64,000 bases of DNA from Candidatus Iainarchaeum sp. (GTDB lineage: Archaea > Iainarchaeota > Iainarchaeia > Iainarchaeales > DTGL01), in assembly GCA_026396995.1 (NCBI GenBank), contig JAPLVS010000054.1, positions 24,052 through 88,051 on the forward strand, given 5' to 3'. How positions within the stretch are numbered: the stretch's first letter is position 1; every line of letters starts with the position of its first letter. Shown one piece after another: positions 1-64,000 of the stretch. The notes beneath the pieces were generated by a model. The model was not told the DNA's origin. It did no database searches and saw nothing but the letters and a program-made list of their open reading frames with translations. The position numbers were made by a program, and so were the translations under genes.

Positions 1-353
1 ATACCTGGATTGTGAGCACAAGGGATGCGGAATCGATACTCTTGTTCCTTGAAAGCCAGGGAATATGGCTTGAACCTGAAAAAATAATCGACAAGACAGT
101 ATCGCATGAAAAGGACCGGCAGTTCGAATTGCTAGCGCAAAAAACAAGGGTGCCTTTCGCAAAAATGATTTTCTTCGAGGACACATTATACAACGCAATC
201 GACGTGAAAAGGCTTGGAGTGAAAGTTTACCTGAGCACCTGGGGCTTTTCCAAGGAAATGCAGTGGAAAATCGCCGAAACCAAAAGAATCCAGCTCATAA
301 AACAGGAAGACATACTGCCTGTAATCGCAGGCCATGCCGGAGTGCAATTTTAA
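1..353 (+). CDS. C-terminal fragment of a HAD-superfamily-like hydrolase; 5' end lies outside the window
   Basis: The ORF is open to the window edge, so the track start at 12 is a GTG artefact. The C-terminal FFEDTLYNAIDVKRLGV resembles HAD motif IV. Confidence 0.3.
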   Translation, partial: TWIVSTRDAESILLFLESQGIWLEPEKIIDKTVSHEKDRQFELLAQKTRVPFAKMIFFEDTLYNAIDVKRLGVKVYLSTWGFSKEMQWKIAETKRIQLIKQEDILPVIAGHAGVQF

Positions 354-378
354 GGGTTTTGGAACAAGAGGGAATACT

Positions 379-1374
379 ATGGCAACAGAGAAAAGAAAGG
401 AAGAGCACCTGGATATTGCGCTGAAAGAAAGCGTTTCGTTCAGGCATGTGGCAACAGGCCTTGAAAAAGTGCAATTGCAGTACAACTGCCTTCCAGACAT
501 TTCCCTTGAGGACGTTGACACCTCGGCTGAATTCCTTGGAAAAAAATTCAATGCCCCGCTGATGGTGAGCGCAATCACCGGCGGCACAGAAAGGGCAAAA
601 AAAATAAACAGGGATATCGCAAAAGCATGCCAGAAATTAGGCATCGGAATGGGATTGGGCTCGCAGAGGGCAATGCTCGAAAAGCCGGAATTGAAGGATA
701 CCTACTATGTGCGAGATGTTGCGCCTGACATCTTCCTGGCAGGAAATATGGGAGCGACGCAGTTGAGGGATTTTTCTGTTGAAAAAATAGAAAAAGCGCT
801 TTCCGAAGTGGGTGCGGATGCGCTTGCAATCCATTTGAATGCAGCACAGGAAGCGGTGCAGCCTGACGGAACACCGGATTTCAGGGGTGCTTTTGAAAAA
901 ATAGCAGAGCTGTCGAAGAAGCTGAAAAAGCCTGTTTATGTGAAAGAAGTCGGGCACGGAATCGGATGGATTACCGCGAGAAAACTCGCAAAAACAAACA
1001 TCAGGGCAATAGACGTGCAGGGCGCAGGCGGCACATCCTGGATTGGAATTGACTCTTTAAGGGGAAACCGTGAATTGGGCGAAACCTTCTGGGATTTCGG
1101 CATTCCGACCGCGGTGAGCATTTTCGAATGCAGGCAGGAATTCAAGGGCAAAATCATAGCAAGCGGCGGCATCCGCTCAGGATTAGACATAATCAAGGGC
1201 ATAATCCTGGGCGCGGATTTGGGCGGAATAGCCCTGCCTGTGCTCAAGGCGCAGGCAGAAGGCGGCGAAAAAGGTGTGGAAGAATATTTGGAAAAAATAA
1301 TCAGGGAAATAAAAGTCGGGATGTTCCTGCTGAACGCGCGCACAATAGAAGACCTGAAAAGAAAGAAAAAATAG
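379..1374 (+). CDS. fni: Isopentenyl-diphosphate delta-isomerase type 2 (FMN-dependent IDI-2)
   Basis: KRKEEHLDIAL N-terminus, ITGGTE, GSQR and EVGHGIG motifs, and a glycine-rich FMN region (ASGGIRSGLD) are typical of IDI-2. Start is set at MATEKRK because the upstream ATG at 334 gives an atypical leader. Confidence 0.85.
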   Translation: MATEKRKEEHLDIALKESVSFRHVATGLEKVQLQYNCLPDISLEDVDTSAEFLGKKFNAPLMVSAITGGTERAKKINRDIAKACQKLGIGMGLGSQRAMLEKPELKDTYYVRDVAPDIFLAGNMGATQLRDFSVEKIEKALSEVGADALAIHLNAAQEAVQPDGTPDFRGAFEKIAELSKKLKKPVYVKEVGHGIGWITARKLAKTNIRAIDVQGAGGTSWIGIDSLRGNRELGETFWDFGIPTAVSIFECRQEFKGKIIASGGIRSGLDIIKGIILGADLGGIALPVLKAQAEGGEKGVEEYLEKIIREIKVGMFLLNARTIEDLKRKKK

Positions 1375-1393
1375 GAAGTATACATAACCAGCC

Positions 1394-2233
1394 TTATTCT
1401 TTGCTGTTCTTTATCTCGTTCGTTCTCTTCACCGGAATAGGCGATTTTTCAAGCAGGGAGAGGATGCGCTGCTTTTCCACCCCAAGGCCCTTGTATTCAA
1501 TCACAACCGCCCCTGGTTTTTCCACCGAAGCGGAAATGGCTTTTTCTAGCATTTCAAGGTTGAAGTGAGGCAGGGCATATTTCGGGCACATGTGGGAAAA
1601 AGCGTATTCGGTTGAGAGGGCTATTTCTGTAAAATGCGGATTGTAATGGAGGCCGCCGATGCCCACCGCAGGCTTGCAGGCAGGGAAAGAAGTGCGCTCC
1701 ATTATGGTTTCAGCGACCGCAAGACCTGCCTTTTCGTCGCGCCACTGCGTTTCGGTGCTCCCGATCTCGATAAAACAGCATGGCGTTTGAAGGAAAGGGC
1801 CGTGGTGTGTGGCTTCATAGGAAACCTCGAACTGCAGGCCCAGAGCTTCCTTTTTTTCTTTGAGGCCGAGGAGATAATTTTTCATGAGGGCAGCAGAGGA
1901 TTTGCCGAGCATTCGGTCCTGCCCGCCCAATTCCGCTTTTCCCCAATTTCCAACCGGGTGAACGCTTAAAGTGGGGGTGCCGGATTTCGAAGAATGGCGC
2001 GAGGCGAAAATAATGAATTCCGCCCCGAGCGCATCAAGGTCTTCTGAAAAAATGTGCATGGAATCGATAAGGACAAGGCGCAAGCCAGCTTTTTTGGATT
2101 CGAAAAAAGCGTTGCCCTTATAGGATTGCCCTGTTTCAGTGAAATCGAAATTTTCAGAAAGGCGCGAGTAAATGTTCATTCCGCCGATATCTTCCTTGGA
2201 AACAACAATGGTTTTCATTTCAAAAGCCTTCAC
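1394..2233 (-). CDS. dtdA: Archaeal-type D-aminoacyl-tRNA deacylase (DtdA-like)
   Basis: About 279 aa with an SRHSSKSG...THHGP...GGLHYNP motif pattern that resembles the archaeal DTD family (DUF516). Confidence 0.55.
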   Translation of the reverse strand: MKAFEMKTIVVSKEDIGGMNIYSRLSENFDFTETGQSYKGNAFFESKKAGLRLVLIDSMHIFSEDLDALGAEFIIFASRHSSKSGTPTLSVHPVGNWGKAELGGQDRMLGKSSAALMKNYLLGLKEKKEALGLQFEVSYEATHHGPFLQTPCCFIEIGSTETQWRDEKAGLAVAETIMERTSFPACKPAVGIGGLHYNPHFTEIALSTEYAFSHMCPKYALPHFNLEMLEKAISASVEKPGAVVIEYKGLGVEKQRILSLLEKSPIPVKRTNEIKNSKE

Positions 2234-2327
2234 GCCGCCGATGTTTCCTCTAGCACAGCAACGACTTTCATCAGTTCAGATAAATAAAGCAAAAGAAATA
2301 ATAATGGGGAACAGCGTATTCTAATTC

Positions 2328-4019
2328 ATGGAGCAGAGCACTTTCAAACTCGCAGTATATGTCATTGTGGCTTTGGTGCTGGCATACCTCTTTTTCTTCC
2401 AGTTTGCACCGCTATACCTTTGGAAGGAAGCGCCGCAGGAAGTAGTCAAAAAAAACCTGGACAAGGCAGAAACCCAGCTCGGGGTTTTTGCTTCACAAGA
2501 GGGAACATTCACGGCAGGCTACACCGTGAAAGCCGAGGGCTTCGAATCGCCTGACAGGGCCGTGGTGTTCAACTGCAACAAAGACCTGTTCTGCTGCGAG
2601 AAAGGGGAAGACTGCGAAAAAGCGGTACAATGGGACAACACCGGCATAAAGAGGTATTTCTCCTTCAGCCAGGAAAAAATTGTCCCAATCTCCACAAGGT
2701 GCAGGTACGAAAAAATATACATTTGCAAGGTTTATCTCGGCGAAGAGCCGGCGCAGGCAAAAATCGATAAACTCGAATTAGACACGCAGGAATTGGACCT
2801 GGCCGAATCAAACACCCTGAAGGCGGCCTTTGAAGTTGAAAACACAGGCAAACAGGACATGATTGCACTGGAAGTAAAAGCGAGGGTTTTCAAAAAACTG
2901 GAAAGCAGCGACGGCGCAGTGGAAAAAATCTTCAAAAAAGAATTCTCAAAAGAATTCCCGCTCGAAAGCGGGGCAAAACAGGAAGGCGAACTTGAAATAG
3001 AAATAACTGAAAACGGGGATTACGAAGTGGAAATAACCGCGGTCGAAAAAACAGACGAAACAAACTATGAAACAAAAACACTTGAAGCAAAAGCATTCGG
3101 GGAAGTTACAATAGAAGAATGCGTCGAACAGGAAATGCCAGCACAGGAAAAACAAAAATGCGATTATTTGCTGCCCTGCAAATGCAAAACACAGATTGAA
3201 TGCGAAGCATACTGGAGGGAAAAATTAGACATTCCCATAGGGGAAAATCTCGGAGTGCAGAGCCAGGACGAAAAAACACAGGAAATAGTATTGGAATACC
3301 TGACAGGGGCAATCCCGGCCTGGTGCGATGAAAAAACAATGGATTGCACAGGCGAATGCATTGCACCGGCAACCTGCACTGCATTGGCCTGCAGCGAAGA
3401 CAAGCAGAACTGCGTGATATGGCTGCCATGCGACTGCGGGGGAGAAACAGACATCTCGCAGTGCATGGCCTTATGGAGCCCGAAAATCGGGGCAAACGCA
3501 TTAAAACAAGACCCGACAAGCGGAAAGCTCTATGTTGAAGGGCAAAAGCAGACAGTGCTGCTGGATGAATTCTGTTACGTGTGCAATAGATTGGTGCAAA
3601 AAACAGCAACAAAATGCATCCTTCCGACAATCGGCTCATGCGGCAGCCAGCCGGCAACACCGCCTGAAATACCGCAGCCACAGCAGCCTGAGCCGGAAAA
3701 ACCAGCAGAATGCGTGGACGGGCAGCCACAGACAGCCGGATGCGTTATTTTAACCAAAAACAAGGAATGCGTTGCTGTCCTGCCCTGTGTTTGTATGAGC
3801 CTAGGGGACTGCACACAGGCATGGACCAAAAAGATAATCGCGGAATGGAGCCTGTCAAAAGCCCCAACCATCTCATCTTACACATACAATGGGAAAGAAC
3901 AACCGGCAATCATAGGAAAATATGAGGGGGAGTGCCCCAACTGCCTAACGTATGTTGGCGGGTGCAGTTTCTCAGAAGCAGGAATCATAGGCACAACTTT
4001 AGCCCAGCATTGCCAATAG
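2328..4019 (+). CDS. Hypothetical membrane-anchored, acidic, cysteine-rich surface protein
   Basis: N-terminal TM helix (VYVIVALVLAYLFFF), a D/E-rich body, and three LPC[KDV]C..C repeats (LPCKCKTQIEC, LPCDCGGETDISQC, LPCVCMSLGDC). No recognisable enzyme motif. Confidence 0.5.
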   Translation: MEQSTFKLAVYVIVALVLAYLFFFQFAPLYLWKEAPQEVVKKNLDKAETQLGVFASQEGTFTAGYTVKAEGFESPDRAVVFNCNKDLFCCEKGEDCEKAVQWDNTGIKRYFSFSQEKIVPISTRCRYEKIYICKVYLGEEPAQAKIDKLELDTQELDLAESNTLKAAFEVENTGKQDMIALEVKARVFKKLESSDGAVEKIFKKEFSKEFPLESGAKQEGELEIEITENGDYEVEITAVEKTDETNYETKTLEAKAFGEVTIEECVEQEMPAQEKQKCDYLLPCKCKTQIECEAYWREKLDIPIGENLGVQSQDEKTQEIVLEYLTGAIPAWCDEKTMDCTGECIAPATCTALACSEDKQNCVIWLPCDCGGETDISQCMALWSPKIGANALKQDPTSGKLYVEGQKQTVLLDEFCYVCNRLVQKTATKCILPTIGSCGSQPATPPEIPQPQQPEPEKPAECVDGQPQTAGCVILTKNKECVAVLPCVCMSLGDCTQAWTKKIIAEWSLSKAPTISSYTYNGKEQPAIIGKYEGECPNCLTYVGGCSFSEAGIIGTTLAQHCQ

Positions 4020-4048
4020 GCAATTCCGCCTGCTGAATTCTTTAATTC

Positions 4049-4543
4049 TTATTTTTCGTAAGCTGCCTGCACTTTGCCCAGCGCCTTTTCAATCATTGAA
4101 ACGGATTCTTCGAGCTCCCTGCGATACCAGTGCCTGAAGGCGGCCGCAAGGTCATCGCGCTCCGCATCAGGCGCAGGATTCAGCGAATAAAAGCCCTTTT
4201 CGTGCACGACAAAGCCAAGCGCGCAGAGGCGGTTTAGGTGGTAGCGGACAAGCTTTTCTGAAATGGAAATGCCTTTGTTCTTTTCAAGAAAAGCCTTGAT
4301 TTGCTGCGAGGAAGGATTCTCCTTTTTGGAAAAAACAAAGAAAAAAAACGAATCAAGGATTTCAATAACAGTGGAGCGCGACTCGTTCTCGCTTATGAGG
4401 CCAATAGAAAGCGCAATCCAGCGGAGAAGGGATTTTTTAGTAAGGAGCACCTGCGGAGGAAGGTCCATTCTCCTGAAGGTAAACGTTTTCCTTACAAGGT
4501 CAGATTCAGGGTGCCTCACATGCCCACCAAAGAGTTTTTCCAC
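4049..4543 (-). CDS. Winged-helix (ArsR/MarR-like) transcriptional regulator
   Basis: C-terminal LVRYHLNRLCALGFVVHEKGFYSL is a typical wHTH recognition helix plus wing. 164 aa. Confidence 0.4.
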   Translation of the reverse strand: MEKLFGGHVRHPESDLVRKTFTFRRMDLPPQVLLTKKSLLRWIALSIGLISENESRSTVIEILDSFFFFVFSKKENPSSQQIKAFLEKNKGISISEKLVRYHLNRLCALGFVVHEKGFYSLNPAPDAERDDLAAAFRHWYRRELEESVSMIEKALGKVQAAYEK

Positions 4544-4621
4544 CGGAAATATAATATTCCATATATTTTTTAACCATTATTTTTAATCTGTTTGCTGTTA
4601 TACGGTTAAATTAAGCATAAA

Positions 4622-5014
4622 ATGAACATACATGCCCTGCAAGGAGGGGAGAGGATGGCAGTCTTTGTAAACAGCCGCTTTACGCCATTGAGGATGGTCT
4701 TATCAAGAAGGGAGCCGGTACAGCTGACCCTTTACCTGCGAAATGAAAACGACAAGGAAACAAAACTGACAGTGAGAATAACGCTTTCAACGCGCCTTTC
4801 ATTCACAAAAGGCGGGTTCAAGAACAGCGAGCTTGTGAGAATCGATTCAATAAAACCCAACGAGGAAAAAACACTGTACTTCCAGATATTCCCGAAAGCC
4901 AGCACAGACCCAGGTGACGAGCCAGTGGAAGTAAGAGTGCAGGAACACTATGGGAATTTCCAGTTCGCAGACAAGCAATACGAAAACACAATCACGCTGA
5001 AAGTGGACGAATAA
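4622..5014 (+). CDS. Hypothetical small beta-rich protein
   Basis: 130-aa ORF with good coding appearance, followed by hairpin GGCCGGCTG-caaaaa-CAGCCGG. No motif recognised. Confidence 0.4.
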   Translation: MNIHALQGGERMAVFVNSRFTPLRMVLSRREPVQLTLYLRNENDKETKLTVRITLSTRLSFTKGGFKNSELVRIDSIKPNEEKTLYFQIFPKASTDPGDEPVEVRVQEHYGNFQFADKQYENTITLKVDE

Positions 5015-5984
5015 ACCTTTTTCAGGCCGGCTGCAAAAACAGCCGGTTATGTATCTTCTTTATACATAATATACGTTTCACGCCAGACGCCAGTGGCACA
5101 AAGAGAACAAGGCATAATGCCCTTCACAGGCTTCCGGGCCTAAGAATTTTACACATAATCTTGGACAAAGCTTTCCGCGAACCAATTTTTTAGGGATTCA
5201 GATTCTTCCTCAGAATGCCCTAAAAAGCCCAATTTGCAGTTTTGCCTAGGCATTTTGGCTTGCTTTTTCTGCAATCCCGCCCCTCCGCGGATTTTTGCAA
5301 TCCAGGCAATAGCCCAGGCAGCACCTGAGCAAAATTCCAGTAATTTCCATGCACCACCGGCAGAATTTCCAGCGCCTGGCACGCCCGGAATTTTAAGCCA
5401 CTCCGGGAATTCAAGCCATTCCGGAAAAGGCGTTTCAAAGCCACCCCGGACAGGGTTTGATACATAACAATAATACCCATTTTTGCGGTTTTATACATAA
5501 TGAGGCCTTTTCAGCCATTTCCAAAAACCACCCAAAACAGGCCCAAAAAACAGCGTTTTCTGCACTTTCAGGCATGTGGGAGTGCAGAATTATGCGGTTT
5601 CATGCTTTGCAGCATAATAGAAGTTAGACCGCAATTCAAAGGGTTTCTATCTGCAAAAGCCGATTAAGGCCATTCAAAGCAATTCAGATGGTTCCGCATG
5701 TTTGTTATGTATAAAGTTGCCTGGCGTTAGGTGGGCTGCAATGTGCTCCGGTGGATTTTCCAGAATGCTTTTGATTTTAGAATGCTTTTGATTTTTCTTG
5801 TGCTTCGCTTGCGGACCTTCCCTTTCATCCGATTCATCTTGTCGCGAAGCCGGCAAATTTCCAGAAAACCTTCTTTCGTATTATGCCTGTTTTCTTTGAT
5901 TATCGCAAGGATTTGCACCAGAGCCGGAAATATCTTTTTCCGCAATGCATCGCTGGCGCCAATTTGCGTGTCCAAGATTGTGTG

Positions 5985-6497
5985 TTATTTTACTTTCTTT
6001 CGCCCGGCGCGCCTGTATATTGGCCGCGTGTCATCCAGTGCCGGGTCCAGTTTTTCCTGGATTCGGGTCAGCCTGCGGAACATTTTGCTGTACTGCGAGC
6101 GGAAAGCACCTGTGTCCTCGCCAAGAATTTGCTTCAGCGCATCAAGCGCTTCGGCCCTTCCAACTTTCGACTTGGATTTTCCAGGCTTAAAATTGAATCC
6201 GATGGCCCGTGAATAAAGCCAGTGGACCGCAGCCCTTTTGCCAGGGTCAAACAGCCCTATCTTGGTCAATACAAGGCCGACCGCCTGTTCCCTTGTTTTT
6301 CTAAGCCTGGCCTGCCTGAGCCTTTCTTCGTTCGCCCCTGGCTTATCGGCTTCAAGGGCGTTTTGCCAGGCAAGGCGTTTTGCTTTCTGCCTGACCGACC
6401 TTGAGCCCCATTTCGGGATAGGTTTGCGGAGCAGCGAGCCCCTTGTTTCACTGCACCGCGCCGGAACTTTTTTTGGCTTAATTTCCCTTATCGGCAT
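5985..6497 (-). CDS. Hypothetical highly basic protein, possibly continued by the out-of-frame ORF 5727-5975
   Basis: 170 aa, K/R-rich. The adjacent 82-aa basic ORF on the same strand in another frame suggests a frameshift. No motif recognised. Confidence 0.3.
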   Translation of the reverse strand: MPIREIKPKKVPARCSETRGSLLRKPIPKWGSRSVRQKAKRLAWQNALEADKPGANEERLRQARLRKTREQAVGLVLTKIGLFDPGKRAAVHWLYSRAIGFNFKPGKSKSKVGRAEALDALKQILGEDTGAFRSQYSKMFRRLTRIQEKLDPALDDTRPIYRRAGRKKVK

Positions 6498-6580
6498 ATA
6501 TTGATTATTGAAAAATCCTTTTTTAATCCTGCCAGAAAAAGCAGGCGAACGACAACCGGCGCGCAGGAATGCCGGGGTTG

Positions 6581-7849
6581 TTATTTTTCCAGCGGCAGCA
6601 GCTTTGCAAACGCATATTCTTCTGTCTGCAGGTATTGCCTTGAAATGCGCTTGATGTCTGCCGCGCTGACGGCCCTGATTTTTTCAAGGAATTGTTCCGG
6701 GGAATGCCAGCCGTACTGGAGGCTCTCGGTTGCCATTCTTGCCCTGTTGAAGGAATTTTCCATTTCAATTGCCTTGGAGCCAGTCACCTGGCTTTTGATT
6801 CTTGCCAAAGTGCGGCTGTCAACCTCTTTTTTTTGCAGTTTTTAAAATTCCTTCAGCACAAGCCCTTTGGCTTCCTTTATTTTTTCAGGCTTTGTTGAAA
6901 AGTAAACCGCAAATGCCCCGTGGGTTTTTTCAACGTCAAGATAGGCGCTCACCTGGTAGCTCAGGCCTCTTTTTTCCCTTATTTCCTGCAGGAGCCTGGA
7001 GCTTATGCCGCCGCCAAGATAGCATTCAATCAATTCCATTGCAAAGTAATCCTCGTGCCCTGCAGCCATTACCGGAAAGCCGAGGCAGCAGTGCGCCTGC
7101 TCTGCTTTGGTCCTTGACTCCCTTTCCACGGCTTTTGGTTTCATGGGCTTTTGCTTTGCGGTTTTCTTCCTGCCGGGCCTGAAAGAAAATGCGCTTTCTA
7201 TTTCTGCAGTGATTTGCGGTTCAGGCAGGGAAGTTGAAATCCCGAAAACGCAGTTCTTCGAAAGATAGTTTTTCCTGAGGCATTTTCCGAGTTTTTTTGG
7301 GGTTATCCCGCCCACTGTTTTTTCGGTGCCAAGAATGCTTCTGTTGAACGGCGGCTCCAATGCTATTTCCGTAAATTCCTCGAAAAGCCTTTTTACAGGG
7401 TGGTCTTTTACCTCGCGGATTTCATTCAGTATTATTTTTTTTTCGGTTTCAACATGCTTTTCCCCGAAGAAAAAATCGTTGAAGCATTCCCCGAACACCC
7501 TTATCGGCAGGGCAAAATCTGCGTTCTGAATCCTGTTATAATAATGGGTTTCCTCAACCGACGTGAAAGCGTTCAGCTCTCCGCCTTTTCCCTCGATAAG
7601 GTCGAAGGGCTTTTTCCTTCCTAATTTTTTTGAACCGGAAAGGAAAACATGCTCCAGGAAATGCCCGATCCCTGCCTCGCTTTTTTTCTCAAAAACCGGG
7701 CCATAATTGACACAAAAATCAAGGCCGGCGGTTTTGCCTGGAAACGGCTCTATTGCAAGGACAAGCCTGTTCTCAAGCAAAACTTTCTGCATTGAAAGAA
7801 GTTGTTTGGAAAGAAATAAAAAAGCAGGTGGCTTTGCCCCCGCGGTCAC
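6581..7849 (-). pseudogene. M16-family (pitrilysin/insulinase-like) zinc peptidase split into a 335-aa N-part (6842-7849) and a 75-aa C-part (6581-6808) by a frameshift at an A8 run
   Basis: The inverted zincin motif GHFLEH...E lies in the N-part. The C-part carries the typical M16 C-terminal VSAADIKRISRQYL. The two frames overlap at the coding-strand poly-A stretch 6822-6836. Could be a sequencing error rather than a true pseudogene. Confidence 0.6.
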
Positions 7850-7902
7850 TTTAAACGAACAAGATTAAAAGATTAAAAATAAAGAGAAAAGCGGGGCAGG
7901 CT

Positions 7903-8067
7903 TATTTTGCTTCGCCTGCTTTCGCCTTGGCTTTAGCCCTGCCAAAGTTTGCATATTTCCTGTATTTTGTTTTTGTCCAGGGTTCAGGCTGTTTTGCCCT
8001 CATTTTGCGCTCTTCCTCGAGCAGTTTGAGCCTAAACTCCTCAGTTGCTTTAAACGGAAACTCCATG
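7903..8067 (-). CDS. Possible small basic protein (54 aa; MEFPFKATEEFRLKLLEEERKMRAKQPEPWTKTKYRKYANFGRAKAKAKAGEAK)
   Basis: Not in the ORF track because it is under 60 aa. Found by manual translation, immediately upstream of the M16 gene on the same strand. Coordinates are approximate to within 1-2 nt. Confidence 0.2.
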
Positions 8068-8155
8068 CTAAAACCCCCTTAACACAAATCCAAAAATCGA
8101 ATCAAAAAATAGACTCTATAATATATACTGCGCCTGTTATATAAAAGCTTATTGC

Positions 8156-9073
8156 TTGCCTTTTTTCAACCAAAAAAACACCGAAAACATTAAATTTTCG
8201 GACTTCGTTATTAGATGCATGCCCCAAGACCAGCCTGAATTCGGCAAAACCGCCGCTTTGGCCAGATTAAGGGACGAGCTGGCGGTAGCAGGTTATTCAG
8301 CAAGGACCGCGGAGATGTACCTTGGGTATGTAGAAGACATGCTGGATTTCTCCAAAAAAGCCCCGGAAACCATTACACGGGATGATGTAATGGCCTTCCT
8401 TTCAAAAAAGAGTGCAGAAAACGTGAAGGGCGCAACAATGGCTCTTGTCTATGCCGCCCTGAAATTCTATTTCCATGCGCACCTCAAGCGCAAGATAATG
8501 GAGGACATCAAGCGCCCAAAAAAGGCAAAAAAGCTGCCGGCAGTCATGACCAAGGATGAAGTCAGAGCCATCATAAATGTTGCCTCGGGCACGCAGAACC
8601 GCCTAATCCTCGGGCTGCTTTATTCGAGCGGCCTGAGAGTCAGCGAAATAGTGAACCTCAAGATTGGGAGCCTGGACCTGAAGGAAAAAACAGCCGCAGT
8701 GCGGGGCGGAAAAGGCAACAAGGACCGCATGGTGATCCTTTCAGAATCCTGGGCAAAAGAATTCGGCGAGTTTGTTTCAAAAAGGAAGGCCCAAAGCGAG
8801 TTTGCCTTCTGCAAGAAAAACTGCAAACCGATAAGCGTTGACACGGTGCAGAGGCTTGTGAGGAAATGCAGGAAGCTGGCTGGAATTGAAAAAAACATAA
8901 CGCCCCACTCCTTCAGGCACAGCTTTGCAACACATCTCCTCGAGGCAGGCGAGAACATCAGGAAAATACAGGAACTGCTTGGCCATTCAAGCCTTTCCAC
9001 AACACAAATTTACACAATGATCTCAACAGAGGAATTGAAAAAAGTGAAAAGCCCGCTGGATTCGCTTAAATAG
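8156..9073 (+). CDS. xerA: Tyrosine recombinase (XerA/XerC-like integrase family)
   Basis: C-terminal catalytic signature ...R...HSFRHSFATHLLEAG...LGHSSLSTTQIYT (R, H-x-x-R, H, Y). The N-terminal SAM-like core-binding region is AGYSARTAEMYLGYVEDMLDF. The real start may be the internal MPQDQ. Confidence 0.7.
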   Translation: MPFFNQKNTENIKFSDFVIRCMPQDQPEFGKTAALARLRDELAVAGYSARTAEMYLGYVEDMLDFSKKAPETITRDDVMAFLSKKSAENVKGATMALVYAALKFYFHAHLKRKIMEDIKRPKKAKKLPAVMTKDEVRAIINVASGTQNRLILGLLYSSGLRVSEIVNLKIGSLDLKEKTAAVRGGKGNKDRMVILSESWAKEFGEFVSKRKAQSEFAFCKKNCKPISVDTVQRLVRKCRKLAGIEKNITPHSFRHSFATHLLEAGENIRKIQELLGHSSLSTTQIYTMISTEELKKVKSPLDSLK

Positions 9074-9304
9074 CCTTTTAGCCTGCGCCGGTGCTTTTTA
9101 AACCGCAAAGAGGGCCCCCCTGCTTCCGGTATTACGGCTTGCCTGGCACGGCAACCCCCAATAGCGGTTATGTTTAAGTTTCATTTTGCCTGAAAAAACC
9201 TGCAAAAAAACCCAAAAAAGGAAAAGCCGCCTTTGTTCACTTTATCCAATAAATTTAAATAGTAGAACATCGTTAATAATAGTTAAATTTGCAAGGCATT
9301 AAAC

Positions 9305-9574
9305 GTGCAGGAGGTAGGTCCCATGACATTGAGGCTTTCAGAGCTGTTTGGAATGGACATTTACACGACTGACGCCGAGAGGAGAGGGAAGGTTTTCGAC
9401 CTTGTAATAAACCTTGAAAAAGGAAGGATTGAAACCATTACCACGGAGCCTTTAAAGGCAACCTCGAAAGCGGAAGCGAAGAAAATAATAAGCGAAAAAA
9501 GCATTCCGTACAGCAAGGTAATATCCGCCAAAAACATTATTTTAATCTCCACAAAAGGCGAAGTGCAGAGATAA
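9305..9574 (+). CDS. PRC-barrel domain protein
   Basis: LSELFGMDIYTTDAERRGKVFDLVINLEKGRI is a typical PRC-barrel core. 89 aa, followed by hairpin GCCAAG..CTTGGC plus a T-run. Confidence 0.5.
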   Translation: MQEVGPMTLRLSELFGMDIYTTDAERRGKVFDLVINLEKGRIETITTEPLKATSKAEAKKIISEKSIPYSKVISAKNIILISTKGEVQR

Positions 9575-9712
9575 AAAGAACAAAAAGCGGAAATAATGAG
9601 CAATTAAAATCAAATTACCGGCCAAGCAGCAAGTGTCTTGGCTGTTTTTTATTTCAATTTATGTTTTAAATTTATGTATTTTATATATACATAAGAAAAG
9701 TTTTGTTGTTAG

Positions 9713-10309
9713 TTGTTGTTAATACCGGAAGTGAGGGGGGTCTGTTTGCCAGTTGACGGCTATTTTATCCAATACAAGTTCATTCTGCCTGAATCCACGA
9801 GCCATTCCTCGTATTCCTACCAGAAGCTTTTCAGGGCGCTTTACGGTTATACGCAGGCGGTCAACAAATCCAGCGGGAAAAACTACAAATACCACCGCAA
9901 GGGGGTTCTGTCGGATTACCCGTATTTGCGGGCCGGAAAGAATTGCGTTATAATTGCGCCTGATGCTTTCCAGGGCCTTATTGCTTTCTTCAAGACTGGG
10001 AAAAACCCCACCCATAATTGGGAGACCAAGGGCAACTGGAAAGCTGTTTATTACATGGACGAAAAAGCGATTCCGGAACAGAAAATTGTGAAAGCGGTCG
10101 AAAACCTCATTGACAGGTCAAGTGTCGAAAAAGGCGCAAATATTCTCGCGGAATTAAGGCGCATCGGCTCAGGCACCCTTAATGCGGAGTATGAGCAGGC
10201 CGTAATCTCCCTGGCAAGGGGCATAACGAAGCACCCCTGGTTTTTGAAGGCCTGCGAGGATTCCCCAAAATTGAAGGAATTCAAAAAACTGGCTGATGCA
10301 AGGAAATAA
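9713..10309 (+). CDS. Hypothetical protein
   Basis: 198-aa ORF with a probable TTG/GTG start. No confident motif. There is a faint ferredoxin-like (Cas2/VapD-like) flavour in YKFILPES...LFRALYGYTQ. Confidence 0.35.
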   Translation: MLLIPEVRGVCLPVDGYFIQYKFILPESTSHSSYSYQKLFRALYGYTQAVNKSSGKNYKYHRKGVLSDYPYLRAGKNCVIIAPDAFQGLIAFFKTGKNPTHNWETKGNWKAVYYMDEKAIPEQKIVKAVENLIDRSSVEKGANILAELRRIGSGTLNAEYEQAVISLARGITKHPWFLKACEDSPKLKEFKKLADARK

Positions 10310-10317
10310 CCGCGATT

Positions 10318-10776
10318 CTAAGCCCGGCTTTCCCTTGCCTGTATCCTTATTTTTATTTCTTCTTTTTTCCCGCTTTTTTGCCCCTCTTTTTCCTGTTCCA
10401 ATTCAAACAAGAGCTCCTTTTTCCTCCACTTCCGCCTGCCGCCGATGTTTGTGGATTCAAAAAGGCTTATGTCAGCGAGGGTTTTGAGGTATGGGTAAAG
10501 GCTTTTCTCATTCTTATATTCAACTGCAAATATCTCCTTTATCCTGCGCCTTATCTCTTCCATGTCAACCCATTCTTCGAACCCAATGACGTTTACAAGG
10601 TGAAATGCCTGGGTGTTTTCAGTAAATGCCAAAAAGTCCCAAAGTGAACCGATTGCCTTCTCCTTTTCATCGGTTCCAGCCTGGCTGGTTGCATAAATCT
10701 TCTTTTCTGATTCGGCCCAATCCCTGGCTTTTTCGAAGGCCCTGAAGAAGGCGGCAATTAATCCTTTGACGCTCAT
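10318..10776 (-). CDS. Hypothetical protein
   Basis: 152-aa ORF with a K/E-rich tail. Its promoter region carries the GTAATTAC palindromes. Confidence 0.4.
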   Translation of the reverse strand: MSVKGLIAAFFRAFEKARDWAESEKKIYATSQAGTDEKEKAIGSLWDFLAFTENTQAFHLVNVIGFEEWVDMEEIRRRIKEIFAVEYKNEKSLYPYLKTLADISLFESTNIGGRRKWRKKELLFELEQEKEGQKSGKKEEIKIRIQARESRA

Positions 10777-10790
10777 ACTTATACTAATGA

Positions 10791-10850
10791 CCGTAATTAC
10801 TTAAAATAATTACGGTAAGCTCGATTAATTATAGTAATTACTGGTAATTA
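10791..10850. promoter_or_regulatory. Palindromic operator-like sites upstream of gene 10318-10776: CCGTAATT-N9-AATTACGG and the 10-bp palindrome AGTAATTACT
   Basis: Perfect inverted repeats within 15-75 bp of the ATG at 10776 on the minus strand, embedded in an AT-rich TATA-like sequence. Confidence 0.35.
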
Positions 10851-11266
10851 TTTTTTCTAATTTTTAATGCAAAAGTAATTGCCTTTTCAAAGGTTTTTTC
10901 AAGACCAAATAGGCTTTCATTGCTTCGGGCGGTTTTAGGTGCGCTGCCGGGCGAAAAGTAATTGAGGCACAGCTGCCTTTTTTGCCTGCTTTTCTAAAGG
11001 TCAGCCTGAATTTGGGCTTGGCCTGCGTTTCAGGCTGAAAGTAAGCCAGTCGGCTTTTGGGCATTTTCCGCCTTTTTCCGGGGCACGGCAAAGTGCATTA
11101 GTTTGGCAATAAAGTAATCCTGGCCCTACTGGCGCCAAACAGGTGTTTTTTGCTATTGAATGGAAAATGAGTGCCCCCTTCCGGGAAACCAGGCTGGTTT
11201 GCCCGAAAGTAAGCCAGAGTTTTTCTGGCCAAAAACCGGGCTTTTGGCCAGATTAGAAAAATAGAG

Positions 11267-11341
11267 TAGCGGGGAAAGGATTTGAACCTTTGACCTTCGG
11301 GTTATGAGCCCGACGGGCACTCCAGGCTGCCCTACCCCGCT
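11267..11341 (-). tRNA. Initiator tRNA-Met (anticodon CAT)
   Basis: Manual fold gives acceptor AGCGGGG/CCCCGCU with an A1:U72 pair, an anticodon stem with three G-C pairs (GGG/CCC), loop CUCAUAA, and a TTCAAAT T-loop. No CCA is encoded. Confidence 0.85.
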
Positions 11342-11547
11342 TAAAATGCCTGTTAATTGGACTAATACTATTCTTTTTAAAGGTTTTTAAACTTTTTCTT
11401 TGGCTTTAAACAAAATTAAAACCAAAATAATGCCTTGATTTTAAAATAAACCTTGAAATGGCCTTTTTTCCCCAAAATAAACTTTTTTTTATGGGTTTGT
11501 CATTTGTCCAACAATTTGTGTTTTTTTGTCCTGCCGACAGGCCTTTT

Positions 11548-12105
11548 CTAGATTAGTTTGCTGAATGCTTCTATTTCTTTTCTCATTTGCCCTACCTTGT
11601 CCGTAAGCCCGCGGCTCCTTTTCCTGCCGTCTATGCTGTTCAGTTCGCTGCCGCAATCAGGGCACCTGAACTGGTATTCTGCCGCGATTTCGAACGGAAA
11701 CTCGTGGCAATTCTTTTTGCAGGCAAAAAAGGAGTATGTTTCCTCGTGCTCCTTTTTTTGCTCCATTTTTTCGATTTCTTCTTTCTGTTTTTCTATTATA
11801 AGTTCAAGAATCCTTTTCCTGTCGATTGTCCAGGTGTATGAGTACCAGCCTGTCTTTTTGTTCCTTTTTTTCTGGTAGTTTGCCACGCCCCGGTAATGCA
11901 GCCTGTTGAGGATGGTCCGTATGTCGGTTACTTTTACTTTCATCTTGCCGGCGATTTCCTCGTCCCTTATCGGGTCAAAGCCTTTTTCATACAATGACAC
12001 GAGCTGGGTGGCGCCATCGCCGCCCATCTGGGACAGAAACTCGTTTACTGTCTGGAAGGTTGTGATTTTTTTTGCCAGCTTTTTTTTTGTCATTTTTTTA
12101 CCCAT
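11548..12105 (-). CDS. tfe: Transcription factor E (TFIIE-alpha homolog)
   Basis: N-terminal winged helix followed by the zinc ribbon FRCPDCGSEL. 185 aa, K-rich N-terminus. Confidence 0.75.
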   Translation of the reverse strand: MGKKMTKKKLAKKITTFQTVNEFLSQMGGDGATQLVSLYEKGFDPIRDEEIAGKMKVKVTDIRTILNRLHYRGVANYQKKRNKKTGWYSYTWTIDRKRILELIIEKQKEEIEKMEQKKEHEETYSFFACKKNCHEFPFEIAAEYQFRCPDCGSELNSIDGRKRSRGLTDKVGQMRKEIEAFSKLI

Positions 12106-12192
12106 ATCATTTGTTCTTGCAAACTAATTTAAACAATATTATTGGGATGATTGCCTGGCTCGCCGGGTTCAGGGCGCACGAAGCCAGAATTT

Positions 12193-12708
12193 TTACTTTT
12201 TTTCGTTTTTTGCAGTCAACACCATTTTTGCCCCGGGAAATTTTTTTTCGAGCTCTTTCCCTGAAAAGAGCCTGTCGAGGAGTATTGCAAGCGCGGCGAT
12301 TTCGCTGTGCGGCTGTTTTCCGATGGAAATATTGAAGTCGCTTTCCCTGTAAACACCTATTTCCACCTTTCTTGAGCCTATTATTGCCAGCACCTTGTTT
12401 TTCCTTCGCATTTTGCCTATTTCCTTGTTGATGGGCTTGCCGTACATTGTAAGGTGCACTATGCTGTATCCATGTTCCCTGAATTTTTTAACCTGTTCAA
12501 GCCACCCTGGTGAAAACTCCAATTCGAAGCCGCCGCCCCAGTTTTTTGTGATGCCTTCGACTGATTTTCTCAGGGCAAAATCCTCTTCGCCCTGTATGAT
12601 TATTTTTTTTGCGCCGAGTGCCCTTGCCACAAGGCAGCAATGTGTGGTTACGCGCAAATCCCTGTAAGGCCTGTGGCCGTATCTCAGCACTACTATGTTT
12701 TTTTCCAT
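12193..12708 (-). CDS. trm56: tRNA (cytidine56-2'-O)-methyltransferase aTrm56 (SPOUT)
   Basis: VLRYGHRPYRDLRVTTH...VHLTMYG...QPHSEIAALAILLDRLF matches the aTrm56 family closely. 171 aa. Confidence 0.8.
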   Translation of the reverse strand: MEKNIVVLRYGHRPYRDLRVTTHCCLVARALGAKKIIIQGEEDFALRKSVEGITKNWGGGFELEFSPGWLEQVKKFREHGYSIVHLTMYGKPINKEIGKMRRKNKVLAIIGSRKVEIGVYRESDFNISIGKQPHSEIAALAILLDRLFSGKELEKKFPGAKMVLTAKNEKK

Positions 12709-12792
12709 TTTTGCACCCGGCCTGATAACCCGATATATTTGTCCTGAGATAGTTATTTAACGCCTTTTTGGTTTATTTTTGTGAGTGGTTTT

Positions 12793-14061
12793 ATGCTTGA
12801 GCTTTCGTTTGTCAGGGAGCACGCCCCCGAAGCCAGAAAAAACCTGGCGAGGCGCGGCAATCCCCAATATCTCGAGATGTTTGACGAGCTTGTTGAAAAG
12901 GACAGGCGCTGGCGCGAGCTGAAGGCCGAAGAGGAAAGGCTCAGGGGCGAGCGCAACAAGCTGTCGGCTGAAGTGAACGCGCTTAAAAGAGAGGGAAAGC
13001 CGGTTGAAAAAGTTCTTGAAAAAGCCAAGTTTATTCCTAGGAAAGTCAAGGAAATGGAAGCTGAAGCCGATGCCTGCCGTGAAAAGGTTGAGTTCCTGCT
13101 TGCAAGGATTCCTAATATTTTGCACGAGTCTGTGCCTGAAGGCAAGGATGAGAGCGAGAATGCAGAGGTAAGGCGCTGGGGCGAGCCTAAAAAGCCTGCC
13201 TTTGCCTTGAAGCACCACGGCGAGCTTGCCCAGTCGAAAGGGCTTGCAGATTTCTCGAAGGCAGTTGATGTTTCCGGGGCCGGCTTTTACTATCTCAAAG
13301 GCAATCTTGCGCTTTTGGACCTTGCGCTCCAGCGGTTTGCTGTCGAAGCACTTGCAAAGAAAGGCTACATTACAATAATCCCGCCTCTTATGCTCCGCAG
13401 AAAACCCTATGAGGGCGTGACAGACCTTGCCGACTTCGAGAATGTTATGTATAAGATTGAGGGCGATGACCTTTTCCTTATTGCCACTTCCGAGCATCCG
13501 ATTGCTGCGATGCACATGGATGAAATCCTGGAAGAAAAAAATCTTCCGTTGAAGTACTGCGGCATTTCGCCTTGCTTCAGGCGGGAGATAGGCAAGCACT
13601 CGATTGACGAGCGTGGCCTGTTCCGCGTGCACCAGTTCTCCAAGGTGGAGCAGTTTATTTTCTGTAAGCCTGAAGATTCCTGGAAGTTCCACGAGGAGCT
13701 CCTAAAGAATGCCGAAGAGCTCATACAGGCGCTCGGCATCCCTTACCGCGTTCTTAATGTCTGCACTGGCGACATAGGCACTGTGGCTGCGAAAAAATAC
13801 GATATTGAGGCTTGGTCGCCGCGCGAAGGCAAGTATTTTGAGATTGTTTCCTGCTCGAACTGCGCTTCTTACCAGGCCGCAAGGCTCAAAATCCGCTGCA
13901 GGAAGGGCCAGGACAAGGAACTGGTGCACACGCTCAACAGCACAGCGCTGGCAACATCGCGCATTATCCGCGCAATCCTCGAGAATTTCCAGAACGAGGA
14001 CGGCTCAATTGAAGTGCCAAAAGTATTGCAGCCTTACATGGGCGGATTGAAAAAACTCTGA
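12793..14061 (+). CDS. serS: Seryl-tRNA synthetase
   Basis: N-terminal coiled-coil arm (MLELSFVREHAPEARKNL...) and a class II core with motif 2 (FRRE) and motif 3 (GSIEVP) regions. 422 aa. Confidence 0.9.
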   Translation: MLELSFVREHAPEARKNLARRGNPQYLEMFDELVEKDRRWRELKAEEERLRGERNKLSAEVNALKREGKPVEKVLEKAKFIPRKVKEMEAEADACREKVEFLLARIPNILHESVPEGKDESENAEVRRWGEPKKPAFALKHHGELAQSKGLADFSKAVDVSGAGFYYLKGNLALLDLALQRFAVEALAKKGYITIIPPLMLRRKPYEGVTDLADFENVMYKIEGDDLFLIATSEHPIAAMHMDEILEEKNLPLKYCGISPCFRREIGKHSIDERGLFRVHQFSKVEQFIFCKPEDSWKFHEELLKNAEELIQALGIPYRVLNVCTGDIGTVAAKKYDIEAWSPREGKYFEIVSCSNCASYQAARLKIRCRKGQDKELVHTLNSTALATSRIIRAILENFQNEDGSIEVPKVLQPYMGGLKKL

Positions 14062-14116
14062 CTGATGTCTGCTTTAAATTCCTTTCTGCTCACTTTTTTT
14101 GTGTGCCAGCTTTTAT

Positions 14117-14191
14117 GGGCCCGTAGCTCAGCTCGGTTAGAGCACTGGACTTTTAATCCAGGTGTCGTGGGTTCAAATCCCACCGGGCTCG
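14117..14191 (+). tRNA. tRNA-Lys (anticodon TTT)
   Basis: Manual fold gives acceptor GGGCCCG/CGGGCUC, anticodon arm CTGGA-CTTTTAA-TCCAG, and T-arm GTGGG-TTCAAAT-CCCAC. Confidence 0.9.
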
Positions 14192-14247
14192 CTGGTTGCC
14201 AGCGTTTCAATACCATTAAATTCAGTGATTGTGCAATTCTTTAAGAC

Positions 14248-14321
14248 GGGGCGGTAGCTCAGCCCGGTAGAGCAGTAGGCTGAAGACCTACGTGTCGCGA
14301 GTCCAAATCTCGCCCGCCCCA
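14248..14321 (+). tRNA. tRNA-Phe (anticodon GAA)
   Basis: Manual fold gives acceptor GGGGCGG/CCGCCCC with discriminator A, and anticodon arm GTAGG-CTGAAGA-CCTAC. Confidence 0.9.
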
Positions 14322-14333
14322 TTGTGGTTTTTA

Positions 14334-14980
14334 TGGCGCAGGAAAAAAAGGAAGGGAAAAGGCTGAAAATCGGGATTTGCGTGCCGCTTTACAACCTTGT
14401 TCCGAGCGTTTTCCACACGCATTTCGTGAATTTTTTTGTGAATGCCTCAAGGGATTACAGCCTGAGGCTTTTCCAGATTGATTCTGTTGCAGTGGATGTT
14501 GCGCGCAATGTTTTGGCCGAGGAGTTCCTTAAAAGCGACTGCGATTACCTGCTTTTCCTGGATTCCGACATTGTTTTTCCGCCGAACATAATCGACCTCC
14601 TGATAAGGCATGAAAAGGATTTTGTGAGCGCGATTTATTTCACCAGGAAGAAAATCAAGCCGATGCACCGCTTTTTGAAGGACGGCGAGTATGTTTCCCC
14701 TAACGAGGTCAAGCCAGGCCAGCTGGTTGAAGCGGATGCTGTCGGCCTGGGCTGTTCGCTTATCAGGCGCGAAGTGGTTGAGAAGGTCAGCGCGCAGAAC
14801 AAGGGCCTGCCTTTGTTCAAGATGGAGTTCAGGAATCGCACTGAAATCCTCGGCGAGGACGTGTTTTTCTGCAGGCTTGTCCAAAAGGCAGGTTTCAAGA
14901 TTTTTGTTGACACAGGCACGCTGGTGGGCCATTACGGCGTGATTGCGCCTGAAAGCGCTTTCAGGGATTATGTTTATTGA
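14334..14980 (+). CDS. Glycosyltransferase family 2-like protein
   Basis: GT-A fold signature with the DxD motif (LFLDSDIVF), preceded by ICVPLYN. Starts 13 nt after tRNA-Phe. Confidence 0.5.
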
Positions 14981-14982
14981 AT

Positions 14983-15723
14983 TCAGCTTTCCCCATATTC
15001 TTCTTCTATCCTGTGCACTACTATCCCGCGCGGGCCTATTTCGAGCGGGTGCAGGTCCTCTGAGTGCTTTGTTCCGCGCATTTTCCTTATGTGCAGGGTC
15101 CTGTTGCTTGTCATTCCAACACCCATGTAGTGCAATACTATTACGCCGTCGACAAGGTATTCTTCCACTCCGTATTTGCTGAAGCGGTTTTTTCCGTCAC
15201 CCAATTCCGAAATCAGTATTGATGTCACGCCGGCTTTTTCGAGGAGGTAGCCGAGCTTGAGCAGGGCTTTCCTTACCTCGTGCTCTGTTTTGAGGTTGTA
15301 GCCCAGGGATGGTATCGAGTCTATTACGACGCGTTTTGCCCCGTAGCGTTTTATTGAGGTGAGTATTTCTATCAGAAGCTTGTCCACGTCAAAGCCTGTG
15401 CTTGGCAGGGAGAATTCCTCGTCGCTCGGTATGCCTATCCTTGCTATGGCCCCGTCGATTATCTGGAGCATGTTTTCTTCCTCTAATTTCCTCAAATCCC
15501 AGCCGAAGTTCAGGCAGTCTTCCCTTATGAGGCTGGGCCTTTCGTCGAGTGTGACATATATTCCGGGCTCGCCGTATTTTTCGGCGCCTGCATAAACATA
15601 CTGGACCCCGAAAGTCGTTTTTCCTGTCCCGCAGCCTCCGCTTACAAGCATTGCCCTTCCTGACGGGAAGCCGCCTTCCAGCAATTCGTCCAACCCGATT
15701 ATTCCAGTGCGAACCCTTTCCAT
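14983..15723 (-). CDS. KaiC-like / RadA-paralog RecA-superfamily ATPase
   Basis: Single KaiC domain with TGIIGLDELLEGGFP, Walker A GGCGTGKTT, and Walker B VIDSI. Confidence 0.8.
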   Translation of the reverse strand: MERVRTGIIGLDELLEGGFPSGRAMLVSGGCGTGKTTFGVQYVYAGAEKYGEPGIYVTLDERPSLIREDCLNFGWDLRKLEEENMLQIIDGAIARIGIPSDEEFSLPSTGFDVDKLLIEILTSIKRYGAKRVVIDSIPSLGYNLKTEHEVRKALLKLGYLLEKAGVTSILISELGDGKNRFSKYGVEEYLVDGVIVLHYMGVGMTSNRTLHIRKMRGTKHSEDLHPLEIGPRGIVVHRIEEEYGES

Positions 15724-15789
15724 AAAACCACCAGTATGTTATAGGATTTATTTGTTAATATACTTTTTGCTCGGCCACAGTCAGCGCGT

Positions 15790-17652
15790 TCACCTGCCGG
15801 CTTCGATTACTGCCGGCACTGAAAGGATTGCCTGCCTTACGCGCTGGAATTGCTCTGCGTCTTTCAGCCTTATGTCGAAGGCGAATTTTATTGTGCCGCC
15901 TTTCTCGCTTTTTGTTTCGGTGCCACCTATTGTTGCGCCCTGCCTTTCGAGTTCGCTCAGCAGGTCTATCAGGATGCCGGCCCTTTCCACTGTCCTGACT
16001 GTAAGCTTTATCGAATGCGCTTTTTTTTCTTCGGCGCCCCATTCTATTCCGATTTTTTTCTTTTCAGGCAGCAATGCGAGGAGCGGGCAGCCAGCGGCAT
16101 GGATTGTTATTTTCCTTTTCGTGGTCCTGTACCCTGTTATTTTGTCGCCGGGCAGGGGATTGCAGCATTTTGCCATGATTGTTTTTTTGAATGAGGCTGT
16201 TGTCGGTGCGCCCGCCGCTTTGTGCGGCTTGTACTTCAGGCTTTTTATGCCGAGCGTTTTCCTTATTTTTGTTTTTGCCTTTTCGGTTTTCACGATGTTG
16301 AGCCAGGCAGGCTTGCACTGGGTTTTTTTGGACGTGTTTACTTCGACCACATCCCCGCTTTCAAGAATCCCGTGCAGAGGCGAGATTTTTTCATTCACGG
16401 TCACGCTTGCGCACTTGTTGCCTATGTCTGAATGTATTGCGTAGGCGAAATCGAGCGCCGTGGAGCCTTCAGGCAGGGTTATTATTTCTTTTTTCGGTGA
16501 GAGCACGAATATTTCGGGCTCGCCGAATGCGAGTTTCAGGGAACGCATTGTTTCCCCGGTTTTCTTTATTTTCCTCTGCCATTCCACGAACTGCTTTACC
16601 CAGGTCAGCTTCTGGTCGAAATCCCTGTCCCTTTCGATGTGCTTGTATCTCCAGTGCGCGGCAAGGCCTTCCTCTGCGTTCCTGTGCATTTCCATTGTGC
16701 GGGCCTGCACCTCGGCTTTCCTGCCGTGCCAGTCTATCACCGTGTGGATTGACTGGTAGTTGTTTTTCTTCGGGTTTGCGATGTAGTCGTCGTATTCCCC
16801 TATGGGCCTGAAATTCAGGTGGATAAGCCCGATGGCGCGGTAGCAGTCCTCCACAGTATTGCAGATTATCCTTGCCCCGTACAGGTCGCCCATTTCCCCG
16901 AATTTTTTGTTCTGCCCGAACATTTTTTTGTAAATGCTGTTGAAGTTTTTTGCCCTTCCGGAAACGCTGGCGCTGATTTTTTCCCTGCCCAGTATTGCGC
17001 CAATTTCCCTTTCCAGCTTTTTGACATTGCGCTCGCGCTGCTCCCTTTTTTCCCCGACAAGGGCTTTTATTTTTTCGTATTCTTTGGGCTTGAAATATTT
17101 TAGTGCGAGGTCCTGTATTTCCCATTCCATTTCATAAAGGCCAAGCTTGTGGGCTATAGGCGCATAAACGTCCTGCACCAGTTCTGCAAGCGATTCCCTT
17201 TTGTTCTCCGGCCTCTGCTGTATTTTCCTCATTTTGTCGAGTTGCGAGGCAATTTCCACGAAAAGGCTCCTGAAGTCCTTCGCTATGCCCATTATGACCT
17301 TTGCAAGCCGCTGGTTTTCGAGTTCCCCGTAATTCCTGTTTTTCACGCTTTTCAGCCTTGCAATGTCTTCCACGATGCCTGCTGTTTCCGTGTCAAGTGC
17401 TTTTTCCAGTTCGGTTTTCTTTTCGGGGCTGTCGAAAAGTATTTCGTGTGTAAGGGCGGCGGCGATTGTGCCGGCGTCAAGGCCGAGGCTTGCGAGGATG
17501 AAGGCGGTGTTTGCCTGGTGCGCTTCCTGTTCCTTGTTTTTGCTGTGCTGGGCTGAAAACCTGAAGGCTTTTTCCACCAATTCAAAATCGCTTTTGTTTA
17601 TGTGCGCGCAAGCTTCCTTCAATTCCGCGAAAGAGCGGTTCCGGTATTGCAT
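15790..17652 (-). CDS. Long RelA/SpoT homolog (RSH) with an intact (p)ppGpp synthetase domain, degenerate HD hydrolase motifs, and TGS, zinc-finger and ACT domains
   Basis: Synthetase motifs GRAKNFNSIYKKM, DLYGARII, DYIANPKKNNYQSIHT and EVQARTMEMH...AAHWRYK are present. The hydrolase region reads LTHEILFDS in place of LHDVVEDT and EIASQLDKMRK in place of KLADRLHNMRT. A TGS domain follows (LPEGSTALDFAYAIHSDIG), then CCNPLPGDK...HAAGCP and a C-terminal ACT. Confidence 0.8.
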   Translation of the reverse strand: MQYRNRSFAELKEACAHINKSDFELVEKAFRFSAQHSKNKEQEAHQANTAFILASLGLDAGTIAAALTHEILFDSPEKKTELEKALDTETAGIVEDIARLKSVKNRNYGELENQRLAKVIMGIAKDFRSLFVEIASQLDKMRKIQQRPENKRESLAELVQDVYAPIAHKLGLYEMEWEIQDLALKYFKPKEYEKIKALVGEKREQRERNVKKLEREIGAILGREKISASVSGRAKNFNSIYKKMFGQNKKFGEMGDLYGARIICNTVEDCYRAIGLIHLNFRPIGEYDDYIANPKKNNYQSIHTVIDWHGRKAEVQARTMEMHRNAEEGLAAHWRYKHIERDRDFDQKLTWVKQFVEWQRKIKKTGETMRSLKLAFGEPEIFVLSPKKEIITLPEGSTALDFAYAIHSDIGNKCASVTVNEKISPLHGILESGDVVEVNTSKKTQCKPAWLNIVKTEKAKTKIRKTLGIKSLKYKPHKAAGAPTTASFKKTIMAKCCNPLPGDKITGYRTTKRKITIHAAGCPLLALLPEKKKIGIEWGAEEKKAHSIKLTVRTVERAGILIDLLSELERQGATIGGTETKSEKGGTIKFAFDIRLKDAEQFQRVRQAILSVPAVIEAGR

Positions 17653-17762
17653 AATTGTATTTCTGCTGGAAGTTGAATAAATATATGCTTTGCATTCCAA
17701 GGCGATGGCTTTAAATTGTTTTTCGGTATTTATTTTTGAAGTCTGTTTTTGGAGGCGCTCGC

Positions 17763-18437
17763 ATGAAAACCCCTGTTCTTTTCATCAATTTCAAATGCTA
17801 TATGGAGGCAACAGGCAAAAATGCGGTTGCGCTTGCAAAAAAGGCAGAGGCGGTTGCCGGAAAATCCAAGGCGCAGATTGCCCTGGCGGTGCAGGCAGTT
17901 GATATAAGGCTTGTTTCCGAATCTGTTTCCCTCCCTGTTTTTGCCCAGCACGTTGACCCGGTGGAATACGGCTCGCGCACAGGGCATGTCCTGCCTGAGG
18001 CGGTAAAGGCTGCTGGTGCCAAAGGCACTGTTTTGAACCATGCGGAGAACAAGAGGGACAATGCTTTTCTGGAAAAAGCCATTGCACGCGCGCATGAAGC
18101 TGGCCTCACAGTGATGGTTTGTGCTGAGAGCATTGCAAGGGCCGAACAGGTTGCGGCTTTTTCGGAAAAGCCGGAGTTCATTGCAATAGAGCCTCCTGAG
18201 CTTATCGGCGGTGACATTTCTGTTTCGACTGCAAAGCCTGAACTTATAACCGATACAGTAAAAGCGGTTGAAGCGGTTGCGGGCATTCCGGTCATAACAG
18301 GGGCTGGGATAAAGAATGCCGATGATGTCAGGATTGCCCTCAAGTTGGGCACAAAAGGGGTCTTTGTCGCCTCAGGCATAATCAAGGCGCAGGACCAGGA
18401 GAAAGCGATTTTGGATTTGGTTAAGGGATTCAGTTAG
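17763..18437 (+). CDS. tpiA: Triosephosphate isomerase, archaeal short type
   Basis: INFKCY, AQHVD, VLNHAENKRD and C-terminal FVASGIIKAQD fit the roughly 225-aa archaeal TIM family. Confidence 0.75.
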   Translation: MKTPVLFINFKCYMEATGKNAVALAKKAEAVAGKSKAQIALAVQAVDIRLVSESVSLPVFAQHVDPVEYGSRTGHVLPEAVKAAGAKGTVLNHAENKRDNAFLEKAIARAHEAGLTVMVCAESIARAEQVAAFSEKPEFIAIEPPELIGGDISVSTAKPELITDTVKAVEAVAGIPVITGAGIKNADDVRIALKLGTKGVFVASGIIKAQDQEKAILDLVKGFS

Positions 18438-18472
18438 TTTTTTGTTGTTTAATTTTTGGGCAGGTGTTTTGG

Positions 18473-19627
18473 ATGGAACGTACCAGTGTTGAAGAAGTGA
18501 TGGAAAAGAATTTTTTGAAAATAGGCGCAGATGAGCGCGTTTCAAAGCTTTTGGGGCTGCTGAATTCCGCAAAAAAATACCATGCGGTGGTGTTCGATTC
18601 TTCGGATACCTATTTGGGCATAACTTCCACCAGCGGGCTTTTGCGCAGGCAGGCCGACCTTTCCCAGATGAAGGTCAGGAGCGTTACCGATGAAAACAGG
18701 CCGATGCTTTCAAGGGAAATGTCTTTGATGAAAGCTGCTGAGCTCATGTATGTTTCTGACAGCCGCGTGTTGCCTGTCGTGGAAAACGGCAATGTTTACG
18801 GCATTGTTTCAGCCGACGCCCTTATCAGGGAGGCAGCGGAGCGCTCCCCGATTGCTTCTTCCAGAGCCAGGGATATAGCGTCATCTGCGCTCGTGGTCCT
18901 TAAGCAGGACGAACCGCTCGGAAAGGCTGTTTCACTTATGAAGGAGCGCAACATCAAAAGGATTCTTGTTGTTGACAAAGCCGGAAAAATTTCAGGAACT
19001 CTTTCTTTGCGCAACCTTATGGAAAAATACCTAGCCCAGTCCACAGGCGGAAGGATTGCCTCTCTAGGGGATGCGCACGGCCATTCAACCGAAAGGGACA
19101 GCGCCCTGACAATCCCTGTTTCGAGCGAAATGTCCACTTTGTTCAAGACAATAGAGCCTGACAAAAAAATAGGGCCTTTGCTTTCCGACATTGAAAACGG
19201 CTATGCGATTGTCCTTGCCGAGAAAGGAAAGCCTGTTGGCATTATCACAAGAAGGGATTTGCTTGAAGCAATCGTGAAGACAGGGGCAGTCGAAAGAAAT
19301 ATTCAAACCGCCAACATGCCTGCACTGGATGAAATTGACATGGCAAGGGTCAACAGCACGATTGAGACCGCTTACGACCGCGTGAAAAAGTCCCTGAACA
19401 CCACCTATTTCCTTCTGGTGCATTTCAAGCAGTACAAGCAGGCTGGTGGGAAAACCAAGCATTCAATCCACGTCCACGCTTCAGGCCCGGGAATGAACTT
19501 TAAGGCTGAATCCTATTCCTGGAATGTGCTAACCGCCTTGCAGGATGCCCTGGGCGAACTGGAGCGCGAGATAAGGAAGGGAATAGGCAAAAAAACCAGG
19601 GGCAGCAAAAAAGCGAGGGCAAAATAA
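18473..19627 (+). CDS. Protein with four CBS domains (two Bateman modules) and a C-terminal HPF/RaiA-like domain
   Basis: Four CBS repeats with typical G-h-h-s/t..D motifs. The last ~90 aa (HSIHVHASGPGMNFKAESYSWNVLTALQDALGELEREIRK) resemble the ribosome hibernation factor / YfiA fold signature. Confidence 0.6.
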   Translation: MERTSVEEVMEKNFLKIGADERVSKLLGLLNSAKKYHAVVFDSSDTYLGITSTSGLLRRQADLSQMKVRSVTDENRPMLSREMSLMKAAELMYVSDSRVLPVVENGNVYGIVSADALIREAAERSPIASSRARDIASSALVVLKQDEPLGKAVSLMKERNIKRILVVDKAGKISGTLSLRNLMEKYLAQSTGGRIASLGDAHGHSTERDSALTIPVSSEMSTLFKTIEPDKKIGPLLSDIENGYAIVLAEKGKPVGIITRRDLLEAIVKTGAVERNIQTANMPALDEIDMARVNSTIETAYDRVKKSLNTTYFLLVHFKQYKQAGGKTKHSIHVHASGPGMNFKAESYSWNVLTALQDALGELEREIRKGIGKKTRGSKKARAK

Positions 19628-19639
19628 AAATTTCAAAAA

Positions 19640-19918
19640 AAAGCGTGGGCACGCCCTGAAATCGATTTGGCCTGAAAGGCTGGAGTGACCCACTGCATTC
19701 CTCGCTTCCGTTTACCTCAAAGCATTTCGCTTAAAGGCCACCGTTGCTTTCTTCCGAACCTGGCGGGTTCACCCTTAGGCAAAACCTAAGAGGACAGAAG
19801 TTCCTTGTAGTGCAATGGCTCCGGCTTTCCAGGAAAAACCTTTCCCAAGGCTTCGGTCCCGGCGTGAAGCGGATTTCCGGCTACAGGGAACCGCTGCCTC
19901 CCCAACCTAGCCCACAAA
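19640..19918 (-). ncRNA. ffs: Signal recognition particle RNA (7S/SRP RNA)
   Basis: On the minus strand, GGUGAACCCGCCAGGUUCGGAAGAAAGCAACGGUGGCC matches SRP RNA helix 8 (GGAA tetraloop, AGCA). CACUCCAGCCU pairs with the 5' CCUGGAAAGCCGGAG to form helix 5. The terminal helix is GUGGGC/GCCCAC. A hairpin plus T8 run lies at the 3' end. Confidence 0.65.
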
Positions 19919-20242
19919 TAAATTAGTGCCGGAGAAGCTTTTAATCATTGGCATTTCCCTGTTTTCAGGGGTTCCGCGCCTCTTCCTGCATTTCTTTTTT
20001 GATCTCTTCCTTGAGCTCTTCCCTGAACTGCTTCATGGACTCGTTTTGAATGGATGGTAAAAAGGATTACCAGAAAGAATCTGAGGGCCAGGATAAAAAT
20101 AACCAGGGGCAGCATTACAAGCGCCATCAGAATAATTATGGGCTTGAAATAAGCCAAGGCGTAATTTTTGCCCTTGTTCCCTTCGCCCCCATCCATGCTC
20201 TAACCCACTATATTGCGCTTCGCAGGTTTAAATATTGTTCTT

Positions 20243-21427
20243 TTATGCAAGAACCTTAAGTTCTTTCCCGATTTTTTCGAATTTTCCGAGCGCTTCGTCC
20301 AAATCCTCTTTCGAGTGCGCTGCCGAAACCATTGTGCGAATCCTTGCCTTGTCCCTTGCCACCATTGGGAAGAGTATCGGCAGGGCGAAAACGCCTTCCC
20401 TGAACAAATTCTGGCTGAACTGGACTGCGGTTGCGCTTTCCCCAAGCATTATCGGCGTGATCGGGGTTTCGCTTTGCCCTGTGTCAAAGCCAAGCGCCTT
20501 CAGTTTCTGCTTGAAGTATGCTGTGTTTTTCCATAATTTTTTCACAAAAGATTCGTTCTTTTCCAGGAGCTTCAATGATGCAATGCATGCTGCCACGGTC
20601 GCAGGGGGCGATGACCCGCTCAAAAGCCATGTCCTGCTCTTGTTGTAGGCGAAATCGCATATTTCCTTTTTTCCGCAGACATAGCCGCCCATTACGCCGA
20701 ATGCCTTGCTGAAAGTGCCCATTTCGAATTCTATTTTGTTCTGCAAATGGAAGTGGTGCACGATTCCTTTCCCTTTCGCGCCGAGGACACCGTCGCCGTG
20801 CGCATCGTCAACGTAAACCATCGCATTATGCTCGTGGGCGGTTCTCTCGATTTTGTCAAGAGGCGCAATATCGCCGTCCATGCTGAACACGCCGTCCGTT
20901 ACCACCAGTTTTTTCCCGTAATTTTTTTTGTCACTTTCCTCAAGTAATGCTTTCAGTTTTTCCATGTCCTTGTGCCCGAAGACCATTCTTTCGGCCTTGC
21001 TTAACCGCATTCCGTCTATTATGCTCCCGTGGTTCAATTCGTCGCTGATAATCAGGTCGCCTTCGAGCATCATTGCGGGAATCATTCCCGCATTCACGGC
21101 AAATCCAGTCTGGTAGTATGTTGCGGCTTCTGTTCCCTTGAATTTTGCTATTTCTTTTTCCAGTTTCAGGTGCAGGTCCATTGTCCCTGCAATTCCCCTT
21201 ACCGAGCCCGAGCCTGCGCCGTATTTTTTCACTGCTTCAATGGCTGCCTTTTTCAGGGCAGGATGGTTGCTTAGGCCGAGGTAATTGTTCGAGCAGAAAA
21301 TTATGACTTTTTTCCCTTCAACCGTGCCTCTTGCCCCCGAGGCAGTTTCAAGGCTTTTCAGCGTCCATTCAAGCTTTTTTTCCCTCAAGTCCTTCATTGT
21401 ATTTGAAAAGAATTCTTCACCGGCCAT
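20243..21427 (-). CDS. kbl: 2-amino-3-ketobutyrate CoA ligase (glycine C-acetyltransferase)
   Basis: PLP alpha-oxoamine synthase. It matches the Kbl fold signature end to end, including SDELNHGSIIDG, VDDAHG, the PLP-Lys motif TFSKAFG, and C-terminal ARIRTMVSAAH. Confidence 0.85.
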   Translation of the reverse strand: MAGEEFFSNTMKDLREKKLEWTLKSLETASGARGTVEGKKVIIFCSNNYLGLSNHPALKKAAIEAVKKYGAGSGSVRGIAGTMDLHLKLEKEIAKFKGTEAATYYQTGFAVNAGMIPAMMLEGDLIISDELNHGSIIDGMRLSKAERMVFGHKDMEKLKALLEESDKKNYGKKLVVTDGVFSMDGDIAPLDKIERTAHEHNAMVYVDDAHGDGVLGAKGKGIVHHFHLQNKIEFEMGTFSKAFGVMGGYVCGKKEICDFAYNKSRTWLLSGSSPPATVAACIASLKLLEKNESFVKKLWKNTAYFKQKLKALGFDTGQSETPITPIMLGESATAVQFSQNLFREGVFALPILFPMVARDKARIRTMVSAAHSKEDLDEALGKFEKIGKELKVLA

Positions 21428-21511
21428 TTTTTCCCACCCCGCGAAAAGATTTGGGTGTGCAAGCTTTTTATCCCTTTTCACACAACCATATTTCCCATTG
21501 GGGATGTTGCA

Positions 21512-22546
21512 ATGAAAGCGCTTTTCAAATCTAAATCACAGAGGGGCCTTGAGCTTCTTGATGTAGAAAAGCCTTCCCCAAAAAAGGGCGAGGTTCTGGT
21601 CAAAGTTAAGGCCGCAAGCATTTGCGGCACAGATTTGCACATTTATGAGTGGAACGAGTGGGCCCAAAACCGCATCAAGCCGCCTCTCATCGCCGGTCAC
21701 GAGGTCGCGGGTGAGATAGTCGAATTGGGCGAGGGCGTGAAAGGCTTTGGGAAAGGCGATTTGGTTTCTGCGGAAACCCATGTTTATTGCGGCAAGTGCT
21801 TCCAGTGCCTTTCAGGCAACAGGCATGTCTGCGAGACAATGAAGATTTTCGGCGTTGACATTGACGGCGTGTTTGCGGAATATGCGGTCATTCCGGCGCA
21901 AAACGCCTGGAAGAATCCCAAGGGAATGAAGCCCGAGATTGCAGCAATCCAGGAGCCTTTCGGGAATGCTGTCCATTCTGTTTTTGCAGGCGGCGACAGG
22001 ATCGATGGCAGCACTGTGCTTATAACCGGCGCAGGCCCGATCGGCTGTTTTGCGGCTGGCATTGCAAAGGCTGCCGGCGCAAAAAAAGTGATTGTTTCCG
22101 ATTTGAATGATTTCCGTTTGAGCCTTGCAGGTAAAATGAAGGCGGATATTTTGGTTAATGCCCAGAATGAAAACCTTGCCGAGTGTGTGAAAAAGGAAAC
22201 CAATGGCAGGGGCGCTGATATTTTCATTGAAATGTCAGGCAGCGGTGCAGCATTGAACGACGGCCTTAAATCCTTGCGGGTCGGCGGCCGCGTGTCAATT
22301 CTTGGGGTTTTCAACAAGCCTGTGGCGCTTGATGTCACGAACGACATTGTTTTCAAGTATGCAAGAATTTTCGGCATAAATGGCAGGCTTATCTTTGACA
22401 CCTGGAAGAAAACCAGCGAGCTCATCAATAAAAAGCTTGTCGACCCTTCGCCGGTCATAACGCACCGCTTTCCTTTGAAGGATTTTGAGGAAGGCTTTTC
22501 CTTGCTCGAGCACGGCAAGGCAGGCAAAGTGGTTTTGGTCCCCTGA
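21512..22546 (+). CDS. tdh: L-threonine 3-dehydrogenase (zinc-dependent MDR family)
   Basis: ASICGTDLHIYEWNEW, GHEVAGEIVELG, Rossmann GAGPIG, and C-terminal VVLVP. Divergent partner of kbl. Confidence 0.8.
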   Translation: MKALFKSKSQRGLELLDVEKPSPKKGEVLVKVKAASICGTDLHIYEWNEWAQNRIKPPLIAGHEVAGEIVELGEGVKGFGKGDLVSAETHVYCGKCFQCLSGNRHVCETMKIFGVDIDGVFAEYAVIPAQNAWKNPKGMKPEIAAIQEPFGNAVHSVFAGGDRIDGSTVLITGAGPIGCFAAGIAKAAGAKKVIVSDLNDFRLSLAGKMKADILVNAQNENLAECVKKETNGRGADIFIEMSGSGAALNDGLKSLRVGGRVSILGVFNKPVALDVTNDIVFKYARIFGINGRLIFDTWKKTSELINKKLVDPSPVITHRFPLKDFEEGFSLLEHGKAGKVVLVP

Positions 22547-22589
22547 TTCTACGCTTTAAAAAAAGTTCGCCTGTAATTTTTTCGGTGTT

Positions 22590-23033
22590 ATGGTGCAAGC
22601 CTGGCTTCTTTTCGGCATCCTGGCAGCTGTTTTTTTCGGCTGCCATGCAATCGCCACAAAGGTGGCGGTGTCAGAAAAATTTTTCGGCTTGAGCCCTGCA
22701 CTTGTGTCTCTTTTGGCGCTTGCCGGAATGGGAATTGTGTTTATTGCAGGGATGCTGTTTGAAGGCGTTCCGGAACTTCCGAAAAACAGTGCAGGAATCG
22801 CCTTTGCGGTATTTGCCGGTGTTTTGTGGGGCATTGGTTTCCTGCTTACCCTGAAAGCATTTTCAATAGGTGCGGAAGCTGCAAAGCTTGCCCCGATTTA
22901 TAACACCAATACGCTTGTTGCGGTTTTCCTTGGAATTGTCCTGCTGAAAGAGCTTCCGACCGCGGGAAGCGCTTTCACTGTGGTGCTTGGCGCCCTCCTT
23001 ATTGTTGCCGGCGCTTTCCTTGTGAGCTTGTAG
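22590..23033 (+). CDS. Small EamA/DMT-like membrane protein (4 TM)
   Basis: 147 aa, four hydrophobic helices, the pattern of a single EamA half-domain. Confidence 0.4.
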   Translation: MVQAWLLFGILAAVFFGCHAIATKVAVSEKFFGLSPALVSLLALAGMGIVFIAGMLFEGVPELPKNSAGIAFAVFAGVLWGIGFLLTLKAFSIGAEAAKLAPIYNTNTLVAVFLGIVLLKELPTAGSAFTVVLGALLIVAGAFLVSL

Positions 23034-23081
23034 CTGAGCGTTCTTCCCTTCAAGCATTGCTTTTGTTTTGCGTTTTCCGGT

Positions 23082-24047
23082 TTATTCCTTGTCCTTGTCT
23101 TTCACGTCTTCGATGCCCCTTTCCGTTACCTGGTAGAGTGCTTCGCCGTCAGGGAGGCTTGGCGAATCGACGAGCTTTGCGACTCTTTTTTCGCCTTTGC
23201 TTTTCCTCAAGTAAAGCCTTGTTTTTGAAGCGTGCCCTACAATGTTTCCGCCTACCGGCGCTGTCGGGTCCCCGAAGAGGATATCAGGTCTTTCCATCAC
23301 CTGGTTTGTGACAAGCACGACTATGTTATGCATTTCAGCAAGTTTCATTAGTTGCCTCATGTGCTTGTTTAATTTTTGCTGCCTTTCCGCAAGCATTCCC
23401 CTGCCTATATATTCAGACCTGAATTGCGAGGTTAAAGAATCAACGATGAGCAGCTTGATGTTTTTTTCTTTTATGATGTCTTCGGCCTTGTCTGCCAGGA
23501 GCATCTGGTGGTCTGCATTGTATGCCCTTGCCACATAAATGTTTTTGAGCGTTTTTTCAGGGTCTAAGCCCTTGCCTTTCGCTATTGCCATCACCCTTTC
23601 AGGCCTGAAGCTCGATTCAGAGTCGATGTACAAAATGTTTCCGTTCAGTCCGCCCTTGTCCTGCGGCAATTGCGTCATCACACACAGCTGGAAGCACCAC
23701 TGTGTTTTCCCTGAAGACATTTTCCCGTACACTTCGGTGATGCTCTGGGTTTCAAGGCCTCCGCCCAATAATTCATCCAGTTCATTGCTGCCAGTGTGAA
23801 TGCGGCCGATTTTTTCCCTTCTCTTGTGGATTACGTCGGCTGTCTCAAAGCCCATTTCGAGCGCGTCCCTTGCGGCCTTTATTGCTTTTTCCGCTGTCTT
23901 GTCCCCGAGCCCGGCTGCTTCGGTCAGTTCCATCGGCGAAGCAACCGCTATGCTTTCCAGTGTCCTGTAATTCGCCTTGTATAGTTTTTCCGCTCCCTGC
24001 GGGCCTATTCCAGGCAAATCGCTTACTTCTTTTATTTCATCAGCCAT
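23082..24047 (-). CDS. radA: DNA repair and recombination protein RadA
   Basis: N-terminal HhH ([13 protein letters not shown]), Walker [22 protein letters not shown], and Walker [13 protein letters not shown]. 321 aa. Confidence 0.9.
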
Positions 24048-24104
24048 ACTATCACCATCACCGTTTATTTTTTCATTGGACCATTTAAATATGCTTTTGG
24101 AGGT

Positions 24105-25484
24105 TCACTTCCCCTGAATCCCTTCGGCTGCATTCAATGCGTTTTCCATTTCTTTTTCAGCGTCGATGCTTTTCACAGTGCTTGCAGTGAGTTCCAGTTC
24201 TTCCTCATTCATCGCATTTGCCTTCACTGTTCCGCTGAAAAGGAATGTTTTTCCGACAACGCTGCCTGAAATTTCGCCGATTATTTCCGCCGGGGTTTTT
24301 TCCCCTATTTTTGAGGCTATCTCTTCAGTGTGCCTGTCAAGGATTTTTTCAGCATTCCTCCCGAACACGCTTGCCCTGATTGCGCCTGTGCCGTCGTCTA
24401 TGGTGGCAGTTACCACCAGCCTGTTTTTGGGTTTTGTTTCGCCGCATTTAGCGCAAAGCCATGAATCGGCCTCGCCCTGCGCTTTCGAGCCGCATTTCCC
24501 GCACACTTTGAAAATCAGGTTGCCCCTGTTCAGTGCCGTGATTGTGCCGAGCACTTCAGCCTGCTCGCCTTTTTCCAGTTCCTTGACCATTTTCCTTTTG
24601 AATTCGGTGCCCGCAAGTTCCTCGAGTTTCGGCATTTCAAAGCCGATCGTTGGGTTTGAAATTATCCTTGAATTCCAGCCCAAGTGCAGCTCCAGTCCTT
24701 TCTGGCCTTTTTTCGTGTAAGCGCCCTCGATTTTTATAAGTTCTCCGGCTTCGAGCTTGTTTGCCATTACTGCCAAATCGTTCCATGCTGTCGCCCTTAC
24801 CTGCCCGCTTCCGTCGCCGACCAGAAAATTCACTACCTTCCTTTTCTCCCCATCCCTCATAAATTCGTTCATTTCAAAAACTCTGATTACGCGCGCGAAC
24901 ACATCCGTGTTTTCCATTGCCTCCCCGAGGTCAGAAATTTTCAATGCAACCTTTTCGGCTTTCGGGAGCGTGCTCGAATCCAGTTTGGGGTTTATTTCTA
25001 TGTTTCCATCGAATGGAATGCCCAACTGCAATTGACCTTTATAGCTTGAAACAGCCGCATTCTTCAGCAGCAATACAGTGCCCCTTTCCACTTTCTTTTT
25101 TTCGATTTCTTTCGCCTGTTCGCTCCAGAGCGTGAGTGAAATTTCTCCTGTTTCGTCGCCGACCAAAAGCCTGCAGTATTTTCCTTTCCTGCCCTCTTTC
25201 TCGAATTCCTTTGCTGCATAAACGTGCAGCACCCTCACAGGCAATTCCAATCCTTTCATCCCTTCTTCCAGGGTGCTTATTTTCGTCTTTTTCTCGGCAG
25301 GCTTTTCGAACTCCACCTGAACCTTCAATTCCTTTGCAACCATAAAGGCCGCGCCTGAATCAGTGAGCAGGCCGGTGAACTTGGTTTTTTTCTCTTCTAT
25401 GAGCTTCCGTATTTCCTGTTCGCTTTTCCCGCTCTCACTGCAAACCTTTGCAAGCAGTTCAGTAAAATCAGCCGTTTCAGCCAT
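24105..25484 (-). CDS. rpa: Replication protein A-like ssDNA-binding protein with OB folds and a C-terminal zinc ribbon
   Basis: Repeated OB-fold modules and CGKCGSKAQGEADSWLCAKCGETKP near the C-terminus. Confidence 0.6.
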   Translation of the reverse strand: MAETADFTELLAKVCSESGKSEQEIRKLIEEKKTKFTGLLTDSGAAFMVAKELKVQVEFEKPAEKKTKISTLEEGMKGLELPVRVLHVYAAKEFEKEGRKGKYCRLLVGDETGEISLTLWSEQAKEIEKKKVERGTVLLLKNAAVSSYKGQLQLGIPFDGNIEINPKLDSSTLPKAEKVALKISDLGEAMENTDVFARVIRVFEMNEFMRDGEKRKVVNFLVGDGSGQVRATAWNDLAVMANKLEAGELIKIEGAYTKKGQKGLELHLGWNSRIISNPTIGFEMPKLEELAGTEFKRKMVKELEKGEQAEVLGTITALNRGNLIFKVCGKCGSKAQGEADSWLCAKCGETKPKNRLVVTATIDDGTGAIRASVFGRNAEKILDRHTEEIASKIGEKTPAEIIGEISGSVVGKTFLFSGTVKANAMNEEELELTASTVKSIDAEKEMENALNAAEGIQGK

Positions 25485-25547
25485 TTAAGCCCCCAATTAA
25501 GATTGCCTGCGTTCTTTTTTTAACGGATTGCCCTTATTCTCCCTATT

Positions 25548-26207
25548 ATGTTCGAAAGCGTCATTCCGAACGTGCACGTGTTTTATTCCTCGAATTACGG
25601 CTCCAACATTTATTTTCTCATCGGAAGAAAGATAGCGGTTATCGATGCCAGCACAGGCAACAATGCAGGCGAAATCACTTCCGGCTTAAAAAGCCTTAAA
25701 ATAAAGCCTGAGGAAGTGGATTTCCTGCTTTTCACGCACGGCCACGCAGACCATTTCGGCTGCGCTTCCTTGTTTTCAAAAGCCGAAAAGAGAATGCACG
25801 AATTAGACGCTGAAAAAATGGCACTCAAGGATTTGGAATTTGCCGGAGCAGGGATTTTCGGCGCAAAGGATTTCCCGAAAATAAATTCCAATTTCATTGA
25901 AGGCGAGGAGATTGATTTGAAGCCTTTCACGCTCAAAGTTTTTTTCACTCCAGGCCATACTTCCGGCTCTGTCTGCTTTTTCGAGGAAAAGCAATCCCTG
26001 CTGTTTTCAGGCGACACCCTGTTCGCCGGCGGCTGCGGGCGCACTGACCTTGTTTCAGGCAACGAAGCCAGCCTCACAGAATCGATTGAAATGCTCTCCA
26101 AGCTCGATTTTAAGGTGCTTTTGCCAGGCCATGGCCTGATTTTAAAGCAGGGCCAGGAAGCCAACACTGCCGAAGTATTAAAAACTCTAAAGCACAAATA
26201 TCTTTGA
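25548..26207 (+). CDS. MBL-fold metallo-hydrolase (glyoxalase II-like)
   Basis: LLFTHGHADHFG (HxHxDH), plus downstream His and Asp ligands (TPGHTSGS, GDTLF). Confidence 0.7.
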   Translation: MFESVIPNVHVFYSSNYGSNIYFLIGRKIAVIDASTGNNAGEITSGLKSLKIKPEEVDFLLFTHGHADHFGCASLFSKAEKRMHELDAEKMALKDLEFAGAGIFGAKDFPKINSNFIEGEEIDLKPFTLKVFFTPGHTSGSVCFFEEKQSLLFSGDTLFAGGCGRTDLVSGNEASLTESIEMLSKLDFKVLLPGHGLILKQGQEANTAEVLKTLKHKYL

Positions 26208-26229
26208 GGCATTGAAAGGGATGGTTTGA

Positions 26230-27021
26230 ATGGACCGTGTAAGGAAATTCGGAAAGGTTTATTCGCGCATTCTTGACACAATTGAAAAGGACGGCGGCCT
26301 CACCTTTCTTGTCGTTGACCCGCCGAACCAGGAGCCTGAAGTTGCAGGCGTCCTCGGCAAAATCGCCTCGGAATCAGGCGTTGACGCGATTGCTGTCGGT
26401 GGCTCGGTGGGCGCGCAGGGGAAGCTATTGGATGACACGATTGCAAGGATTAAAGAAAACAGCCCACTTCCCGTGATATTGTTCCCTGGCAACATTGCCT
26501 CGATTTCGCCAAGGGCAGATGCAGTCTATTTCATGAGCATGCTGAATTCCACAGACCCGTATTACATCACCGGAGCACAGATTGCAAGCGCCCTTCCAAT
26601 CAAAAAAATGGGCCTGGAAGCCATCGGCACTTCATATATTGTAATCGAGCCAGGCCGCGCTGTCGGTTGGGTGGGAAGGGCACACCTGATTCCCCGCGAA
26701 CTTCCATACCTTGCAGGCATCACTGCGCTCGCAGGCCAAATGATGGGCTCGCAGATTGTAATCCTTGAATCAGGCGGCGGAGCAGAAAAGCACGCCCCCC
26801 TGGAAATGATTGCTGCCACGCGCAAGCTAATCGACATTCCGCTTGTGGTTGCAGGCGGAGTGAAAACCAAGGAAAACGCCTATGACTGCATCAAGTCAGG
26901 CGCGGACATAGTGCATATCGGCACTGCCATAGAGCATGTTTCGGACGACCGCAAGCAGGCGAAAGAAAAACTCGAAGGGATTTCTAAAGCGGTCAAGAAA
27001 GCCGGAAAGGAAAAAAAGTAA
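26230..27021 (+). CDS. Geranylgeranylglyceryl phosphate synthase (PcrB/GGGPS family)
   Basis: TIM-barrel PcrB signature with an LVVDPP N-terminal region and C-terminal VVAGGVKTKENAYDCIKSGADIVHIGTAIE. Confidence 0.7.
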   Translation: MDRVRKFGKVYSRILDTIEKDGGLTFLVVDPPNQEPEVAGVLGKIASESGVDAIAVGGSVGAQGKLLDDTIARIKENSPLPVILFPGNIASISPRADAVYFMSMLNSTDPYYITGAQIASALPIKKMGLEAIGTSYIVIEPGRAVGWVGRAHLIPRELPYLAGITALAGQMMGSQIVILESGGGAEKHAPLEMIAATRKLIDIPLVVAGGVKTKENAYDCIKSGADIVHIGTAIEHVSDDRKQAKEKLEGISKAVKKAGKEKK

Positions 27022-27035
27022 GTTGAGCAATTTTT

Positions 27036-27728
27036 ATGGCTGGAAACAATGCCTTCCAAATAAAGAAGAGAAGGCAAATTGAACTTGTTGCAATGATGCA
27101 TTCTGTTGCGGTGTCCTTGAGCCCGGAGCAAAAAAGATTTGTGCGCCCTTATGCAAATCTGACTGCGCTGAGGAAGTACTTTAACGGTAGATTGAAGCCA
27201 GGGCAGACAGTGGCATTGGAAATTTCACAGGGCCTTTTGGAAGCAGTGAGAGAACGCGGCTTTCGGAGGCGTTTGAAAGTGATGGCAGCCCTTCCAGACC
27301 CCCCCTATGATGTGCTGGGACCAGCGTCATTTGCAGTTGGCTTGGTAAAATATCTTGACTCGGCTGGTGCAAAGATAATTCCCCTCGCCACAATGGCGGA
27401 AAACAGGGCGGAATTGCAATCGCTCAGAGATGAGCGATATGCCAAAAGGATTGCAAGGCTTGCGGAAACAGGAAAAAAGCCGGATTTTGTTTTAATCGGG
27501 GCCAGCCATGGGAGGTCAGTGCAAAGCCTTTTGAGGAAAAAAGGCTATTTTGCCAACATTGCTTTTAAAACAGGTTTGCCGGAGGAGGCGATGGAATCGC
27601 TCTTAGCGAAATCAGCACGTGAAAGAGAAATGGAACGTCTGGCCCGCCTAAAGAGTAGGCTCCAGAAAAAACAAAGAAACCTCAAAGAAGGACGACTCAC
27701 GCCAAAGCGCCCCCGCCTCCCAAAATAG
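27036..27728 (+). CDS. Hypothetical protein
   Basis: 230-aa ORF with a basic C-terminus. No motif recognised. Confidence 0.35.
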   Translation: MAGNNAFQIKKRRQIELVAMMHSVAVSLSPEQKRFVRPYANLTALRKYFNGRLKPGQTVALEISQGLLEAVRERGFRRRLKVMAALPDPPYDVLGPASFAVGLVKYLDSAGAKIIPLATMAENRAELQSLRDERYAKRIARLAETGKKPDFVLIGASHGRSVQSLLRKKGYFANIAFKTGLPEEAMESLLAKSAREREMERLARLKSRLQKKQRNLKEGRLTPKRPRLPK

Positions 27729-27742
27729 GGAGAAACAGCCAA

Positions 27743-27783
27743 AATCAACCAATGTTATACTTTTTTATAATTTTGGTTGATTC
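27743..27783. promoter_or_regulatory. Perfect 10-bp inverted repeat AATCAACCAA-N21-TTGGTTGATT bracketing a TATA-like TTTTTTATAA, immediately upstream of the AbiEii-like gene
   Basis: Seen directly. It overlaps the predicted promoter and start region of 27792-28436. Confidence 0.35.
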
Positions 27784-27791
27784 TATTTAAT

Positions 27792-28436
27792 ATGAAGTTG
27801 CCGTTGTTCAACAGGCTGAAAAGCCAGTTGCACCGCGATATGGCCCTGTTGCAGGACGAGGTTGCGGATATCGTGTATTCGATTGAGCCAAAGGCGGTAT
27901 TGCATGGCGGCACCGCGGTCTGGCGCTGTTATTCGAGCAACCGCTTTTCAGAAGACCTCGATTTTTACATCGGTTCCGGCAAGGGCTTCAGGGAAAAATT
28001 TTTTTCCGCGGTTGAATCGCGCGGCCTCAGGGTTGAAAAATTCAAGCAGACTTCAAGCACGGTTTTTTCCAAAATTTCCAGCGGCCGGAATGAAGTTCGT
28101 TTTGAGGCCGCATTGAGGCTGCCGAAAAAGACAGCCGCTGCCGGATATGAAAAGGCCGATGGGACATTCATGAGCATTTTCACCCTGTCGCCCGAGGGCC
28201 TCCTGCTGGAAAAAATGTCAGCGTACCAAAACAGGCGCCTTGCCCGCGACCTTTATGACATTGTTTCACTGCTTTCTTTTGTGAAAGACGAAAAAGTAAT
28301 TGAAAGCGAAGCGCTGGCGTTCATCGAATCCGCCAAAGCGCCTGTTGATGAAAAAGCCCTGAAAGCCCTGGTGTTCTCAGGCGCAGTGCCTTCATTTGAA
28401 CAGGCAATGGATGCAATAAGGAGGCGGTTCAAATGA
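27792..28436 (+). CDS. AbiEii/AbiGii-family nucleotidyltransferase (type IV TA toxin-like)
   Basis: LHGGTAVWRCYSSNRFSEDLDFYIG matches the AbiEii NTase motif (GGTAL...R.SEDIDF). Confidence 0.55.
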   Translation: MKLPLFNRLKSQLHRDMALLQDEVADIVYSIEPKAVLHGGTAVWRCYSSNRFSEDLDFYIGSGKGFREKFFSAVESRGLRVEKFKQTSSTVFSKISSGRNEVRFEAALRLPKKTAAAGYEKADGTFMSIFTLSPEGLLLEKMSAYQNRRLARDLYDIVSLLSFVKDEKVIESEALAFIESAKAPVDEKALKALVFSGAVPSFEQAMDAIRRRFK

Positions 28437-29044
28437 AATATGCGTCGATTGTGAGGGAGCATTTTTCAAAGCAGGCTGTTTTCAGCATACGCGACCTTTC
28501 AATTTTTCTTTCAACCAAGGGCATTTCCAAAGGCTATGTGCGCCTGTTTCTCCACAACCTTTTGAAAAAAGGCGAAATCGTGCGCATTTCCAAAGGCATT
28601 TATTCTTTTGAAAAAGACCCGGTGCTTTGGGGCTTTGCTTTTTCGCCTTTTTATTATGGCCTGCAGCAGGCACTTTCCCTGCATGGCCTATGGGAGCAGG
28701 AAAGCATTCCAGTAATAATAACGCCCAGAAAAGTGAGAACCGGCCTGAGGGAAATCTGCGGCTCGAACATCTTGGTCAGGCGCATCGGCAGGAAAATGTT
28801 TTTCGGCTTTGAAATGCTGCCCTATTACGGCCAGTTCATCCCGGTTTCCTGCCCTGAAAAAACCCTTTTGGATTTTTTTTATTTCAGGGAACCTTTGCCT
28901 GAAAGCGCGCTGAAAGAGCTCTTGAAAAAGGCCGACGGCAAAAAATTGAACGCTTTCCTTAAAAAATACCCGAAGCGCTTCAGGCATTCGTTCAGGAAAA
29001 AATTCCCTGTCTTCTTTGAAAAAGCCGGAAAGGAAAAGAAATAG
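28433..29044 (+). CDS. AbiEi-like antitoxin / wHTH transcriptional regulator
   Basis: N-terminal wHTH (FSIRDLSIFLSTKGISKGYVRLFLHNLLKKGEIVRISKGIYSF) is typical of AbiEi. Overlaps the upstream gene by 4 nt (ATGA). Confidence 0.5.
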   Translation: MKYASIVREHFSKQAVFSIRDLSIFLSTKGISKGYVRLFLHNLLKKGEIVRISKGIYSFEKDPVLWGFAFSPFYYGLQQALSLHGLWEQESIPVIITPRKVRTGLREICGSNILVRRIGRKMFFGFEMLPYYGQFIPVSCPEKTLLDFFYFREPLPESALKELLKKADGKKLNAFLKKYPKRFRHSFRKKFPVFFEKAGKEKK

Positions 29045-29046
29045 GC

Positions 29047-29771
29047 TTAAGACCGCCCGGATGTTTTTTTGGAATTTGTGTAGTCAACTATTGCAAAGAG
29101 TGCCTTTCCTGTTTTTTTGTCAATGTCGAGCACTAAAATGTTCGCTGTATGAGCTTCAATGTCAACGGCCGAAAGCGTGAATAACTCCAGGTATGCCCTT
29201 TCAACAATTTCTTTTGCTTCCTGAGGATTTATTCCCTTTCTTTCCATTTTTTTGTAAAAATAGTCCGAATAACGCGAAAGGCCGAAATGATATGCGGGGG
29301 TTAGCGAGGTAAGATAGCCGCCAAACGAGTGGAGAATATCCAAAGCAGCAGGGCAGGATAAACCCGTTCCACGTACCTAAGCCCTTTCCTGTCAATGCCA
29401 AGGATTTCTACTGGCTGAAGCTCAAAATATTTTGGCTTTTTGCCCATAATGTATCTTGGAATGCTTTCTGCCAGTTTAAGGGCGTTCTCGAAATCTTGCT
29501 GGGACTGAAATTCCCTCGCGGTTCCAGCCATCGACTTCGAAAAAGGCAAAAGAGTTCTTTTCCAACGTATCGGCTTGCGCAGGTTTTTTCTCACGCGCCG
29601 GCCGGCATCATAATCAGCCCAAAATCTCCTGACTTGCTTTCTTGAAACTTTTTTCGGTTTTTGAATGCAGAAAACAGAGCCAGGCATTGGCTGCAGCACT
29701 CTCGCTTTGGGCAATTTCATGCCTCCTTGAGCGCCTTCACAATTTCCTTCAATCCTTCTTTTGTGTTCCAC
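29047..29771 (-). pseudogene. Hypothetical gene apparently split into two overlapping frames (29301-29771 and 29047-29343)
   Basis: Two same-strand ORFs overlap by 43 nt in different frames. No motif recognised. The 5' end also overlaps the upstream epimerase gene. Confidence 0.3.
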
Positions 29772-30613
29772 TTGGGCTTCCAGCCGAACTTCCTGATTTT
29801 CGCGATTGAATATTCCCTGTTCCTTGCAAGCCTGTCCAGGTGCTGCGGCGTGATTAAGGATTTCGGGGAAAGCACGAGGAAAATGTAAGCAAGGGGTTTC
29901 CCGAGCCAGAAAGGCAGTTTCATCAATTTAGGCTTCAATCCCAATGCCTTTTTTATTTCAATGCACAATTCTTCCAGTGTAATGCCTTTCTCTTCCGCGA
30001 GGATAAATGTTTCATCCATTGTTTCCTTGTGTTCAGCGCAGAAAACCAGCGCATCTACAAGGTCGTCGATGTAAATCGTCTGCCATTTGTTTTTTCCGTT
30101 GCCTGGCAACGGGAATTTTCGGATAAGTTTTATGATTTTTTTCCAGTATTCATTGGGGCCGAGGACAAGCGCAGGCCTGAGGATTGTGATGTGCATGAGT
30201 TCCTGATATTCCTGGACTTTCTGCTCGGCCTCCATTTTGCTTTTCTCGTAATCCGTTTCCGGATTGAAAGAACTGCCTTCGTCCACGGCTCCCTTTTGCT
30301 CTCCGTGCACGCCCACGCTGCTCAAGTGAATGAACCTTTCCACTTTTCCTTCGGATGCCGCCTTCAAAATGTTTTCGGTGCCATGCACGTTCACCTTCCA
30401 GAGCGCGGGTGAGTGTTCGTCCAATATCGCTGCAAGATGTATGACAGTGCCGATGTCCTGCACCGCCTTTCTGCAGTCCTCTTCTTTCAAAATGTCCAGG
30501 CCTTTATCCAGGTCGAATTCTTTCACCCAGTGACCTTTTTTCCTCAATTTTGCGACCAATCGTTTCCCTATAAAGCCGCTTGACCCAGTGACAAGAAAGC
30601 GCATTTTTTCCAT
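29717..30613 (-). CDS. NAD-dependent epimerase/dehydratase (extended SDR)
   Basis: Rossmann motif VTGSSGFIGKRLV at the N-terminus. A YxxxK region is present. About 298 aa. Confidence 0.75.
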   Translation of the reverse strand: MEKMRFLVTGSSGFIGKRLVAKLRKKGHWVKEFDLDKGLDILKEEDCRKAVQDIGTVIHLAAILDEHSPALWKVNVHGTENILKAASEGKVERFIHLSSVGVHGEQKGAVDEGSSFNPETDYEKSKMEAEQKVQEYQELMHITILRPALVLGPNEYWKKIIKLIRKFPLPGNGKNKWQTIYIDDLVDALVFCAEHKETMDETFILAEEKGITLEELCIEIKKALGLKPKLMKLPFWLGKPLAYIFLVLSPKSLITPQHLDRLARNREYSIAKIRKFGWKPKWNTKEGLKEIVKALKEA

Positions 30614-30647
30614 TTTCTCAACATAAAAAAGTACGCAGGCATTCCTC

Positions 30648-31691
30648 TTAAAGGTATCCTTCCACGAGCACGTCTCCACCCAGCTGCCGTATCGAGCCCT
30701 TTTTGATTTTCATATCCCTGCTCAAAGAATCGTTGCAGAATTCCAATCCCTTGCCAACTTCTTTCCTTGAAAAAATCAAAACAATCCTATCTACAAGCCC
30801 TTCGCGCAGGAAAGAAGTGTTCACTTTCTGCCCGCCTTCCACCAGGACGCTCATGTAATTCTTTTTCCCGAGCACTGCAAGGGCTTTTTTCAAATCCAAT
30901 TCCCCTTTCTTTTCCTTCACCGCAATGCATTCCACCCCTTTTCTTTCAAGCGCCTTCCTTTTCTTGGAATTGGCGCCTCTGGAATGGAAAATTATAGTTT
31001 TCCCCTTTTCATTCAGCATTCTTGCCTCCAAAGGCATCTCCAGTTCCGGGTCTAAAATCACTCTTACCGGATTCCTGCAATCTTTTTTCCTGCAGGTCAG
31101 CCGCGGGTTATCCTTCAGCACAGTGCCTATGCCGACAAGAATGCAGTCGCATTCCGCCCTGTAATCCTGTACAAATTTGTCCGTTTCCTTTCCAGAGATT
31201 TTTTTTCTTTTGCCGTCACCCCATGAAATGAAGCCATCTCTTGTCAGCGCGGATTTCAGCACAACAAAAGGCTTTTTTGTTTGAATCCATTTGTTGAAGT
31301 AATCGTTGAGGCGCAGGGCTTCGCTTTCAAGAATGCCTGCCTGCGTTTCGATGCCTGCCTTATGCAGCTTTTCAATTCCGTTTCCGCGCACTTTGGGGTT
31401 CATATCGAGTGCCCCGATGAAAACCTTTTTCACTCCGGCGCGGATGATTTTTTCAGCGCAAGGCCCTGTAAAGCCCCTGTGTGAGCACGGCTCCAAAGTG
31501 CAATACAATTCGGCTCCTTTCGCCTGCTTCCCTGTTTTTTCCAATGTGATTGCTTCCGCATGCTTTCTTCCTTTTTCCCCGTGGAAGCCTGTGGCAATAA
31601 CCTTGCCTTCTTTCACTATCAGGCATCCGACCAAAGGCCTTGCTTTCACTTTTCCCTTGCCTTTTTGCGCAAGGATTATTGCCTGTTCCAT
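30648..31691 (-). CDS. ribD: Bifunctional riboflavin biosynthesis protein RibD (pyrimidine deaminase + reductase)
   Basis: N-terminal CMP/dCMP-deaminase zinc motif HAEAITL...CTLEPCSHRGFTGPCAEKI. The C-terminal RibD reductase domain has an NADPH-binding region. Confidence 0.75.
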   Translation of the reverse strand: MEQAIILAQKGKGKVKARPLVGCLIVKEGKVIATGFHGEKGRKHAEAITLEKTGKQAKGAELYCTLEPCSHRGFTGPCAEKIIRAGVKKVFIGALDMNPKVRGNGIEKLHKAGIETQAGILESEALRLNDYFNKWIQTKKPFVVLKSALTRDGFISWGDGKRKKISGKETDKFVQDYRAECDCILVGIGTVLKDNPRLTCRKKDCRNPVRVILDPELEMPLEARMLNEKGKTIIFHSRGANSKKRKALERKGVECIAVKEKKGELDLKKALAVLGKKNYMSVLVEGGQKVNTSFLREGLVDRIVLIFSRKEVGKGLEFCNDSLSRDMKIKKGSIRQLGGDVLVEGYL

Positions 31692-31749
31692 GAAAGCGGT
31701 TTCCATACAAAAGAGAAACCTTTAATAGTATTTTAACCCCAATGTAATA

Positions 31750-32667
31750 ATGCCTGAACCAAAGCCGAAGCCGCAGGGATTGTTTGTTTTTGTGCCTGCG
31801 TATGATGAGGGGCAAACGTTTGGCAAGGTTTTGTCTGATTTGGTGGAATTGAAAAATGAAGGCCTCGTTAACGGCATCCTGGCAGTAGATGACGGCAGCA
31901 AGGATAGAACCGGTGAAATTGCTGATAGTTTTAAAGCACGGGGTGTTGAGGTTATCCATTTCAAGAAGAATGCCGGCAAGGCGATGGCTTTTTATCGTGC
32001 CGTGCGATGGGCGCATGAAAGGAATGCCGAGTTTTTCGGGATGTTTGACGCAGACCTCAAAGGCATTTCAAGGGAGCAAATCGAGGAAATGATGCGCGGT
32101 TTCGGGCGGTCAAGTTTTGCAATGAAGGAATGGAATCGCAAAAACCCTGAAAGGCGGATCAGAACCGAAATGGTCCTAGGCCAGGCGCATTCCGAGGGTT
32201 TGCTTGATATCAGCGGTGCGCCTTTGCTTTCAGGCCAGCGCATTATCCGCATGAGTGCCTTGAAGCCGTTGCTTATCGGGAACAAGAACTGGCTGAACCA
32301 GATTGCCGGGATAAATAAGACAAAGAATCTAGGCAAGGTTCACTTTGAATACAAGCGCCGTGGCTATGGCCTTGAAGAAGCCTTAAACAGCCTTGTGGGG
32401 CAAGTGCTGAGCCATGGCCGCCTGAACCAGGACCCGAACACCAAACTATGGCTCCCCTTGAGTGTGCAAATAACCAATGCCTATTTTTTAGCAGGCAAGG
32501 GGATAACTGCCAGAGGCGCTGATCGTTTGCGCCAAAACCGGATAACCCCAGAAATCATGGCAGTCGGAGATTTGCAGGATAAGCGCGATACTGAAGCCGG
32601 ATATAGAAAAAGCTTGAGAATCGAGGCGAGAGCAATGCGCAAGCCGAGCCCGGTGAAGCCGAAGTAG
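31750..32667 (+). CDS. Glycosyltransferase family 2 (dolichyl-phosphate sugar synthase-like)
   Basis: FVFVPAYDEG, AVDDGSKDRT, and FDADL (DxD) are the GT-A signature. The C-terminal half is atypical. Confidence 0.55.
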   Translation: MPEPKPKPQGLFVFVPAYDEGQTFGKVLSDLVELKNEGLVNGILAVDDGSKDRTGEIADSFKARGVEVIHFKKNAGKAMAFYRAVRWAHERNAEFFGMFDADLKGISREQIEEMMRGFGRSSFAMKEWNRKNPERRIRTEMVLGQAHSEGLLDISGAPLLSGQRIIRMSALKPLLIGNKNWLNQIAGINKTKNLGKVHFEYKRRGYGLEEALNSLVGQVLSHGRLNQDPNTKLWLPLSVQITNAYFLAGKGITARGADRLRQNRITPEIMAVGDLQDKRDTEAGYRKSLRIEARAMRKPSPVKPK

Positions 32668-32795
32668 GTTGCCGCACAGGCTGGCATTTCAGCCTTCAAT
32701 GAAACCGTTTGTTTCCCTTCTTAGAAATGTTTTTTAAGGCTTTTATGCTTGATTTGTCCTAGTTTAGGGAAACAATTGGCTGGAATCTTGAGAGC

Positions 32796-34718
32796 ATGGC
32801 TTTGTCTGAGTGGAGCGAAGAAAAAGGCTTTTTTGCAAAGAACAAGCCTAAGCGGGAAGAAGGCTCAAACCCTGACAGCGAATGGGAAAAACTCGAGCAG
32901 ACTTTGCTCAGGCGGAAAGACCAGGCCAATTCAATGGATGAGCCTGACGGTGCCCTGATTGCATTGATAAACCAGCTTGATTCCGAACTAAAGGAAAAAA
33001 AGCAGGGCAAGGCAGATGAAAAGGCGCTTGAGCGCTCAAAGGACACGCTGGCAATGATCGATGAAAGGCTGCACGGCACAGACTGGCCTGTGAGGGAACT
33101 GCAGAACAAAGTCAGGAAGGCGGCTGCAGGCGAAAGCAGGGAAGCGATGCCTGCCGCCAGAAAAGCACCGGAGGAAACCAAAATGGCTGCAAATTTTGAT
33201 GTTAAAAAAGAAGAGGAAAAAATAAGGAAAGCCATGGAGGCAAAACTGAGGGAAGCCGGGCAGGCCCAGAAAGAAGACATGTTCGAGGAAGCTGAGCCTG
33301 AAGACCTTGAAGCAGGCGGAAGCGCCGAACCGGCACAGGGCAAGGCTGCAGTCGTGGAAGACGACCTTTTCGAGCCAGAAGAATCCAGGTCGGGTGCGCC
33401 TGAACCGTTGGATGAAGCCGCGGAGGAATCCTTCGAGGAAGAATTCGAGGAAACAGAAAAGCCGGCAAAGGCTGAAAAAAAGGCAGCCGAGCAGCCATCA
33501 AAAAAAGAAAAAAAGGAAGTGTCGCGCGATTCATTCAAGGGAACCGTTGACCTTGAAAAAGCGGAATTTTTGTACAAGGCTTCGGTCAACCAGCTTCTCA
33601 AGGCGCAGCTTGAAAACGGAGCAATCATTCCGACAAGCAGCGAAAAGAGTTATCTGCACATTTACCCGAGGGACCTTGCCTTTTGCACGCTTGCATTGGT
33701 GAAAGCCGAAAGATTCGATGAAGCGCAAAAAGCGCTTGATTTTGCCTTAAGGCACCAGGACAGGAAAACAGGCTGTTTCCCGCAAAGGTGGGACGAGGCA
33801 GGGAACAACAACGGCTACAAGCCGGTGCAGCCAGACGCCACAGCGCTCGTGCTTTACGCTTTCGCAGAATATGTGCTTGAAAAAAACAATGTCGATTTTG
33901 CTGAAGTGAACTGGGACCGCATAGAGAAAGCCATTGATTTTTTGAATTCGAAAATCGTATCAGACAAAAACCTGGTGTTTGCGCCGTCCTCTGTGCACGA
34001 ATTCCCGCCGATGGAAGAAGGCTATGAAATCTGGGCAAATGCGGTTTGCTGCGCGGCATTCAGGGAGCTTTCCAAGGTCGCAGAAAAAATAAAGGCAGAA
34101 TATCTCCCATTGAGCAAGGAAAACGCCCTCAAGGATTCGATGCTGCAGTACCTGTGGAATTCGAGAAAGCAGTGCTTTGTAAAAACCATAAGGCTGAGCG
34201 AATCCAGTTCAGTGATGCTCTGGCCTGATGCCTCTGTCCTCGCTCTTTCCTTCTTTGATGTTTTCGCCCCGAACGACAAAAAAATCGTTTCGACAATAAA
34301 ACTGCTGGATGAAAAATTATGGCACAAGTCTTTCGGCGGAATCTCAAAATTCGGCCCGGTTGAAGGCGTTGAAAAAGGCGGTTTCGGGGCAAGCCCGTTC
34401 TTCTCGCTCCTGCTCGCCGACTATTATATCAAGGCAGGCGACAGGGAGAAAGCCGAAAAGTTCCTGAACTGGGTTATTAGCGTGGGACAGGCAGGCTCGC
34501 TGCCTGAACATGTTTCAACCAAAGAGGATTTCGAGGCGTTCGTGCTGGATTTCGGGGACGCCGGCCTCCTTAACAGGAACACAATGAAGCAGATCAACAG
34601 CGTCAGGGAAAGCGGCGATTTCAAGAACGGCATTGCAAGAATCACTGATCCGTTCTCGATGGCGCACGCCGCATTCATCCTTGTCTGGAAAAACTACAAG
34701 GAAAAATTCATGAAGTGA
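32796..34718 (+). CDS. Protein with a ~250-aa acidic/Lys-rich disordered N-terminus and a GH15-like (glucoamylase/trehalase-type alpha/alpha-6 barrel) C-terminal domain
   Basis: SYLHIYPRDLAFCTLAL matches the GH15 Y-x-x-x-W-x-RD-x-AF motif with W replaced by Y. Repeated helical hairpin pattern downstream. The N-terminal 250 aa are E/K/A low complexity. Confidence 0.45.
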   Translation: MALSEWSEEKGFFAKNKPKREEGSNPDSEWEKLEQTLLRRKDQANSMDEPDGALIALINQLDSELKEKKQGKADEKALERSKDTLAMIDERLHGTDWPVRELQNKVRKAAAGESREAMPAARKAPEETKMAANFDVKKEEEKIRKAMEAKLREAGQAQKEDMFEEAEPEDLEAGGSAEPAQGKAAVVEDDLFEPEESRSGAPEPLDEAAEESFEEEFEETEKPAKAEKKAAEQPSKKEKKEVSRDSFKGTVDLEKAEFLYKASVNQLLKAQLENGAIIPTSSEKSYLHIYPRDLAFCTLALVKAERFDEAQKALDFALRHQDRKTGCFPQRWDEAGNNNGYKPVQPDATALVLYAFAEYVLEKNNVDFAEVNWDRIEKAIDFLNSKIVSDKNLVFAPSSVHEFPPMEEGYEIWANAVCCAAFRELSKVAEKIKAEYLPLSKENALKDSMLQYLWNSRKQCFVKTIRLSESSSVMLWPDASVLALSFFDVFAPNDKKIVSTIKLLDEKLWHKSFGGISKFGPVEGVEKGGFGASPFFSLLLADYYIKAGDREKAEKFLNWVISVGQAGSLPEHVSTKEDFEAFVLDFGDAGLLNRNTMKQINSVRESGDFKNGIARITDPFSMAHAAFILVWKNYKEKFMK

Positions 34719-34808
34719 TATCAAAAGACAGCACTATCAGTATTTCCTAAATGTCTTTTGATAGTTATCAAAGGACAAATTTATACGATTATTTTTGTCC
34801 TTTGATAT
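34717..34808 (+). repeat. Double-hairpin intergenic repeat element, copy A
   Basis: ATATCAAAAGACA-N21-TGTCTTTTGATAGTTATCAAAGGACAAA-N14-TTTGTCCTTTGATA fills the whole spacer between convergent genes. Confidence 0.75.
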
Positions 34809-34811
34809 GAA

Positions 34812-35660
34812 TCAACGCGGCTTTCTGCCCTGAAGTTGCCATTTTTTCAGGGTACGCCTTTGCTGCGACCTGCGCATGGCACTCCTTGAAGGCTGCATCG
34901 GCTTCGGCCCGGCTGCAGGCTTTTTAGGCCGCGGATGCTCGAACTCCTCAAGGGAGCGCCACAATAAATCCAAATCCTTGTTTGAAAGATAGCCCTGTTC
35001 GTTTTTCATTTCTGCCAAAAGCCTTGGCCTCAAGTCGGCGCCAGGGCGCTTTCTTTCCAGGCTGGGTTTTATTTCCGTAACAATTTTTGCCGAGAGTGCT
35101 TTTTGTTTTTTGATGTTTTCTTGTATTTGTTTTGCCAGTGTTTCTTTTTTTGACCCTTCAGGCTGCATTTTTCTTAATTCTCTCAATTCAAAAAGTTGCC
35201 AGTAAAGTTTCTCCAGCTCAACAAAATTTGCGCCGAAAATGTCCCGCATCGCTTTAACTTTTCTGTCCCAAGGAAGGTCTTCGTAACCGATGTTTGTTTC
35301 TTTTTTCCAAAGGTGGCCATAAACGGATTTCAGCATTTCAAGCGACCTTTCCATTTTGAAGGCCGGAATTGCATTGGTAACGAAGTTACGGTGGCTTGGC
35401 TTTGAGACAAGGCCGAGATTCGAGAAGTCAAGGAGCAGGTTTGCTGGAACGGTCGAACCGAAATGATATGAATTCGGAAAAAGGGAAGTGGCTGCTTTTA
35501 CCATGTCCGATTTTACACCAAATCGGGTGGCAAGTGTCCTGATTATAATTCCAGAAATTTCGTGTGCTTTGCTTGGATTGAAGTGCCCCCCCCTCTTTGC
35601 TTGGGCGATGCATTCTTCGATTATTGCATCAATCATTGCCTGTGTGACATTTTTTGCCAT
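34812..35660 (-). CDS. Hypothetical protein
   Basis: 282-aa ORF with a basic C-terminal tail. No motif recognised. Confidence 0.4.
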   Translation of the reverse strand: MAKNVTQAMIDAIIEECIAQAKRGGHFNPSKAHEISGIIIRTLATRFGVKSDMVKAATSLFPNSYHFGSTVPANLLLDFSNLGLVSKPSHRNFVTNAIPAFKMERSLEMLKSVYGHLWKKETNIGYEDLPWDRKVKAMRDIFGANFVELEKLYWQLFELRELRKMQPEGSKKETLAKQIQENIKKQKALSAKIVTEIKPSLERKRPGADLRPRLLAEMKNEQGYLSNKDLDLLWRSLEEFEHPRPKKPAAGPKPMQPSRSAMRRSQQRRTLKKWQLQGRKPR

Positions 35661-35764
35661 AATGAATCCCTGTTTTGTTGTTTTTAAAAGAGGATTGTGG
35701 GCGCCTTTGCCCGCCCAGGGAAAAGTGAAAGTTTTTTAAAAAGCACCCGGTATTACTTGGTAGT

Positions 35765-36064
35765 ATGGAGAATGTGAGCCTTAAATTGGACAAGCCGATG
35801 GCAAGGCAGATTGAGAAGGGGATGCGCGAGTTCAATTATTCGACGAAAACGGAATTCATCCGCGATTCCATCAGGGGCAAGCTGAAAGAATTGGAAAAGG
35901 AAAGAGCGGAAAAGAAGGCCTGGGATGCATTGTTTGCATTAAGGGGCTCGCTGAAGGGCAAGGGCCGGTTCAAGACTGACGAGGAGTTTTATGCGTGGAG
36001 GGCAGGCGAGGGAAGCAGGCTTTTGGAAGAAAAATTGTCCAAAGAATTGGGCCTGAAACCTTAA
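35765..36064 (+). CDS. Ribbon-helix-helix (CopG/VapB-like) DNA-binding protein
   Basis: N-terminal VSLKLDKPMARQIEKGMRE...STKTEFIRDSIRGKL is a classic RHH beta-strand plus two helices. Confidence 0.55.
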   Translation: MENVSLKLDKPMARQIEKGMREFNYSTKTEFIRDSIRGKLKELEKERAEKKAWDALFALRGSLKGKGRFKTDEEFYAWRAGEGSRLLEEKLSKELGLKP

Positions 36065-36564
36065 AGCAGATTTTCCGGCAAATGCGCCTCAACAATGCCG
36101 ATTTCATCAAAGTGCCGGTCCCTTGTCACCAGTATCGCTTTTTCGTCTCTTGCAATAATCGAATGTAAAATGTCATAAAGCGGGACTTTTTTTCCAAATT
36201 TTTTCAGCAATCCAAGCGCTTCCCGAGATTGTGTTGTTGTATGCGCTACTTTTACAATTATCCCAGTAAAACCAGAAAAAATGGTCGTAATCTGTTCCTG
36301 TGATAAATGGGCTTCCAGCTCTTCAATAACAATATCTGAAACAATTATCTGTGCTTTTTCTTTCACGCATTTTTTCAGGAACAGGAAAGCGAACTCTCCA
36401 AGCGGCCGCATGCCGTCTTTCCTGTCCTCGAAATAATCCCTCCAGACTGAAGTATCTAAGTAAAATCCCCTGGCCACAAGGAAATCCTGCGGAGTGAAAG
36501 GATTAAGGCTTTCGAGGGATGGTTTCCCCTGAACCTGGAAAAGCAAACAATTAAATTCCGCCAC
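36061..36564 (-). CDS. vapC: PIN-domain ribonuclease (VapC-like toxin)
   Basis: Four acidic PIN residues in context: FYLDTSVW, IVIEELE, LYDILHSIIA, LVTRDRHF. Confidence 0.7.
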   Translation of the reverse strand: MAEFNCLLFQVQGKPSLESLNPFTPQDFLVARGFYLDTSVWRDYFEDRKDGMRPLGEFAFLFLKKCVKEKAQIIVSDIVIEELEAHLSQEQITTIFSGFTGIIVKVAHTTTQSREALGLLKKFGKKVPLYDILHSIIARDEKAILVTRDRHFDEIGIVEAHLPENLL

Positions 36565-36579
36565 TGCCTTTTATTTGAG

Positions 36580-36900
36580 GTGGTCTGTGTGAAGAAAATT
36601 TTCAAAATGGCGGTTGCCTCGATAGTGATAATAATTGCGATTGTTTTGGCCGTTAATTTCGCATATATGCCGAAAATAGACTTTTCCTGCAGTGGGGATT
36701 CGGATTGTATTGTTATAGACGGGCACAACTGCTGCGGCTACTATCCGGTTTGTGCCAATAAAAATTCCATTCCAAACCCCGAATATGTGACATTCAAATG
36801 TTCGATAACCGGCGAATCCAGCGTTTGCGGCTGGACCCATATCGATGGCTGCAAATGCGTGAACCGCAAATGCGAAGGCTACCAGCGGCAGCCTGCCTGA
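36580..36900 (+). CDS. Small secreted/membrane-anchored cysteine-rich protein (12 Cys in 106 aa)
   Basis: N-terminal hydrophobic anchor (MAVASIVIIIAIVLAV) followed by CSGDSDC..HNCCGYYPVC..C..C..CKC..C. Confidence 0.4.
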   Translation: MVCVKKIFKMAVASIVIIIAIVLAVNFAYMPKIDFSCSGDSDCIVIDGHNCCGYYPVCANKNSIPNPEYVTFKCSITGESSVCGWTHIDGCKCVNRKCEGYQRQPA

Positions 36901-37080
36901 AAACCGCTTGGCTTGGCTTTTTAGCCCCCCCGCATCCTTTTTAATCCTTTAGGGTGGGAGTATTATTATTGGAAGGGAATTCTGTTTCTTTGCTTTCTTT
37001 CGAGAGCAAAGGCTTCGCAAGAAGCGTCCTTTCAGTAAAGCAAATGCAATGTTTGCGATTGGAGTTTTGAGGGTGTTGTA

Positions 37081-37668
37081 ATGGGAGTGTTTGATGTTCC
37101 TGCAAGCGATTTGATTGAAGAGATAGCCGTGGATTTGAGGGAAAAATTCAAGATTGAAAAGCCAGCTTTCGCTGATTACGTGAAAACAGGGGTCTGCAAA
37201 GAAAGGGCTCCGCAAAGGCAGGACTGGTATTACGTAAGGATTGCCTCGATTTTGTACAGGATTTTTAAGGAAGGCCCGCTCGGGGTCGGATCATTGCGCA
37301 CTTATTACGGCGGCAGGCAGGCCCGCGGGGTCAGGCCGCACAAATTCGAAAAAGCATCAGGAAAGATTATAAGGAAAGGCATCCAGGACTTGGAGAAAGC
37401 AGGCTTGTTGAAAAAAGCCCCGAAGGGGAGAACGATCAGCCCAAAAGGCCAGTCTTACCTTATCAAAAAATCTAAGGAAGTAAAGGAACTTCTGCCACAG
37501 AAGAAGGCAGAGCAGGAAAGATTGAAGGCAGAGAAGGCCGAAAGGCTTGAGAGAATGCGCTCCGAGCAGTTGAAGAGGGGCGACGTGGAGTCAGGCCCGA
37601 GGGAAAAGTTCAAGAAGAAGGGAAAGGAGGAGAAGGGCAAGGACAAGCCTGAAGAGGAGAAGAAATAG
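37081..37668 (+). CDS. rps19e: 30S ribosomal protein S19e, with K/E-rich C-terminal extension
   Basis: DWYYVRIASILYRIFKEGPLGVGSLRTYYGG...KIIRKGIQDLEKAGL is the S19e signature. Confidence 0.85.
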   Translation: MGVFDVPASDLIEEIAVDLREKFKIEKPAFADYVKTGVCKERAPQRQDWYYVRIASILYRIFKEGPLGVGSLRTYYGGRQARGVRPHKFEKASGKIIRKGIQDLEKAGLLKKAPKGRTISPKGQSYLIKKSKEVKELLPQKKAEQERLKAEKAERLERMRSEQLKRGDVESGPREKFKKKGKEEKGKDKPEEEKK

Positions 37669-37682
37669 GGGCTGGTGTTTTT

Positions 37683-38009
37683 TTGGTGGATTCAGAGGCA
37701 GAGCAGTTAAAGTCGCTGAAAATGGAGGAACTGCAGCAGCAGTTCGCCCAGCAGCAGGCCGAAGCCGAAAAGAAGGCGCTTGCAGAGCAAAAGATTGAAT
37801 TGCTTTTGAGGAAGCTGCTTTCCCCTGAAGCGAAGTCGAGATTGAAAAACGTGAGGCTTGTCAACCAGGAATTGTATTGGAATGCGGTGCAGCAGGTTTT
37901 GATTTTGTTCCGTTCTGGCAAAATCAAGGGCCAGGTTTCAGAATCGCAGGTTAAAACGCTTTTGGAAGTTCTTTCAAGGAAAAGGGAAATAAAAATAAAG
38001 AGGAAATGA
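37683..38009 (+). CDS. PDCD5/TFAR19-like dsDNA-binding protein
   Basis: LLLRKLLSPEAKSRL...QQVL matches the DNA-binding protein conserved between S19e and L39e in archaea. Confidence 0.7.
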   Translation: MVDSEAEQLKSLKMEELQQQFAQQQAEAEKKALAEQKIELLLRKLLSPEAKSRLKNVRLVNQELYWNAVQQVLILFRSGKIKGQVSESQVKTLLEVLSRKREIKIKRK

Positions 38010-38281
38010 AAATGAGCTCTACCAAAGACAAGGAATTCAAGGATTTTATTATCAGCGAAAAGAAAAAAATCGGCACAGGCCTTTCTTCAACCCCGGTCTG
38101 GGTGATGCAGAAGGCAGGAAAGCGCGTTTCAGGGAGAAGGCAGGCAAGGGGCTGGAAGGAAAACGATTTCGGGGAGCGCTACAGGAAAAGGAAATTGGAT
38201 GCGAAAAGGCAGAAGAGAGGCAAAGCGGTTAATTCCAGGCACGGAAAGATAAGGCCGGCCGGCAAAAGGAGGAATGACTGA
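38006..38281 (+). CDS. rpl39e: 50S ribosomal protein L39e with unusual ~35-aa C-terminal extension
   Basis: TPVWVMQKAGKRV...GRRQARGWKEN aligns to the L39e core (VPxWVMxKT...RRHWRR). The ORF runs on to overlap the rpl31e start. Confidence 0.5.
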   Translation: MKMSSTKDKEFKDFIISEKKKIGTGLSSTPVWVMQKAGKRVSGRRQARGWKENDFGERYRKRKLDAKRQKRGKAVNSRHGKIRPAGKRRND

Positions 38282-38706
38282 TGGCCGAAAAAATGATTAT
38301 TTCGCTTGTTCCGGTTTTCACTGCACCGAAAGGCAAGAGAGCCAGAAGGGCAATGAGGAAAATAAGGGTCGACCTTGAAAAGCGCTTCCATGCCGACAAA
38401 GAGGCAATATTCATTTCAGCCGGAATAAACCATGCTGTTTTCGAAAAAGGCTTCATAAAAATCCCAAGGCGCATTGCGATAATGGTCGAATCCGAAAAAG
38501 GCAAGGTGCGCGCTTTCCTCGAAGGCGAAAAGCTGCCTGTGAAAAAAGAAGAGAAAAAGGAAAAGAAAGAGGAAAAGAAATCCAAGGAAGAGAAAAAGGA
38601 AGACACCGAAGAGCAGGCAGAGCTTGAGAGGAAGAAAAAGGAAAAGCACGAAAAAGAACTTGCCGCGGAAAAGACGGCAATCAAGCTGAAAACTGGCAGG
38701 GTGTAA
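38281..38706 (+). CDS. rpl31e: 50S ribosomal protein L31e with K/E-rich C-terminal tail
   Basis: RRAMRKIRVDLEKRFH...NHAVFEKGFIKIPRRIAIMVE fits L31e. Confidence 0.8.
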   Translation: MAEKMIISLVPVFTAPKGKRARRAMRKIRVDLEKRFHADKEAIFISAGINHAVFEKGFIKIPRRIAIMVESEKGKVRAFLEGEKLPVKKEEKKEKKEEKKSKEEKKEDTEEQAELERKKKEKHEKELAAEKTAIKLKTGRV

Positions 38707-38713
38707 GCCTCAG

Positions 38714-39373
38714 ATGAGGATCGACAAGCGGACCCTTGAAGCAAGCCCGTTTCTCGGGGTTTTCGGCATCCTCACAGACAAAATATTCCTTGTCCCCTCG
38801 GGCATCCTTGAAAAGGAACTGCAGGGATTGCAGGATTTTGCAGGCGTTGAAGTATTGAAGGCAAGCATTGCCGCTTCCCCGCTTTTAGGCGTCCTTGGAA
38901 TCGGCGTTAAAGAAAAGATAGCGGTTTCGGACCTCGCAAGGGACAGGGAAATAGTTGCACTGGAAAAGGCAGGCCTGAAGGTCACAAGGATTGAAGGTGC
39001 CACGGCGCTCGGCAACCTTGCGCGCATCACCGAAAAAGGCGGTGTTTTGTCACCCATACTTTCAAGAGAGCAATGCGAAAAGCTCGAATCCTTTTTCGGC
39101 GTGAAAATGGTCGAGAGCACTGTCGCAGGCCTTGACCTTGCCGGTTCAAGCATTGTGGCGAATTCGAAAGGCTTCATAGTGCACCCCGGGGTTTCAAAGG
39201 AAGAGTTCGCCCGCATAAAGAACGCATTGCAGGTAGAGGGCATTCCTACAACCGCGAACTACGGGGACAGGTTTGTCGGGAACAGCGTTCTCGTGAACAG
39301 CAATGCGATGCTTTTGGGCGTTAACACTACAGGCCACGAACTGATGAGGATTGAGGAGGCGTTTTTGGGCTAG
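38714..39373 (+). CDS. eif6: Translation initiation factor 6 (aIF6)
   Basis: Five-fold pseudo-repeat with SPFLGVFGILTDKIFLVP / SPLLGVLGIGVKEKIAV. 219 aa. Confidence 0.85.
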   Translation: MRIDKRTLEASPFLGVFGILTDKIFLVPSGILEKELQGLQDFAGVEVLKASIAASPLLGVLGIGVKEKIAVSDLARDREIVALEKAGLKVTRIEGATALGNLARITEKGGVLSPILSREQCEKLESFFGVKMVESTVAGLDLAGSSIVANSKGFIVHPGVSKEEFARIKNALQVEGIPTTANYGDRFVGNSVLVNSNAMLLGVNTTGHELMRIEEAFLG

Positions 39374-39383
39374 CATTCTTAAC

Positions 39384-39470
39384 ATCAAAAGGCATTGATT
39401 CAGGAATTTTTCTGGCCTTTTGATAACTATCAAAGGGCAATATTGTTCATTTATTTTTGTCCTTTGATAT
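39384..39470 (+). repeat. Double-hairpin intergenic repeat element, copy B (diverged)
   Basis: ATCAAAAGGCA...GGCCTTTTGATAACTATCAAAGGGCAA-N16-TTGTCCTTTGATAT lies between eif6 and rplX. Confidence 0.6.
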
Positions 39471-39542
39471 AACGCATAAAAAACCATTCATCCATTAATT
39501 TTTGGAAATATTAATTTTTTGGAAATTCCAGTTGGTGAGAGC

Positions 39543-39722
39543 ATGAGGTTTGAATTGAAAGGTGTTTTCCAGCAGAAAGGCAATGAAAAGCCGTTCTGCA
39601 AGAGCATAGAGGCCGAAAACGAGGGCCGCGCAAAGGAAAAGCTCCTGAGTCTTTTCGGTTCGGAGCACAGGCTCAAGAGGCGCTCTGTGAAGATAACCGA
39701 AATCAATAAATTAAAGGAATGA
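39543..39722 (+). CDS. rplX: 50S ribosomal protein LX (L18Ae/L20A)
   Basis: MRFELKGVF...FCKSIEAENEGRAKEKLLSLFGSEHRLKRRSVKITEI matches the LX pattern (F.V.G.F...A.nee.A.e...S.H). Confidence 0.6.
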   Translation: MRFELKGVFQQKGNEKPFCKSIEAENEGRAKEKLLSLFGSEHRLKRRSVKITEINKLKE

Positions 39723-39726
39723 CTAA

Positions 39727-39816
39727 TATCAAAAGACATTAATAATGATATTTTCTAAATGTCTTTTGATAGCTATCAAAGGACAAATTTATGCGATTAT
39801 TTTTGTCCTTTGATAC
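39727..39816 (+). repeat. Double-hairpin intergenic repeat element, copy C
   Basis: ATATCAAAAGACA-N21-TGTCTTTTGATAGCTATCAAAGGACAAA-N14-TTTGTCCTTTGATA lies between rplX and pfdA. Confidence 0.75.
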
Positions 39817-39845
39817 AATAAGTACATTGTTTGAGAGGTGAAGCG

Positions 39846-40313
39846 ATGGCCAAGGAAAAAACACAGAACAAAGAGGTGAGGCTCAGCCCCCAGCAGCTTG
39901 TTTCATTGTACCAGAACCAGCGCGCTTTAATGGACAACCTGCTGCAGCAGGAAGCGATGATGCAGGAAGCCGCAAGGGAAATAATCGGCGCAGAGGACGC
40001 CCTCAAGGAAATAGACAAGGCCGAAGAGGACGCTAACGTCCTGGTGTTGCTTGGCGCAGGCGTTTTCGTTGAAGCGAAAGTGAAAGGCAAGCAGGTAAAG
40101 AGCGACATAGGCAGCGGAGTGGTTGAAAACGCCACTGTAAAAAAAGCGCTTGAGCACCTTGAAATAAAGAAGAAAAACATTTCCGCAAATATTGCAAAGC
40201 TCCAGAAGAAAAAACAGGAAACCGCAGCGGGCCTTGCAAGGCTTGAAGGAATACTCCAGCAGGTGCAGAAAGCGCTGGCCAAAAAGGACACTTCGCCCTC
40301 AAGCGTTTCCTGA
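39846..40313 (+). CDS. pfdA: Prefoldin subunit alpha
   Basis: Coiled coil - beta hairpin (VLVLLGAGVFVEAKV) - coiled coil, about 155 aa, in the conserved position before ftsY. Confidence 0.7.
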   Translation: MAKEKTQNKEVRLSPQQLVSLYQNQRALMDNLLQQEAMMQEAAREIIGAEDALKEIDKAEEDANVLVLLGAGVFVEAKVKGKQVKSDIGSGVVENATVKKALEHLEIKKKNISANIAKLQKKKQETAAGLARLEGILQQVQKALAKKDTSPSSVS

Positions 40314-40325
40314 ACGTGAAGAAAA

Positions 40326-41942
40326 ATGTTTGACCTGTTAAAGGAAAAAATTGCAGCTTTTGCAAGTAAGCTCGGCAAAAAAGCAGAGGAAAAACCGGCA
40401 AAGCCTGCCCAGGAAACCCGGGAGGGCGGCAGGCGCGAGATAACTGATTATTACGAAAGGTCTCCGGCGCGCGCAGTCGAGGAAATGGTGCTTCCCGGCG
40501 CCAAGGAAAAAAAGGCCGGGGCAATAGCCGAACCGAAAAAAGCCCAGCCGGTTGGGATAGTTCCTGCCGGAGAAAAGCCCCGGGCTTTGGAAAAGCCTGA
40601 AAAAATGGGGGCGCTTTCAGAAAGCATTTCAAAGGTAAAAGAAAAGCTGGCCAGGGCAGAAGCCGTGGAAAAAGCCGCGCCAGAAAAACCGGCTGAAAAA
40701 AAGCCGGAAGAAGCCAAGGCCAAAAAGCCTGCGGAAAAGCCAAAGGAAGTTCTCCCGGAAAAACCCAAGCCGCCTGAAAAGCCGCCGGAAGAAGAATTCA
40801 GGCTTTCGAAAATCAGCGGCTTGTGGAAGGATGTTTTCAAGGCGCCTCCGAAAACCGTGCCGCCTGAAGAAAAATCCGGAATTCCAGCAGGGAAACCGGT
40901 TCAGCAGGAACTTCCGGAAATGCAGCCTGTTGCCAGGGAGCAAAGGGAATTTGAAAAGCCGCCAATTGTTTTTGAAAAGGAACCTGAAATAAAACCGCCT
41001 TTCAGGGGGCCTGCAAGCGCGCCAAAATTGCCTGAAACCGACAAAAGGGAACTGAAGGCGAAAGTCGGGGCAATCAAGACATTGAAGGGCGTTTTGCAGG
41101 GCTATGTGCAGTTGGGCGAAAAAGAAATCAACAGCATGCTTTTCGAGCTCGAAATGTCATTGCTTGAAGCGGATGTGAACCAGGAAACAGCGAGCGCCCT
41201 TGTCCAAAAAATAAAGGAACTGCTTGTGAATGAAAGGATTCCGCGCGGGAACGAGGTCAGCGGCTTCCTCAAGGGCAAAATCAAGGAAGCACTCACTGAG
41301 CTCACGGCCACAGAAAGAGTCAATCTGTTCGAATTGATTGAAAGGTCGAGAAAGCCTTTCAAAATCCTTTTCCTCGGCCCTAACGGCGCAGGCAAAACCA
41401 CAACCATCGCAAAGCTTTCCTTTGCACTGCAATTGACAGGCAAGACAGTCATTTGGGCTGCAGCCGACACCTTCCGCGCTGCTTCAATCGAACAGCTTGA
41501 AGAGCACGCGAAAAAACTGAAGATAAGGGTTGTAAAGCACAAATATGGTGCTGACCCTGCTGCAGTTGCATTTGATGCAGTGAAAGCGGCTGAAGCGAAC
41601 CACGTTGATGTTGTAATGGTTGATTCTGCAGGCAGGCAGGAAACAAACAAGAATTTGATAGAGGAACTGAAGAAAATCGAGCGCGTCCTGAAGCCTGATT
41701 TCAAGATTTTTATCGGTGAAGCGTTCGCAGGCAAGGGCTTATTGGAGCAGGCGAAGGCTTTCGATGAAGCGCTCGGAATCGACGGCTTCATCCTCACAAA
41801 AATCGACACAGACGCAAAAGGCGGCACAGTCCTTTCCCTATTATGCGAATTGAAAAAGCCGGTTCTCTTCATCGGCACAGGCCAGTCCTACGAAGACTTG
41901 GTTCCGTTCACGCCGCAGTACATTATCGACAGGATTGTTTGA
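40326..41942 (+). CDS. ftsY: SRP receptor FtsY with ~280-aa K/E/P-rich N-terminal extension
   Basis: NG domain with ILFLGPNGAGKTTTIAKL, DTFRAA, DSAGR and TKIDTDAKGG. PEKP-type repeats in the N-terminus. Confidence 0.9.
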   Translation: MFDLLKEKIAAFASKLGKKAEEKPAKPAQETREGGRREITDYYERSPARAVEEMVLPGAKEKKAGAIAEPKKAQPVGIVPAGEKPRALEKPEKMGALSESISKVKEKLARAEAVEKAAPEKPAEKKPEEAKAKKPAEKPKEVLPEKPKPPEKPPEEEFRLSKISGLWKDVFKAPPKTVPPEEKSGIPAGKPVQQELPEMQPVAREQREFEKPPIVFEKEPEIKPPFRGPASAPKLPETDKRELKAKVGAIKTLKGVLQGYVQLGEKEINSMLFELEMSLLEADVNQETASALVQKIKELLVNERIPRGNEVSGFLKGKIKEALTELTATERVNLFELIERSRKPFKILFLGPNGAGKTTTIAKLSFALQLTGKTVIWAAADTFRAASIEQLEEHAKKLKIRVVKHKYGADPAAVAFDAVKAAEANHVDVVMVDSAGRQETNKNLIEELKKIERVLKPDFKIFIGEAFAGKGLLEQAKAFDEALGIDGFILTKIDTDAKGGTVLSLLCELKKPVLFIGTGQSYEDLVPFTPQYIIDRIV

Positions 41943-41987
41943 GTATGGGCGCTAGCTTCGCCCAGCAATATTGGCAGGATTGTGTAA

Positions 41988-42719
41988 TCAATCGCTTCTT
42001 TTTCGCCTGAACAAGCGCTTACGTTTTTTTCCGACAAGTTCTTCTACTACAAGCTTTTGCACTTGCCTTGAAACCTCTTCTCTCGGAAGCGTCGTGTCGA
42101 TTTCAAAAACACGCACGCCTTTTGCCCTGAGTTCGGCAAGCCTTTTTTCGTTTGCCTTCTCCATTCTTTCCAGGTTTTCAAGTTTTTCGTGCTTGAAAAC
42201 AACTCCGCCCCACTCGTCCACGACATTCCTTTCCGCAATCCTTTTCACTGAGACCTCTGGCGGTACCCTAAGGTGTATTACGGCGTCAGGCAAAGGGCCG
42301 GCTACAGCCCTGGCAGTGCTTTTTGTAACAAACCTCGGGATTTTTCCAGCGTATACTGCGGTAATTGCCGTCGCGTCGGTCACCGGATCCCTTTGGAAAA
42401 GGCGCACATCGCTTTTCCTTGTGGCAACCCTTGCAGCGCGGAATGCGGACCCTGCAATCGCACTGCCGGCCAGGATTTTTCTGTCGGAGCCTTTTTCGGC
42501 GCCTCTTTTTATGAGGCGCTTGCCATAGCCTCCAACCCTTCCGGCAACCCCCTTGAACCCGACAAAGTGCGGGGCGTCAATTATTGCAACATTAAGGCCC
42601 TTTTCCCTGAGTGCCTGCTGCAGCTTCCCGGCAACTGTTGTCTTGCCGCAGCCGTCGATTCCGACAATGGCGATATCTGTCGGGCGCTTTCTTTTAAAAG
42701 GGCGTTTCAAAGGCGGCAT
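41988..42719 (-). CDS. Thymidylate-kinase-like P-loop NMP kinase paralog (short form)
   Basis: N-terminus MPPLKRPFKRKRPTDIAIVGIDGCGKTT has a Tmk-type P-loop. A DRY-like QRDPVTDATAI...AVYAG follows. It is the last gene of a four-gene minus-strand operon. Confidence 0.45.
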   Translation of the reverse strand: MPPLKRPFKRKRPTDIAIVGIDGCGKTTVAGKLQQALREKGLNVAIIDAPHFVGFKGVAGRVGGYGKRLIKRGAEKGSDRKILAGSAIAGSAFRAARVATRKSDVRLFQRDPVTDATAITAVYAGKIPRFVTKSTARAVAGPLPDAVIHLRVPPEVSVKRIAERNVVDEWGGVVFKHEKLENLERMEKANEKRLAELRAKGVRVFEIDTTLPREEVSRQVQKLVVEELVGKKRKRLFRRKRSD

Positions 42720-44032
42720 TATTTTTTCCTTCTTCCCAATTTTGCCTTCACTTTTTTCTCAATTGAAATTTTCCATTCAAGGTAGCGCTTGGCCCCCCTG
42801 GTTATTGTTTCGACCTTCGAGGACACATTGTATTTGCCGTAAAGCCTTCCGAGTTTCTTGTATGCGAAATGGTCTGCCAGAATGCCCATCATTTCCGGTT
42901 CCCTTACAATCGAGGAAACAATATAAGCGGTTCTCCCAGCAAAGGGAATTGCTCCGATGAGCATCGCTTCCCCGCTGTGCAATCTCTTGATTTTTTCATA
43001 TTCTTCCGCAGAAATATTTCCGGCCAAGCGCCTTGCCATCCCAATTCCCCTCATAGCGGCCGTATAGGCCGGCCTTCCCACGGTTCCGACGCCGGCCATT
43101 ATTACCGGCACCCCGCTTATTGCCAGATGCACTCCGAAGTGCGTCAAAAAATCCGAAAAATAGCCTTTCCCTATTTTTTCCCTCAATTCCGCAGCTTTCT
43201 CCTGACCAATTCTTCCTTCTTTTTCCCAGCGCCAGATTCCATCAACCATAAATTGCATGGCCTGCTCTTTCTTTCGCTCCAGATATTTTTTCCTGCCTTT
43301 TTCCATTAGCCTTTTTTCTTTCAATATCCTTTGCACCTGCCCTAAAACTGCCTCCTTTGGAAGAGATGCATCTATTTCCAGAATCCACACGCCTTTTGAC
43401 GCAAGCTCCGCCTTGCGTTTCTGATAAGCAGAATTCAATCCCTCAAGATTTTCAGGCTTTTCATGCTGGAATTCAATTGCGTGCAAGCCACTGCCACCAG
43501 CTCTTTTTTTTGCAAGCCGTTCGGCAGCAGTTGCAGGCTCTACCGAAAGAAATACTGCAACATCCGGCAAAGGCCCCCCTGCAATCCGCCCGGCTGCCTT
43601 GGAAAACGCCAGGATTATCCTTCCGCCGTACTGCCTTGCCAAGACAGGCGCTTCAATTGCCGGATGCCTTTCAATAATCCTGACAGTGCTTTTTCTCGAT
43701 TTGGCCCTTGCCATCCTTGTCGGAAGCGAGGCAATCGCTCCGCCAGCTGCAGCAAGCCTCTTTGATTGTTTTTCCGCTCCTTTTGCACTAATACTCCTTC
43801 CAAACCCACTCACTCTTCCAATCATTCCGCCATAATCCTGGAAATGCGGAACATCCAGGACCGCGGTTTTGGTGCCCTGCGCATTCAACCGGCTTTGCAA
43901 TCCCCTTGCAAGTGTTGTTTTCCCCGCGCCATCAATCCCCACAATCGCAATATCAGTGGGCCTTTTCCGCCTGAACAATCTTTTTGGGGGCATAAATATG
44001 ATGCTGTTTGTTGAGTTTAAATTACTTTTCAA
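42719..44032 (-). CDS. Thymidylate-kinase-like P-loop kinase paralog fused to a ~200-aa C-terminal domain of unknown function
   Basis: The N-terminal 230 aa are paralogous to 41988-42719 (PPKRLFRRKRPTDIAIVGIDGAGKTT, ERHPAIEAPVLARQYGG). The C-terminal domain is uncharacterised and moderately hydrophobic. TAATG overlap with the downstream gene. Confidence 0.45.
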   Translation of the reverse strand: MKSNLNSTNSIIFMPPKRLFRRKRPTDIAIVGIDGAGKTTLARGLQSRLNAQGTKTAVLDVPHFQDYGGMIGRVSGFGRSISAKGAEKQSKRLAAAGGAIASLPTRMARAKSRKSTVRIIERHPAIEAPVLARQYGGRIILAFSKAAGRIAGGPLPDVAVFLSVEPATAAERLAKKRAGGSGLHAIEFQHEKPENLEGLNSAYQKRKAELASKGVWILEIDASLPKEAVLGQVQRILKEKRLMEKGRKKYLERKKEQAMQFMVDGIWRWEKEGRIGQEKAAELREKIGKGYFSDFLTHFGVHLAISGVPVIMAGVGTVGRPAYTAAMRGIGMARRLAGNISAEEYEKIKRLHSGEAMLIGAIPFAGRTAYIVSSIVREPEMMGILADHFAYKKLGRLYGKYNVSSKVETITRGAKRYLEWKISIEKKVKAKLGRRKK

Positions 44033-44071
44033 ATCGCAATGGCCAAGCCGGCCAAAAGGCTTTCCGGTTGC

Positions 44072-44860
44072 TTATTGCTTTACCACCGGCACAAGCCTTC
44101 CAGACCTTTTCACAAGCTTGCCGTCAGGCGTGAACACAAACATTTTCGCCTTTCCAGTGCGAGGGTCGATGGCTTCGATTTTGCAGTATTTTTCCAGGTC
44201 ATCTGTCGGAACGAACCTGCCCTGCTTTGTAACATTTTCAGATTGCCCCTGCCTTTCATACCCGATGCTTTTGAAAATGCCCTCAAATTTGCCTGGTTTA
44301 AACGAATGTTCACTATAAAACTCTATTTTTCTTCCGGGATTGCCGAAGGAAGGGCGGTTTCCTGCTCTCTTTGCAGGATTTTGGGAACGCACATGCCTTT
44401 CAGCGCGGGAAGCAAATTTTTTGCCGAGCCCAAGCCCCCGCATGCGTTCCGGGATGCGCATGTGCGCCAGGTCTTCTCTGGCAAAGAAAAAAGGGGCGCC
44501 TTTGTCAGGTATGACATCAGTTCCGATTCCCTTTTTCAGCTGGCACTCCAATAACGAGATAATGGACCCGCCCCTGGCAATGATAATTTTCCCGTCCGAA
44601 AGCAGATGTGCACCTCGGAGATTGCCAAAAATAGTTTTCAATGGCACCATGATTTCCTGCTCTGGCCCAATCCAGAATGCGGCATATCTGTTATTGCTTT
44701 TTTGCAGGTCTATCTCCAGCGGCCACACAAGCGGCTTCTTTCCTGCCGCCCCTCTTGCAGTGTCCCTTCTCTGCCTTTTGGCTTCGAGTTTTTCCCTTTG
44801 ATTTGGATATTTATATTTTCTTTCCGCTTTCGGGATTCTGCGCCTTGATTTTTGTGGCAT
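44072..44860 (-). CDS. Hypothetical protein with GNAT-like motif-A segment; paralog of 44870-45693
   Basis: Basic N-terminus. GKKPLVWPL, IIIARGG, and AHMRIPERMRGLGLGKKFASRAERHV, which resembles acyl-CoA-binding motif A. C-terminal IEAIDPRTGKAKMFVF. Confidence 0.4.
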   Translation of the reverse strand: MPQKSRRRIPKAERKYKYPNQREKLEAKRQRRDTARGAAGKKPLVWPLEIDLQKSNNRYAAFWIGPEQEIMVPLKTIFGNLRGAHLLSDGKIIIARGGSIISLLECQLKKGIGTDVIPDKGAPFFFAREDLAHMRIPERMRGLGLGKKFASRAERHVRSQNPAKRAGNRPSFGNPGRKIEFYSEHSFKPGKFEGIFKSIGYERQGQSENVTKQGRFVPTDDLEKYCKIEAIDPRTGKAKMFVFTPDGKLVKRSGRLVPVVKQ

Positions 44861-44869
44861 TTTTTCATC

Positions 44870-45693
44870 TCACTTGACCGGAAAAACGTATTCCTTCACT
44901 TTGCCTGTCCGCGGGTCGATTGCTTCAATTATATGGAAGCGGGACATATTTGATGTCGCTTTTACCCTACCTTCTTTGTGGTATTTCCTCAACACAAACT
45001 CATCTTCTTCTGGGCTTTCTTGCCAGTACCTAATTTTTGTAAAAAGCCGGTCAAAAAGGTCCCGGCGGTTTTCGCCCATCCAAATCGTATTTTTTCCGTC
45101 CTTTTCTCCCTTACATCCCTGTCGGCCCTTGAAGCAAACCTTTCGGCCAGTCCAGTGCCTCTCAGTTTTTTTGGCAAATACATGTGCGCGATATCTGCAG
45201 TGGGCTCTATTGCAAAAAAAGCCATTGCCCAGTGCTTGTCAGTAATCGGTTGCTCACCACCGTTTTTCCATTCATACAGTTTTATCGCTACAAATGGCGA
45301 ATAGTTTGGCACGGTCCTCGCAACAATGATTCTGCCTCCAGGTCCGCGGTAAACCCCCTGCAATAATCTGCCATGTTCCGCCAGCGGAACCGGCACCTCG
45401 TTTTTTCCGTCGAGCAGAACCACTTCCTTCCTTTTGGTTTTTTCCCCAGTTGGCCCCGCGATTTCCCGTTCCACCACGCCTTGTTCCAACATGGTCAAAG
45501 GCTGGACTAATGGTTTTTTGCCGGCTTTTCCCAGTGCTTCCCTGGCAGGAATACCCTCAGCAATCAGTTTTCTTGCCCTTCTTTTTCTTTCTTCCCGCCT
45601 GGCCAAATTCCTTGCGAACCTTTTCCTGGCAAACTTGTCAGGCTCAGGCTTGCCGGCAGTCAGGTATTTTTGAGGAATTTTCCGTGAAGACAT
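44870..45693 (-). pseudogene. Paralog of 44072-44860, interrupted by a frameshift (234-aa N-part 44989-45693 plus 69-aa C-part 44870-45079)
   Basis: Shares GKKPLVQPL, RIIVART, AHMYLPKKLRGTGLAERFASRADRDV with its neighbour. The paralog's C-terminal motif IEAIDPRTGKVKEYVF lies in the separate overlapping 69-aa ORF. Confidence 0.4.
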
Positions 45694-45733
45694 AAATCAA
45701 TTAGTGCCGGACCAGAATAAATTCCTATCCTGT

Positions 45734-47335
45734 TCAGGCTGCAATTACACCCGCAAACATCAGCAGCGCTATTGCCACGCCTATAAGGCCTTCTCCTGCA
45801 ATCACTCCGGCTGCAAGCAGCCTGCCGTTTTCCGTCAATTTCTTTTTGTCAGCGTACAGCCTTATCATGCCGCCCACAAACAATGGGAAGGCAAGGGTGA
45901 TTGGCGCATAAAGGCCTATGCCGAATGCAACCATCACAATGCCGATTTTGAAAAAATAAGTGAGCAAAACAGTTGCAATGAATCCGATTGCAATTCCTGC
46001 AACCATCGGCATTTCAATGGATTGTGCGGAAATTATTCCCTTGAAAGCGAATGCCTGCGGCGCAGGGAACATTGCTGTGCCGATTCTTGGCTGCAATGCA
46101 ATCAGCACAAAGCCCAATACCATTGCCCCGGCTACAACGCCCAGCAATTGGCTTGCGGTCTGGCTTCCAGGATCAGCCTTAAGGATGTGCCCTGCTTTTA
46201 AGTCCTGCATAAAATCCCCGCCCATTCCTGCGGCAATGCAGACGATTGCTGACAAAATCACAAGCGGGAGCGCCTGGAACCCCAGGAACAATTTTGCTAT
46301 TAGGAGCACGATTATCGCGAACACTTCCATCGGGTCCACATTCATTTCGCCTGTAGCCCTTGCCCCCACATAAGCCATAAAGAAAGCGCCCACGATTGCC
46401 ACAACCGAAAGCACAGGGTCAAGGTTTGCTGCGATGGTTACAAGTGCCACAACCAGCACAATGCCGAAAACCCAGATTTTACTCAACTGCGTCTTTTCCT
46501 CTTTCAATCCTTCAAGCATTTTTTTCAGCGAAGGCAATCCTTTAAGCAGGAAATACGCCACCGCAGCGCCGATTATAACGCCGATGCCAAGCGGGCTTGT
46601 GATTGCAGCCATTGCTGTTCCCTTGTCTGCGAATGCTCCGCTCGAAACCAACCAGGGCACAATTGCAAAGTTGCTTATCAGTGCGCCGAAAAACCACACC
46701 CCGGTGAAAAGCGGCCCTATCAGGAAGCCGCCTGCAAACGTTACAAGCGTTACCCCGAATCCCAGCGAAAAATATTTCGAAATGTCAAGCTTTAAAGTGT
46801 CAAGGCTTATAAGGCCCGGAATCGCCTTGAAATAATCCCTTGCTATTGCCAGGGCAGCGCCGATTCCGAAAGCAATCCCCAATTTTTTCGCTTTTTCGCC
46901 GCCTTCATCGCCTGCTTCCACAAGCGCTGCGGCCGCAGCGCCGTCCGCAAAAGGCAATTGTTCCCTTTCAATCATTTCCTTGCGCAAAGGGATAGTGAAT
47001 AGCACCCCGAGCAGTCCGCCTGCAAGCGCTATCAGGATGATTTCAGTTGCGCTTATCTGCATTCCGAGAAGGTAAAGTGCAGGAATCGTGAAAATTATTC
47101 CTGCCGCAAGGAGGCCGCCTGTGCTTGCGGCAGTCTGCGCTACGATTATTTCCTGCTTGGATGTTTTGCCGAACAGTTTCAGGAGCGCCATTGACATCAG
47201 CGATGTTGTCACTATCGGCCAGTACACTCCGCCTATCATCAGGCCAAGGTATGCGGAGTACATTGCCACCGCAACCGAGAGCACAAATCCGACAAGCATT
47301 GCCTTTGGCGTCAGTTCTTTCACATTCATCATAGC
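45734..47335 (-). CDS. OPT-family oligopeptide transporter (multi-TM)
   Basis: About 535 aa with 14-16 predicted TM helices. GG-rich helices and overall topology typical of the OPT superfamily. Confidence 0.55.
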   Translation of the reverse strand, partial: AMMNVKELTPKAMLVGFVLSVAVAMYSAYLGLMIGGVYWPIVTTSLMSMALLKLFGKTSKQEIIVAQTAASTGGLLAAGIIFTIPALYLLGMQISATEIILIALAGGLLGVLFTIPLRKEMIEREQLPFADGAAAAALVEAGDEGGEKAKKLGIAFGIGAALAIARDYFKAIPGLISLDTLKLDISKYFSLGFGVTLVTFAGGFLIGPLFTGVWFFGALISNFAIVPWLVSSGAFADKGTAMAAITSPLGIGVIIGAAVAYFLLKGLPSLKKMLEGLKEEKTQLSKIWVFGIVLVVALVTIAANLDPVLSVVAIVGAFFMAYVGARATGEMNVDPMEVFAIIVLLIAKLFLGFQALPLVILSAIVCIAAGMGGDFMQDLKAGHILKADPGSQTASQLLGVVAGAMVLGFVLIALQPRIGTAMFPAPQAFAFKGIISAQSIEMPMVAGIAIGFIATVLLTYFFKIGIVMVAFGIGLYAPITLAFPLFVGGMIRLYADKKKLTENGRLLAAGVIAGEGLIGVAIALLMFAGVIAA

Positions 47336-47427
47336 CCCCCTGAAAAGAAACACTAATTGAAGAATAAAAGTTTAAATATTGATTTGCAAGGCAAAGGGTT
47401 TTATTCTTTGCAATCGTATAATTAGTT

Positions 47428-47691
47428 ATGGCTGGAAGGATTTTACGAATAGCCAAGAAGGCCGGGCAGGCAGTGAAGCACAGAGTCACCAGGTTGAAGG
47501 CCGCAGGCAGTGCAGCGAAAAGGGCGGTCAGGAAAGAAGACCTGGCTTATCTCAAAAGGCGGATTTCGGCCATTGAGCAGGCCAGGGAAAAACACCCCGG
47601 GGCAGCGCACGAGTTAGGCAAGCTGAATGCAAGGCGCAAAAAGCTCGAAGGCAAGATTGCCCGCCTTGGCGGGAAAAACCCCGAGCAATAG
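47428..47691 (+). CDS. Hypothetical small basic coiled-coil protein
   Basis: 87-aa ORF, K/R/A-rich. Confidence 0.3.
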   Translation: MAGRILRIAKKAGQAVKHRVTRLKAAGSAAKRAVRKEDLAYLKRRISAIEQAREKHPGAAHELGKLNARRKKLEGKIARLGGKNPEQ

Positions 47692-47738
47692 ATTGAACCC
47701 TAATCAATCGAAAGGCAATATGCAATGCGGATGTTTTT

Positions 47739-48038
47739 ATGGTTTCACTGCCAGAAATAACAAAAACGCAGTTTGGCAAATTTTTGGCAAATGCTTCCAA
47801 GCTTGGCCTTGAAAGGGTTAATGGCAATAAATCCGATTTTCCCCAAACTGTCCTGATGGTTTACAAATCAAAACATGTGCTTAATTTTGAATGTTTGATG
47901 GGCGGAGGGCTTGAGTTTTACATTGCGGGCATTGTTGAAAAAGGCAGCCTGAGATTGTTCAAAAAACCGGAAGAAATCAAAACATCCGGCCGCCTGCTTC
48001 TTCGCATGAAGAAAAAAATTGAGCAACTGATTCAATGA
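47739..48038 (+). CDS. Hypothetical protein
   Basis: 99-aa ORF. No motif recognised. Confidence 0.3.
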   Translation: MVSLPEITKTQFGKFLANASKLGLERVNGNKSDFPQTVLMVYKSKHVLNFECLMGGGLEFYIAGIVEKGSLRLFKKPEEIKTSGRLLLRMKKKIEQLIQ

Positions 48039-48538
48039 ACTTTGCCCAAGCGTCAATTTCCGTAAATTTAATTTGCCGGCAAAGCTTCCCAAGGGCAAAG
48101 TATTTTTTATTGTTTGCAAGCATATAATCGGTTATGCCTCGGTTTGCCCGCGGGATTGTACGATCTGTTGCTGGTAGAATTTCCCAACGCAGGGAAACCA
48201 GGCGAGCGGCCAGGAGGAAAACCCTTGGCAGGGAACTTGGCATTGTCGGCCTGGACATCGGGCACCTTAATAGGACGGCTTCATTGCACGGCAGCATTGC
48301 CAGAATGCGGCGCCGGAAAGGCGAACCTAACCTCCAGTCCCTGGGAATGGAAGCCAGGGCGCGCAGAGCGGCAGTGCCTCTGGAAAAAAGATCCAGAAGG
48401 CTTAGGGCCCAGCTCGCCGGCCTTGGGGCAAAACCTTAGCAATCCTTCAACTTCCAAGCCCCACAACTGCCCGCAACCTGCTTGAAGCCCAATCTCCTTA
48501 TCGCAAGGTAATAAAACCTTTCAATGCTTATTTTTTGC

Positions 48539-49897
48539 ATGGCCTTGGGTGAAAAGTTAAGGGCGGCAATGGAGCGCCTGAAGAATGCCGCTTTTCTCGA
48601 TAAGGATGCGATAGCGGAAGCCGTCAAGGAAATCCAGCGCGCGCTCATTTCTTCGGATGTTGAAGTAAACCTTGTGTTCAATCTGAGCAGGGAGATAGAG
48701 AAAAAGGCATCCGAGGTTCCGCCAAAAGGCATTGACCGCAGGGAATTCATCATCAAGACCACTTACGATTTGCTCGCAGACTTAATCGGCGGCCAGCATG
48801 AAGCGCCGAAAGAACCGAAAAAAATCCTTTTGCTCGGCCTATTTGGGCAGGGCAAAACCACGACTGCCGGAAAACTGGCGGCATGGCATAAAAAGCGCGG
48901 AAGGCATGTTTCCCTAGTGTGCGCGGACGTGCACAGGCCTGCTTCTTTCGAGCAATTGCAGCAGGTTGCAGGGCAGGCTGGCGTTGAGTTTTACGGCATC
49001 AAGGCCGAAAAGAGCGCTGTTAAAATCGTGCAGAGCGCATTGCAGGAACTGAAGAAGCAGGATTTGGTTATTGTCGATTCTGCAGGCCGCTCAGGCCTGG
49101 ACGAAGCGCTCATAAAAGAAATAATAGATGTCAAGGCAGCATTCAACCCTGACCAAATCTGGCTTGTTTTGAGTGCGGACATAGGCCAATTGGCGAAGAG
49201 GCAGGCACAGGCTTTCCATGAAGCCGTCGGCGTTAATGGAATCATTCTTTCGAAAGCCGACAGCTCTTCCAAGGGCGGAGGCGCTCTCGCTGCCTGCGCT
49301 GAAACAAGGGCGCCTGTGTATTTTATCGGGACAGGTGAAAAGCTTTCAGACCTTGAAATATTCGATGCAAAGCGCTATCTTGGAAGGATAATGGGCTACG
49401 GCGACCTTGAAGCGCTTCTGGAAAAAGCGAAAGAGGCGGCAGAGGAAAAGGATTTCAAGCCAGAAGACATCCTGTCCGGAGATTTTAACCTCGATGTTTT
49501 CTACAAGCAATTAGAAGCCACAAAGAAAATGGGCCCGATTTCAAAGGTTGCCGAAATGATGGGCCTGAAAATGCAGTTGCCCAAAGAACAGCTTGAATTG
49601 GGCCAGGAAAAACTCGATTCTTACAAAATAATAATGGATTCCATGACCAAACAGGAAAAAAAGCACCCGGACATAATTAGCAGGGAGCGCATTGAAAGGA
49701 TTGCAAAGGGCAGCGGCCGCAGGCCAGAGGATGTCAGGGACTTGCTGAAGCAGTACAGGCAGCTTGAGAAAATGCTCGGCAAATTCAAGAAAATTGCAGG
49801 AAAAAAAGACCCAGAGAAAATGGACGAAAAGGACATCCAGAAAATGATGCAGAAATTCGGCGGCATGAGGAAAAAAAAGCGCCTGAAATTCAGGTAA
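48539..49897 (+). CDS. srp54: Signal recognition particle protein SRP54
   Basis: N domain, G domain (LLGLFGQGKTTTAGKLA, DVHRPAS, DSAGR, SKADSSSKGG), and a Met-rich M domain (MMGLKMQL...MMQKFGGM). Confidence 0.9.
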   Translation: MALGEKLRAAMERLKNAAFLDKDAIAEAVKEIQRALISSDVEVNLVFNLSREIEKKASEVPPKGIDRREFIIKTTYDLLADLIGGQHEAPKEPKKILLLGLFGQGKTTTAGKLAAWHKKRGRHVSLVCADVHRPASFEQLQQVAGQAGVEFYGIKAEKSAVKIVQSALQELKKQDLVIVDSAGRSGLDEALIKEIIDVKAAFNPDQIWLVLSADIGQLAKRQAQAFHEAVGVNGIILSKADSSSKGGGALAACAETRAPVYFIGTGEKLSDLEIFDAKRYLGRIMGYGDLEALLEKAKEAAEEKDFKPEDILSGDFNLDVFYKQLEATKKMGPISKVAEMMGLKMQLPKEQLELGQEKLDSYKIIMDSMTKQEKKHPDIISRERIERIAKGSGRRPEDVRDLLKQYRQLEKMLGKFKKIAGKKDPEKMDEKDIQKMMQKFGGMRKKKRLKFR

Positions 49898-49911
49898 GGG
49901 AAAGGCTTGAA

Positions 49912-50736
49912 ATGTTCGAATTGATCCGATACTTGATTGTTCTCACTGGCACAATTGTTTCTGCCTACACCGACATAAGAACAGGCCTTATCCTCGACAA
50001 AATCACTTACCCTATGATTGCCCTCGGATTGATTTTTTCAGCCGCAGATGTTTTTTTCGAGCATTCTTTCATGCAATTGGTTGTGCCTGTTTCGGTTTTT
50101 GCCTTCGGCTTCCTGCTTTACTATCTCGGAAAGTTGGGCGGCGGCGATGTTAAAATCTTCACAGGAATGGCTTTGCTCCTGCCTTTCTACCAGAACAGCC
50201 CCTTCATTCTGAACGTGCTGTTGATTGCAGCGCTTTCAAGCGTTTCCCTGATTTCCGTTTATTACCTTTTCAGGTATTTTTCGCTCAAAAAAAGGGAAAA
50301 AATCGACAGGAAGGAAATGCTGAAATCCCTTTTACTGGGAATTGCAATTCTTCTTTATCTGGTGGTGCTTTGCCAGCTCGGCTTCATGAAATTCTGGCAG
50401 GCGCTGGTCTTGTTCGTTCCATTGCTTTTGGGCTTGTGCGCGATGGCATTCCAGTCCGGAATCTACAAGGCGTTTTTCCTGAAATACGTTTCCCGAAAAG
50501 AACTGGAAGAGGACGAAATAATCGCAAGGGAATTCATTGAACCGGCAGCCCTCTCCGAAGCAGGCCTTTCCCTGAAAGGCATAGTCGATGAAAAGGCGGC
50601 TGAAAAGCTCGCAAAGGCAGGCGTTCATAAAATCCCTGTTTACAGGTCGCTGCCGCCCTTCGCCCCATTCCTGCTGCTTGGGGTAATAATTTCCTATTTC
50701 GTGCCGGATTTATTCCTGCTGATTTTTTTCCCCTGA
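49912..50736 (+). CDS. A24-family aspartic peptidase (prepilin/preflagellin peptidase, FlaK/PibD-like)
   Basis: The two catalytic Asp motifs sit in context: SAYTDIRTGLI and LGGGDVKIFTG. Multi-TM. Confidence 0.55.
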   Translation: MFELIRYLIVLTGTIVSAYTDIRTGLILDKITYPMIALGLIFSAADVFFEHSFMQLVVPVSVFAFGFLLYYLGKLGGGDVKIFTGMALLLPFYQNSPFILNVLLIAALSSVSLISVYYLFRYFSLKKREKIDRKEMLKSLLLGIAILLYLVVLCQLGFMKFWQALVLFVPLLLGLCAMAFQSGIYKAFFLKYVSRKELEEDEIIAREFIEPAALSEAGLSLKGIVDEKAAEKLAKAGVHKIPVYRSLPPFAPFLLLGVIISYFVPDLFLLIFFP

Positions 50737-51027
50737 AACGCTTGTTTTCCGCGTAAAACCGCACTTGTTGCAGGTTATTTTGAGAATGCTTCCTTCAATC
50801 CTTATTTTTGAATTCCTGCCTTCCTTCAAATAGGATTTGCATTTCTTGCAGTAGTTTTTTTTCAATTCCCATGGAATGCTTTCATTGCACCGTTTCCCTA
50901 TCTTGAGGGCCAGTTGCACATAGCAGTCGCTCCTTTCCGGGTGTTCCTTGAATTCTTTTCCGGCCAGTTCGAATAGCCTGCAAATCCTTTCCCTTGCGAT
51001 CTGCCCGATCACGTCTTTTTTTCCCAT
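50710..51027 (-). CDS. rnp4: RNase P protein component 4 (Rpp21/Rpr2)
   Basis: ERICRLFELAG...YVQLALKIGKRCNESIP then zinc ribbon CKKCKSYL...CNKCG. Confidence 0.7.
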   Translation of the reverse strand: MGKKDVIGQIARERICRLFELAGKEFKEHPERSDCYVQLALKIGKRCNESIPWELKKNYCKKCKSYLKEGRNSKIRIEGSILKITCNKCGFTRKTSVSGEKNQQE

Positions 51028-51530
51028 AATCCTTCCTTCATATAACGATAAAACATTTCTTTAAACCAGGGCGTGAACGCCTCGCGCTCCTTGAGCATGC
51101 CCCGTATTTCCTTTATTGAAAAAAACCTTCCGCCAAAGCTCTCTTCTATGTTCTCTGAAATCTTCCCGTCATAAGTGCATTTCCATAATTCCGAGAATTC
51201 GCAGTTTTTTTCAGGAAAACAGTTCTTTGCCTCGGCCACTTTCTCCACTTTTGCCCCAGTAATCCCCAACTCTTCTCTCAATCCCCTTAGTGCAGCCTGC
51301 TCGAAGCTCTCTCCAGGCTTCAGGTGCTCGCCCATATCCTCCCAGTGTTCCGGATAAAATTCCTTTTCCTGCGCCCTCTTCTTCAGGAAAATTCCCCCAC
51401 TGGAATTGAAAACCCAAACGTGCGCGCCCTTGTGCCACTCGCCATTATTATGTAGAACACTCCTCGGCGCCCTTCCTTTGAAAGCGCCGTAGCCTGAAAA
51501 AAATTCCAGCTGCTCTTCCCCTTGTTCCAT
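51009..51530 (-). CDS. NUDIX hydrolase
   Basis: Nudix box GEHLKPGESFEQAALRGLREELGI (GX5EX7REUXEEXGU). Confidence 0.75.
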   Translation of the reverse strand: MEQGEEQLEFFSGYGAFKGRAPRSVLHNNGEWHKGAHVWVFNSSGGIFLKKRAQEKEFYPEHWEDMGEHLKPGESFEQAALRGLREELGITGAKVEKVAEAKNCFPEKNCEFSELWKCTYDGKISENIEESFGGRFFSIKEIRGMLKEREAFTPWFKEMFYRYMKEGLWEKKT

Positions 51531-51539
51531 ATTTCTCAT

Positions 51540-52004
51540 TCACAGAATTTTCCTGAGGTATTCCATGCCAGATTTTTTGAACCCGATTTTTTGGTAAAAT
51601 TTGAATGCCTTTGATTTGCGGTGCGAGAGCAATGTCAGCGCCTTGAACCCCTTTTTCTTCAGATCCTTTTCCAGCAATGCTAGCGCCTTTCGGCCTATGC
51701 CTTTTCCCTGCAGGCCTTCGGCCACAGCGAATTCTTCCACGAAAAACCCGTTTCCTTCGGGCTCGGAGTAGAATTCCGAGCCAAAGATTATCCCTGTCCT
51801 TTTCCCGCCCATTTCTATTACATAAATCGCGCTTTTCGGGTGCCTTGCCCACAAGCGCACCGCCCGCATCGCTTTTGCAGGAGTCCATTTTTCATTATAG
51901 GGCGCCTTAGAGAACTCTTTCCTGAGCAGTTCAGCGCAAAAGCCCAAATCGCTTTCCTTTGCCGGCCGAAGGCCGACCTTGGATTGCTTAAAATCAGCTT
52001 TCAT
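51540..52004 (-). CDS. GNAT-family N-acetyltransferase
   Basis: Motif A LQGKGIGRKALALLE. 154 aa. Confidence 0.8.
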   Translation of the reverse strand: MKADFKQSKVGLRPAKESDLGFCAELLRKEFSKAPYNEKWTPAKAMRAVRLWARHPKSAIYVIEMGGKRTGIIFGSEFYSEPEGNGFFVEEFAVAEGLQGKGIGRKALALLEKDLKKKGFKALTLLSHRKSKAFKFYQKIGFKKSGMEYLRKIL

Positions 52005-52008
52005 TGAG

Positions 52009-52080
52009 TGCGGCTGCTGGGATTCGAACCCAGGACAAGAGCTTGGAGGGCTCCGATGATGACCACTTCACCACAGCCGC
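52009..52080 (-). tRNA. tRNA-Gly (anticodon TCC); unusual C at position 33
   Basis: Manual fold gives acceptor GCGGCUG/CAGCCGC with discriminator A, anticodon arm GGAGC-CCTCCAA-GCTCT, and T-arm CTGGG-TTCGAAT-CCCAG. Confidence 0.75.
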
Positions 52081-52118
52081 GTTTTCCGCTGTCCTAAAGA
52101 AAGGGTTTGGTTTTGTTT

Positions 52119-52916
52119 TTAATGGTTTTCTTTGCGCTGTTTTGCCCTGCCGGCCCTTATGTCTTTTGGCTGTATTTCACCGCCGGCAAGGGCTTCAGGG
52201 CTGTAGAATTTTTCAGGCAATGCCATTTTTGGGCCGTCCGGCATGAACCTGGCGGATTTCGGGCCTTCAGTTCGAATCCAGCAATGCTCTGCCTTGTCGA
52301 ACCTGTACCTTTCCCTGAAAATGTTTATCGGAATTCCCGAGCGCCAGTATTTCCTTGCTTTTTCAGCCACGTGCCCGGATGCCTTGATTTTTTCCGGGCT
52401 TTCGCTTGGCGGGAACCTGTACAATGAACCAACGTGGATGTGGTCGAAAACATACGTTTTTGTCGCATCAGCCCTTGCCCTGACAGTCAGCCCAAGCTGA
52501 TGCGGGCTCTTCGGGAGGACAAGGCTTTTTTCAAGCCTGAAAGAAGCCCAGTCAGGGTGAAAGTAAGGCGATGCCTGCCTTGAAATTCCAGTGGCTAGAA
52601 TATGCTCCGGCCTGTTGTTGTCAAAGGCGATGTCAATCGCTTCGGCATGAGGGTGTTCCTGGTATTGTTTGCGCCGCATTTCCGCAGCCGAAAAGCCGTT
52701 TCTTGCAATCGCGATTCCGCTTTCGGGTTTTGGGTCGCTTGTTCCGTGAATCAAAAAAGCAGTGTCCCTTCTCCTTACAATCTCTTCGGCTTCAGCAACT
52801 GAAAGCCCGGTTTCCTGTGCAATCCGCTGGATTTCTTCAGGCGAATGCGGTTCCTTTTTCTTCCGCATTTTCACAGCTTTCCTTATCTGCCCAAAGCGGT
52901 TTTTCGGCACAGGCAT
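52119..52916 (-). CDS. Hypothetical protein, paralog family member 1 (tandem with 52973-53683)
   Basis: Shares RIRQIRKAV, SPEEI..IA..TGLS.AEA.EI, HI.A.GISR, ATRAR, YWR with its neighbour. Function not recognised. Confidence 0.45.
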   Translation of the reverse strand: MPVPKNRFGQIRKAVKMRKKKEPHSPEEIQRIAQETGLSVAEAEEIVRRRDTAFLIHGTSDPKPESGIAIARNGFSAAEMRRKQYQEHPHAEAIDIAFDNNRPEHILATGISRQASPYFHPDWASFRLEKSLVLPKSPHQLGLTVRARADATKTYVFDHIHVGSLYRFPPSESPEKIKASGHVAEKARKYWRSGIPINIFRERYRFDKAEHCWIRTEGPKSARFMPDGPKMALPEKFYSPEALAGGEIQPKDIRAGRAKQRKENH

Positions 52917-52972
52917 ATGTTATTCTTTCCCCCAAGTGATTATATTCTTTCCAGGCTTGTTTTATGTTTTTC

Positions 52973-53683
52973 CTAATCGTCCCTGGCCAGCCTGTAAGTT
53001 GTTTTTGAAGCCCTTGTTTTCCCTGGCTCTTCGCTTGTAAGGATTTCAGGCATCAGGAATATTAAGGGCAGGCCTTTTTTCATATCGGCCTTGTCTTTCA
53101 GCCACCATGCCCCTTCCTTCGGGTAATATTTTTTCAGGAATTCATCCAGCCTTATTGCCTTTCTCCAATAGTCTACTGCAACCTTTTCGATTTCCGCACC
53201 GCACTTTTGCAGCCTCAAAGCCAGCTCGACATCATGCATATCCGCCACAATTGCTTTCTTCGTGTTTATTCTTGCCCTTGTCGCCCTAAGGTCGCCCTTC
53301 GGGTGCGATTCATACCGGTTGATTGCCCACAGGTTGCCGGGCCAGAAAAAATACGCGTTTTTCCTTGAAATGCCCAATGCCCTTATATGATCCGGAATCA
53401 CTTCATCAAAGGCTTTGTTTACTGGCCCAAGGCGCCTTTCCTCATAACGGTTGCCGCGCTTAAAGCCTTCCTCCTCGATTTGCCCAGCACGTTCTTTAAA
53501 TCCAAAGCGGAGCGCAAAAACCTTGTCTTTCCTTTCGATTATTTCCCTTGCTTCAGCTTCGCTCAACCCTGTTTTCCCGGCGATCCTGCCAGCCATCTCT
53601 TCCGGTGCGCCCTGTGTGTTTTCACGGATTTCCACAGCTCTCCTTATTTGGCGGATTCGGGTCGCCGGAATCCTTGCAGGCAT
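52973..53683 (-). CDS. Hypothetical protein, paralog family member 2
   Basis: See 52119-52916. N-terminus MPARIPATRIRQIRRAVEIRE. Confidence 0.45.
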   Translation of the reverse strand: MPARIPATRIRQIRRAVEIRENTQGAPEEMAGRIAGKTGLSEAEAREIIERKDKVFALRFGFKERAGQIEEEGFKRGNRYEERRLGPVNKAFDEVIPDHIRALGISRKNAYFFWPGNLWAINRYESHPKGDLRATRARINTKKAIVADMHDVELALRLQKCGAEIEKVAVDYWRKAIRLDEFLKKYYPKEGAWWLKDKADMKKGLPLIFLMPEILTSEEPGKTRASKTTYRLARDD

Positions 53684-53779
53684 ACACTACTTTTTTTCCC
53701 GAAGTGGTTATTATTCTTTCCAGAAAGCGCACGTTTTCTTTTTATTCTTTTTCGTCCTGCTCCTTACCGAGGGGATTTT

Positions 53780-54397
53780 ATGGTTGGGAAATTTATTGTT
53801 TTCGAAGGCACCGATGGCAGCGGGAAAGGCACAATGCTTGCCAAGACCGCGGAATGGCTTTTCAATTCAAGCATCGGCCACGACAAGATTGTTTTGACCA
53901 GGGAACCGACTTTTTCAGGGCCTGGCTCCCAGATAAGGAAGGCATTGAAATCCGACAAGGAACCGATGACCAAGGCAAAGCAATTGCTCTCGCTTTATTT
54001 CGAGGACCGCAAGGAACACATAGACAAGCTCATAAAGCCTGCATTGCAACTGGGTTCGATTGTGCTCTGCGACCGCTACAAGTACAGCACCATCTGCTAC
54101 CAGCAGGCGCAGGGCATTCCTGTGGAAAGCATTGTCGCAATGCACAAGCGCTTGCTCGTGCCGGACCTTGTCCTTGTTCTCGATGTCGACCCGAAGGTTG
54201 CAATGAAGAGGATAAGGGCGAGCAGGTCGAGCATTGAAAAGTTCGAAAAGGATTTTTTCCTCGGGGAAATCAGGCAGAACTACCTGAACCTGAAAAAAGC
54301 GCTTCCTGACGAGCCGATAAAGTTCATCGATGCCAATGCCGAGCCGGATGAAGTTTTCCTCAAGGTGAAAAAGGAAATCGCAAAGGTCCTGAAATAA
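53780..54397 (+). CDS. tmk: Thymidylate kinase
   Basis: FIVFEGTDGSGKGT P-loop, DRYKYSTICYQQAQG (DRY...Y.Q), and a lid region. 205 aa. Confidence 0.8.
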   Translation: MVGKFIVFEGTDGSGKGTMLAKTAEWLFNSSIGHDKIVLTREPTFSGPGSQIRKALKSDKEPMTKAKQLLSLYFEDRKEHIDKLIKPALQLGSIVLCDRYKYSTICYQQAQGIPVESIVAMHKRLLVPDLVLVLDVDPKVAMKRIRASRSSIEKFEKDFFLGEIRQNYLNLKKALPDEPIKFIDANAEPDEVFLKVKKEIAKVLK

Positions 54398-54470
54398 GCG
54401 CTTTCCGCGGCCCCCTCAATTGCGATAACTATAATAATTCCTTTTTCCCTATTTATTCGGGTGTTGTGTC

Positions 54471-55496
54471 ATGGTTGATATCGGGAATGTGATTGGCTTT
54501 TCGTTTTCATGGTATAAAAGCAGGGAATTTTTGAAGTACGCCCTGTTTTATTGGGCCCTATTTTTGGTGCTTGGGGCGGCAGTGCTGGCCTTGTTCCTGG
54601 CATTTTTTGGCAGCTATGTGAGTGCCTTTATGGCTGACCCGGGTGCATTATTGCAATCCATTGCCGCAGACTTGGCGAGCGGGGCCTTTTTGGGCAAAAT
54701 CCTGGCTTTTTTCGCTGTTGCCTTTGTGCTTTTTATCTTGTTTTGGTTTGCGACCATTTACATTAATGCCCTCATGACGCTGTTTGCCCTGAGAACAAAA
54801 GGCTTTTCGCACGCCCAGTTCCATTTTTCAAAGGTTTTCGGCTTAATCGGCCTGAGCATTGTAGTGATGCTGGCGGCGCTGTTTTATTCTTTTGATGAAA
54901 AAATCCGCAAATGGCAGTGGCTCAGCCTTGCAGGCCTGGTTGTTTCGATTGTCCTGCTGGCACTGTCGGGGATTTCCCTTGCATTCCTGGGCTTAGGGCT
55001 GCTCCTGCTTGTGGTTTGCTTTTTAGCCTACATTTATTTTGCGATTGTGAACAGCCTCAGGATGGCTTCAGGCTCTGTGATTTTCTTGCAGGCAGAAAAA
55101 GGCATAATGGCGTCGCTCAAGGAATCCTTTGGCCTCACAAAAGGCCACCTTATTGAAATCTTCGTGTGCAATCTCGCGGTCGGGGTCATTGTGGCGGTAG
55201 TGACTTCCCTGATTGTGGCGGTATTGGGCATCATTATAGGCCTGATTTTGATGCCGTTCATGCCCCAAGTGGCATTGCCTGCTTCACTGCAATCAGCCCT
55301 TGCAACTGAAGGCATTTTAGCAAACAATCTGGCTTTAGTCCTGGGCCAGTATTTGGGCCAGCAAATAGCAAGCTTCCTCATAATGCCGTTCTCATTGCTG
55401 GCAACTGCTTTTGTGGCAGTAGGCATTTACTCCGAGCTCTTAAAGGACAAAAATGCCCAGGCAGCCAGCACTGCAGCGCCTTCTCCGCCGGTGTGA
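54471..55496 (+). CDS. Hypothetical polytopic membrane protein
   Basis: 341 aa with about 8 hydrophobic helices. No motif recognised. Confidence 0.45.
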   Translation: MVDIGNVIGFSFSWYKSREFLKYALFYWALFLVLGAAVLALFLAFFGSYVSAFMADPGALLQSIAADLASGAFLGKILAFFAVAFVLFILFWFATIYINALMTLFALRTKGFSHAQFHFSKVFGLIGLSIVVMLAALFYSFDEKIRKWQWLSLAGLVVSIVLLALSGISLAFLGLGLLLLVVCFLAYIYFAIVNSLRMASGSVIFLQAEKGIMASLKESFGLTKGHLIEIFVCNLAVGVIVAVVTSLIVAVLGIIIGLILMPFMPQVALPASLQSALATEGILANNLALVLGQYLGQQIASFLIMPFSLLATAFVAVGIYSELLKDKNAQAASTAAPSPPV

Positions 55497-55513
55497 ATTC
55501 CTGAAAAGCAGAG

Positions 55514-55585
55514 TGCGGCCGCCGGGGGTCGAACCCGGGTCACAACCTTGGCAAGGTTGAATCCTGACCACTAGACTACGGCCGC
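55514..55585 (-). tRNA. tRNA-Gly (anticodon GCC)
   Basis: Manual fold gives acceptor GCGGCCG/CGGCCGC, anticodon arm CAACC-TTGCCAA-GGTTG, and T-arm CCGGG-TTCGACC-CCCGG. Confidence 0.9.
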
Positions 55586-55627
55586 TTGCGATTAAGAATT
55601 CTGCACGGTTACCTTTAAATTGGTTAG

Positions 55628-55700
55628 TGGGCCTGGGCGGAATCGGACCGCCGGTTTCCACCTTGTAAAGGTGGCGTCATAACCACTAGACCACAAGCCC
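55628..55700 (-). tRNA. tRNA-Val (anticodon TAC)
   Basis: Manual fold gives acceptor GGGCUUG/CAGGCCC with a G-U pair, anticodon arm CCACC-TTTACAA-GGTGG, and T-arm GGCGG-TCCGATT-CCGCC. Confidence 0.9.
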
Positions 55701-55920
55701 GCTCAATAACTTTTCCAAAAAAATGTTTAAAAGGGCACTTATCGTTCGAAATGCCTCCTTTGCCTTGAACCGCATAATAGACTGCCAGGCTTGTTTTCCT
55801 TTTGCAGTGAAGGTTCGCCTTCGCTTTCCCTTTTTTTTTCTTCCTGAATGCCACAGAAACCTTTAAATACTGCGTTTGCATATTACTAGTGTTAACTGTT
55901 CGACGGTGATTTGGTTGAAA

Positions 55921-56364
55921 ATGGATGTGTTGTTCGTGATTGGCGGAAAGAATTTCCAGTTGCCAAGGCTTATCGGCGCGTTCCTTGTTTTCGGCGCGGT
56001 ATTGATGCTGTTTCAGGGAGTGGCGCATATGTTCGATGTATGGGATTCGCTGAAATCCTACCCGAACTGCGTTTCGACTTCAATCGATGTTTCAGGCTCG
56101 AACCTTGAGCAGGCGCAGTCCATGTACAAGGACTGCAGGGAAATACTTTACAGGAAAACAGGCATTCAATTGCTTTCAGGGCAAATCGACATCAATGCAA
56201 GGCAGTACTGGATTGCTTTGATTTCACCGGTGGCTGGAATATTCCTCTGGGCGATTGTCTTCTTTTTCGGAATAATGTTCTACAATACCGGCAAGATAAT
56301 CATCCCGATTGAACGCGCCGTTACTGTGCCTGCAATCCAGAAAAAGAAGAAAGGGGCAAAATAA
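55921..56364 (+). CDS. Hypothetical small membrane protein
   Basis: Two to three TM helices. Start chosen at MDVLFVIGG. Confidence 0.35.
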   Translation: MDVLFVIGGKNFQLPRLIGAFLVFGAVLMLFQGVAHMFDVWDSLKSYPNCVSTSIDVSGSNLEQAQSMYKDCREILYRKTGIQLLSGQIDINARQYWIALISPVAGIFLWAIVFFFGIMFYNTGKIIIPIERAVTVPAIQKKKKGAK

Positions 56365-56447
56365 GCCCCCCTTATTTTATTTTTTTAAACTGTTTTTTTA
56401 TTGCTGTTTTTGTTTCAGCAGCATTTCCTTTTTTTGTCAGCTGTTTT

Positions 56448-57863
56448 TCACTGTATTATTATTGTTTTTGTTTTCGCTGACCCTTCTATTTTTCCTTCTT
56501 TTGCTGCCACAAGGGTTGAAATATTGTTTTCTTCGGCTGCATCCAAGAGCCTTTTTGTGATGATGCCGTCAAGCACGACTGTTTTTGCTTCCTTGTGCTT
56601 TTTCATGGTTTTCAGCAAATCCCTGACGCTCACTTCCTCCAATTCCTTCATTTGGTCGTCGAAGATTTTCGCCTTCAGGGTTCCTTTCAGCGAATCCATT
56701 GCAGGCTTGAACTGCTCGATTTCCTGTGCGCTCGGCCCGAGTTTCACAGGCTTTGCAACGAATTTCGGCTGCACTTCCGCAAACGGCTCTACTGCCTCCA
56801 GCGGCGCTTCGGCTAACTTTGGCTGCACTGCAAACGGCCTTGGCGCAAACCTTGGGGCGTGCTGGAACGGCCTTGCCCCGAACCTTTGCTCGCGCTGCAA
56901 TGGTTCTGCCCTGCGCTCGCCGAACGGCTGTGGCGCAAAAGGCCTGGCCTGCCCTTCTTCTGCAGGCTGGATTGCCTGGACCGGTTGCGGAGTGAAAGGC
57001 CTCGGGAAGTGTGGGCTTCTGTCAAAGCTGCCCTCCCTTCTTTCCATTTCCTCTGACAGCGGCACTTTGTGCCTTAATGCCATTATGATTTCTTTTCTTG
57101 CAAGCTCCTCGACTTCTTTTCCGTCAGGCGCCTTTGCGACAAAGTCGACATCTGTGAGCGATGCAAGTTTCCTCAGGTTGAGTTCGCCGCCCCTGTCGCC
57201 GTCAATGAACATTGTGAGGGATTTCTTTTTGCCCAATTCGACGATTGTCGGGCTGATTTTCGAGCCGTCCATGCCGATAACGTTTTTGATGCTGTTTTTC
57301 AGCAGGTTCAATACGTCGGCCCTTCCCTCAACAACAATGATGGAATCCGAGCCTTCTATTGCAGGCCCTGCCGGCAGCTTGTCCGGGCCGTAAGGGCAGA
57401 TTTCGCTTACCCTCACGCGCTCCCTTACCATCTGGGCGATTTCCTCGCTTTCAGGCAATTGTTCCCTCATGAGCCTTTCAAGCAGGGATTGCGCCCTGTT
57501 GACTATTTCCTCCCTTTTCTGCGTCCTTGTGTCTGTTATTTCCTTTATCACAAGGGATGCCTTGCACGGCCCGACCTTGTCGACTGTTTCGATTGCAGCT
57601 GCAAGAATGCTTGTTTCAACCATGTCCATCGAGCTCGGCACCACGATTTTTCCAGTCGTTGTGCCGTTGATTGCAGTGTGGGATATGAGGATGCGGCCTA
57701 TTTTGCCGTTTTTCTGCAGTTCCCTCAAGTCGAGCTCTTCGCCGAGAAGCCCTTCGCTCTGGCCGAAGATTGCCCCTATTATGTCGTGCTTGTCCACGAT
57801 CCCGTCTATTTTGAATGTCGCAGTTATTTCGTATTTTACCGCGTTAATGTATGTTTTTGCCAT
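56448..57863 (-). CDS. dnaG: Archaeal DNA primase DnaG (Toprim), with a Pro/Gln/Phe-rich repetitive insertion
   Basis: N-terminus KYEITATFKIDGIVDKHDIIGAIFGQSEGLLGEELDLRELQKNGKIGRI is the archaeal DnaG signature. Toprim motifs IVVEGRADVLNL and FIDGDRGGE. The insertion is RPFTPQPV...RPFAPQPF...RPFQHAPRFAPRPFAVQP. Confidence 0.85.
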   Translation of the reverse strand: MAKTYINAVKYEITATFKIDGIVDKHDIIGAIFGQSEGLLGEELDLRELQKNGKIGRILISHTAINGTTTGKIVVPSSMDMVETSILAAAIETVDKVGPCKASLVIKEITDTRTQKREEIVNRAQSLLERLMREQLPESEEIAQMVRERVRVSEICPYGPDKLPAGPAIEGSDSIIVVEGRADVLNLLKNSIKNVIGMDGSKISPTIVELGKKKSLTMFIDGDRGGELNLRKLASLTDVDFVAKAPDGKEVEELARKEIIMALRHKVPLSEEMERREGSFDRSPHFPRPFTPQPVQAIQPAEEGQARPFAPQPFGERRAEPLQREQRFGARPFQHAPRFAPRPFAVQPKLAEAPLEAVEPFAEVQPKFVAKPVKLGPSAQEIEQFKPAMDSLKGTLKAKIFDDQMKELEEVSVRDLLKTMKKHKEAKTVVLDGIITKRLLDAAEENNISTLVAAKEGKIEGSAKTKTIIIQ

Positions 57864-57897
57864 TTAATCACTCCTTTTGTTTTTGGCATTTCAAGAA

Positions 57898-58188
57898 TCA
57901 GGCTAATCTTTCAAGAACCCGGAGCAATTCATTCCTGGAGGCCAGCACTTCGACTGTTTTAGTCCTTGAGTGCAGGCCTGAAACGATTTGTGTTTTTTTT
58001 CCGAAAACTTTTCCGAGTTCTTTTTCTATTTCCGCGTTCGCTTTTCCCTTGTCAGGGGGCTCGCTCACGGAAACCAACAAAGAGTCGGTCCATGAATCAA
58101 AGCCTTTTATTCCAAACCTTTTGGAGTTTGGGGAAACGTGGATTTTAAACATTACTCCGTTCCTGGTTTCCCTTAAAGTGATCATCAA
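57898..58188 (-). CDS. DUF167/YggU-family protein
   Basis: MFKIHVSPNSKR...DKGKANAEIEKELGKVFG...IVSGLHSRTKTVEV matches the YggU signature. Confidence 0.7.
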   Translation of the reverse strand: MMITLRETRNGVMFKIHVSPNSKRFGIKGFDSWTDSLLVSVSEPPDKGKANAEIEKELGKVFGKKTQIVSGLHSRTKTVEVLASRNELLRVLERLA

Positions 58189-58292
58189 CCTAACGATTGC
58201 CCAATTCTTTGCTTATATAAATAATTCTTTTTCCCTAAGGGTTTTTAATTGGGTGTTTTGTCAAATAAGATACAAATCTAGGCGGATTTATT

Positions 58293-58934
58293 GTGAATAA
58301 AAAAGCCCTTTTGGTTATTTTGTGCGTCATTTTGGCCTTTTTTGCCCTCCTCGCCCTGCTATTGCCGGGGTTTATTCAGCCACAGGGCTTTTCCTACCTG
58401 ACAGGGTGGCTGTTTGAAATTGGCAGCGGGGGCCAAAAACAGTATTATTTTGTAGTTACGGACTCTGACATATATGGCGCAGGCAGCGTTATTGCACAGC
58501 CTGAAATAGAAGAAAAGATCGGGCAAAGCATTCTCCCGATTTATGCGGAGACAGGGCTTTCCCAGGCGCAGATTGCTGGCCTGAAAGCAAAGGCAAAGGC
58601 CGACATCCTTGCCGCCTATGGAAGCAATAAAGACGAAATTCAAGAGGTCTTTGACCCAATACTTGAGTTTCGCAAAAAACTCGGCGGCGGAACAGACCCT
58701 TGGTATTATGTTGTTCAGTTGATTGGGGCAAAAAATTGTTATGTGGTTGGATTTGACCCAACAGACGGCAACGTTGGGGTAGACAGCATATATGAAAATG
58801 CCGAATGTAGGGGGGCCTTCATTGCCTTGGCAAACAATGAAGCCGAAAAAATTGTGGCAAACTACCTCGCAAGCAAAGGCGTCAGCGGCACAATTGGCAA
58901 AAAATATTTTGTGAGCTACCACTTCACGCCTTAG
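58293..58934 (+). CDS. Hypothetical secreted/membrane-anchored protein
   Basis: N-terminal signal-anchor (LLVILCVILAFFALLALLLP). No motif recognised. Confidence 0.4.
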   Translation: MNKKALLVILCVILAFFALLALLLPGFIQPQGFSYLTGWLFEIGSGGQKQYYFVVTDSDIYGAGSVIAQPEIEEKIGQSILPIYAETGLSQAQIAGLKAKAKADILAAYGSNKDEIQEVFDPILEFRKKLGGGTDPWYYVVQLIGAKNCYVVGFDPTDGNVGVDSIYENAECRGAFIALANNEAEKIVANYLASKGVSGTIGKKYFVSYHFTP

Positions 58935-59008
58935 AAAGGCATGTAATAGTAGAAGATAAAAATAGTTTTTACTGGCATTATCTCAGTTTATTCCAAAGGT
59001 TTTCAATT

Positions 59009-59425
59009 ATGGCTCATTACCGGAAAGGAGCGGATGCAGAGCGCGAACTCATCCATATGCTGTTCTGCAAGGGTTTCAGCGTTGTGCGAGTTGCAGGCTC
59101 AGGAGTAACCTCTTTGCCGTGCCCTGACTGCATTGCCCTCTCGAAAAAGAAGAAAATGGCGTTCGAGTGCAAGGCCTGGAGCGGCAACTATTTGAATCTG
59201 CCAAGGCAGCAGATGGAAGAGCAGGTTTCATGGGCTGATACTGCGGGAATCGAAATGTATGTGGCATGGAAGATTCCAAGGCAGAGCTGGCGCTTCATTG
59301 AACCAAAGCATTTCAGGAAAAACCCCAAAAACTACGCTATTTCCCTGAAAGAAGCGCTATCCAAAGGGGTTCTCTTTTCAGTCCTCATCGGGGAACAGGA
59401 ACAATTGAAGCAGAAAAAAGCCTGA
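59009..59425 (+). CDS. hjc: Holliday junction resolvase Hjc
   Basis: YRKGADAERELIHMLFCKGFSVVRVAGSG...DCIALSKKKKMAFECKA fits the Hjc nuclease motif pattern (E...D...E.K). Confidence 0.7.
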   Translation: MAHYRKGADAERELIHMLFCKGFSVVRVAGSGVTSLPCPDCIALSKKKKMAFECKAWSGNYLNLPRQQMEEQVSWADTAGIEMYVAWKIPRQSWRFIEPKHFRKNPKNYAISLKEALSKGVLFSVLIGEQEQLKQKKA

Positions 59426-59443
59426 TTTTTTGCGGTGGTGCGT

Positions 59444-60073
59444 TCAGATTATCGTCGACCCGAACAGCATTGTTATCCCTGTGAGCGCCATCACCATTAT
59501 CAGTATCAGTGAGTCAAGGGTGATGGATGCCGAGGTGAATTCCACATAGACCATGTATAATGCGAATACGTTGAATATCACGCCTCCGGCCATGAGCATG
59601 AAGGAAATCCATTCGTTTTTCGTTCCCAGTCTCCGCATCTGCATTTCCTTTACTTCGCCCCTCACGCCTTCCACTTTTTCGTCTATTTTCTCTATTTTGC
59701 CTTCAAAGCCGGAGCTGACCTCGTTCACAAGCTTAAGGTCCTCGTTGATTTGCCTTCTGAACAGTTCGAGCTCTTCGTCAAGTTCATCTTTAACTGTTTT
59801 TTTCAGTTCCCTTGCGGTGGTTTCAAGGCGGTTTTCCACGATTTTCTGCAGGGCAGGCATTTCGTTTTCTATCTGTGTTTTGGCAATCCTGCCAATGTCT
59901 TCCTGCAATATCGAGAGCGTGTCTGCCTGCCCGACCATGACAAGCCTTTTCGCCTGGTCTGGCTTTACGCCCATCTGGACAAGCGTGTCGATTATTTTTT
60001 CCTCAGGCTCGCCGCTTTCCATCATTTTGCGGATGGCGCTTACAATGCTTGCTTCTTTTTTTGTCGCCATCAA
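59444..60073 (-). CDS. Hypothetical coiled-coil protein with C-terminal TM anchor
   Basis: 209 aa with two C-terminal hydrophobic helices. Confidence 0.4.
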   Translation of the reverse strand: MMATKKEASIVSAIRKMMESGEPEEKIIDTLVQMGVKPDQAKRLVMVGQADTLSILQEDIGRIAKTQIENEMPALQKIVENRLETTARELKKTVKDELDEELELFRRQINEDLKLVNEVSSGFEGKIEKIDEKVEGVRGEVKEMQMRRLGTKNEWISFMLMAGGVIFNVFALYMVYVEFTSASITLDSLILIMVMALTGITMLFGSTII

Positions 60074-60699
60074 TTCACCTTTATCTCTTCAATTATTGTT
60101 TTGGAATAGTTTTCCGCTTCCAATGCAAAACTTACGCTTGCAGTGCCGGTTTCCTGCGGGGTCAGCTGGAATTCAGCAGCCCTGCATTTGCCCTTCCCGA
60201 CAACCATTAACCTTGTTTGGCTTTTCTCCTTAAAAAATCTTTGCTCGTGCGATTCTGTTATGGAAATGCTTATGTCGGCGTTTTCAGAGCACAACTCAAG
60301 TTTGATTGTGAATTCTTTGCCTTTGGCGACAGGCGTTGCATAGGTTATTTTGTGCGATAATTCAAGGCTTTCGGTTCCGAGCGGCAAAAGCGTTTTTTCG
60401 ACTGTCGCATGGAACGGCGCGAAAGCGATTATTTTCGCAGGCCTTTTCGTGTCAGGCACGTACAGTTCTTTTGAGGAGCCTGGGCCGAGCTGGGCAATGC
60501 AGTCTATGGGCGTATTGTCAGACAATTCCACTTTTATGTCTTTGACCACGTGCACTGAATTGTTTTTCACGAAAACCTTTCCCTGCTCTTCCCTTAACTC
60601 AAGGCCCGGGGTAAACAAAAGCAATGCCACAAGCATTCCCACAAACGTCAGGTAAATGAGGAAAAATCCCACTATTGCGCGCTGCCTGCGTTTGAGCAT
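60070..60699 (-). CDS. Hypothetical N-terminally anchored beta-rich protein
   Basis: N-terminal TM (IVGFFLIYLTFVGMLVALLLF). Overlaps the downstream gene by 4 nt. Confidence 0.4.
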   Translation of the reverse strand: MLKRRQRAIVGFFLIYLTFVGMLVALLLFTPGLELREEQGKVFVKNNSVHVVKDIKVELSDNTPIDCIAQLGPGSSKELYVPDTKRPAKIIAFAPFHATVEKTLLPLGTESLELSHKITYATPVAKGKEFTIKLELCSENADISISITESHEQRFFKEKSQTRLMVVGKGKCRAAEFQLTPQETGTASVSFALEAENYSKTIIEEIKVN

Positions 60700-60742
60700 A
60701 ACCTAATAATAGCGCTTCCCTGTTAATAATTTTTTTGGAAGG

Positions 60743-61093
60743 CTATGGCGGGCGTTGAGGTCGCTTCGGCGCTCTTTTCGGCTGCGGCTTTTTCTGTTTT
60801 TTTGCGTATTGTTTTTGCCGCATGCGCGGTATGCCGCCTGCCTGGAACCTTTTCAGTGTTTGCGCAAGGCTTTCGCCTGTCAGCCTTAACAGCCGTTCGT
60901 TCTGCTCGGCAAGCTCTCTTTTTAGCGCCTCGATTTTCTCTTTTTTCAATCCGCGCCATTCGCTTTCCCTTAACTTGATTTCAGCGTCAATTCCGGCAAT
61001 CACAATCTGGGCTTCCAGCGATTCCCTGCGGGATATGTGCGAGTCCCCAAGTTTTTGCGCATAAAAATTCCTTAATTCTCTAAGCGGCTCCAT
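60743..61093 (-). CDS. Hypothetical basic coiled-coil protein
   Basis: Start chosen at MEPLRELRNF so that it does not overlap pth2. K/R/P-rich C-terminus. Confidence 0.35.
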   Translation of the reverse strand: MEPLRELRNFYAQKLGDSHISRRESLEAQIVIAGIDAEIKLRESEWRGLKKEKIEALKRELAEQNERLLRLTGESLAQTLKRFQAGGIPRMRQKQYAKKQKKPQPKRAPKRPQRPP

Positions 61094-61097
61094 TTTT

Positions 61098-61445
61098 TCA
61101 CAGCAGCTTGAGTTTTCCTGTGAATTTGTTGATTTTGCTTTCTTCGGCTGGGCCGATGCCGATGCATGTGGCTGTGCCAGGCTCCACTTGTGTCCTGCCA
61201 GCATCCTTGATGAGCGCGCACGGCACTTCCTTTTTTGCCTGCATGAACAAGTCCAATAATTCTTTTTCCGAATTTACCTTGAGCACGATTTTTGGCATTC
61301 CGCTGTTTTTCCATTCCTCGACAAGGCCTTCGTCCTGCACTTTGTCGAGCGCTGCGAGAGAGGCGTGCGCTGCCTGCGCCGCAATCTTGCCTGGCTTCAT
61401 TTTGAGGTCTTTCCTCACAATTATCGCCTGTTTCAGTGAATTCAT
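61098..61445 (-). CDS. pth2: Peptidyl-tRNA hydrolase, archaeal type (Pth2)
   Basis: KQAIIVRKDLKMKPGKIAAQAAHASLAA...TQVEPGTATCIGIGP is the PTH2 signature. 115 aa. Confidence 0.85.
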   Translation of the reverse strand: MNSLKQAIIVRKDLKMKPGKIAAQAAHASLAALDKVQDEGLVEEWKNSGMPKIVLKVNSEKELLDLFMQAKKEVPCALIKDAGRTQVEPGTATCIGIGPAEESKINKFTGKLKLL

Positions 61446-61509
61446 GCAATTTCCCGTCCAAAACCCCTTCAGGTAATATTTTTATAGGACAAGCCCCTAT
61501 TTTATTCTT

Positions 61510-61598
61510 ATATCAAAGGACCAAAGTAATGTATAAATTGGTCCTTTGATAGCTATCAAAAGACAGTTAGAAAACCAGTAATGCTGTCTTTTGATATT
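61510..61598 (-). repeat. Double-hairpin intergenic repeat element, copy D (inverted orientation)
   Basis: Its reverse complement reads ATATCAAAAGACA-N19-CTGTCTTTTGATAGCTATCAAAGGACCAA-N13-TTGGTCCTTTGATA. It sits in the divergent promoter region between pth2 and 61683-63476. Confidence 0.75.
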
Positions 61599-61682
61599 AA
61601 TCGATTAATCGCCGAGGCTGGTTGGGAAGGGAGCGGAAAAGGCTGGAATTGCGGTTGGGTTTTGGTTCGGGCGGTTTTGGGA

Positions 61683-63476
61683 ATGGCTAAATTTTGGGTT
61701 TTGGTTTTGCTTTTCGTGCTTTTCTTGCCTCTTGTTTTAGCCCAGGTTTTGGATTCCGATAATGACAATGTTTCTGACACTCAGGAAGCGCTCGATGGAA
61801 CCGACCCCAATAATGCAGCTGACAATCTGCTTGAGATAAGGGTTGACGGCGCGCTTGTGGTCGGCAACACGATTGCTGTTTCCTTGATGCATCCATTGCT
61901 CGGCAATGTAAAGGATGTGGAGTTTGTTTTTTCTTTCGGGGAAAGCAGCATTCCAATGAATTCCGGGCCGAGCGGGATTGTTTCCTTCAAAATCACAAGC
62001 GCAGGCCGGCATCTTGTCGAGGCGCAGAAGGGGGCTTTCAGCCGCTCTTATGAATTTTACCCTGAATGTTCGGTGCAAACCCCTGTAATCACAAGCCTTT
62101 CTTCTGCAATCGGCCTGCTTGCGCTTTTCATAATGCTCGTGGTTGCGGTCCTTTCTTTTGCAGGCTTCAGGAGACTGCTGCTTGCGACCGAATCCGATTA
62201 CCCGCTGAAAAAGCATGCCACAATCATTCCGGCTTATGTCGGCGTTTCGGCTTTCCTTGTGGCTTTTTCGCTGTACAATTCTTTCGGCCAGCTTTTTGGA
62301 ATGGCAGTATTGTTTTGTTTCCTTTGCCTCCTGCTTTTTTCGATATGGCTTTTGAGGGAAACCGGCATAATGAAGCCTGTGCGCGAAAAAAGCCTGAAAA
62401 AGGCAAAGCGTGCAATGAAAAGCCTTGCATTTCCTGCGCTTCTGGCATCTGTCTTTTTTGAAAGGATTGGGCGGAAAAAGGAAAAGCCAGCTGCCGCCGA
62501 GGGCGGCTTTGCAGAAATCATGGAGTTAAAGGAAGGCATTTCAGAAAGCCTTGGGCGGTTCGAGGATGCCAAGAAGAAGACAGCCGAAGCGAAAGAGCCG
62601 ATGGCAAGGCAGGAGGCAATGGACGAGCTGACGAATGAAATTTCCTCGCTCAACCATTACCTTAAAAGGCTGCTCGGGTTTAAGGAGAAAAAGCCTGAGC
62701 CTGTGAAAACAGAGCGCCAGAAAACACTTGCCGACCTGAGGGAAGAGAAAAGGACGCAGATAATGGTCGAAGATCTTCTTGACCAGATGGCAAAAGAACT
62801 GGATTTGAAGGAGTTGCCGGATTTTGCGCCTGTTGCCGCCGGGGAAAAGAAAAAGGCCGCGAAAGGGATTACTGGACTGCTTGCTGCAATTTTTATCGGC
62901 GGAAAAAAAGAGCCTTCCGCAGAAAATGCGAACATCGAGCTTTCCCTGTCCGATGAATTCGGCAATCCTTTGCCTGCTTCGGGGGCTGAATTTTTTATCG
63001 GCGGCAAAAAAACAGAGCCTTTGCTTGCAAGGGAAAACACTGCTTTTTTCCGCCTGAAAGAGGGCGAGCACCAGCTGTTTGTGAGGGTGCTGGGCTTTGT
63101 TGACAACTTTTTGGAGATTGAAGCCTTGAAGGAAAAGCGCTCGTTCAAGGCAGGCCTTCTGGCCGACTTTAAGCTTTCAGTGACAGATGAGAAAGGGGAA
63201 AGCCTGAGGGAAGCGTTCGTCAACATTGTCGACGAAAACGGGAAAAGGGTTGAGGACGTGCTCCAGAACATTATCTGGAGGACGCCGACTCCGAACAATG
63301 CGCCTGACGGCGTTGCTGCCATTCCTTTGAACCCGAAAAAGCTCACTTTTGAGTCGCTTAGGGTGAAAATAGTAAGGGCAAATTATTCCCTCAAGGAAAT
63401 AATAATCCCGGCAAGCAGGATTTCCACCCAGAAAGCGCTGGAAAAAACAGTTTCTCTTGAAAAACTCCAAAAATAG
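61683..63476 (+). CDS. Hypothetical membrane protein with signal peptide, Asp-rich calcium-binding-like motif and several TM helices
   Basis: Signal peptide MAKFWVLVLLFVLFLPLVLAQ. DSDNDNVSDTQEALDGTDPNNAADN resembles thrombospondin type-3 / OmpA-like Ca-binding repeats. Then 4-5 TM helices and a large soluble C-terminal region. Confidence 0.45.
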   Translation: MAKFWVLVLLFVLFLPLVLAQVLDSDNDNVSDTQEALDGTDPNNAADNLLEIRVDGALVVGNTIAVSLMHPLLGNVKDVEFVFSFGESSIPMNSGPSGIVSFKITSAGRHLVEAQKGAFSRSYEFYPECSVQTPVITSLSSAIGLLALFIMLVVAVLSFAGFRRLLLATESDYPLKKHATIIPAYVGVSAFLVAFSLYNSFGQLFGMAVLFCFLCLLLFSIWLLRETGIMKPVREKSLKKAKRAMKSLAFPALLASVFFERIGRKKEKPAAAEGGFAEIMELKEGISESLGRFEDAKKKTAEAKEPMARQEAMDELTNEISSLNHYLKRLLGFKEKKPEPVKTERQKTLADLREEKRTQIMVEDLLDQMAKELDLKELPDFAPVAAGEKKKAAKGITGLLAAIFIGGKKEPSAENANIELSLSDEFGNPLPASGAEFFIGGKKTEPLLARENTAFFRLKEGEHQLFVRVLGFVDNFLEIEALKEKRSFKAGLLADFKLSVTDEKGESLREAFVNIVDENGKRVEDVLQNIIWRTPTPNNAPDGVAAIPLNPKKLTFESLRVKIVRANYSLKEIIIPASRISTQKALEKTVSLEKLQK

Positions 63477-63534
63477 GGTGAAGGGAAATGTTTTATATTC
63501 GGAACGCGTTATTTTATGGGGTTTGGTGAATTGA

Positions 63535-64000
63535 ATGGAGCCAACTGACTGGGCCGTAAGCTCTGCGATATTTGTGGTGGCGGTCGCAGCCACGATGGCG
63601 GTTGCGCCTTCCCTTCTGCCGCAAAAAGCGCAGGTCTTCTCGGAAAGCCAGATGCAAAGCATTCTTGAAAGCGTTTCTGATGAAATCCAGGTAAAATCCA
63701 TCCTGCTGAAAACCGACTGCAATTCCTCGCAATACGACTGCAACCGCGAATTTCCTGTCGAAATAGACCTGAATGAATCCAAGCACAACATGTTCAGCCA
63801 GGCTTACACGCAGGACGGCAACAAAATGTATTCGGTGATGTCTTTGGGCGCTGTCACCAAGCTGTATTCCTTCGCTGAGCAGAAAATAACGCCCTCTTAC
63901 AGCACTTCCGCGTTCACGCTTTCCTCTTCAGGCGACACAAATTATGCAGATTCCTATATCATTGTGAGCAACCAGTACCTTGACGCCAACATCACTGATT
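63535..64000 (+). CDS. Hypothetical secreted protein, 3'-truncated by window end
   Basis: N-terminal hydrophobic anchor (AVSSAIFVVAVAATMAVAP). The ORF is open to the window end. Confidence 0.3.
   Translation, partial: MEPTDWAVSSAIFVVAVAATMAVAPSLLPQKAQVFSESQMQSILESVSDEIQVKSILLKTDCNSSQYDCNREFPVEIDLNESKHNMFSQAYTQDGNKMYSVMSLGAVTKLYSFAEQKITPSYSTSAFTLSSSGDTNYADSYIIVSNQYLDANITD

Follow-up and report, generated by a model that had tools for sequence, protein, structure and literature searches.

What is the strongly structured repeat that fills most of the spacer between rplX and pfdA in Candidatus Iainarchaeum sp.: a signal that belongs to these genes, or a sequence that came from elsewhere? The repeat, called here copy C, is one of four copies (A to D) found in the window, that is, the whole stretch of 64,000 nt analyzed (contig JAPLVS010000054.1, positions 24,052 to 88,051). 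With a probability of about 0.85, copy C is one insertion of a non-coding MITE family specific to Iainarchaeota (Diapherotrites, DPANN). This reading rests on direct observations, namely the inverted repeats, the duplicated target site, the dispersal in many copies and the orthologous sites that are empty in relatives.

Architecture of copy C and of the other copies in the window

The local gene order is eIF6 (assigned by Pfam), located upstream of copy B, then rplX, pfdA and, downstream, FtsY. According to Pfam, the 59-aa ORF annotated as 'rplX' is L18Ae/LX (Ribosomal_L18A), and the 155-aa pfdA ORF encodes a prefoldin. The stop codon TGA of rplX occupies positions 39720-39722 and copy C starts 4 nt further on, while 30 nt separate the end of copy C from the ATG of pfdA at 39846. 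The features of copy C and the three other copies in the window are as follows.

39724..39726, plus strand: TAA to the left of copy C, the first of the two trinucleotides of its target-site duplication
39727..39815, plus strand: copy C, element proper, 89 bp, TATCAAAAGACAT...TTTGTCCTTTGATA
39727..39771, plus strand: hairpin 1 of copy C (from the fold), arms with ATCAAAAG (AAAAG), AT-rich loop of 17-19 nt
39765..39780, no strand: central palindrome TTTGATAGCTATCAAA of copy C, two inner arms around a 2-nt spacer (GC)
39774..39815, plus strand: hairpin 2 of copy C (from the fold), arms with ATCAAAGG (AAAGG)
39816..39818, plus strand: right flanking trinucleotide CAA of copy C, second copy of the target-site duplication, diverged by 1 nt
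34716..34810, plus strand: copy A with its TGA/TGA duplication (element 34719-34807), between convergent genes
39380..39472, plus strand: copy B with its TAA/TAA duplication (element 39383-39469, 87 bp), between eIF6 and rplX
61508..61599, minus strand: copy D (element 61511-61596) and its flanking TAA/TAA, which reads TTA in the plus orientation; the adjacent genes, PTH2 and one for a membrane protein, are divergent

In copy C, the motif TATCAAA[A/G]GACA is repeated four times with alternating orientation, which gives a double hairpin. The half-sites of hairpin 1 are located at 39728-39737 and 39761-39770, those of hairpin 2 at 39775-39784 and 39805-39814, and the loop of hairpin 2 contains TTTATG and a run of five T. 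The outer arms, TATCAAAAGACA and TGTCCTTTGATA, form terminal inverted repeats, 11 of 12 positions matching when one arm is compared with the reverse complement of the other. As a single strand, copy C folds into two perfect stems with an energy of -33.4 kcal/mol (shuffle mean -12.2, z = -7.6), and the folds of copies A to D range from -30.5 to -35.4 kcal/mol (z = -4.9 to -7.6 compared to shuffles). Its coding capacity is nil, except for one spurious overlapping ORF of 41 aa.

In the window there are 16 occurrences of the half-site ATCAAARGRC, four per element and none outside the four elements, while shuffled sequences contain 1.49 half-sites on average and 5 at most, none of the 100 shuffles reaching 16. 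The sequence-only reading, which placed copy C at these coordinates and assigned it to a repeat family, is thus borne out, the family of double hairpins being genuine and far above chance. The likeness of copy C to copy A had been overstated. The loops of hairpin 2 indeed differ by one base, as was claimed, but the central palindromes, described as the same, are also one base apart (TTTGATAGTTATCAAA in copy A, TTTGATAGCTATCAAA in copy C), stem 1 of copy A, described as identical, is about 2 bp shorter in the folds, and the overall identity is 89% over 90 nt with many differences in loop 1, rather than near-identity. Moreover, the window holds a fourth copy (D, on the minus strand) that was absent from that account of copy C.

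Copies A, B and C are located directly 3' of stop codons and carry runs of five T on the sense strand. The genes adjoining copies B and C are co-directional. In the case of copy A, the left TGA of the duplication (34716-34718) is itself the stop codon of the upstream 640-aa gene, whose convergent neighbor originally ended 1 nt away. Paired stem changes are observed in two copies, GAC/GTC being replaced by GGC/GCC in copy B and GGACAA by GGACCAA in copy D.

A CRISPR array was rejected, given the spacing of the copies (4662, 346 and 21780 nt) and the inversion of one of them; CRISPR, ORB repeats of replication origins and dif-like sites were all rejected based on copy number, spacing and flanking duplications. 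Apart from the repeats, the window contains an archaeal SRP RNA (19643-19917, minus strand, 138.8 bits) and six tRNA genes (Met, Lys, Phe, two Gly, and Val).

Flanking duplications and empty orthologous sites

For the analysis of the flanks, the element was taken as TATC...GATA, and the trinucleotides on its two sides were compared. The flanks are identical in 36 of 49 elements, and in 46 of 60 elements of an enlarged de-duplicated set that includes metagenomic ones. All 46 identical pairs have the form TNA (TAA/TAA in 24 cases, TTA/TTA in 19, TCA/TCA in two, TGA/TGA in one), so that TAA or TTA accounts for 43 of them. When the right flanks are permuted, 22.7 identical pairs are observed on average, and none of 100,000 permutations reaches 46. 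Since TAA and TTA are reverse complements, an inverted repeat extending into the flanks would produce TAA...TTA; this inverted arrangement fits only three flank pairs, and hence the flanks represent a direct target-site duplication TNA. A duplication of 3 bp is the conventional reading, as a 1-bp duplication combined with an inverted repeat longer by 1 bp would look the same in the sequence. In the window, the flanks are TGA/TGA (copy A), TAA/TAA (copy B), TAA/CAA (copy C) and TAA/TAA (copy D). Two stop codons, TAA and TGA, are of the form TNA, as are their complements, and a stop codon adjoins 6 of 49 elements; insertion there is harmless in very compact genomes, because the duplication restores the stop.

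The closest relative of the window comes from the assembly JAZDDY01, where contig L060 is syntenic with window positions 36928-41942 at 81-90% identity. Site B is empty in L060: the relative has GCATTCT-TAA-CGCATAAAAAACC, while the window has GCATTCT-TAA, the 87-bp element, and then TAA-CGCATAAAAAACC. Therefore, copy B was inserted in the lineage of the window. It is also present in L001, a short-read contig of the window's organism (Logan contig, SRR20698647) that corresponds to window positions 37772-39403 with 100% identity and ends inside copy B, which means that the repeat breaks assemblies of this organism. Look-ups of identical proteins, aimed at a longer source contig, brought up short contigs of the same sample only.

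Site C was compared in L060 and in the contigs encoding relatives of the prefoldin (L092-L095). It is empty in L092 (prefoldin of 79% protein identity), which has GGAATGAC-CAA-TACGTACATTG with a single CAA and a rplX-pfdA spacer of 31 nt. In L060 and L095 the site is filled, and the element has the same flanks, TAA and CAA, as copy C of the window. In L093 (61% identity, the same gene order from S19e to FtsY) both sites B and C are empty, with spacers of 62 and 29 nt, respectively. Site C is empty in L094 as well; here an ORF upstream overlaps rplX, so there is no eIF6-rplX spacer to hold an element. Transposition is classically recognized by such a pattern, in which the boundaries fall exactly at a duplicated trinucleotide and the empty allele has this trinucleotide once. 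A search for further syntenic loci, a metagenome scan guided by the eIF6 protein, yielded 600 pattern matches and no true relative.

At site A, L060 has the TGA stop of the 640-aa gene, then 17 unmatched nucleotides, and then sequence that matches the window beginning at position 36931, so that L060 lacks copy A together with the next 2.2 kb. The left edge of this segment (window 34719-36927) coincides with the left end of copy A. The segment holds, besides copy A, a 282-aa ORF without Pfam matches and a 97-aa ORF; a weak ribbon-helix-helix ORF (35765-36064) and a PIN-domain ORF (36061-36564) resemble a toxin-antitoxin pair. Window positions 41943-45729 and 47395-48499 also lack counterparts in the otherwise syntenic L060. 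The paralogous ORFs 41988-42719 and 42719-43993 each have the P-loop motif GxxGxGKT near the N-terminus.

Copy C is identical between the window and L060 in 88 of 89 positions, while the surrounding 5-kb block averages 87%; in the orthologous copies of L060 and L095, 1 of 89 positions differs, with the adjacent pfdA at about 80% nucleotide identity. Strong selection on copy C was rejected, as 7% of the 90-nt windows in the syntenic block are equally conserved, and the 88/89 identity is weak evidence of constraint. By nucleotide identity of pfdA, the empty L092 groups with the filled L060 and L095, and the window lies outside that group. Such nesting of an empty site among filled relatives requires precise loss of the element or its exchange by homologous recombination (gene flow). 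A study of a Diapherotrites population has described recombination (PMC5905446).

Distribution and variation of the family

A scan with the 20-nt core CYTTTGATARYTATCAAARG, performed with one genome per prokaryotic species, returned 87 stretches. The four-half-site architecture was found in more than 50 places, all of them in Iainarchaeota/Diapherotrites, in at least 13 assemblies. The MAG JBDRIL01 carries about 20 of them, several copies each occur in JAZDDY01, JAZDDZ01, JBAZQI01, JBBSVV01, JAPLVT01 and the single-cell genome of Ca. Iainarchaeum andersonii, and the full-architecture element is also present in a Ca. Forterrea MAG. A scan of metagenomes with the left end produced further members of the family. 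Bacterial matches to the core were rejected, as they comprise the central palindrome alone and are chance matches or other repeats. L002, L031, L053, L068, L070 and L083 (Parabacteroides MAG CAMTPG01) contain an unrelated tandem repeat TTTTGA[TC]AATT[AG]TC that matches the core by chance. In viral contigs scanned with the core there were three matches, all by chance and inside unrelated sequence.

Most variation is confined to the loops and to length. The elements are 85-92 bp long, shrunken ones being 55-75 bp and enlarged ones about 145 bp. The shrunken members of 55-68 bp (L050, L033, L039) keep all four half-sites. The enlarged members of about 145 bp (L106 2389-2530, L110, L130, L133) have two extra small hairpins between the two conserved ones, whose sequence varies from member to member and is self-complementary every time; L118 has additional hairpins within loop 2. 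Across 60 distinct elements the outer arms are nearly invariant, and the 11/12 match of the inverted repeats holds in nearly all of them. The central palindrome is nearly invariant as well, and its 2-nt spacing is fixed, while the outer half-sites are at variable distances. The loops range from 2 to 28 nt, and it is the stem sequence, not only the pairing, that is kept throughout the class: the inner repeats persist, and so does the A/G distinction between the two hairpins, even in elements with loops of 2-5 nt.

The mean loop identity is 0.85 within a genome and 0.68 between genomes, which fits lineage-specific amplification. In JBDRIL01, loops are reverse-complemented with the stems unchanged, in 5 of 17 copies for hairpin 1 and, independently, in 4 of 17 for hairpin 2. 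These flipped loops (e.g. L003, L027, L066, L073, L076 compared to L006, L032, L071) are small inversions across hairpin arms. There are also a decayed copy (L027 5870-5965), a lone end (L035) and a copy with an insertion of roughly 50 nt in loop 1 (L040). In Ca. Iainarchaeum andersonii (L018 5527-5694), a tandem pair shares one TTA, the first element being partly degenerate.

According to Pfam, the genes next to the elements are unrelated housekeeping genes, e.g. those of ThrRS, L15e, epimerases and ParA, and all recurrent neighbors tested are housekeeping ones. A crude ORF-based caller placed all copies in intergenic regions and found all four gene-orientation contexts (18, 15, 9 and 7 cases), though the exact counts are unreliable, as it mislabels copies B and C of the window.

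Nature of the element and alternative explanations

The family is thus composed of small non-coding elements with terminal inverted repeats, a target-site duplication, dispersed copies and presence/absence polymorphism, and the decayed, truncated, tandem and enlarged copies were likewise counted in favor of a MITE. The IS1031-type subgroup of the IS5 family prefers to duplicate TNA. Since DDE transposases of the IS5 family and of the PIF/Harbinger type characteristically leave 3-bp TNA/TWA duplications, the mobilizing enzyme is probably of this type. Canonical Harbinger elements, which are related to the IS5 family, also produce 3-bp duplications (PMC12730594). Such a transposase, acting in trans, would bind the conserved 12-bp repeats, the target TNA would be cut with a 3-nt stagger, and, after joining of the element, repair would leave TNA on both sides. 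The inner repeats may serve as extra binding sites or for hairpin formation, as each strand can be folded into two hairpins.

Neither the window nor the other loci searched, about 50 from Iainarchaeota and 53 from metagenomes, contained an autonomous partner with the same ends, and in none of these sequences were paired ends with a TNA duplication located 0.6-4 kb apart. Isolated half-sites with up to two mismatches were remnants and chance matches only, and the scan of metagenomes with the left-end pattern gave MITEs and chance matches, none with a right end 0.6-4 kb away. An all-against-all comparison of ORFs yielded no multi-copy ORF, and no transposase was seen among the neighbors of any copy. 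At the lone perfect end in L035, there was no transposase-like ORF among the listed neighbors, one of which looks by eye like a glycosyltransferase. Among the genes of the window, a XerA-like tyrosine recombinase (8219-9073, plus strand) was the single recombinase seen, and nothing links it to the elements.

One competing explanation treats the repeats as functional transcript signals, that is, terminators, RNA-processing or RNA-stabilizing double hairpins, or small RNA genes, that punctuate eIF6-rplX-pfdA. The very stable hairpins, with the energies and z-scores given above, agree with such a role, as do the positions of copies A, B and C directly behind stop codons, the T5 runs of their sense strands (oligo-T causes archaeal RNA polymerase to terminate), the conservation of copy C in L060 and the stem changes on both sides that preserve pairing in copies B and D. 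Still, it is very improbable as the primary identity of the repeat, being already contradicted by the empty sites: relatives with the same gene order do without the element and have rplX-pfdA spacers of 29-31 nt (L093, L092), and the flanking direct repeats mark insertions. Neither does the genomic context match, the genes around copy D being divergent and those around copy A convergent, with all four orientation contexts occurring in the crude ORF-based count. The flips in JBDRIL01 include the T-runs, so the strand of the T-rich loop is not fixed, and stem mismatches, 15 G.T and 11 A.C on the forward strand, lack strand bias and so give no sign of pairing selected on one RNA strand. A search of the four copies against Rfam gave nothing at the gathering score and nothing relevant at E <= 1, the matches with the best E-values being at chance level (e.g. 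mir-968, 25.7 bits compared to the cut-off of 88 bits). These data leave room for the exaptation of single copies. As for rplX, copies B and C on its two sides had been taken to speak against coincidence and to imply that they bound its transcript. However, if four insertions are distributed at random over the roughly 68 intergenic gaps, at least two of them fall into neighboring gaps with a probability of 17%; relatives do not conserve this flanking, and orthologous sites are empty in several of them. The target-site duplications show that the elements are insertions rather than signals belonging to rplX, and deliberate bracketing of this gene by copies B and C is not supported. A read-through rplX-pfdA transcript with two stable hairpins and a T5 run might, speculatively, be affected in termination or RNA stability.

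An explanation of the repeat as a REP/BIME-like or IS200/IS605-derived PATE shares with the MITE reading the assumption of mobility and differs in the enzyme, a HUH/Y1 transposase (RAYT or TnpA) recognizing single-stranded DNA hairpins. Conservation of the stem sequence throughout the class with loops of 2 to 28 nt fits recognition of a folded hairpin, some members accumulate extra small hairpins, no DDE-type partner was found, and a domesticated single-copy gene would explain the absence of a multi-copy transposase. REP and IS200/IS605 elements are not known to produce a target-site duplication and insert beside a fixed tetra- or pentanucleotide, while here the flanking trinucleotide varies by copy and yet matches on both sides of a copy. 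Given, in addition, the true terminal inverted repeats, and that no gene recurs beside the elements in the Iainarchaeota genome fragments compared (about 0.4 Mb), we regard this explanation as improbable. An array of operators, with the palindrome TTTGATA-NN-TATCAAA bound by a global transcription factor, would agree with the near-invariance of the palindrome, its fixed 2-nt spacing and the intergenic location of all copies. It is extremely improbable, since the neighboring genes have no common function, relatives lack the sites at the orthologous positions, the distance of the outer half-sites varies, and the direct-repeat flanks would have no explanation.

With the MITE family as the preferred reading, its closest analogues are Tourist-like MITEs, which have the same duplication, and Correia elements of Neisseria, which have the same life style and a different duplication. 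Like Tourist-like MITEs (PIF/Harbinger in eukaryotes, IS5-family in prokaryotes), the elements are short, lack coding capacity, end in inverted repeats, duplicate an A/T-rich target of 3 bp (TWA/TNA), and show dispersed intergenic copies and insertion polymorphism. Unlike them, the Iainarchaeota family has a DPANN archaeal host, and each element end is repeated inside, which produces the double hairpin of four half-sites; no cognate transposase was found, and the TATC...GATA ends were matched to no named IS. Correia elements (CREE/NEMIS) are hairpin-forming intergenic repeats of about 100-150 bp that occur genus-wide in the compact genome of Neisseria, have no transposase in the same genome and alter neighboring transcripts. 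The likeness is in the life style, hairpin repeats filling intergenic spacers, whereas Correia elements duplicate TA, have 26-bp inverted repeats, are bacterial and show no sequence similarity to the Iainarchaeota family.

The MITEs SM1-SM4 of Sulfolobus and those of haloarchaea are also non-autonomous transposons of archaeal genomes. They are derived from identified IS elements and limited to a species or genus, while the present family spans many Iainarchaeota lineages, including Forterrea. As in REP/BIME systems with RAYT, short palindromes are clustered in alternating orientation, conserved in sequence and intergenic; REPs, however, go with a RAYT gene and have neither a target-site duplication nor terminal inverted repeats, while the Iainarchaeota element has the duplication, and no RAYT gene was seen. 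Archaeal MITEs have been catalogued, with high densities in some DPANN genomes (PMC11602168). The literature searched on DPANN MITEs, Iainarchaeum and Forterrea yielded no description of this family, a paper on Forterrea transposons having no mention of it, and the family appears to be previously undescribed.

The inner repeats and the A/G difference, kept throughout the class, would not be predicted by plain selfish decay, which suggests that they matter for mobility or folding. Together with the absence of a multi-copy transposase, they would fit the situation of REP-RAYT or Correia elements. By this analogy, the family could be more than a selfish MITE: a single-copy, host-retained enzyme recognizing hairpins may maintain the repeats, as an archaeal counterpart of REP-RAYT or Correia systems, and single copies such as C might be co-opted for operon punctuation (as a terminator, processing site or promoter). 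We consider this extension unlikely. If single copies are indeed co-opted, they would offer an accessible example of how transposons give rise to gene punctuation in archaea.

The MITE identity explains a recurrent structured repeat that could otherwise pass for a terminator, an operator or a regulatory RNA, and it also explains contig breaks in short-read assemblies of Iainarchaeota. The conserved 20-nt core is a lineage-specific marker for metagenomes, and the insertion polymorphisms could be used to track strains. More generally, the family documents gain and loss of mobile elements in very small DPANN genomes with minimal intergenic space, where some insertions target the stop codon itself and leave it restored by the duplication.

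Follow-up and report, generated by a model that had tools for sequence, protein, structure and literature searches.

A tandem pair of thymidylate-kinase-fold proteins in a Candidatus Iainarchaeum genome, one of them joined to an uncharacterised hydrophobic domain

Introduction

What is the role of two strongly diverged kinases of the thymidylate-kinase (Tmk) fold in a genome that also encodes an ordinary Tmk, and why is one of them fused to a domain of about 190 residues? This question is raised by a locus in a 64,000-nucleotide stretch of DNA from Candidatus Iainarchaeum sp. (contig JAPLVS010000054.1), which is referred to here in its full length as the window. The host is a DPANN archaeon, tiny-celled. 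An original prediction, made from the sequence, described the two genes as diverged Tmk-like paralogues in a four-gene operon and suggested that they might serve nucleotide salvage, the modification of RNA ends or defence. Here, we consider which parts of this description hold and which function the genomic context points to.

Organisation of the locus

Both genes are located on the minus strand. The long gene (42719−43993) encodes a protein of 424 residues composed of a kinase domain (residues 1−231, 43301−43993) and an all-helical C-terminal domain, referred to as domain X (residues 232−424, 42722−43300). The mechanically derived open reading frame extends to a TTG at 44032, i.e., 42719−44032, and would yield 437 residues if started there. 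The true start is likely the ATG at 43993, and the public annotation of a 424-residue protein from a Ca. Diapherotrites MAG (P0001), which the long protein matches at 100%, and the N-termini of homologues agree on this position. The short gene (41988−42719) encodes a kinase-only paralogue of 243 residues, and its start overlaps the stop of the long gene in the sequence TAATG; both reading frames and the overlap are present as originally described. A TATA-like hexamer, TTTAAA, read from the sequence at 44016−44021 of the minus strand, lies 23−28 nt upstream of the ATG and within the TTG-extended reading frame. It is a candidate archaeal promoter for a leaderless transcript that would carry the long and the short gene.

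Two further genes are found upstream on the same strand. The first (upstream gene 1, 44072−44860) encodes a basic, weakly GNAT-like protein of 262 residues, and the second (upstream gene 2, 44870−45693) is a frameshifted paralogue of the first. The two align with 35% identity over 150 residues (BLASTP, E 5e-16), which bears out the claim that they are paralogous, and the C-terminus of upstream gene 2 continues in another frame to 44870 (tblastn), with the shift near a run of A at about 45085−45095. Matches of the pair to Acetyltransf_CG are sub-threshold (E 0.0024 and 0.035, the latter for upstream gene 1; 18.4 and 14.7 bits vs 30), and a 76%-identical homologue of an upstream gene is named “GNAT superfamily” by JGI. 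The pair is near-orphan, with two matches in 5.8 billion proteins. In the syntenic relatives (loci L001/L002 and L004), the long kinase is flanked by a membrane-transporter gene (OPT in L001/L002) on one side and a convergent FtsY gene on the other, with no short copy and neither of the upstream genes. Judged from this gene order, upstream gene 1 does not regularly accompany the kinases, and the proposed operon of four genes is not conserved as a unit; the TATA-like box before the long gene is in line with this.

The kinase pair

The long and short proteins share 45% identity over 249 residues (E 9e-66), far beyond chance, and the closest relatives of the short protein are the kinase domains of long proteins (43−46% identity), in agreement with the suggested duplication followed by divergence. 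The similar N-termini with a P-loop, on which the original prediction was partly based, read MPPLKRPFKRKRPTDIAIVGIDGCGKTT and MPPKRLFRRKRPTDIAIVGIDGAGKTT, and the P-loops are found at 43913−43939 (GIDGAGKTT, long gene) and 42636−42662 (GIDGCGKTT, short gene). Both proteins pass Pfam Thymidylate_kin (PF02223) with 46.5 bits for the short and 44.7 bits for the long protein vs a gathering score of 27, and both fail the dTMP-kinase equivalog TIGR00041 (38.2 and 40.5 bits vs a cut-off of 83.25), consistent with their description as diverged. The bona fide tmk, correctly located on the plus strand at 53780−54397, i.e., outside the unit and 10 kb away, reaches 144 bits with the same model. With the family HMM, members score 92−222 bits and canonical Tmk proteins 45−47 bits, the tmk of the window being at 47.

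An AF2 model of the long protein (pLDDT 88.7) returned exclusively Tmk structures among the top 20 Foldseek matches, with a TM-score on target of 0.77−0.81; the Tmk proteins compared include those of Aquifex (2pbr) and M. tuberculosis (1g3u). The family profile aligns over its full length with 2pbr (E 1.3e-22), and hhalign relates it to the tmk of the same window with 98.3% probability. Both genes therefore encode Tmk-fold P-loop kinases, of a subfamily that is clearly apart from canonical Tmk.

Invariant or near-invariant in this family are G, G, K, R110, R160, H177 and E178. The pair shares with Tmk the P-loop GxDGxGK[ST]T, the DRY-position Arg, a lid Arg and the lid Glu. The P-loop Lys, the DRY-position Arg, the lid Arg and the lid His-Glu (FQHE at 43460−43471 in the long gene and FKHE at 42186−42197 in the short gene), i.e., the residues of the ATP side and of phosphate transfer, are kept. 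Among the dTMP-site residues, the DRY-position Arg alone is retained, within ERH in the long protein (ERHP, 43661−43672) and QRD in the short one (QRDP, 42384−42395) instead of the DRY of Tmk. The positions of the Tmk helix-3 Phe/Arg and S..YQ contacts align with small residues that are unconserved in the family. Otherwise, as shown by this alignment, both kinases have lost the dTMP-binding residues of Tmk. Family signatures beyond those of Tmk are a basic (K/R)(K/R)RP tail before strand 1, an RxP motif and the lid His-Glu; in addition, and also unlike Tmk, one copy bears the 190-residue hydrophobic helical domain.

The second-best matches, in sequence as well as structure, are deoxynucleoside kinases and AbmG (PF01712; 8j5e, dCK, Dm-dNK). 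Here, the E-R motif in place of D-R, as read from the sequence, resembles the “ERS” of these enzymes, but their E-P catalytic-base motif is not present as such, and the Pfam dNK scores (25.0 and 15.3 bits) fall below the gathering score of 27. The searches did not place the pair in a known family with canonical residues and a known neighbourhood, and the central part of the original prediction stands. Scanned with the long-protein alignment, the GTDB genomes yielded no locus that could be confirmed, and a metagenome scan revealed no further locus.

Domain X

As originally noted, the C-terminal domain of about 190 residues has no recognised motif: Pfam-A, NCBIfam and PHROGs contain nothing that matches domain X, and neither do the sequences and folds of the PDB. 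A word-indexed homologue search with the X-domain alignment returned three matches only, and in an alignment of nine X sequences no segment is conserved strongly enough to serve as a search pattern. It contains invariant His, Arg, His and Tyr residues, which in the long protein are His289, Arg307, His339 and Tyr357, with Pro350 and Gly353 as further invariants, and two conserved hydrophobic segments, each with Pro and Gly, which in the long gene are GVHLAISGVPVIMAGVGTV (43079−43135, minus strand) and LIGAIPFAGRTAYIVSSIV (42905−42961, minus strand). These peaks of hydropathy are maintained across a set of 25 homologues; bacterial members reach a Kyte-Doolittle value of 2.3, and the values of the archaeal segments, 1.5−1.65, are marginal for insertion into a membrane. 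An internal duplication, suggested by the visual similarity of two H...P...G...AY segments, was rejected (hhalign probability 1.5%).

The domain is found in archaea and bacteria, in genes that form at least 64 clusters at 50% identity. It is fused to the kinase in both orders, i.e., kinase before X (P0001−P0003, P0038 and P0070) and X before kinase (P0004 and P0006), or encoded beside a kinase gene. In locus L011, X and the kinase are separate adjoining genes, and in L013, a kinase of the PRK/Udk family adjoins a stand-alone X. No further kinase-family genes are found within 6−8 kb of the stand-alone X loci, and one stand-alone X (P0010) has no recurring neighbour. From sequence comparison, domain X is an uncharacterised, conserved domain common to DPANN archaea and Chloroflexi-type bacteria.

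A PAP2 lipid phosphatase is part of 8 of the 39 multidomain X proteins. In these bacterial proteins (from Dehalococcoidia and relatives), X comes after an N-terminal PAP2 domain similar to YodM/PgpB of B. subtilis (E 5e-19) and a central region of about 250 residues that is uncharacterised; the invariant His/Arg/His/Pro/Gly/Tyr and the hydrophobic segments of X are those found in the archaeal proteins. The proteins are annotated as “membrane-associated phospholipid phosphatase” or hypothetical. Their central region has no relation to the Tmk-like kinase: its interpretation as a degenerate Tmk-like kinase was rejected (hhalign probability 0.4%). A resemblance to a protein-kinase-like fold, read by eye from an ..IDLES.. 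motif, found no support in the PDB profile search, which matched the PAP2 part only.

In archaea, the gene for BacA/UppP is found beside X in two arrangements, convergent in L005−L007 and divergent in L017/L018, and one gene away from X in L013. These adjacencies are not fully independent, because the X-BacA loci are part of a syntenic block, also containing ThiI, that is common to these related Iainarchaeia. The ThiI-type PP-loop gene (tRNA thiolation family) abuts the stand-alone X in L005−L007 and L013 and is separated from it in L017/L018. A polyprenyl-synthase-like gene is located directly upstream of the X-kinase fusion in L003/L012, with a match (E 0.0018) below threshold. Within the 64-kb window itself, genes for BacA, PAP2, ThiI, a polyprenyl-synthase-like protein or a glycosyltransferase (GT2) are absent.

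Proposed function and alternatives

Because X is elsewhere fused to, or encoded beside, lipid-carrier phosphatases, the pair is likely to act at the membrane rather than on dTMP. We tentatively favour, at somewhat less than even odds, a membrane-interface kinase that would act on a lipid or on a substrate of the polyprenyl-phosphate cycle. The long gene product would then be a Tmk-fold P-loop phosphotransferase held at the cytoplasmic face of the membrane by the helical domain X, and phosphate would move from ATP to a membrane-borne acceptor that is bound or presented by X. The likeliest acceptor would be a member of the polyprenyl (dolichyl) phosphate carrier cycle or another lipid phosphate, and not dTMP, which would be handled by the ordinary genomic Tmk. 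The short gene would have arisen by tandem duplication of the kinase part within this lineage, with loss of X, and would be translationally coupled to the long gene. Since Tmk enzymes are dimers, the two proteins may associate with each other; alternatively, the short one may be a soluble enzyme for the same substrate. Phosphate transfer to membrane-borne acceptors is known from LpxK, a P-loop kinase that acts on a lipid at the membrane surface, and from DgkA/undecaprenol kinase and the dolichol kinase Sec59/DolK. None of these is found among the PDB profile or fold matches, there is no detectable relation in sequence or fold, and the likeness is functional, i.e., an analogy only.

Several observations count against the membrane-lipid reading. 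Among them are the limits of the BacA and polyprenyl-synthase linkages given above, the absence of BacA, PAP2 and glycosyltransferase genes from the window, and the marginal hydropathy of the archaeal X segments. In addition, most kinases of the family lack X and are found in unrelated neighbourhoods, and around the genes of the kinase-only members P0023, P0015 and P0008 no neighbour recurs. Furthermore, the pI of the pair is 10.5−10.9 with basic N- and C-terminal tails (composition analysis), which would suit binding of nucleic acids too. The lack of X in most members, together with the fact that the nearest known relatives (Tmk, dCK/dNK and AbmG) are all nucleotide or nucleoside kinases, fits a possible though doubtful alternative in which the pair are nucleotide or nucleoside kinases of altered specificity, e.g., dNMP/NMP or nucleoside salvage kinases that supply an activity missing from a reduced DPANN genome, with X serving to localise one copy and nothing more. 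Genes for OMP decarboxylase and a phosphoribosyltransferase lie about 4−6 kb from kinase-only P0015, and the PRK/uridine-kinase-family gene beside X in L013 points in the same direction. However, the residues by which Tmk binds base and phosphate are not retained, the dNK scores are sub-threshold, and in bacteria X stands behind a six-helix PAP2 membrane domain, where a plain anchor would be redundant. In addition, the occurrence of both fusion orders and the conserved polar invariants of X argue that X participates in the reaction.

The basic tails would also fit RNA/tRNA- or DNA-end kinases, or P-loop proteins associated with nucleic acids, with Arg/Lys-rich tails bound to nucleic acid, and the ThiI-type neighbour of stand-alone X could be read in the same way. 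This is improbable, given that the KTI12/PSTK match (PF08433, 19.6 vs 22 bits) is sub-threshold and covers the P-loop only (residues 17−49), that the PDB profile search gave no similarity to Clp1/PNK-type kinases, that X is hydrophobic and helical without a known RNA-binding fold, and that ThiI is apart from X in L017/L018. Least probable, to a degree that it may nearly be set aside, is a defence, toxin or mobile-element cassette, e.g., a zeta-toxin-like or nucleotide-depleting kinase. It would account for weak matches to PADLOC VakA (E 6e-7) and to Zeta_toxin (PF06414, 20.9 and 17.4 vs a threshold of 22.3 bits) and for the GNAT-like pair, which resembles an insertion with one copy frameshifted. 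Yet these matches are limited to about 25 P-loop residues, the long kinase occupies a conserved housekeeping position (eIF6, L18Ae, prefoldin, FtsY, OPT and SRP54) in three genomes, a scan of viral contigs returned no relatives, PHROGs gives “thymidylate kinase” only, and there is no GC anomaly. The salvage, RNA-end and defence roles that were suggested originally received no positive support, and the hydrophobic nature of X, the PAP2 fusions and the BacA adjacency point to the membrane rather than to these roles.

Should the kinase act on a membrane lipid, the Tmk fold would have been recruited into lipid-carrier metabolism, and a first functional handle on domain X would be obtained. A broader and rather unlikely proposal is that the X-linked kinases form, in Iainarchaeia, a new kinase for polyprenol/dolichol(-phosphate) or another lipid, non-homologous to known ones, and that X is a new membrane-interface module binding polyprenyl-phosphate-type lipids, which would be used by bacteria behind PAP2 and by archaea beside BacA/UppP. 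If true, this would add a component so far missing from the picture of lipid-carrier recycling or salvage in archaea that depend on a host. As DPANN archaea are presumed to obtain lipids from their hosts, a membrane salvage or recycling kinase would bear on the upkeep of glycan-carrier lipids in these organisms. In the literature, no relevant report of a Tmk-like membrane kinase or of an archaeal polyprenol kinase was found. A nucleotide kinase, on the other hand, would extend nucleotide salvage in reduced genomes only modestly. Whichever reading holds, dTMP kinase is the wrong annotation, and neither gene should carry it.

Two Paralogous Kinases with a Probably Remodelled Acceptor Site

The two kinase open reading frames (ORFs), both on the minus strand, share a TAATG sequence in which the stop of one overlaps the start of the other. 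The short-gene ORF (41988-42719) encodes 243 aa, and the longest, TTG-extended form of the long-gene ORF spans 42719-44032. The start of the long gene is most likely the ATG at 43993, yielding 424 aa, because this is where the publicly annotated protein and the homologues start and because a TATA-like hexamer, TTTAAA (44016-44021), is found 23-28 nt upstream of this ATG, within the TTG-extended ORF. This spacing would be that expected for an archaeal TATA box of a leaderless transcript. A public 424-aa "AAA family ATPase", encoded on a 106-kb contig of a Candidatus Diapherotrites (DPANN) archaeon MAG, matches the long protein with 100% identity. Both proteins open with a near-identical basic peptide followed by GIDG(C/A)GKTT and share 45% identity over 249 aa (E 9e-66). 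The original observation of two overlapping, paralogous kinase genes is confirmed.

Both proteins exceed the Pfam Thymidylate_kin threshold (46.5 and 44.7 bits vs 27) and fall short of that of the NCBIfam equivalog for dTMP kinase (38.2 and 40.5 vs 83.25), while the canonical thymidylate kinase (Tmk) gene tmk (53780-54397, plus strand) scores 144 bits against the same cut-off (TIGR00041, 83.25); the pair is thus diverged and additional to a bona fide tmk, as had been proposed. A profile of 36 kinase-family members matches solved Tmk structures over their full length (Aquifex 2pbr, E 1.3e-22) and the Tmk of the window itself with an hhalign probability of 98.3%. When the long protein was modelled with AlphaFold (pLDDT 88.7, pTM 0.70), the top Foldseek matches were all Tmk (TM-score on target 0.77-0.81), with dCK and AbmG ranking next. 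The family HMM gives 92-222 bits for members vs 45-47 bits for canonical Tmk, and only 419 proteins reached E<=1e-3 when 1.84 billion representatives were searched exhaustively by profile, comprising kinase-only proteins (about 220-250 aa), proteins carrying domain X, i.e., the C-terminal domain of the long protein, and kinase/X fusions.

The Gly, Gly and Lys residues of the P-loop, the Arg at the DRY position and the A..R and His-Glu residues of the lid are invariant or nearly so in the family, and the machinery for ATP binding and transfer therefore seems intact in both paralogues. The residues that hold dTMP in Tmk, namely Phe and Arg of helix 3, the DRY Tyr and the S..YQ segment, are by contrast not conserved in the family; in the pair, DRY is replaced by ERH (long protein) and QRD (short protein). 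From residue conservation we infer that both proteins are active Tmk-fold kinases; that their acceptor site is remodelled and that they are not dTMP kinases is more firmly supported than retained activity. Both genes should be regarded as encoding a variant of the Tmk kind, for which the annotation dTMP kinase is best avoided.

The Conserved Unit

At the syntenic loci of the relatives L001/L002 and L004, whose long proteins are 48-55% identical, the long kinase gene stands by itself, flanked by a membrane-transporter gene (OPT in L001/L002) and a convergent FtsY gene; the short copy and the two genes upstream of the pair are absent from these loci. The latter genes (44072-44860 and 44870-45693, minus strand) are mutual paralogues, weakly GNAT-like and near-orphan, with two matches in 5.8 billion proteins. 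Because the neighbours are absent in the relatives, the upstream genes are near-orphan and the long gene is preceded by a TATA-like box, it is the long gene that forms the conserved functional unit, extended in this genome to a long-short bicistron, rather than the four-gene operon originally suggested. The short gene is a lineage-specific duplicate that has lost X, because the best relatives of its product are the kinase domains of long proteins (43-46% identity) and the product retains a basic stretch of about 12 residues with homology to the kinase-X linker.

The second upstream gene (44870-45693) carries a frameshift near 45085-45095 at an A-run (GGACGGAAAAAATACG), and its homologous C-terminus (..IEAIDPRTGKVKEYVF) runs on in another frame as ORF 44870-45079. 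The frameshift could be an assembly indel, the mark of a pseudogene or programmed slippage.

Domain X and Its Genomic Associations

X is a conserved domain that has not been described before, carried by 64 of the 152 proteins from the homology and exhaustive searches. It contains two hydrophobic segments, each with Pro and Gly, conserved across 25 homologues; the Kyte-Doolittle hydropathy of the second is 1.5-2.3. Little or no variation is seen at His58, Arg76, His108, Pro119, Gly122 and Tyr126 (X numbering). From these sequence features, we read X as a putative membrane-interface or re-entrant module carrying a conserved polar site. What looks like an internal repeat in X lacked statistical support.

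Nearly all of the closest relatives of the two kinases are linked to X. The order kinase-X is found in P0001-3, P0038 and P0070, and the order X-kinase in P0004 and P0006. The permuted order is genuine because the gene directly upstream in L003/L012 encodes a different protein, a DDxxD protein whose match to polyprenyl synthase is below threshold (E 0.0018). At locus L011, the kinase (P0009) and X (P0044) are encoded by separate, convergent genes 2 bp apart. In a Ca. Iainarchaeum locus (L013), a stand-alone X adjoins a P-loop kinase from another family, PRK/uridine kinase (61.9 bits). This 338-aa protein (8594-9610, minus strand), with an N-terminal extension of ~90 aa, lies between X and BacA and represents a second, unrelated kinase family adjoining X.

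X is also linked to phosphatases of lipid carriers. Of 39 multidomain X proteins, 8 contain PAP2. In bacteria, X occurs in proteins of about 670-930 aa that begin with a PAP2 domain and continue through an uncharacterised central region into X; one bacterial X-bearing member (P0075/P0160) is from a Dehalococcoidia MAG. The PAP2 part of these fusions is similar to B. subtilis YodM/PgpB (E 5e-19) and gives weak NCBIfam matches to undecaprenyl-diphosphatases. Here, X follows a multi-helix membrane domain and a pure anchor would therefore be redundant, which suggests that X contributes binding or catalysis. In an alignment of nine such proteins (A7: P0031, P0057, P0060, P0065, P0080, P0086, P0087, P0137, P0145), the central region is conserved over ~250 aa, with invariant K, W-Q, N and D-L-E-S; it had no database match, and a by-eye likeness to a protein-kinase-like catalytic core was supported by no tool.

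Archaeal stand-alone X genes adjoin BacA/UppP in two arrangements, convergent (L005-7) and divergent with 64 bp between the genes (L017/18); in L013, BacA/UppP is one gene away and GT2 glycosyltransferases are also near. At L005-L007 (7374-8669) and L013 (7303-8582), stand-alone X genes also abut or overlap the end of a same-strand gene for a ThiI-type PP-loop ATPase, which in L017/18 is two genes away. A DUF92 (VTE6/phytyl-phosphate-kinase-type) membrane protein (L009, 1-692, plus strand) is encoded about 7 kb from the X-kinase gene P0006, a proximity that may be coincidental.

Possible Function

These genomic associations of X offer a testable link to lipid-carrier metabolism. The reading with the best support, possible but short of probable, is an ATP-dependent phosphotransferase in which X would hold the kinase at the membrane, where phosphate would pass from ATP to an acceptor borne by the membrane. 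The most plausible acceptor would belong to the polyprenyl/dolichyl-phosphate carrier cycle or be another lipid phosphate. Tmk enzymes are dimers; the short copy would serve as a partner subunit or exist as a soluble isoform. Several observations weaken the case for a membrane-lipid acceptor: the BacA adjacencies are from related genomes sharing a block that also has ThiI, most kinase-family members are without X and have unrelated neighbours, and the 64-kb window holds no lipid-carrier genes. The main alternative, a kinase of nucleotides or nucleosides with a new specificity, for which X would serve as localiser, we consider somewhat less likely. Readings as a nucleic-acid-end kinase or as a defence or toxin system find support only at the level of the P-loop or of composition. 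The original interpretation is supported in part, in particular for the diverged Tmk-fold paralogues.

Genomic Setting

The neighbourhood of the kinase locus is of housekeeping character, with nothing unusual in GC content across the region. Genes for eIF6, L18Ae, prefoldin and FtsY (plus strand) are followed by the kinase pair, the two GNAT-like genes and an OPT transporter (minus), SRP54 and an A24 peptidase (plus), a NUDIX hydrolase and a GNAT acetyltransferase (minus), and tmk. FtsY (40326-41942) and SRP54 (48524-49897) flank the locus, and the same window contains an archaeal SRP RNA (19643-19917, minus strand; Rfam RF01857, 138.8 bits) and six tRNAs.

The tmk ORF allows an upstream extension of about 130 codons (to span 53387-54397, plus strand), and its orthologue in L001 (2186-3103, minus strand) has been annotated at 305 aa, including 100 extra N-terminal residues without a match in TIGR00041. 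The extended ORF is probably an over-long gene call, the true start likely being MVGKF at 53780. Pfam gave no match for three unannotated neighbours of 236 aa (52973-53683, minus), 265 aa (52119-52916, minus) and 341 aa (54471-55496, plus; strongly hydrophobic); an unannotated 87-aa ORF (47428-47691, plus) is very basic and helical. In FtsY (plus strand), a Pro/Glu/Lys-rich low-complexity N-terminal region of ~250 aa precedes the NG domain, and the long antisense ORFs over this gene (e.g., 41102-41878) look like compositional artefacts.

What the first reader, a model, noticed from the sequence alone, without database searches (positions are those of the whole stretch)
44072..45693. Tandem paralogs of an unknown family with GNAT-like motif, second copy frameshifted
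Genes 44072-44860 and 44870-45693 share GKKPLV(W/Q)PL, an (I/R)II(A/V)AR strand, and AHM(R/Y)(I/L)P..(M/L)RG(L/T)GL(G/A)..FASRA(E/D)R.V. The last is reminiscent of GNAT acyl-CoA-binding motif A (R/Q-x-x-G-x-G/A). Both also share the C-terminal IEAIDPRTGK(A/V)K..VF and long K/R-rich N-termini. In the second copy the C-terminal motif is in a separate overlapping 69-aa ORF, so the gene is frameshifted around 44989-45079 (decaying duplicate or sequencing error). Together with the Tmk-like pair downstream this forms a minus-strand operon of four lineage-specific genes.
Basis: partly seen in the sequence, partly recalled or inferred. Interest (0 to 1): 0.6.

Follow-up and report, generated by a model that had tools for sequence, protein, structure and literature searches.

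The report
Paired divergent GNAT genes, one frameshifted
Two neighbouring genes in a DPANN (Diapherotrites/Iainarchaeota) archaeon belong to a small, very basic, previously unmodelled branch of the common GNAT acyltransferase superfamily, and one copy is broken by a single-base deletion; this is a modest addition to a known superfamily, not a new kind of system.

Summary
Genes A (44072-44860, minus strand) and B (44870-45693, minus strand) are paralogs (BLASTP E 5e-16). B's C-terminal module lies in the -1 frame (E 2e-10).

- **Frameshift.** Intact one-ORF orthologs place a 1-nt deletion at about 45091-45107, slightly upstream of the range quoted. An independent Logan assembly reproduces it exactly.
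- **Family size.** About 109 clusters among 1.84 billion representatives, almost all in Iainarchaeota-type MAGs. No Pfam or NCBIfam model covers it.

Two parts of the interpretation fail. B, not A, is the ancestral copy: it holds the conserved OPT→gene←FtsY position. The "four-gene operon" is not conserved either. The closest relative has B+A but no Tmk-like genes, and another relative has a Tmk-like gene alone in the same slot.

The acceptor substrate is unknown. The strong positive charge (pI about 10.5) hints at a target bound to nucleic acid or the ribosome. Interest is low to moderate.

The parts
44072..44860 (-). Gene A (NCBI NT067_04905, P0001), 262 aa. Intact, divergent GNAT-fold protein with pI 10.4. 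Predicted layout: basic N-terminal helix at residues 21-38, a beta-meander at 59-126, and the GNAT core from about residue 130 to 243.
44423..44440 (-). Gene A P-loop RGLGLG (residues 141-146). It fits the GNAT pyrophosphate-binding consensus Q/R-x-x-G-x-G/A.
   Evidence: consensus as given in PMC4964394
44453..44467 (-). Gene A AHMRI strand (beta4) holding His133. This His is present in 77 of 79 aligned family members and is the candidate general base.
44150..44179 (-). Gene A family signature IEAIDPRTGK (residues 228-237), in the C-terminal beta-hairpin.
45098..45693 (-). Gene B, N-terminal part in frame B (NT067_04910, P0003). The annotated ORF runs on as about 35 off-frame residues to the stop at 44989. 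This part holds GKKPLVQPL, IIVAR, AHMYL, the P-loop RGTGLA (45145-45162) and FASRADRDV.
45091..45107 (-). Frameshift site. One base is missing relative to intact orthologs, in GAGAAAAGGACGGAAAAAAT. Reading must move to the -1 frame to continue as GKNTIW...
   Evidence: (BLASTN gap at AGG-ACGG against intact L006); reproduced 100% in Logan contig L001
44870..45097 (-). Gene B, C-terminal part in frame B' (GKNTIWMGENRRDLFDRLF...IEAIDPRTGKVKEYVFPVK*). It holds GNAT beta5-alpha4-beta6-beta7 and the family signature at 44900-44929.
   Evidence: (pN/pS below 0.4 against the L006 ortholog)
42719..44032 (-). Tmk-like kinase gene with a C-terminal tail carrying two hydrophobic segments. 437 aa from the TTG start, or 424 aa from the ATG at 43993 as in NCBI. 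It is context, not part of the GNAT pair, and is a lineage-specific insertion.
41988..42719 (-). Second Tmk-like gene (243 aa), 46% identical to the kinase part of the first.
45734..47353 (-). OPT-family transporter gene. It is the conserved upstream neighbour of the B-type gene in the syntenic clade.
40326..41942 (+). FtsY gene, the conserved convergent boundary of the variable slot.

Best explanation
A and B are two members of a small, very basic, divergent family of GNAT-fold proteins found almost only in Iainarchaeota/Diapherotrites-type DPANN archaea.

B is the ancestral copy. It holds the conserved position between the OPT transporter gene and the convergent FtsY gene. In this genome a 1-nt deletion in an A-rich stretch (about 45091-45107) splits it, separating the CoA-binding half from beta5-alpha4-beta6-beta7. 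As written in the DNA it cannot give a complete GNAT domain.

A is a second, more divergent copy. It is shared with one close relative, is intact, and is under purifying selection. It is probably the functional copy here.

Inferred mechanism, not shown: acyl-CoA binds in the beta4/beta5 cleft, with its pyrophosphate held by the RGxGL(G/A) loop. The near-invariant His in beta4, possibly helped by the conserved Glu and Asp of IEAIDP, deprotonates an acceptor amine for direct acyl transfer. The strongly positive surface (net +27 to +29) docks the enzyme on a polyanion such as RNA, DNA or the ribosome, so the acceptor is most likely a protein or nucleic-acid-linked amine there.

The Tmk-like pair downstream is a separate, later insertion into the same variable slot. 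It is not a conserved partner.
For: **Paralogy and frameshift.**. Full-length one-ORF orthologs P0004-P0008 cover the repaired B end to end. The close relative L006 has an intact B C-terminus.

**Not an assembler artefact.** Logan contig L001 is 100% identical across the site.

**B is ancestral.** The SRP54-OPT-B-FtsY order recurs in L002, L003, L005, L009 and L010. B groups with that clade in the NJ tree, while A+P0002 form a separate branch.

**A is under selection.** dN/dS is 0.28 against its L006 ortholog.

**GNAT fold.**
- Models: pLDDT 79.7 and 90.5.
- PDB profile search: the best nine hits are GNATs, E 0.003-0.07, all over motifs A and B.
- Pfam: 5-12 of 76 members individually hit each of five GNAT models.
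- hhalign against the window's own canonical GNAT: E 2.3e-5, probability 76%.

**Conserved residues.** The P-loop consensus is present in A and B and in 40 of 79 members. His133 is present in 77 of 79.

**Basicity.** pI 10.4-10.5 against a window median of 9.1.

**Tmk pair is separate.**
Against: - No biochemical evidence exists for CoA binding, activity or acceptor.
- The canonical alpha1-alpha2 helices are absent from the models.
- Half of the family departs from the strict P-loop consensus, mostly K in place of R/Q.
- The window's proteome is basic overall, so charge is weak evidence for a nucleic-acid-associated target.
- Gene context gives no functional partner outside one syntenic clade.
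- The frameshift could still be a base-calling error if the MAG and the Logan contig come from the same reads.
Confidence: 0.7

Rival explanations
1. The frameshift in B is a sequencing or consensus error in an A-rich stretch. In the cell B is an intact protein of about 274 aa, and the archaeon carries two working copies.
For: There is a single lesion and no other stops. Both halves keep the family motifs, and pN/pS is below 0.4 in the post-shift part.

Other database members show frame breaks at homopolymers:
- L010/P0013 at an A9 run.
- P0064, which equals L014 copy 1 read in the +1 frame after a T11A6 run. The L014 MAG itself is intact there.
Against: An independent Logan assembly of SRR20698647 gives exactly the same sequence. 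The runs at the site are only A4 and A6, which are not typical error sites for short-read data. The read technology is unknown to me.
Confidence: 0.3
2. Homopolymer tracts in these lysine-rich genes act as slippage-prone on/off switches (phase variation). The OPT-FtsY slot is a fast-evolving accessory island.
For: - At least four family members are frame-broken at A/T runs.
- An intact and a broken version of the same gene both exist.
- The slot content varies between relatives: B; B+A; B+A+Tmk+Tmk; Tmk alone.
- Synonymous divergence of B from L006 (pS 0.87) is far above that of flanking A and FtsY (0.37 each), which suggests allele replacement.
Against: A-runs are expected by chance in K-rich genes. 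The window's site has only short runs. No population data are available. Error and slippage cannot be told apart from assemblies. The pS estimate rests on only 44 synonymous sites.
Confidence: 0.1
3. B is expressed through programmed -1 ribosomal frameshifting.
For: A -1 shift is what is needed. An A6 run lies at the junction, so tRNA-Lys could slip on A-AAA-A.
Against: - There is no X-XXY-YYZ heptamer in the zero frame.
- The conserved Gly of G-K-N lies in frame B' upstream of the A6 run.
- The downstream fold is weak: z -1.78, 11 of 200 shuffles fold as well, and it starts 17 nt away.
- All orthologs, including the closest (L006), are single ORFs.
Confidence: 0.03
4. The family is a non-catalytic, nucleic-acid-binding protein that merely keeps a GNAT-like scaffold.
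For: Charge is extreme: net +27 to +49. The canonical alpha1-alpha2 helices are missing. The strict P-loop is kept in only 40 of 79 members. No GNAT Pfam model passes its threshold.
Against: A glycine-rich loop is kept in nearly all members. The near-invariant residues (His133 77/79, Glu229 70/79, Asp232 66/79, Arg96 73/79) fit a conserved active site better than a simple scaffold.
Confidence: 0.2

Closest known systems
GNAT (GCN5-related N-acetyltransferase) superfamily in general
   Different: No Pfam or NCBIfam model covers it. The canonical alpha1-alpha2 helices are absent from the models, which instead show a long basic N-terminal helix and a beta-meander. It has a family-specific IEAIDPxTGK C-terminal hairpin, a very high pI, and a distribution limited to DPANN-type archaea.
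NatD/Naa40 (histone H4/H2A N-terminal acetyltransferase; PDB 4ua3, 4u9w)
Small Acetyltransf_CG / YjdJ-type GNATs (PF14542; PDB 5i0c)
   Same: This is the only Pfam GNAT model hit by A and B themselves, over motif A (E 0.035 and 0.0024). YjdJ is the second-best PDB profile hit.
   Different: Scores are below threshold (14.7 and 18.4 bits against 30). Those proteins are about 90 aa and lack the N- and C-terminal modules.
Thymidylate kinase family (for the downstream pair only)
   Same: Pfam PF02223 scores above its cut-off (44.7 and 46.5 bits against 27). A P-loop is present.
   Different: Both are far below the NCBIfam dTMP-kinase equivalog cut-off (about 40 against 83 bits). They have pI 10.5-10.8, and one carries a hydrophobic C-terminal tail. 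Only one homolog was found elsewhere.

Membership tests
GNAT superfamily | GNAT core fold (beta4-alpha3-beta5-alpha4-beta6-beta7, mixed sheet) | tested here: met
GNAT superfamily | P-loop Gln/Arg-x-x-Gly-x-Gly/Ala before alpha3 (PMC4964394) | tested here: met
   A has RGLGLG at 141-146 and B has RGTGLA at 178-183. The strict consensus holds in 40 of 79 family members; most of the rest have K-G-x-G-L-G.
GNAT superfamily | N-terminal arm beta1-alpha1-alpha2-beta2-beta3 | tested here: inconclusive
   The models show no alpha1/alpha2 between the strands. Instead there is one long N-terminal helix followed by six or seven strands. This region is known to vary among GNATs. No coordinates were available to inspect the packing.
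GNAT superfamily | Sequence-profile membership (a Pfam GNAT-clan model above its gathering score) | tested here: not met
   A scores 14.7 bits and B 18.4 bits against a cut-off of 30 for PF14542. Weak hits to five GNAT models occur in 5-12 of 76 members each. hhalign against a canonical GNAT gives E 2.3e-5, probability 76%.
GNAT superfamily | Binds acyl-CoA and transfers the acyl group | not testable with these tools
   Needs biochemistry.
NatD/Naa40-type N-terminal acetyltransferase | Specific structural or sequence similarity beyond the generic GNAT core | tested here: inconclusive
GNAT toxin of toxin-antitoxin pairs (TacT/AtaT) | Adjacent small antitoxin gene and a compact two-gene module | tested here: not met
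Anti-phage defence or viral protein families | Match to PADLOC, PHROGs or BFVD | tested here: not met
   No hits for A or P0004 in PADLOC or PHROGs. The best BFVD match has E 0.06.
Programmed -1 ribosomal frameshift site | Zero-frame slippery heptamer, a downstream stimulatory structure, and conservation of the two-frame arrangement in orthologs | tested here: not met
   There is no X-XXY-YYZ in frame B. The downstream fold has z -1.78. Orthologs are single ORFs.
dTMP kinase (Tmk) for genes 41988-42719 and 42719-44032 | Pfam PF02223 above cut-off; NCBIfam equivalog TIGR00041 above cut-off | tested here: inconclusive
   PF02223 is met (44.7 and 46.5 bits against 27). TIGR00041 is not met (40.5 and 38.2 against 83.25). 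They are Tmk-fold kinases but not Tmk orthologs.

The most novel reading that the evidence does not exclude
The family is a DPANN-specific acyltransferase that works on a nucleic-acid- or ribosome-bound target. It sits in a fast-turnover accessory slot between OPT and FtsY, together with equally basic membrane-tailed Tmk-like kinases. Homopolymer tracts in the genes switch copies on and off, making this a contingency locus linked to the host-dependent lifestyle.
Probability: 0.07. Interest if true: 0.6.

Novelty: new member of a known kind. Interest (0 to 1): 0.3.

Why it matters
It defines a compact, lineage-restricted GNAT family that current domain libraries miss: about 109 clusters at 50% identity, 225-265 aa. 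Its features are clear: a basic N-terminal helix, LQGVY, a near-invariant His in beta4, RGxGLG, and IEAIDPxTGK. That improves annotation of DPANN genomes, where most lineage-specific genes are still hypothetical, and it gives a testable candidate for a protein- or nucleic-acid-directed acyltransferase.

It also shows that the OPT-FtsY interval is a variable slot in these genomes. And it shows that lysine-rich genes in these MAGs are repeatedly frame-broken at homopolymers, which is a practical warning for annotation.

It does not open a new class of system.

Tried and rejected
- **Conserved operon with the Tmk-like pair.** Rejected. Tmk-like genes are absent from all other family loci and from the closest relative. 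A Tmk-like gene occurs alone in the slot in L022.
- **Conserved functional neighbour across the family.** None found. Shared neighbours exist only inside one syntenic clade.
- **Viral, mobile or defence origin.** No PADLOC, PHROGs or BFVD hits and no GC anomaly.
- **Programmed frameshift.** No heptamer, a weak downstream fold, and single-ORF orthologs.
- **A as a recent duplicate of B.** Rejected. The two are 33-35% identical and sit on separate branches. The tree is only a rough NJ tree.
- **Exact-match search of JGI metagenomes** for a 22-mer next to the frameshift, to find a strain with an intact B: no match.
- **Technical failures.** Foldseek against afdb50 was unavailable. The search for related loci with the 76-sequence alignment failed for lack of a conserved stretch, so a 15-sequence alignment was used instead. 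One dN/dS block used a wrong frame and was redone.
- **Literature search** for Diapherotrites plus GNAT found nothing specific.

Full report
**Source and setting.** The window is a contig of a Candidatus Diapherotrites (Iainarchaeota, DPANN) MAG. Gene A is NCBI NT067_04905 and gene B is NT067_04910. The local gene order on the minus strand is:
- OPT transporter (45734-47353)
- B (44870-45693)
- A (44072-44860)
- a Tmk-like gene with a hydrophobic tail (42719-44032)
- a second Tmk-like gene (41988-42719)

This array converges on FtsY (40326-41942, plus strand). SRP54 lies at 48524-49897.

**Observation.** All stated ORFs and motifs are present. A and B align at 35% identity over 150 residues, E 5e-16. 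The C-terminal 58 residues of A align to the 69-aa ORF 44870-45079, E 2e-10. That ORF is in the -1 frame relative to B.

Joining B's two frames gives a protein that full-length single-ORF homologs cover end to end: P0004-P0008, 241-259 aa, 38-49% identity. B itself, which was not used to build the profile, scores E 3.5e-38 against the family profile.

**Where the frameshift is.** Frame B' is open from 45238. Orthologs have a conserved G-K-N-(A/T)-F after the alpha3 helix. In the window...FASRADRDVREK is in frame B and GKNTIW is in frame B'. BLASTN against the intact ortholog in the close relative L006 places a 1-nt gap at AGG-ACGG. The lesion is therefore a 1-nt deletion at about 45091-45107, in GAGAAAAGGACGGAAAAAAT.

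A Logan assembly of run SRR20698647 is 100% identical over 3930 bp including this site. That rules out an assembler artefact. It does not rule out a read-level error if the reads are the same.

The post-shift part has pN/pS below 0.4 against L006. It was therefore under selection for most of its history, and the lesion is either recent or not real.

Programmed frameshifting is unlikely:
- There is no zero-frame slippery heptamer.
- The downstream fold is weak, z -1.78.
- All orthologs are single ORFs.

**What the family is.** A word-index search found almost nothing for A: itself and P0002 at 76% identity, which JGI names 'GNAT superfamily N-acetyltransferase'. An exhaustive profile search of 1.84 billion representatives found 109 clusters at E up to 1e-3, and 60 at E up to 1e-30. 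Nearly all are 225-265 aa.

In species-representative genomes the family turns up in 13 loci:
- most are 'Candidatus Iainarchaeum' or unclassified archaeal MAGs
- two are labelled Altiarchaeota
- one is a 4.5-kb contig in a Chloroflexi bin, probably mis-binned

No Pfam or NCBIfam model reaches threshold.

The GNAT reading is nevertheless well supported:
- Both paralogs hit PF14542 weakly over motif A.
- 5-12 of 76 members individually hit each of five GNAT models.
- The best nine PDB sequence-profile hits are GNATs, aligned over motifs A and B.
- hhalign of the family profile against the window's own canonical GNAT (51540-52004) gives E 2.3e-5 over 92 columns.

A carries RGLGLG and B carries RGTGLA. 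Both fit the GNAT P-loop consensus Gln/Arg-x-x-Gly-x-Gly/Ala.

**Family-specific features.**
- A K/R-rich N-terminal helix.
- The motifs GKKPLxxPL and LQGVY.
- Arg96, present in 73 of 79 members.
- His133 in beta4, present in 77 of 79.
- The signature HRIEAIDPKTGK in the C-terminal hairpin.
- No canonical alpha1-alpha2 helices in the models.
- Very basic proteins: A net +29 and B +27, pI about 10.5, against a window median pI of 9.1.

**Most likely mechanism (inferred).** The family is an acyl-CoA-dependent N-acyltransferase. CoA sits in the beta4/beta5 cleft. The near-invariant His, perhaps together with the Glu and Asp of IEAIDP, acts as general base. A His at the beta-bulge position is catalytically important in the GNAT Rv1347c.

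The acceptor is unknown. The charge suggests a target on RNA, DNA or the ribosome. I put about 0.85 on the GNAT fold, about 0.55 on catalytic competence, and I have no firm view on the substrate.

**Evolutionary reading.** In L002, L003, L009, L005 and L010 a single B-type gene lies between OPT and the convergent FtsY-prefoldin-L18A-eIF6 block. B is therefore the ancestral, syntenic copy.

The closest relative (L006) shows FtsY at 91% nt identity with pS 0.37, and A at 81% nt identity with pS 0.37. Its order is: intact B, a 9-nt spacer, A, then FtsY directly. It has no Tmk-like genes.

A and P0002 form a long separate branch rather than a sister group to B (a rough NJ tree).

B's synonymous divergence from L006 (pS 0.55-0.90) is much higher than that of its flanks. 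This suggests allele replacement in this slot, though the estimate rests on few sites.

A second, independent tandem pair occurs in L014, with both copies intact and one canonical and one divergent.

**The Tmk-like pair.**
- The two genes are 46% identical, E 2e-63.
- They pass the Pfam Thymidylate_kin cut-off but not the dTMP-kinase equivalog cut-off.
- They are as basic as the GNATs.
- They have just one homolog elsewhere, P0120. P0120 sits alone in the same OPT→X←FtsY slot of another relative.
- A TATA-like element precedes the first Tmk-like gene.
- None of the other family loci contains a Tmk-like gene.

The 'four-gene operon' is therefore a lineage-specific juxtaposition in a variable slot.

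**Other frame-broken members.**
- The L010 ortholog (P0013) is broken at an A9 run.
- P0064 equals L014 copy 1 read in the +1 frame after a T11A6 run, while the L014 MAG itself is intact.
- P0060 shows the same off-frame tail.

Lysine-rich genes full of A-runs are thus repeatedly frame-broken in assemblies. Error and real slippage cannot be separated here.

**Verdict.** The 'decaying duplicate' reading is reversed: the ancestral copy is the broken one. The operon claim is not supported. This is a new family within a very large known superfamily, with unknown substrate. Interest is about 0.3.

Noticed in passing
window 41943-45733, compared with L002, L005, L006, L010, L022: The interval between OPT and the convergent FtsY is a variable slot in otherwise syntenic Iainarchaeota genomes. 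Its content across relatives is: one GNAT-like gene; two GNAT-like genes; two GNAT-like plus two Tmk-like genes (this window); or a single Tmk-like gene.
   Followed up: partly
L010:2263-2271: The B-type ortholog in Candidatus Iainarchaeum Meg22_1618_Bin_64 is also frame-broken, at an A9 run inside the conserved E-K-K-G-K motif. Its IEAIDPKTGK module continues in another frame.
   Followed up: partly
L014:5995-7493: An independent tandem pair of family genes with a 4-nt overlap, both intact. Database protein P0064 is copy 1 read in the +1 frame after a T11A6 homopolymer, so intact and frame-broken versions of the same gene both exist in public data.
   Followed up: partly
P0019 (no locus; from the representative library): A 7011-aa predicted protein holds one full unit of this family at residues 5995-6221, plus other GNAT-like and wHTH-like units. 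The units are joined by a recurring N-x-F-[SG]-[SA] junction motif. It is either a real polyprotein or a run-on gene call.
   Followed up: no
window 44873-45186 vs L006:1-309: Synonymous divergence of B from its L006 counterpart (pS 0.55-0.90) is much higher than for the adjacent A and FtsY (about 0.37). This hints at recombinational replacement of the B allele. Few sites are involved (20-44 synonymous sites).
   Followed up: partly
window 42719-44032 (-): The longer Tmk-like protein has a C-terminal extension of about 190 aa with two hydrophobic segments (residues about 295-320 and 356-376). Its pI is 10.5, unusual for a nucleotide kinase. The likely true start is the ATG at 43993, preceded by a TAATTTAAAC TATA-like element.
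   Followed up: partly
window 51540-52004 (-): A canonical GNAT (Pfam Acetyltransf_1, E 4e-13) sits next to NUDIX and a Peptidase_A24 prepilin peptidase. The same gene set recurs next to SRP54 in relatives L005 and L022, where an Rpr2-domain gene lies between NUDIX and Peptidase_A24.
   Followed up: no
window 40326-41100 (+): FtsY has a low-complexity N-terminal extension of about 240 aa, rich in K, E, P and A, ahead of its SRP54_N and GTPase domains.
   Followed up: no

Follow-up and report, generated by a model that had tools for sequence, protein, structure and literature searches.

A tandem pair of hypothetical genes of a DPANN archaeon assigned to an uncatalogued family of the ADP-ribosyltransferase superfamily

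Introduction

Among the closest known systems to the genes described here are the BC2332-like proteins (PDB 2aua; SCOP d.166.1.6, ADP-ribosylation superfamily) and the DarT proteins (DUF4433), the ssDNA thymidine ADP-ribosyltransferases of the DarTG toxin-antitoxin systems. The binary actin-ADP-ribosylating toxins (VIP2, iota Ia, and C2I) contain a duplicated ADP-ribosyltransferase (ART), of which one domain is active and the other is a degenerate adaptor domain. Organisms make wide use of ADP-ribosylation, both in conflicts with one another and in regulation, and the discovery of an ART family has regularly brought to light a new kind of target, as with DNA bases, RNA ends, and ubiquitin. The established signatures of ARTs are the H-X-[S/T] motif and a catalytic Glu (PMC8120803), and the RNA 2'-phosphotransferase Tpt1/KptA belongs to the H-H-h class, which is without the motif III Glu (PMC8120803). 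In polyvalent proteins, ARTs were found to be the commonest modifying enzymes (PMC9503650).

The organism studied here, Candidatus Iainarchaeum sp., is a tiny DPANN archaeon in which two adjacent genes, here called A and B, are both annotated as hypothetical. The DPANN archaea and the CPR bacteria have tiny genomes with few genes beyond the essential ones, and little is known of the machinery by which they interact with their hosts. The whole stretch of 64,000 nucleotides that was analysed is referred to as the window.

The tandem gene pair

Gene A (52119..52916, minus strand; NCBI NT067_04960) was found to encode 265 aa and gene B (52973..53683, minus strand; NCBI NT067_04965) 236 aa, each from an ATG start, exactly as the original prediction had placed them. 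The similarity proposed along their length was borne out by BLASTP, in which the two proteins aligned end to end with 31% identity (E=3e-22), and by the shuffle comparison named beforehand as a possible refuter, in which the Smith-Waterman score was 214 against 34.5 +/- 5.6 in 500 shuffles (z=32). All of the shared segments listed earlier were recovered, including MP..P..R..QIR(K/R)AV, the helix pair IA..TGLS.AEA.EI, GISR, and YWR. As had also been noted, two further tandem pairs of paralogs lie on the minus strand within about 12 kb, 41988-42719/42719-44032 (E=9e-66) and 44072-44860/44989-45693 (E=5e-16), which makes A/B the third.

The tandem pair was found again, flanked by the same genes, in a second Iainarchaeum/Diapherotrites MAG (L001); between the window and L001, A has a dN/dS of 0.15 and B one of 0.36. 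Both genes are under purifying selection, and from the recurrence of the pair and its neighbours together with these ratios it follows that A and B are real genes.

Protein architecture and conserved residues

Residues 1-51 of A (52764..52916, minus strand) were found to contain a basic helix 1 (FGQIRKAVKMRKKK) followed by the presence of a helix-turn-helix-like pair (EEIQRIAQETGLSVAEAEEIVRRR). These N-termini had been described as basic leaders; the supposed leader is really the first helix of an N-terminal unit of three helices. This conserved unit is kept even where the whole module lies internally, at residues ~1631-1860 of a 7,011-aa relative (P0007), and it is therefore no terminal leader or targeting peptide. 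No signal peptide was found in either A or B. A match of the N-terminal unit to the "CAP repeat" of PDB 8vd6 (E=8.5e-4) was discarded since that entry was designed de novo (PMC12339374). A basic pI, seen in the DPANN subfamily, was likewise set aside as a sign of nucleic-acid binding, as most proteins of the window have a pI of at least 9.

Residues 52-256 of A (52149..52763, minus strand) constitute the predicted ART-fold catalytic domain, for which conservation was counted over 48 family members. In ARTs, motif I lies on strand 1 and contacts NAD+ through a His in the H-Y-E class or an Arg in the R-S-E class. Motif I, H57-G58-T59 (H-x-T; 52740..52748, minus strand), was found at the end of strand beta-1 (strand 52-58), with H57 present in 41 and T/S59 in 35 of the 48 members. 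The motif II region, S112-R113...Y118 (GISRQASPYF; 52563..52583, minus strand), carries its aromatic residue on strand beta-2 (118-120); position 118, a Y in A, was aromatic in all 48 members (F in 27, Y in 21). A helical/beta insert between core strands 4 and 5 contained an invariant YW (Y190 in 46/48, W191 in 48/48), followed by the presence of motif III, P240-E241 (52194..52199, minus strand), at the start of a beta-strand (240-244). This P-E pair was invariant in 48/48 members and includes the candidate catalytic Glu. Each triad residue was placed on a strand, and their succession is that expected of motifs I, II, and III.

Two segments had been put forward earlier as a possible conserved active site. 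GISR was found to be conserved across the family (S112 in 40/48, R113 in 46/48), as was YW, but ATRAR was confined to the closest relatives. The most diagnostic residues were absent from that proposal, namely the H-x-T His, replaced by R in B, and the invariant P-E near the C-terminus.

Protein B was found to have the architecture of A and to keep GISR, F112, YW, and P212-E213, with E213 as the counterpart of the candidate catalytic Glu. At the H-x-T position, alignment columns and a codon check placed the codons R59-F60-G61 (53501..53509, minus strand), and motif I is accordingly lost from B. The complete H-x-T / Tyr / Glu signature was kept in A, which is probably the catalytic copy as judged from these residues. 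The replacement of H-x-T by R-F-G and the faster evolution of B suggest that its NAD+ binding is likely altered or lost.

Superfamily assignment

Searches of A and B against Pfam, NCBIfam, PHROGs, PADLOC, and PDB sequences gave no significant match, and no ART family HMM of the Pfam clan ADP-ribosyl or NCBIfam scored above its curated threshold with either protein. The earlier view that no known domain can be recognised thus held at the level of sequence, but the C-terminal ~200 aa take an ART fold. Among the 48 relatives, the Pfam matches were all sub-threshold, to DUF7002 in two members (E=0.0045), to PTS_2-RNA in one (0.054), and to DUF3841 in one (0.065). In the literature on DUF7002, DUF3841, DUF6996, and ARTs in DPANN or Saccharibacteria, the family was not found to be described.

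The predicted ART fold is well supported, with a split beta-sheet core of about six strands and interspersed helices. Three family profiles, built from all members, from CPR members, and from archaeal members, each matched DarT1 and Tpt1 in the PDB at motif I, with best E-values of 6.4e-4 and 2e-3. The H-x-T...I..GL stretch was found to align residue for residue with both proteins, which contain FHFT (DarT1) and YHGT (Tpt1) at this site, and ARTs made up 8 of the 9 PDB sequences listed at E<=10 for the all-member profile. In Foldseek searches, BC2332 was top-ranked in the PDB at a non-significant E=0.095, and BFVD gave no significant match. An AF2 model from only 5 sequences was poor (pLDDT 55) and was not used. 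A and B represent a hitherto uncatalogued sequence family within the known ART superfamily, in its H-Y-E class.

Membership of the known systems was considered in turn. No sequence-level homology to BC2332 was found. The match to DarT covered motif I only, over ~40 residues; in contrast to DarT, the family has a large insert and an extra unit at the N-terminus, and its gene is single-copy in housekeeping synteny. No DarG macrodomain antitoxin was called beside the family genes in the 12 contexts examined, and membership of DarT/DarTG was rejected for want of full-length similarity and of an adjacent DarG. Unlike Tpt1/KptA, the family carries an invariant Glu, and PF01885 matched 1 of the 48 members (E=0.054). 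No counterpart of the Tpt1 tetrad Arg-His-Arg-Arg was identified in the family, and membership of Tpt1/KptA, with its H-H-h active site, was also rejected. Archaeal tRNA splicing is not known to make a 2'-phosphate.

Family distribution and copy number

The family was found to comprise 54 cluster representatives, and the named sources were all ultra-small organisms, either DPANN archaea or CPR/Patescibacteria. A word-indexed homolog search gave 5 close relatives, and a rerun with the 48-sequence profile, limited to 8,000 candidates, added none. Searches for further loci returned, from the GTDB genomes, only the L001 genome and, from JGI metagenomes, IMG/VR, and GenBank phages, none.

Two copies were found in the window and in L001, and a single H-type copy was found beside the thymidylate kinase gene (Tmk) in the more distant L005; B was found only in the window lineage, L001, and one JGI contig. 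The lineage-specific expansion suggested in the original prediction is therefore true of the duplication but not of the family itself, which spans DPANN and CPR. The single-copy ortholog of L005 shares 44% identity with A and 28% with B, and from this difference and the lower dN/dS of A it follows that A is the ancestral-type copy and B the derived, diverged paralog.

Two giant relatives were found to contain the domain. P0011 (locus L008; 5,491 aa, with a signal peptide) contained three tandem domain copies, each preceded by a similar helical hairpin, and its middle copy was degenerate, with I in place of the His (FVYINKE). It adjoins two bona fide ADP-ribosylglycohydrolase (ARH) genes (PF03747, E=1e-75 and 1e-34), and the ARH linkage of the family comes from this one locus. 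P0007, from an Altiarchaeota genome, contained the complete module among GNAT, methyltransferase, Tiki-like, and many HTH domains. The ARH genes beside P0011 and the whole module in P0007 point the same way as the ART reading.

In these proteins the family resembles the ART domains of polyvalent and giant effectors; the polyvalent proteins described so far come from phages and conjugative elements, whereas those found here are encoded by DPANN chromosomal genes and the window genes are small and standalone. The loss of NAD+-binding residues in one copy after ART duplication, in B and in the middle copy of P0011, resembles the binary toxins, although the latter are R-S-E fusions in one polypeptide and A and B are two separate H-Y-E genes. 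The pairing of an intact with a degenerate copy has arisen independently in A/B and in P0011.

Genomic context

The A-B spacer (52917..52972, minus strand) was found to carry GGAAAGAATA twice as an exact direct repeat, at 52921-52930 and at 52943-52952 (22 bp start to start), and is a candidate promoter/5'-signal or operator. Between the window and L001 the spacer is the same but for one indel, while synonymous sites differ by 34-41%. The divergent intergenic region between B and the thymidylate kinase gene (53684..53782, minus strand) contained a third exact GGAAAGAATA at 53712-53721, and its proximal ~40 nt share ~85% identity with the region upstream of A; a recognisable version was also found upstream of the single-copy gene of L005. 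Variants of the 10-mer with one mismatch were found upstream of unrelated genes.

The thymidylate kinase gene itself (53783..54397, plus strand; PF02223, E=2.5e-37) is a divergent neighbour conserved in three genomes (window, L001, and L005). Downstream of A, the same-strand context (50710..52080, minus strand) was found to contain tRNA-Gly(UCC) at 52008-52080, followed by the presence of GNAT (51540-52004), Nudix (51009-51539), and RNase P Rpr2 (50710-51027) genes, all on the minus strand, with the same order in L001. The Nudix neighbour was considered as a specific ADP-ribose pyrophosphatase and rejected, as its closest NCBIfam models, none of which reached its threshold, were of the IPP isomerase and MutT types. 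Next to the window pair and the standalone members examined, no eraser or immunity gene was called, whether macrodomain, ARH, or other, and tblastn with the ARH proteins of L008 found no homologs in the window or in the loci.

Discussion

The best explanation of these results, to which a probability of roughly 55% is given, is that A and B are uncatalogued H-Y-E ARTs, of which A probably acts as a catalyst on a macromolecule and B has altered or lost NAD+ binding. Each protein would consist of the small N-terminal three-helix unit packed on the ART-fold domain with its family-specific Tyr-Trp insert. In A, bound NAD+ would be contacted at the ribose hydroxyls by H57 and T59 of motif I, with the nicotinamide stacked on Y118 of motif II, and E241 of motif III would promote the release of nicotinamide and the transfer of ADP-ribose to an acceptor, most likely a protein or nucleic acid. 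B arose when a tandem duplication specific to this lineage copied the gene together with its promoter region, and would most likely serve as a partner, as a regulator, or on another substrate.

The acceptor may instead be a small molecule, with the ART fold serving NAD+ or nucleotide metabolism, for example as an NAD+ glycohydrolase or in ADP-ribosyl or phosphoribosyl transfer to a metabolite, for the nucleotide or ribose salvage of organisms unable to synthesise nucleotides de novo. The neighbours of the standalone members, mostly of housekeeping and nucleotide metabolism, fit such a role about as well. Besides the thymidylate kinase gene of the window, L001, and L005, they were found to include a Ham1/ITPase gene 1 nt upstream (L020/L021), a MazG-like gene 9 nt upstream (L009-L011), 6PGL and 6PGD genes (L006), flavokinase and PRPP synthetase genes (L014-L016), genes of an HD-domain protein (L002/L003) and a LigT 2H phosphoesterase (L012), and Nudix genes 1-4 kb away at several loci. 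The lack of an immunity or eraser gene beside standalone members is as for a non-toxic metabolic enzyme, and the restriction of the named sources to CPR and DPANN, which depend on salvage, is in line with this role. However, the neighbour categories were grouped post hoc, several of the adjacencies are divergent or convergent and not operonic, housekeeping genes are dense in small genomes anyway, and the Nudix protein of the window is not of the ADP-ribose pyrophosphatase type. The presence of the domain in two giants, one a surface protein with a signal peptide and ARH genes next to it and the other polyvalent, points to macromolecular or conflict targets, and a small-molecule role is considered rather unlikely.

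It is less probable again, and on the whole unlikely, that the proteins are conflict effectors or toxins delivered to the host cell of the episymbiont or acting on it, with B inactive and serving A as adaptor or inhibitor, after the manner of the binary toxins. An adjacent ARH or macrodomain gene together with a secretion signal, as for an ART toxin with ARH immunity, was found only for P0011 in L008. The window proteins have neither a signal peptide nor secretion-associated or immunity neighbours and lie among housekeeping genes whose synteny is shared by three genomes, under ordinary purifying selection in place of the rapid diversification typical of toxins, and no relatives were found in the phage and viral collections searched. 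Single H-type copies without a partner were found in L004, L005, and the CPR loci, and A is therefore not obviously self-toxic.

That the proteins are NAD+/ADP-ribose-responsive regulators or enzyme-repressors of the BirA/NadR type, in which the N-terminal HTH would bind the conserved GGAAAGAATA repeats upstream of their own genes, with ligand sensing as the main task of the ART-like domain, is very unlikely. The NCBIfam HspR model gave a weak match (E=0.09) to the HTH-like hairpin only, but no HTH Pfam model matched, the putative recognition helix (SVAEAEEIV) is acidic, and the 10-mer may belong to promoters or RBSs in general since near-matches occur upstream of unrelated genes. The occurrence of a similar hairpin in the secreted P0011 and, in part, in HTH-less CPR members suggests a structural cap and not a DNA reader, and the invariant Glu points to catalysis and not to sensing alone. 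It is also very unlikely that the assignment is a false positive, in which an unrelated alpha/beta fold of unknown function would carry the H/aromatic/E pattern by chance.

Implications

Beyond the preferred reading of A and B as H-Y-E ARTs, a wider proposal, distinctly improbable at present, is that DPANN and CPR share ARTs, standalone or in giant surface and polyvalent proteins, that ADP-ribosylate macromolecules of the host cell, with A as a catalytic subunit and B as its pseudo-enzyme partner. If true, DPANN and CPR/Patescibacteria, the two radiations of ultra-small episymbionts, would for the first time have a candidate enzyme for host manipulation in common. Two hypothetical genes gain a testable hypothesis of NAD+-dependent transfer with H57 and E241 as key residues, and A/B offer a natural active/degenerate pair for the study of pseudo-enzyme evolution. 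Even if the activity proves ordinary or absent, about 50 orphan protein clusters would gain an ART-fold, BC2332-like annotation.

Genes A and B and the neighbouring tandem pairs

The two minus-strand open reading frames were found exactly at the predicted positions, gene A at 52119-52916 (265 aa) and gene B at 52973-53683 (236 aa). Their predicted paralogy was found to hold along the entire length (31% identity, BLASTP E=3e-22) and to exceed chance in a Smith-Waterman comparison with shuffled sequences (z=32). The products were identical to NT067_04960 and NT067_04965, annotated as 'hypothetical proteins' in a Candidatus Diapherotrites MAG. The tandem pair was also found in a second MAG, which is labelled Candidatus Iainarchaeum (L001/L013), with the order Tmk (thymidylate kinase), B, A, GNAT, Nudix and Rpr2 as in the window. 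The dN/dS ratio of A between the window and L001 was 0.15 and that of B 0.36 (dS ~0.5-0.6), and both are therefore functional genes, with weaker constraint on B.

The pair was also confirmed as the third set of tandem paralogs within ~12 kb. The first set contained thymidylate-kinase-like P-loop proteins at 41988-42719 (-) and 42719-44032 (-) with 45% identity (E=9e-66), both starting with MPP.KR.F.RKRPTD; the upstream copy contained a C-terminal extension of ~190 aa without a Pfam match, and a bona fide Tmk was present 10 kb away at 53783-54397. The second set, at 44072-44860 (-) and 44989-45693 (-), showed 35% identity across 150 aa (E=5e-16), a common R-G-x-G-L-x..FASRA motif and long basic N-terminal regions on both proteins, which were weakly GNAT-like with a sub-threshold match to Acetyltransf_CG only. 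Most proteins encoded around 40326-63476 were strongly basic (pI 9-10.8), and so the high pI and basic N-termini of the paralog pairs reflect the proteome here and are not peculiar to them.

A compact same-strand array of tRNA-Gly(UCC), GNAT, Nudix and RNase P Rpr2 was found at 50710-52080 (-) and was kept in L001; the GNAT and Nudix genes abut (51539/51540), followed by a 19-nt overlap of Nudix and Rpr2. The SRP RNA (19643-19917 (-)), FtsY (40326-41942 (+)) and SRP54 (48524-49897 (+)) were all present within the 64-kb window, which the archaeal type of its SRP RNA marks as archaeal. On another archaeal contig (L012), FtsY directly adjoined a family member.

Conserved residues of the family

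No significant match to A or B was found in Pfam, NCBIfam, PHROGs, PADLOC or PDB sequences, and a word-indexed protein search found only three more close relatives. A five-sequence profile run exhaustively with HMMER against 1.84 billion cluster representatives yielded 54 proteins at E<=1e-3, most of them 190-280 aa long and matched over the C-terminal ~170 residues, with two giants of 7,011 and 5,491 aa among them.

The alignment of 48 family members (A2, numbered as in A) was found to contain conserved V-Y-H-x-T ... I..eG-L-x-P, D..R-P..I...G-I-S-R...[VI]-[YF]-A-[HY]-P, V-D-P....V.D, Y-W.....L..F...Y and L-P.....P-E-V-L-I-P..I....I motifs. The aromatic residue at 118, V156, W191, P240 and E241 were conserved in all 48 members, followed by P103 (47/48), G74, R113 and Y190 (46/48 each), D99 (44/48) and H57 (41/48). 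Among the segments originally proposed as conserved, GISR and YWR were found family-wide, and ATRAR was restricted to the closest relatives.

Assignment to the ADP-ribosyltransferase fold

Among PDB sequences, the family profile matched DarT1 of E. coli at E=6.4e-4 and several entries for Tpt1/KptA at E=2e-3; of the nine listed with E<=10, eight were ADP-ribosyltransferases (ARTs). The H-x-T...I..GL of the family was aligned to FHFT...SIL..GL of DarT1 and to YHGT...SILkeGLkP of Tpt1, and both matches were recovered with separate CPR-type and archaeal-type member profiles. In the model of A, H57 was found at the end of strand 52-58, Y118 on strand 118-120 and E241 at the start of strand 240-244, an order that matches motifs I, II and III of ARTs. 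In ARTs, the ribose of NAD+ is contacted by H-X-[S/T], and catalysis depends chiefly on the Glu (PMC8120803). The family was thus assigned with high confidence to the ART fold of the H-Y-E class. Under the criteria applied to 'novel ART families' (PMC12522546) it counts as uncatalogued, and no description of it was found in the literature searched; the sequence family and its architecture are new, and its ART superfamily is already well known.

Motif I was found to be H57-G-T59 in A and R-F-G at the same place in B and its orthologs, which retain G-I-S-R, the aromatic F112, Y-W and P212-E213. A more distant Diapherotrites-like genome (L005) contained a single copy adjoining Tmk, with the His present and with 44% identity to A and 28% to B; A is therefore the ancestral type and B a derived duplicate, limited to the lineage of the window and L001. 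An Arg at the His position had also arisen independently in the member P0035. The R59 of B may still support NAD+ binding, by analogy with the Arg of R-S-E ARTs; alternatively, B may be a pseudo-enzyme.

N-terminal three-helix unit

The MP..R..QIRKAV segment, originally taken as a basic N-terminal leader, was instead found to be helix 1 of a three-helix unit conserved in DPANN members. The unit was kept as FGKLRKAVKL...ILELSKEVNLPKGAFFEVVRRKD inside a 7,011-aa Altiarchaeota protein, where the whole module is internal (residues ~1631-1864). It was HTH-like in appearance, yet helix 3 was acidic, no match to HTH models was found, and a similar hairpin preceded each domain copy in the secreted giant protein P0011; DNA binding is therefore no more than a possible role.

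Upstream element

The exact 10-mer GGAAAGAATA was found at three sites in 64 kb, 52921-52930, 52943-52952 and 53712-53721 (-), all just upstream of A or B, two of them forming a direct repeat with 22-bp spacing before A. The ~40 nt ahead of the ATG showed ~85% identity between A and B, against 31% for the proteins, and the A-B spacer was near-identical between the window and L001, where synonymous differences were 34-41%. Conservation was thus far above that of the coding sequence, both between paralogs and across genomes, and A and B thus each possess conserved expression signals of their own. A recognisable version of the element preceded the single-copy gene in L005. The repeats could be an operator; because one-mismatch variants were found upstream of unrelated genes, it is more cautious to read them as a promoter or leader motif of a general kind.

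Distribution, contexts and probable function

All members with a source name were found in DPANN archaea (Diapherotrites/Iainarchaeum, Altiarchaeota) or CPR bacteria (Saccharibacteria, Saccharimonadales, 'Patescibacteria group'), and loci without one contained archaeal or Saccharibacteria-like neighbours. Searches of GenBank phages, BFVD and IMG/VR yielded no relatives. The CPR-type member P0013 (L009 2264-4356, L010, L011) was found in a tight same-strand array with a MazG-like gene 9 nt upstream and, on its downstream side, several small ORFs plus a gene with an ASCH domain, a mobile-element- or phage-like layout for which viral relatives were looked for and not found. Leucyl-tRNA-synthetase-like genes on Saccharibacteria-type contigs (L018 1-656, L019 1-656, L020 7340-10159) contained a NUDIX domain inserted between the catalytic and anticodon-binding parts.

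P0011 (5,491 aa; L008 6001-22476 (+)) contained a signal-peptide-like N-terminus, CARDB, NHL propellers and three tandem ART-like copies at 818-1009, 1120-1272 and 1350-1568, the middle one with Ile in place of the motif I His, the same pattern as in A and B. It divergently adjoins two strong ADP-ribosylglycohydrolase (ARH) genes (E=1e-75 and 1e-34; 3131-4839 (-)), the sole context tying the domain directly to ADP-ribosylation; a 348-aa protein without a Pfam match also flanks it. The Altiarchaeota giant P0007 (L007 35-21070 (+)), annotated as 'GNAT' only, was a mosaic in the style of polyvalent proteins, in which two GNAT domains, a SAM methyltransferase, two Tiki/ChaN-like domains and many HTH domains accompany the complete three-helix-plus-ART module. 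A possible second ART-like motif I was present at ~1944-1991 (IHVGVYTLERFEDIVTRGLDP). ARTs are the commonest modifying enzymes of polyvalent proteins (PMC9503650).

The reading favoured here, at a probability of about 0.55, is that A would be an NAD+-dependent enzyme of the ART fold and B its diverged duplicate, with ribose contacts to NAD+ altered or lost. The acceptor would more probably be a macromolecule, given that motif I resembles that of DarT and Tpt1 and that the domain is found in giant proteins and beside ARH genes. A small-molecule NAD+/nucleotide enzyme is less probable and is kept alive by the direct neighbours of standalone members, often nucleotide-related (Tmk, Ham1, MazG-like, 6PGL/6PGD, PRPP synthetase/flavokinase, HD, LigT), a weak and post-hoc signal. 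The Nudix of the window was not of the ADP-ribose pyrophosphatase type, and no ARH homolog was found in the window. An effector used in conflict or directed at the host, for which B would be the adaptor, is somewhat less likely again and overlaps in chemistry with the main model; no eraser or immunity gene adjoined the standalone members at the loci examined, nor did a functional partner recur for the family. An NAD+-sensing or bifunctional regulator is improbable, and a false fold assignment slightly more so.

Under the favoured ART reading, B may act as a partner of A. The points of note are the unusual DPANN/CPR spread of the named members, the embedding of the domain in giant proteins and the presence of a natural intact/degenerate pair.
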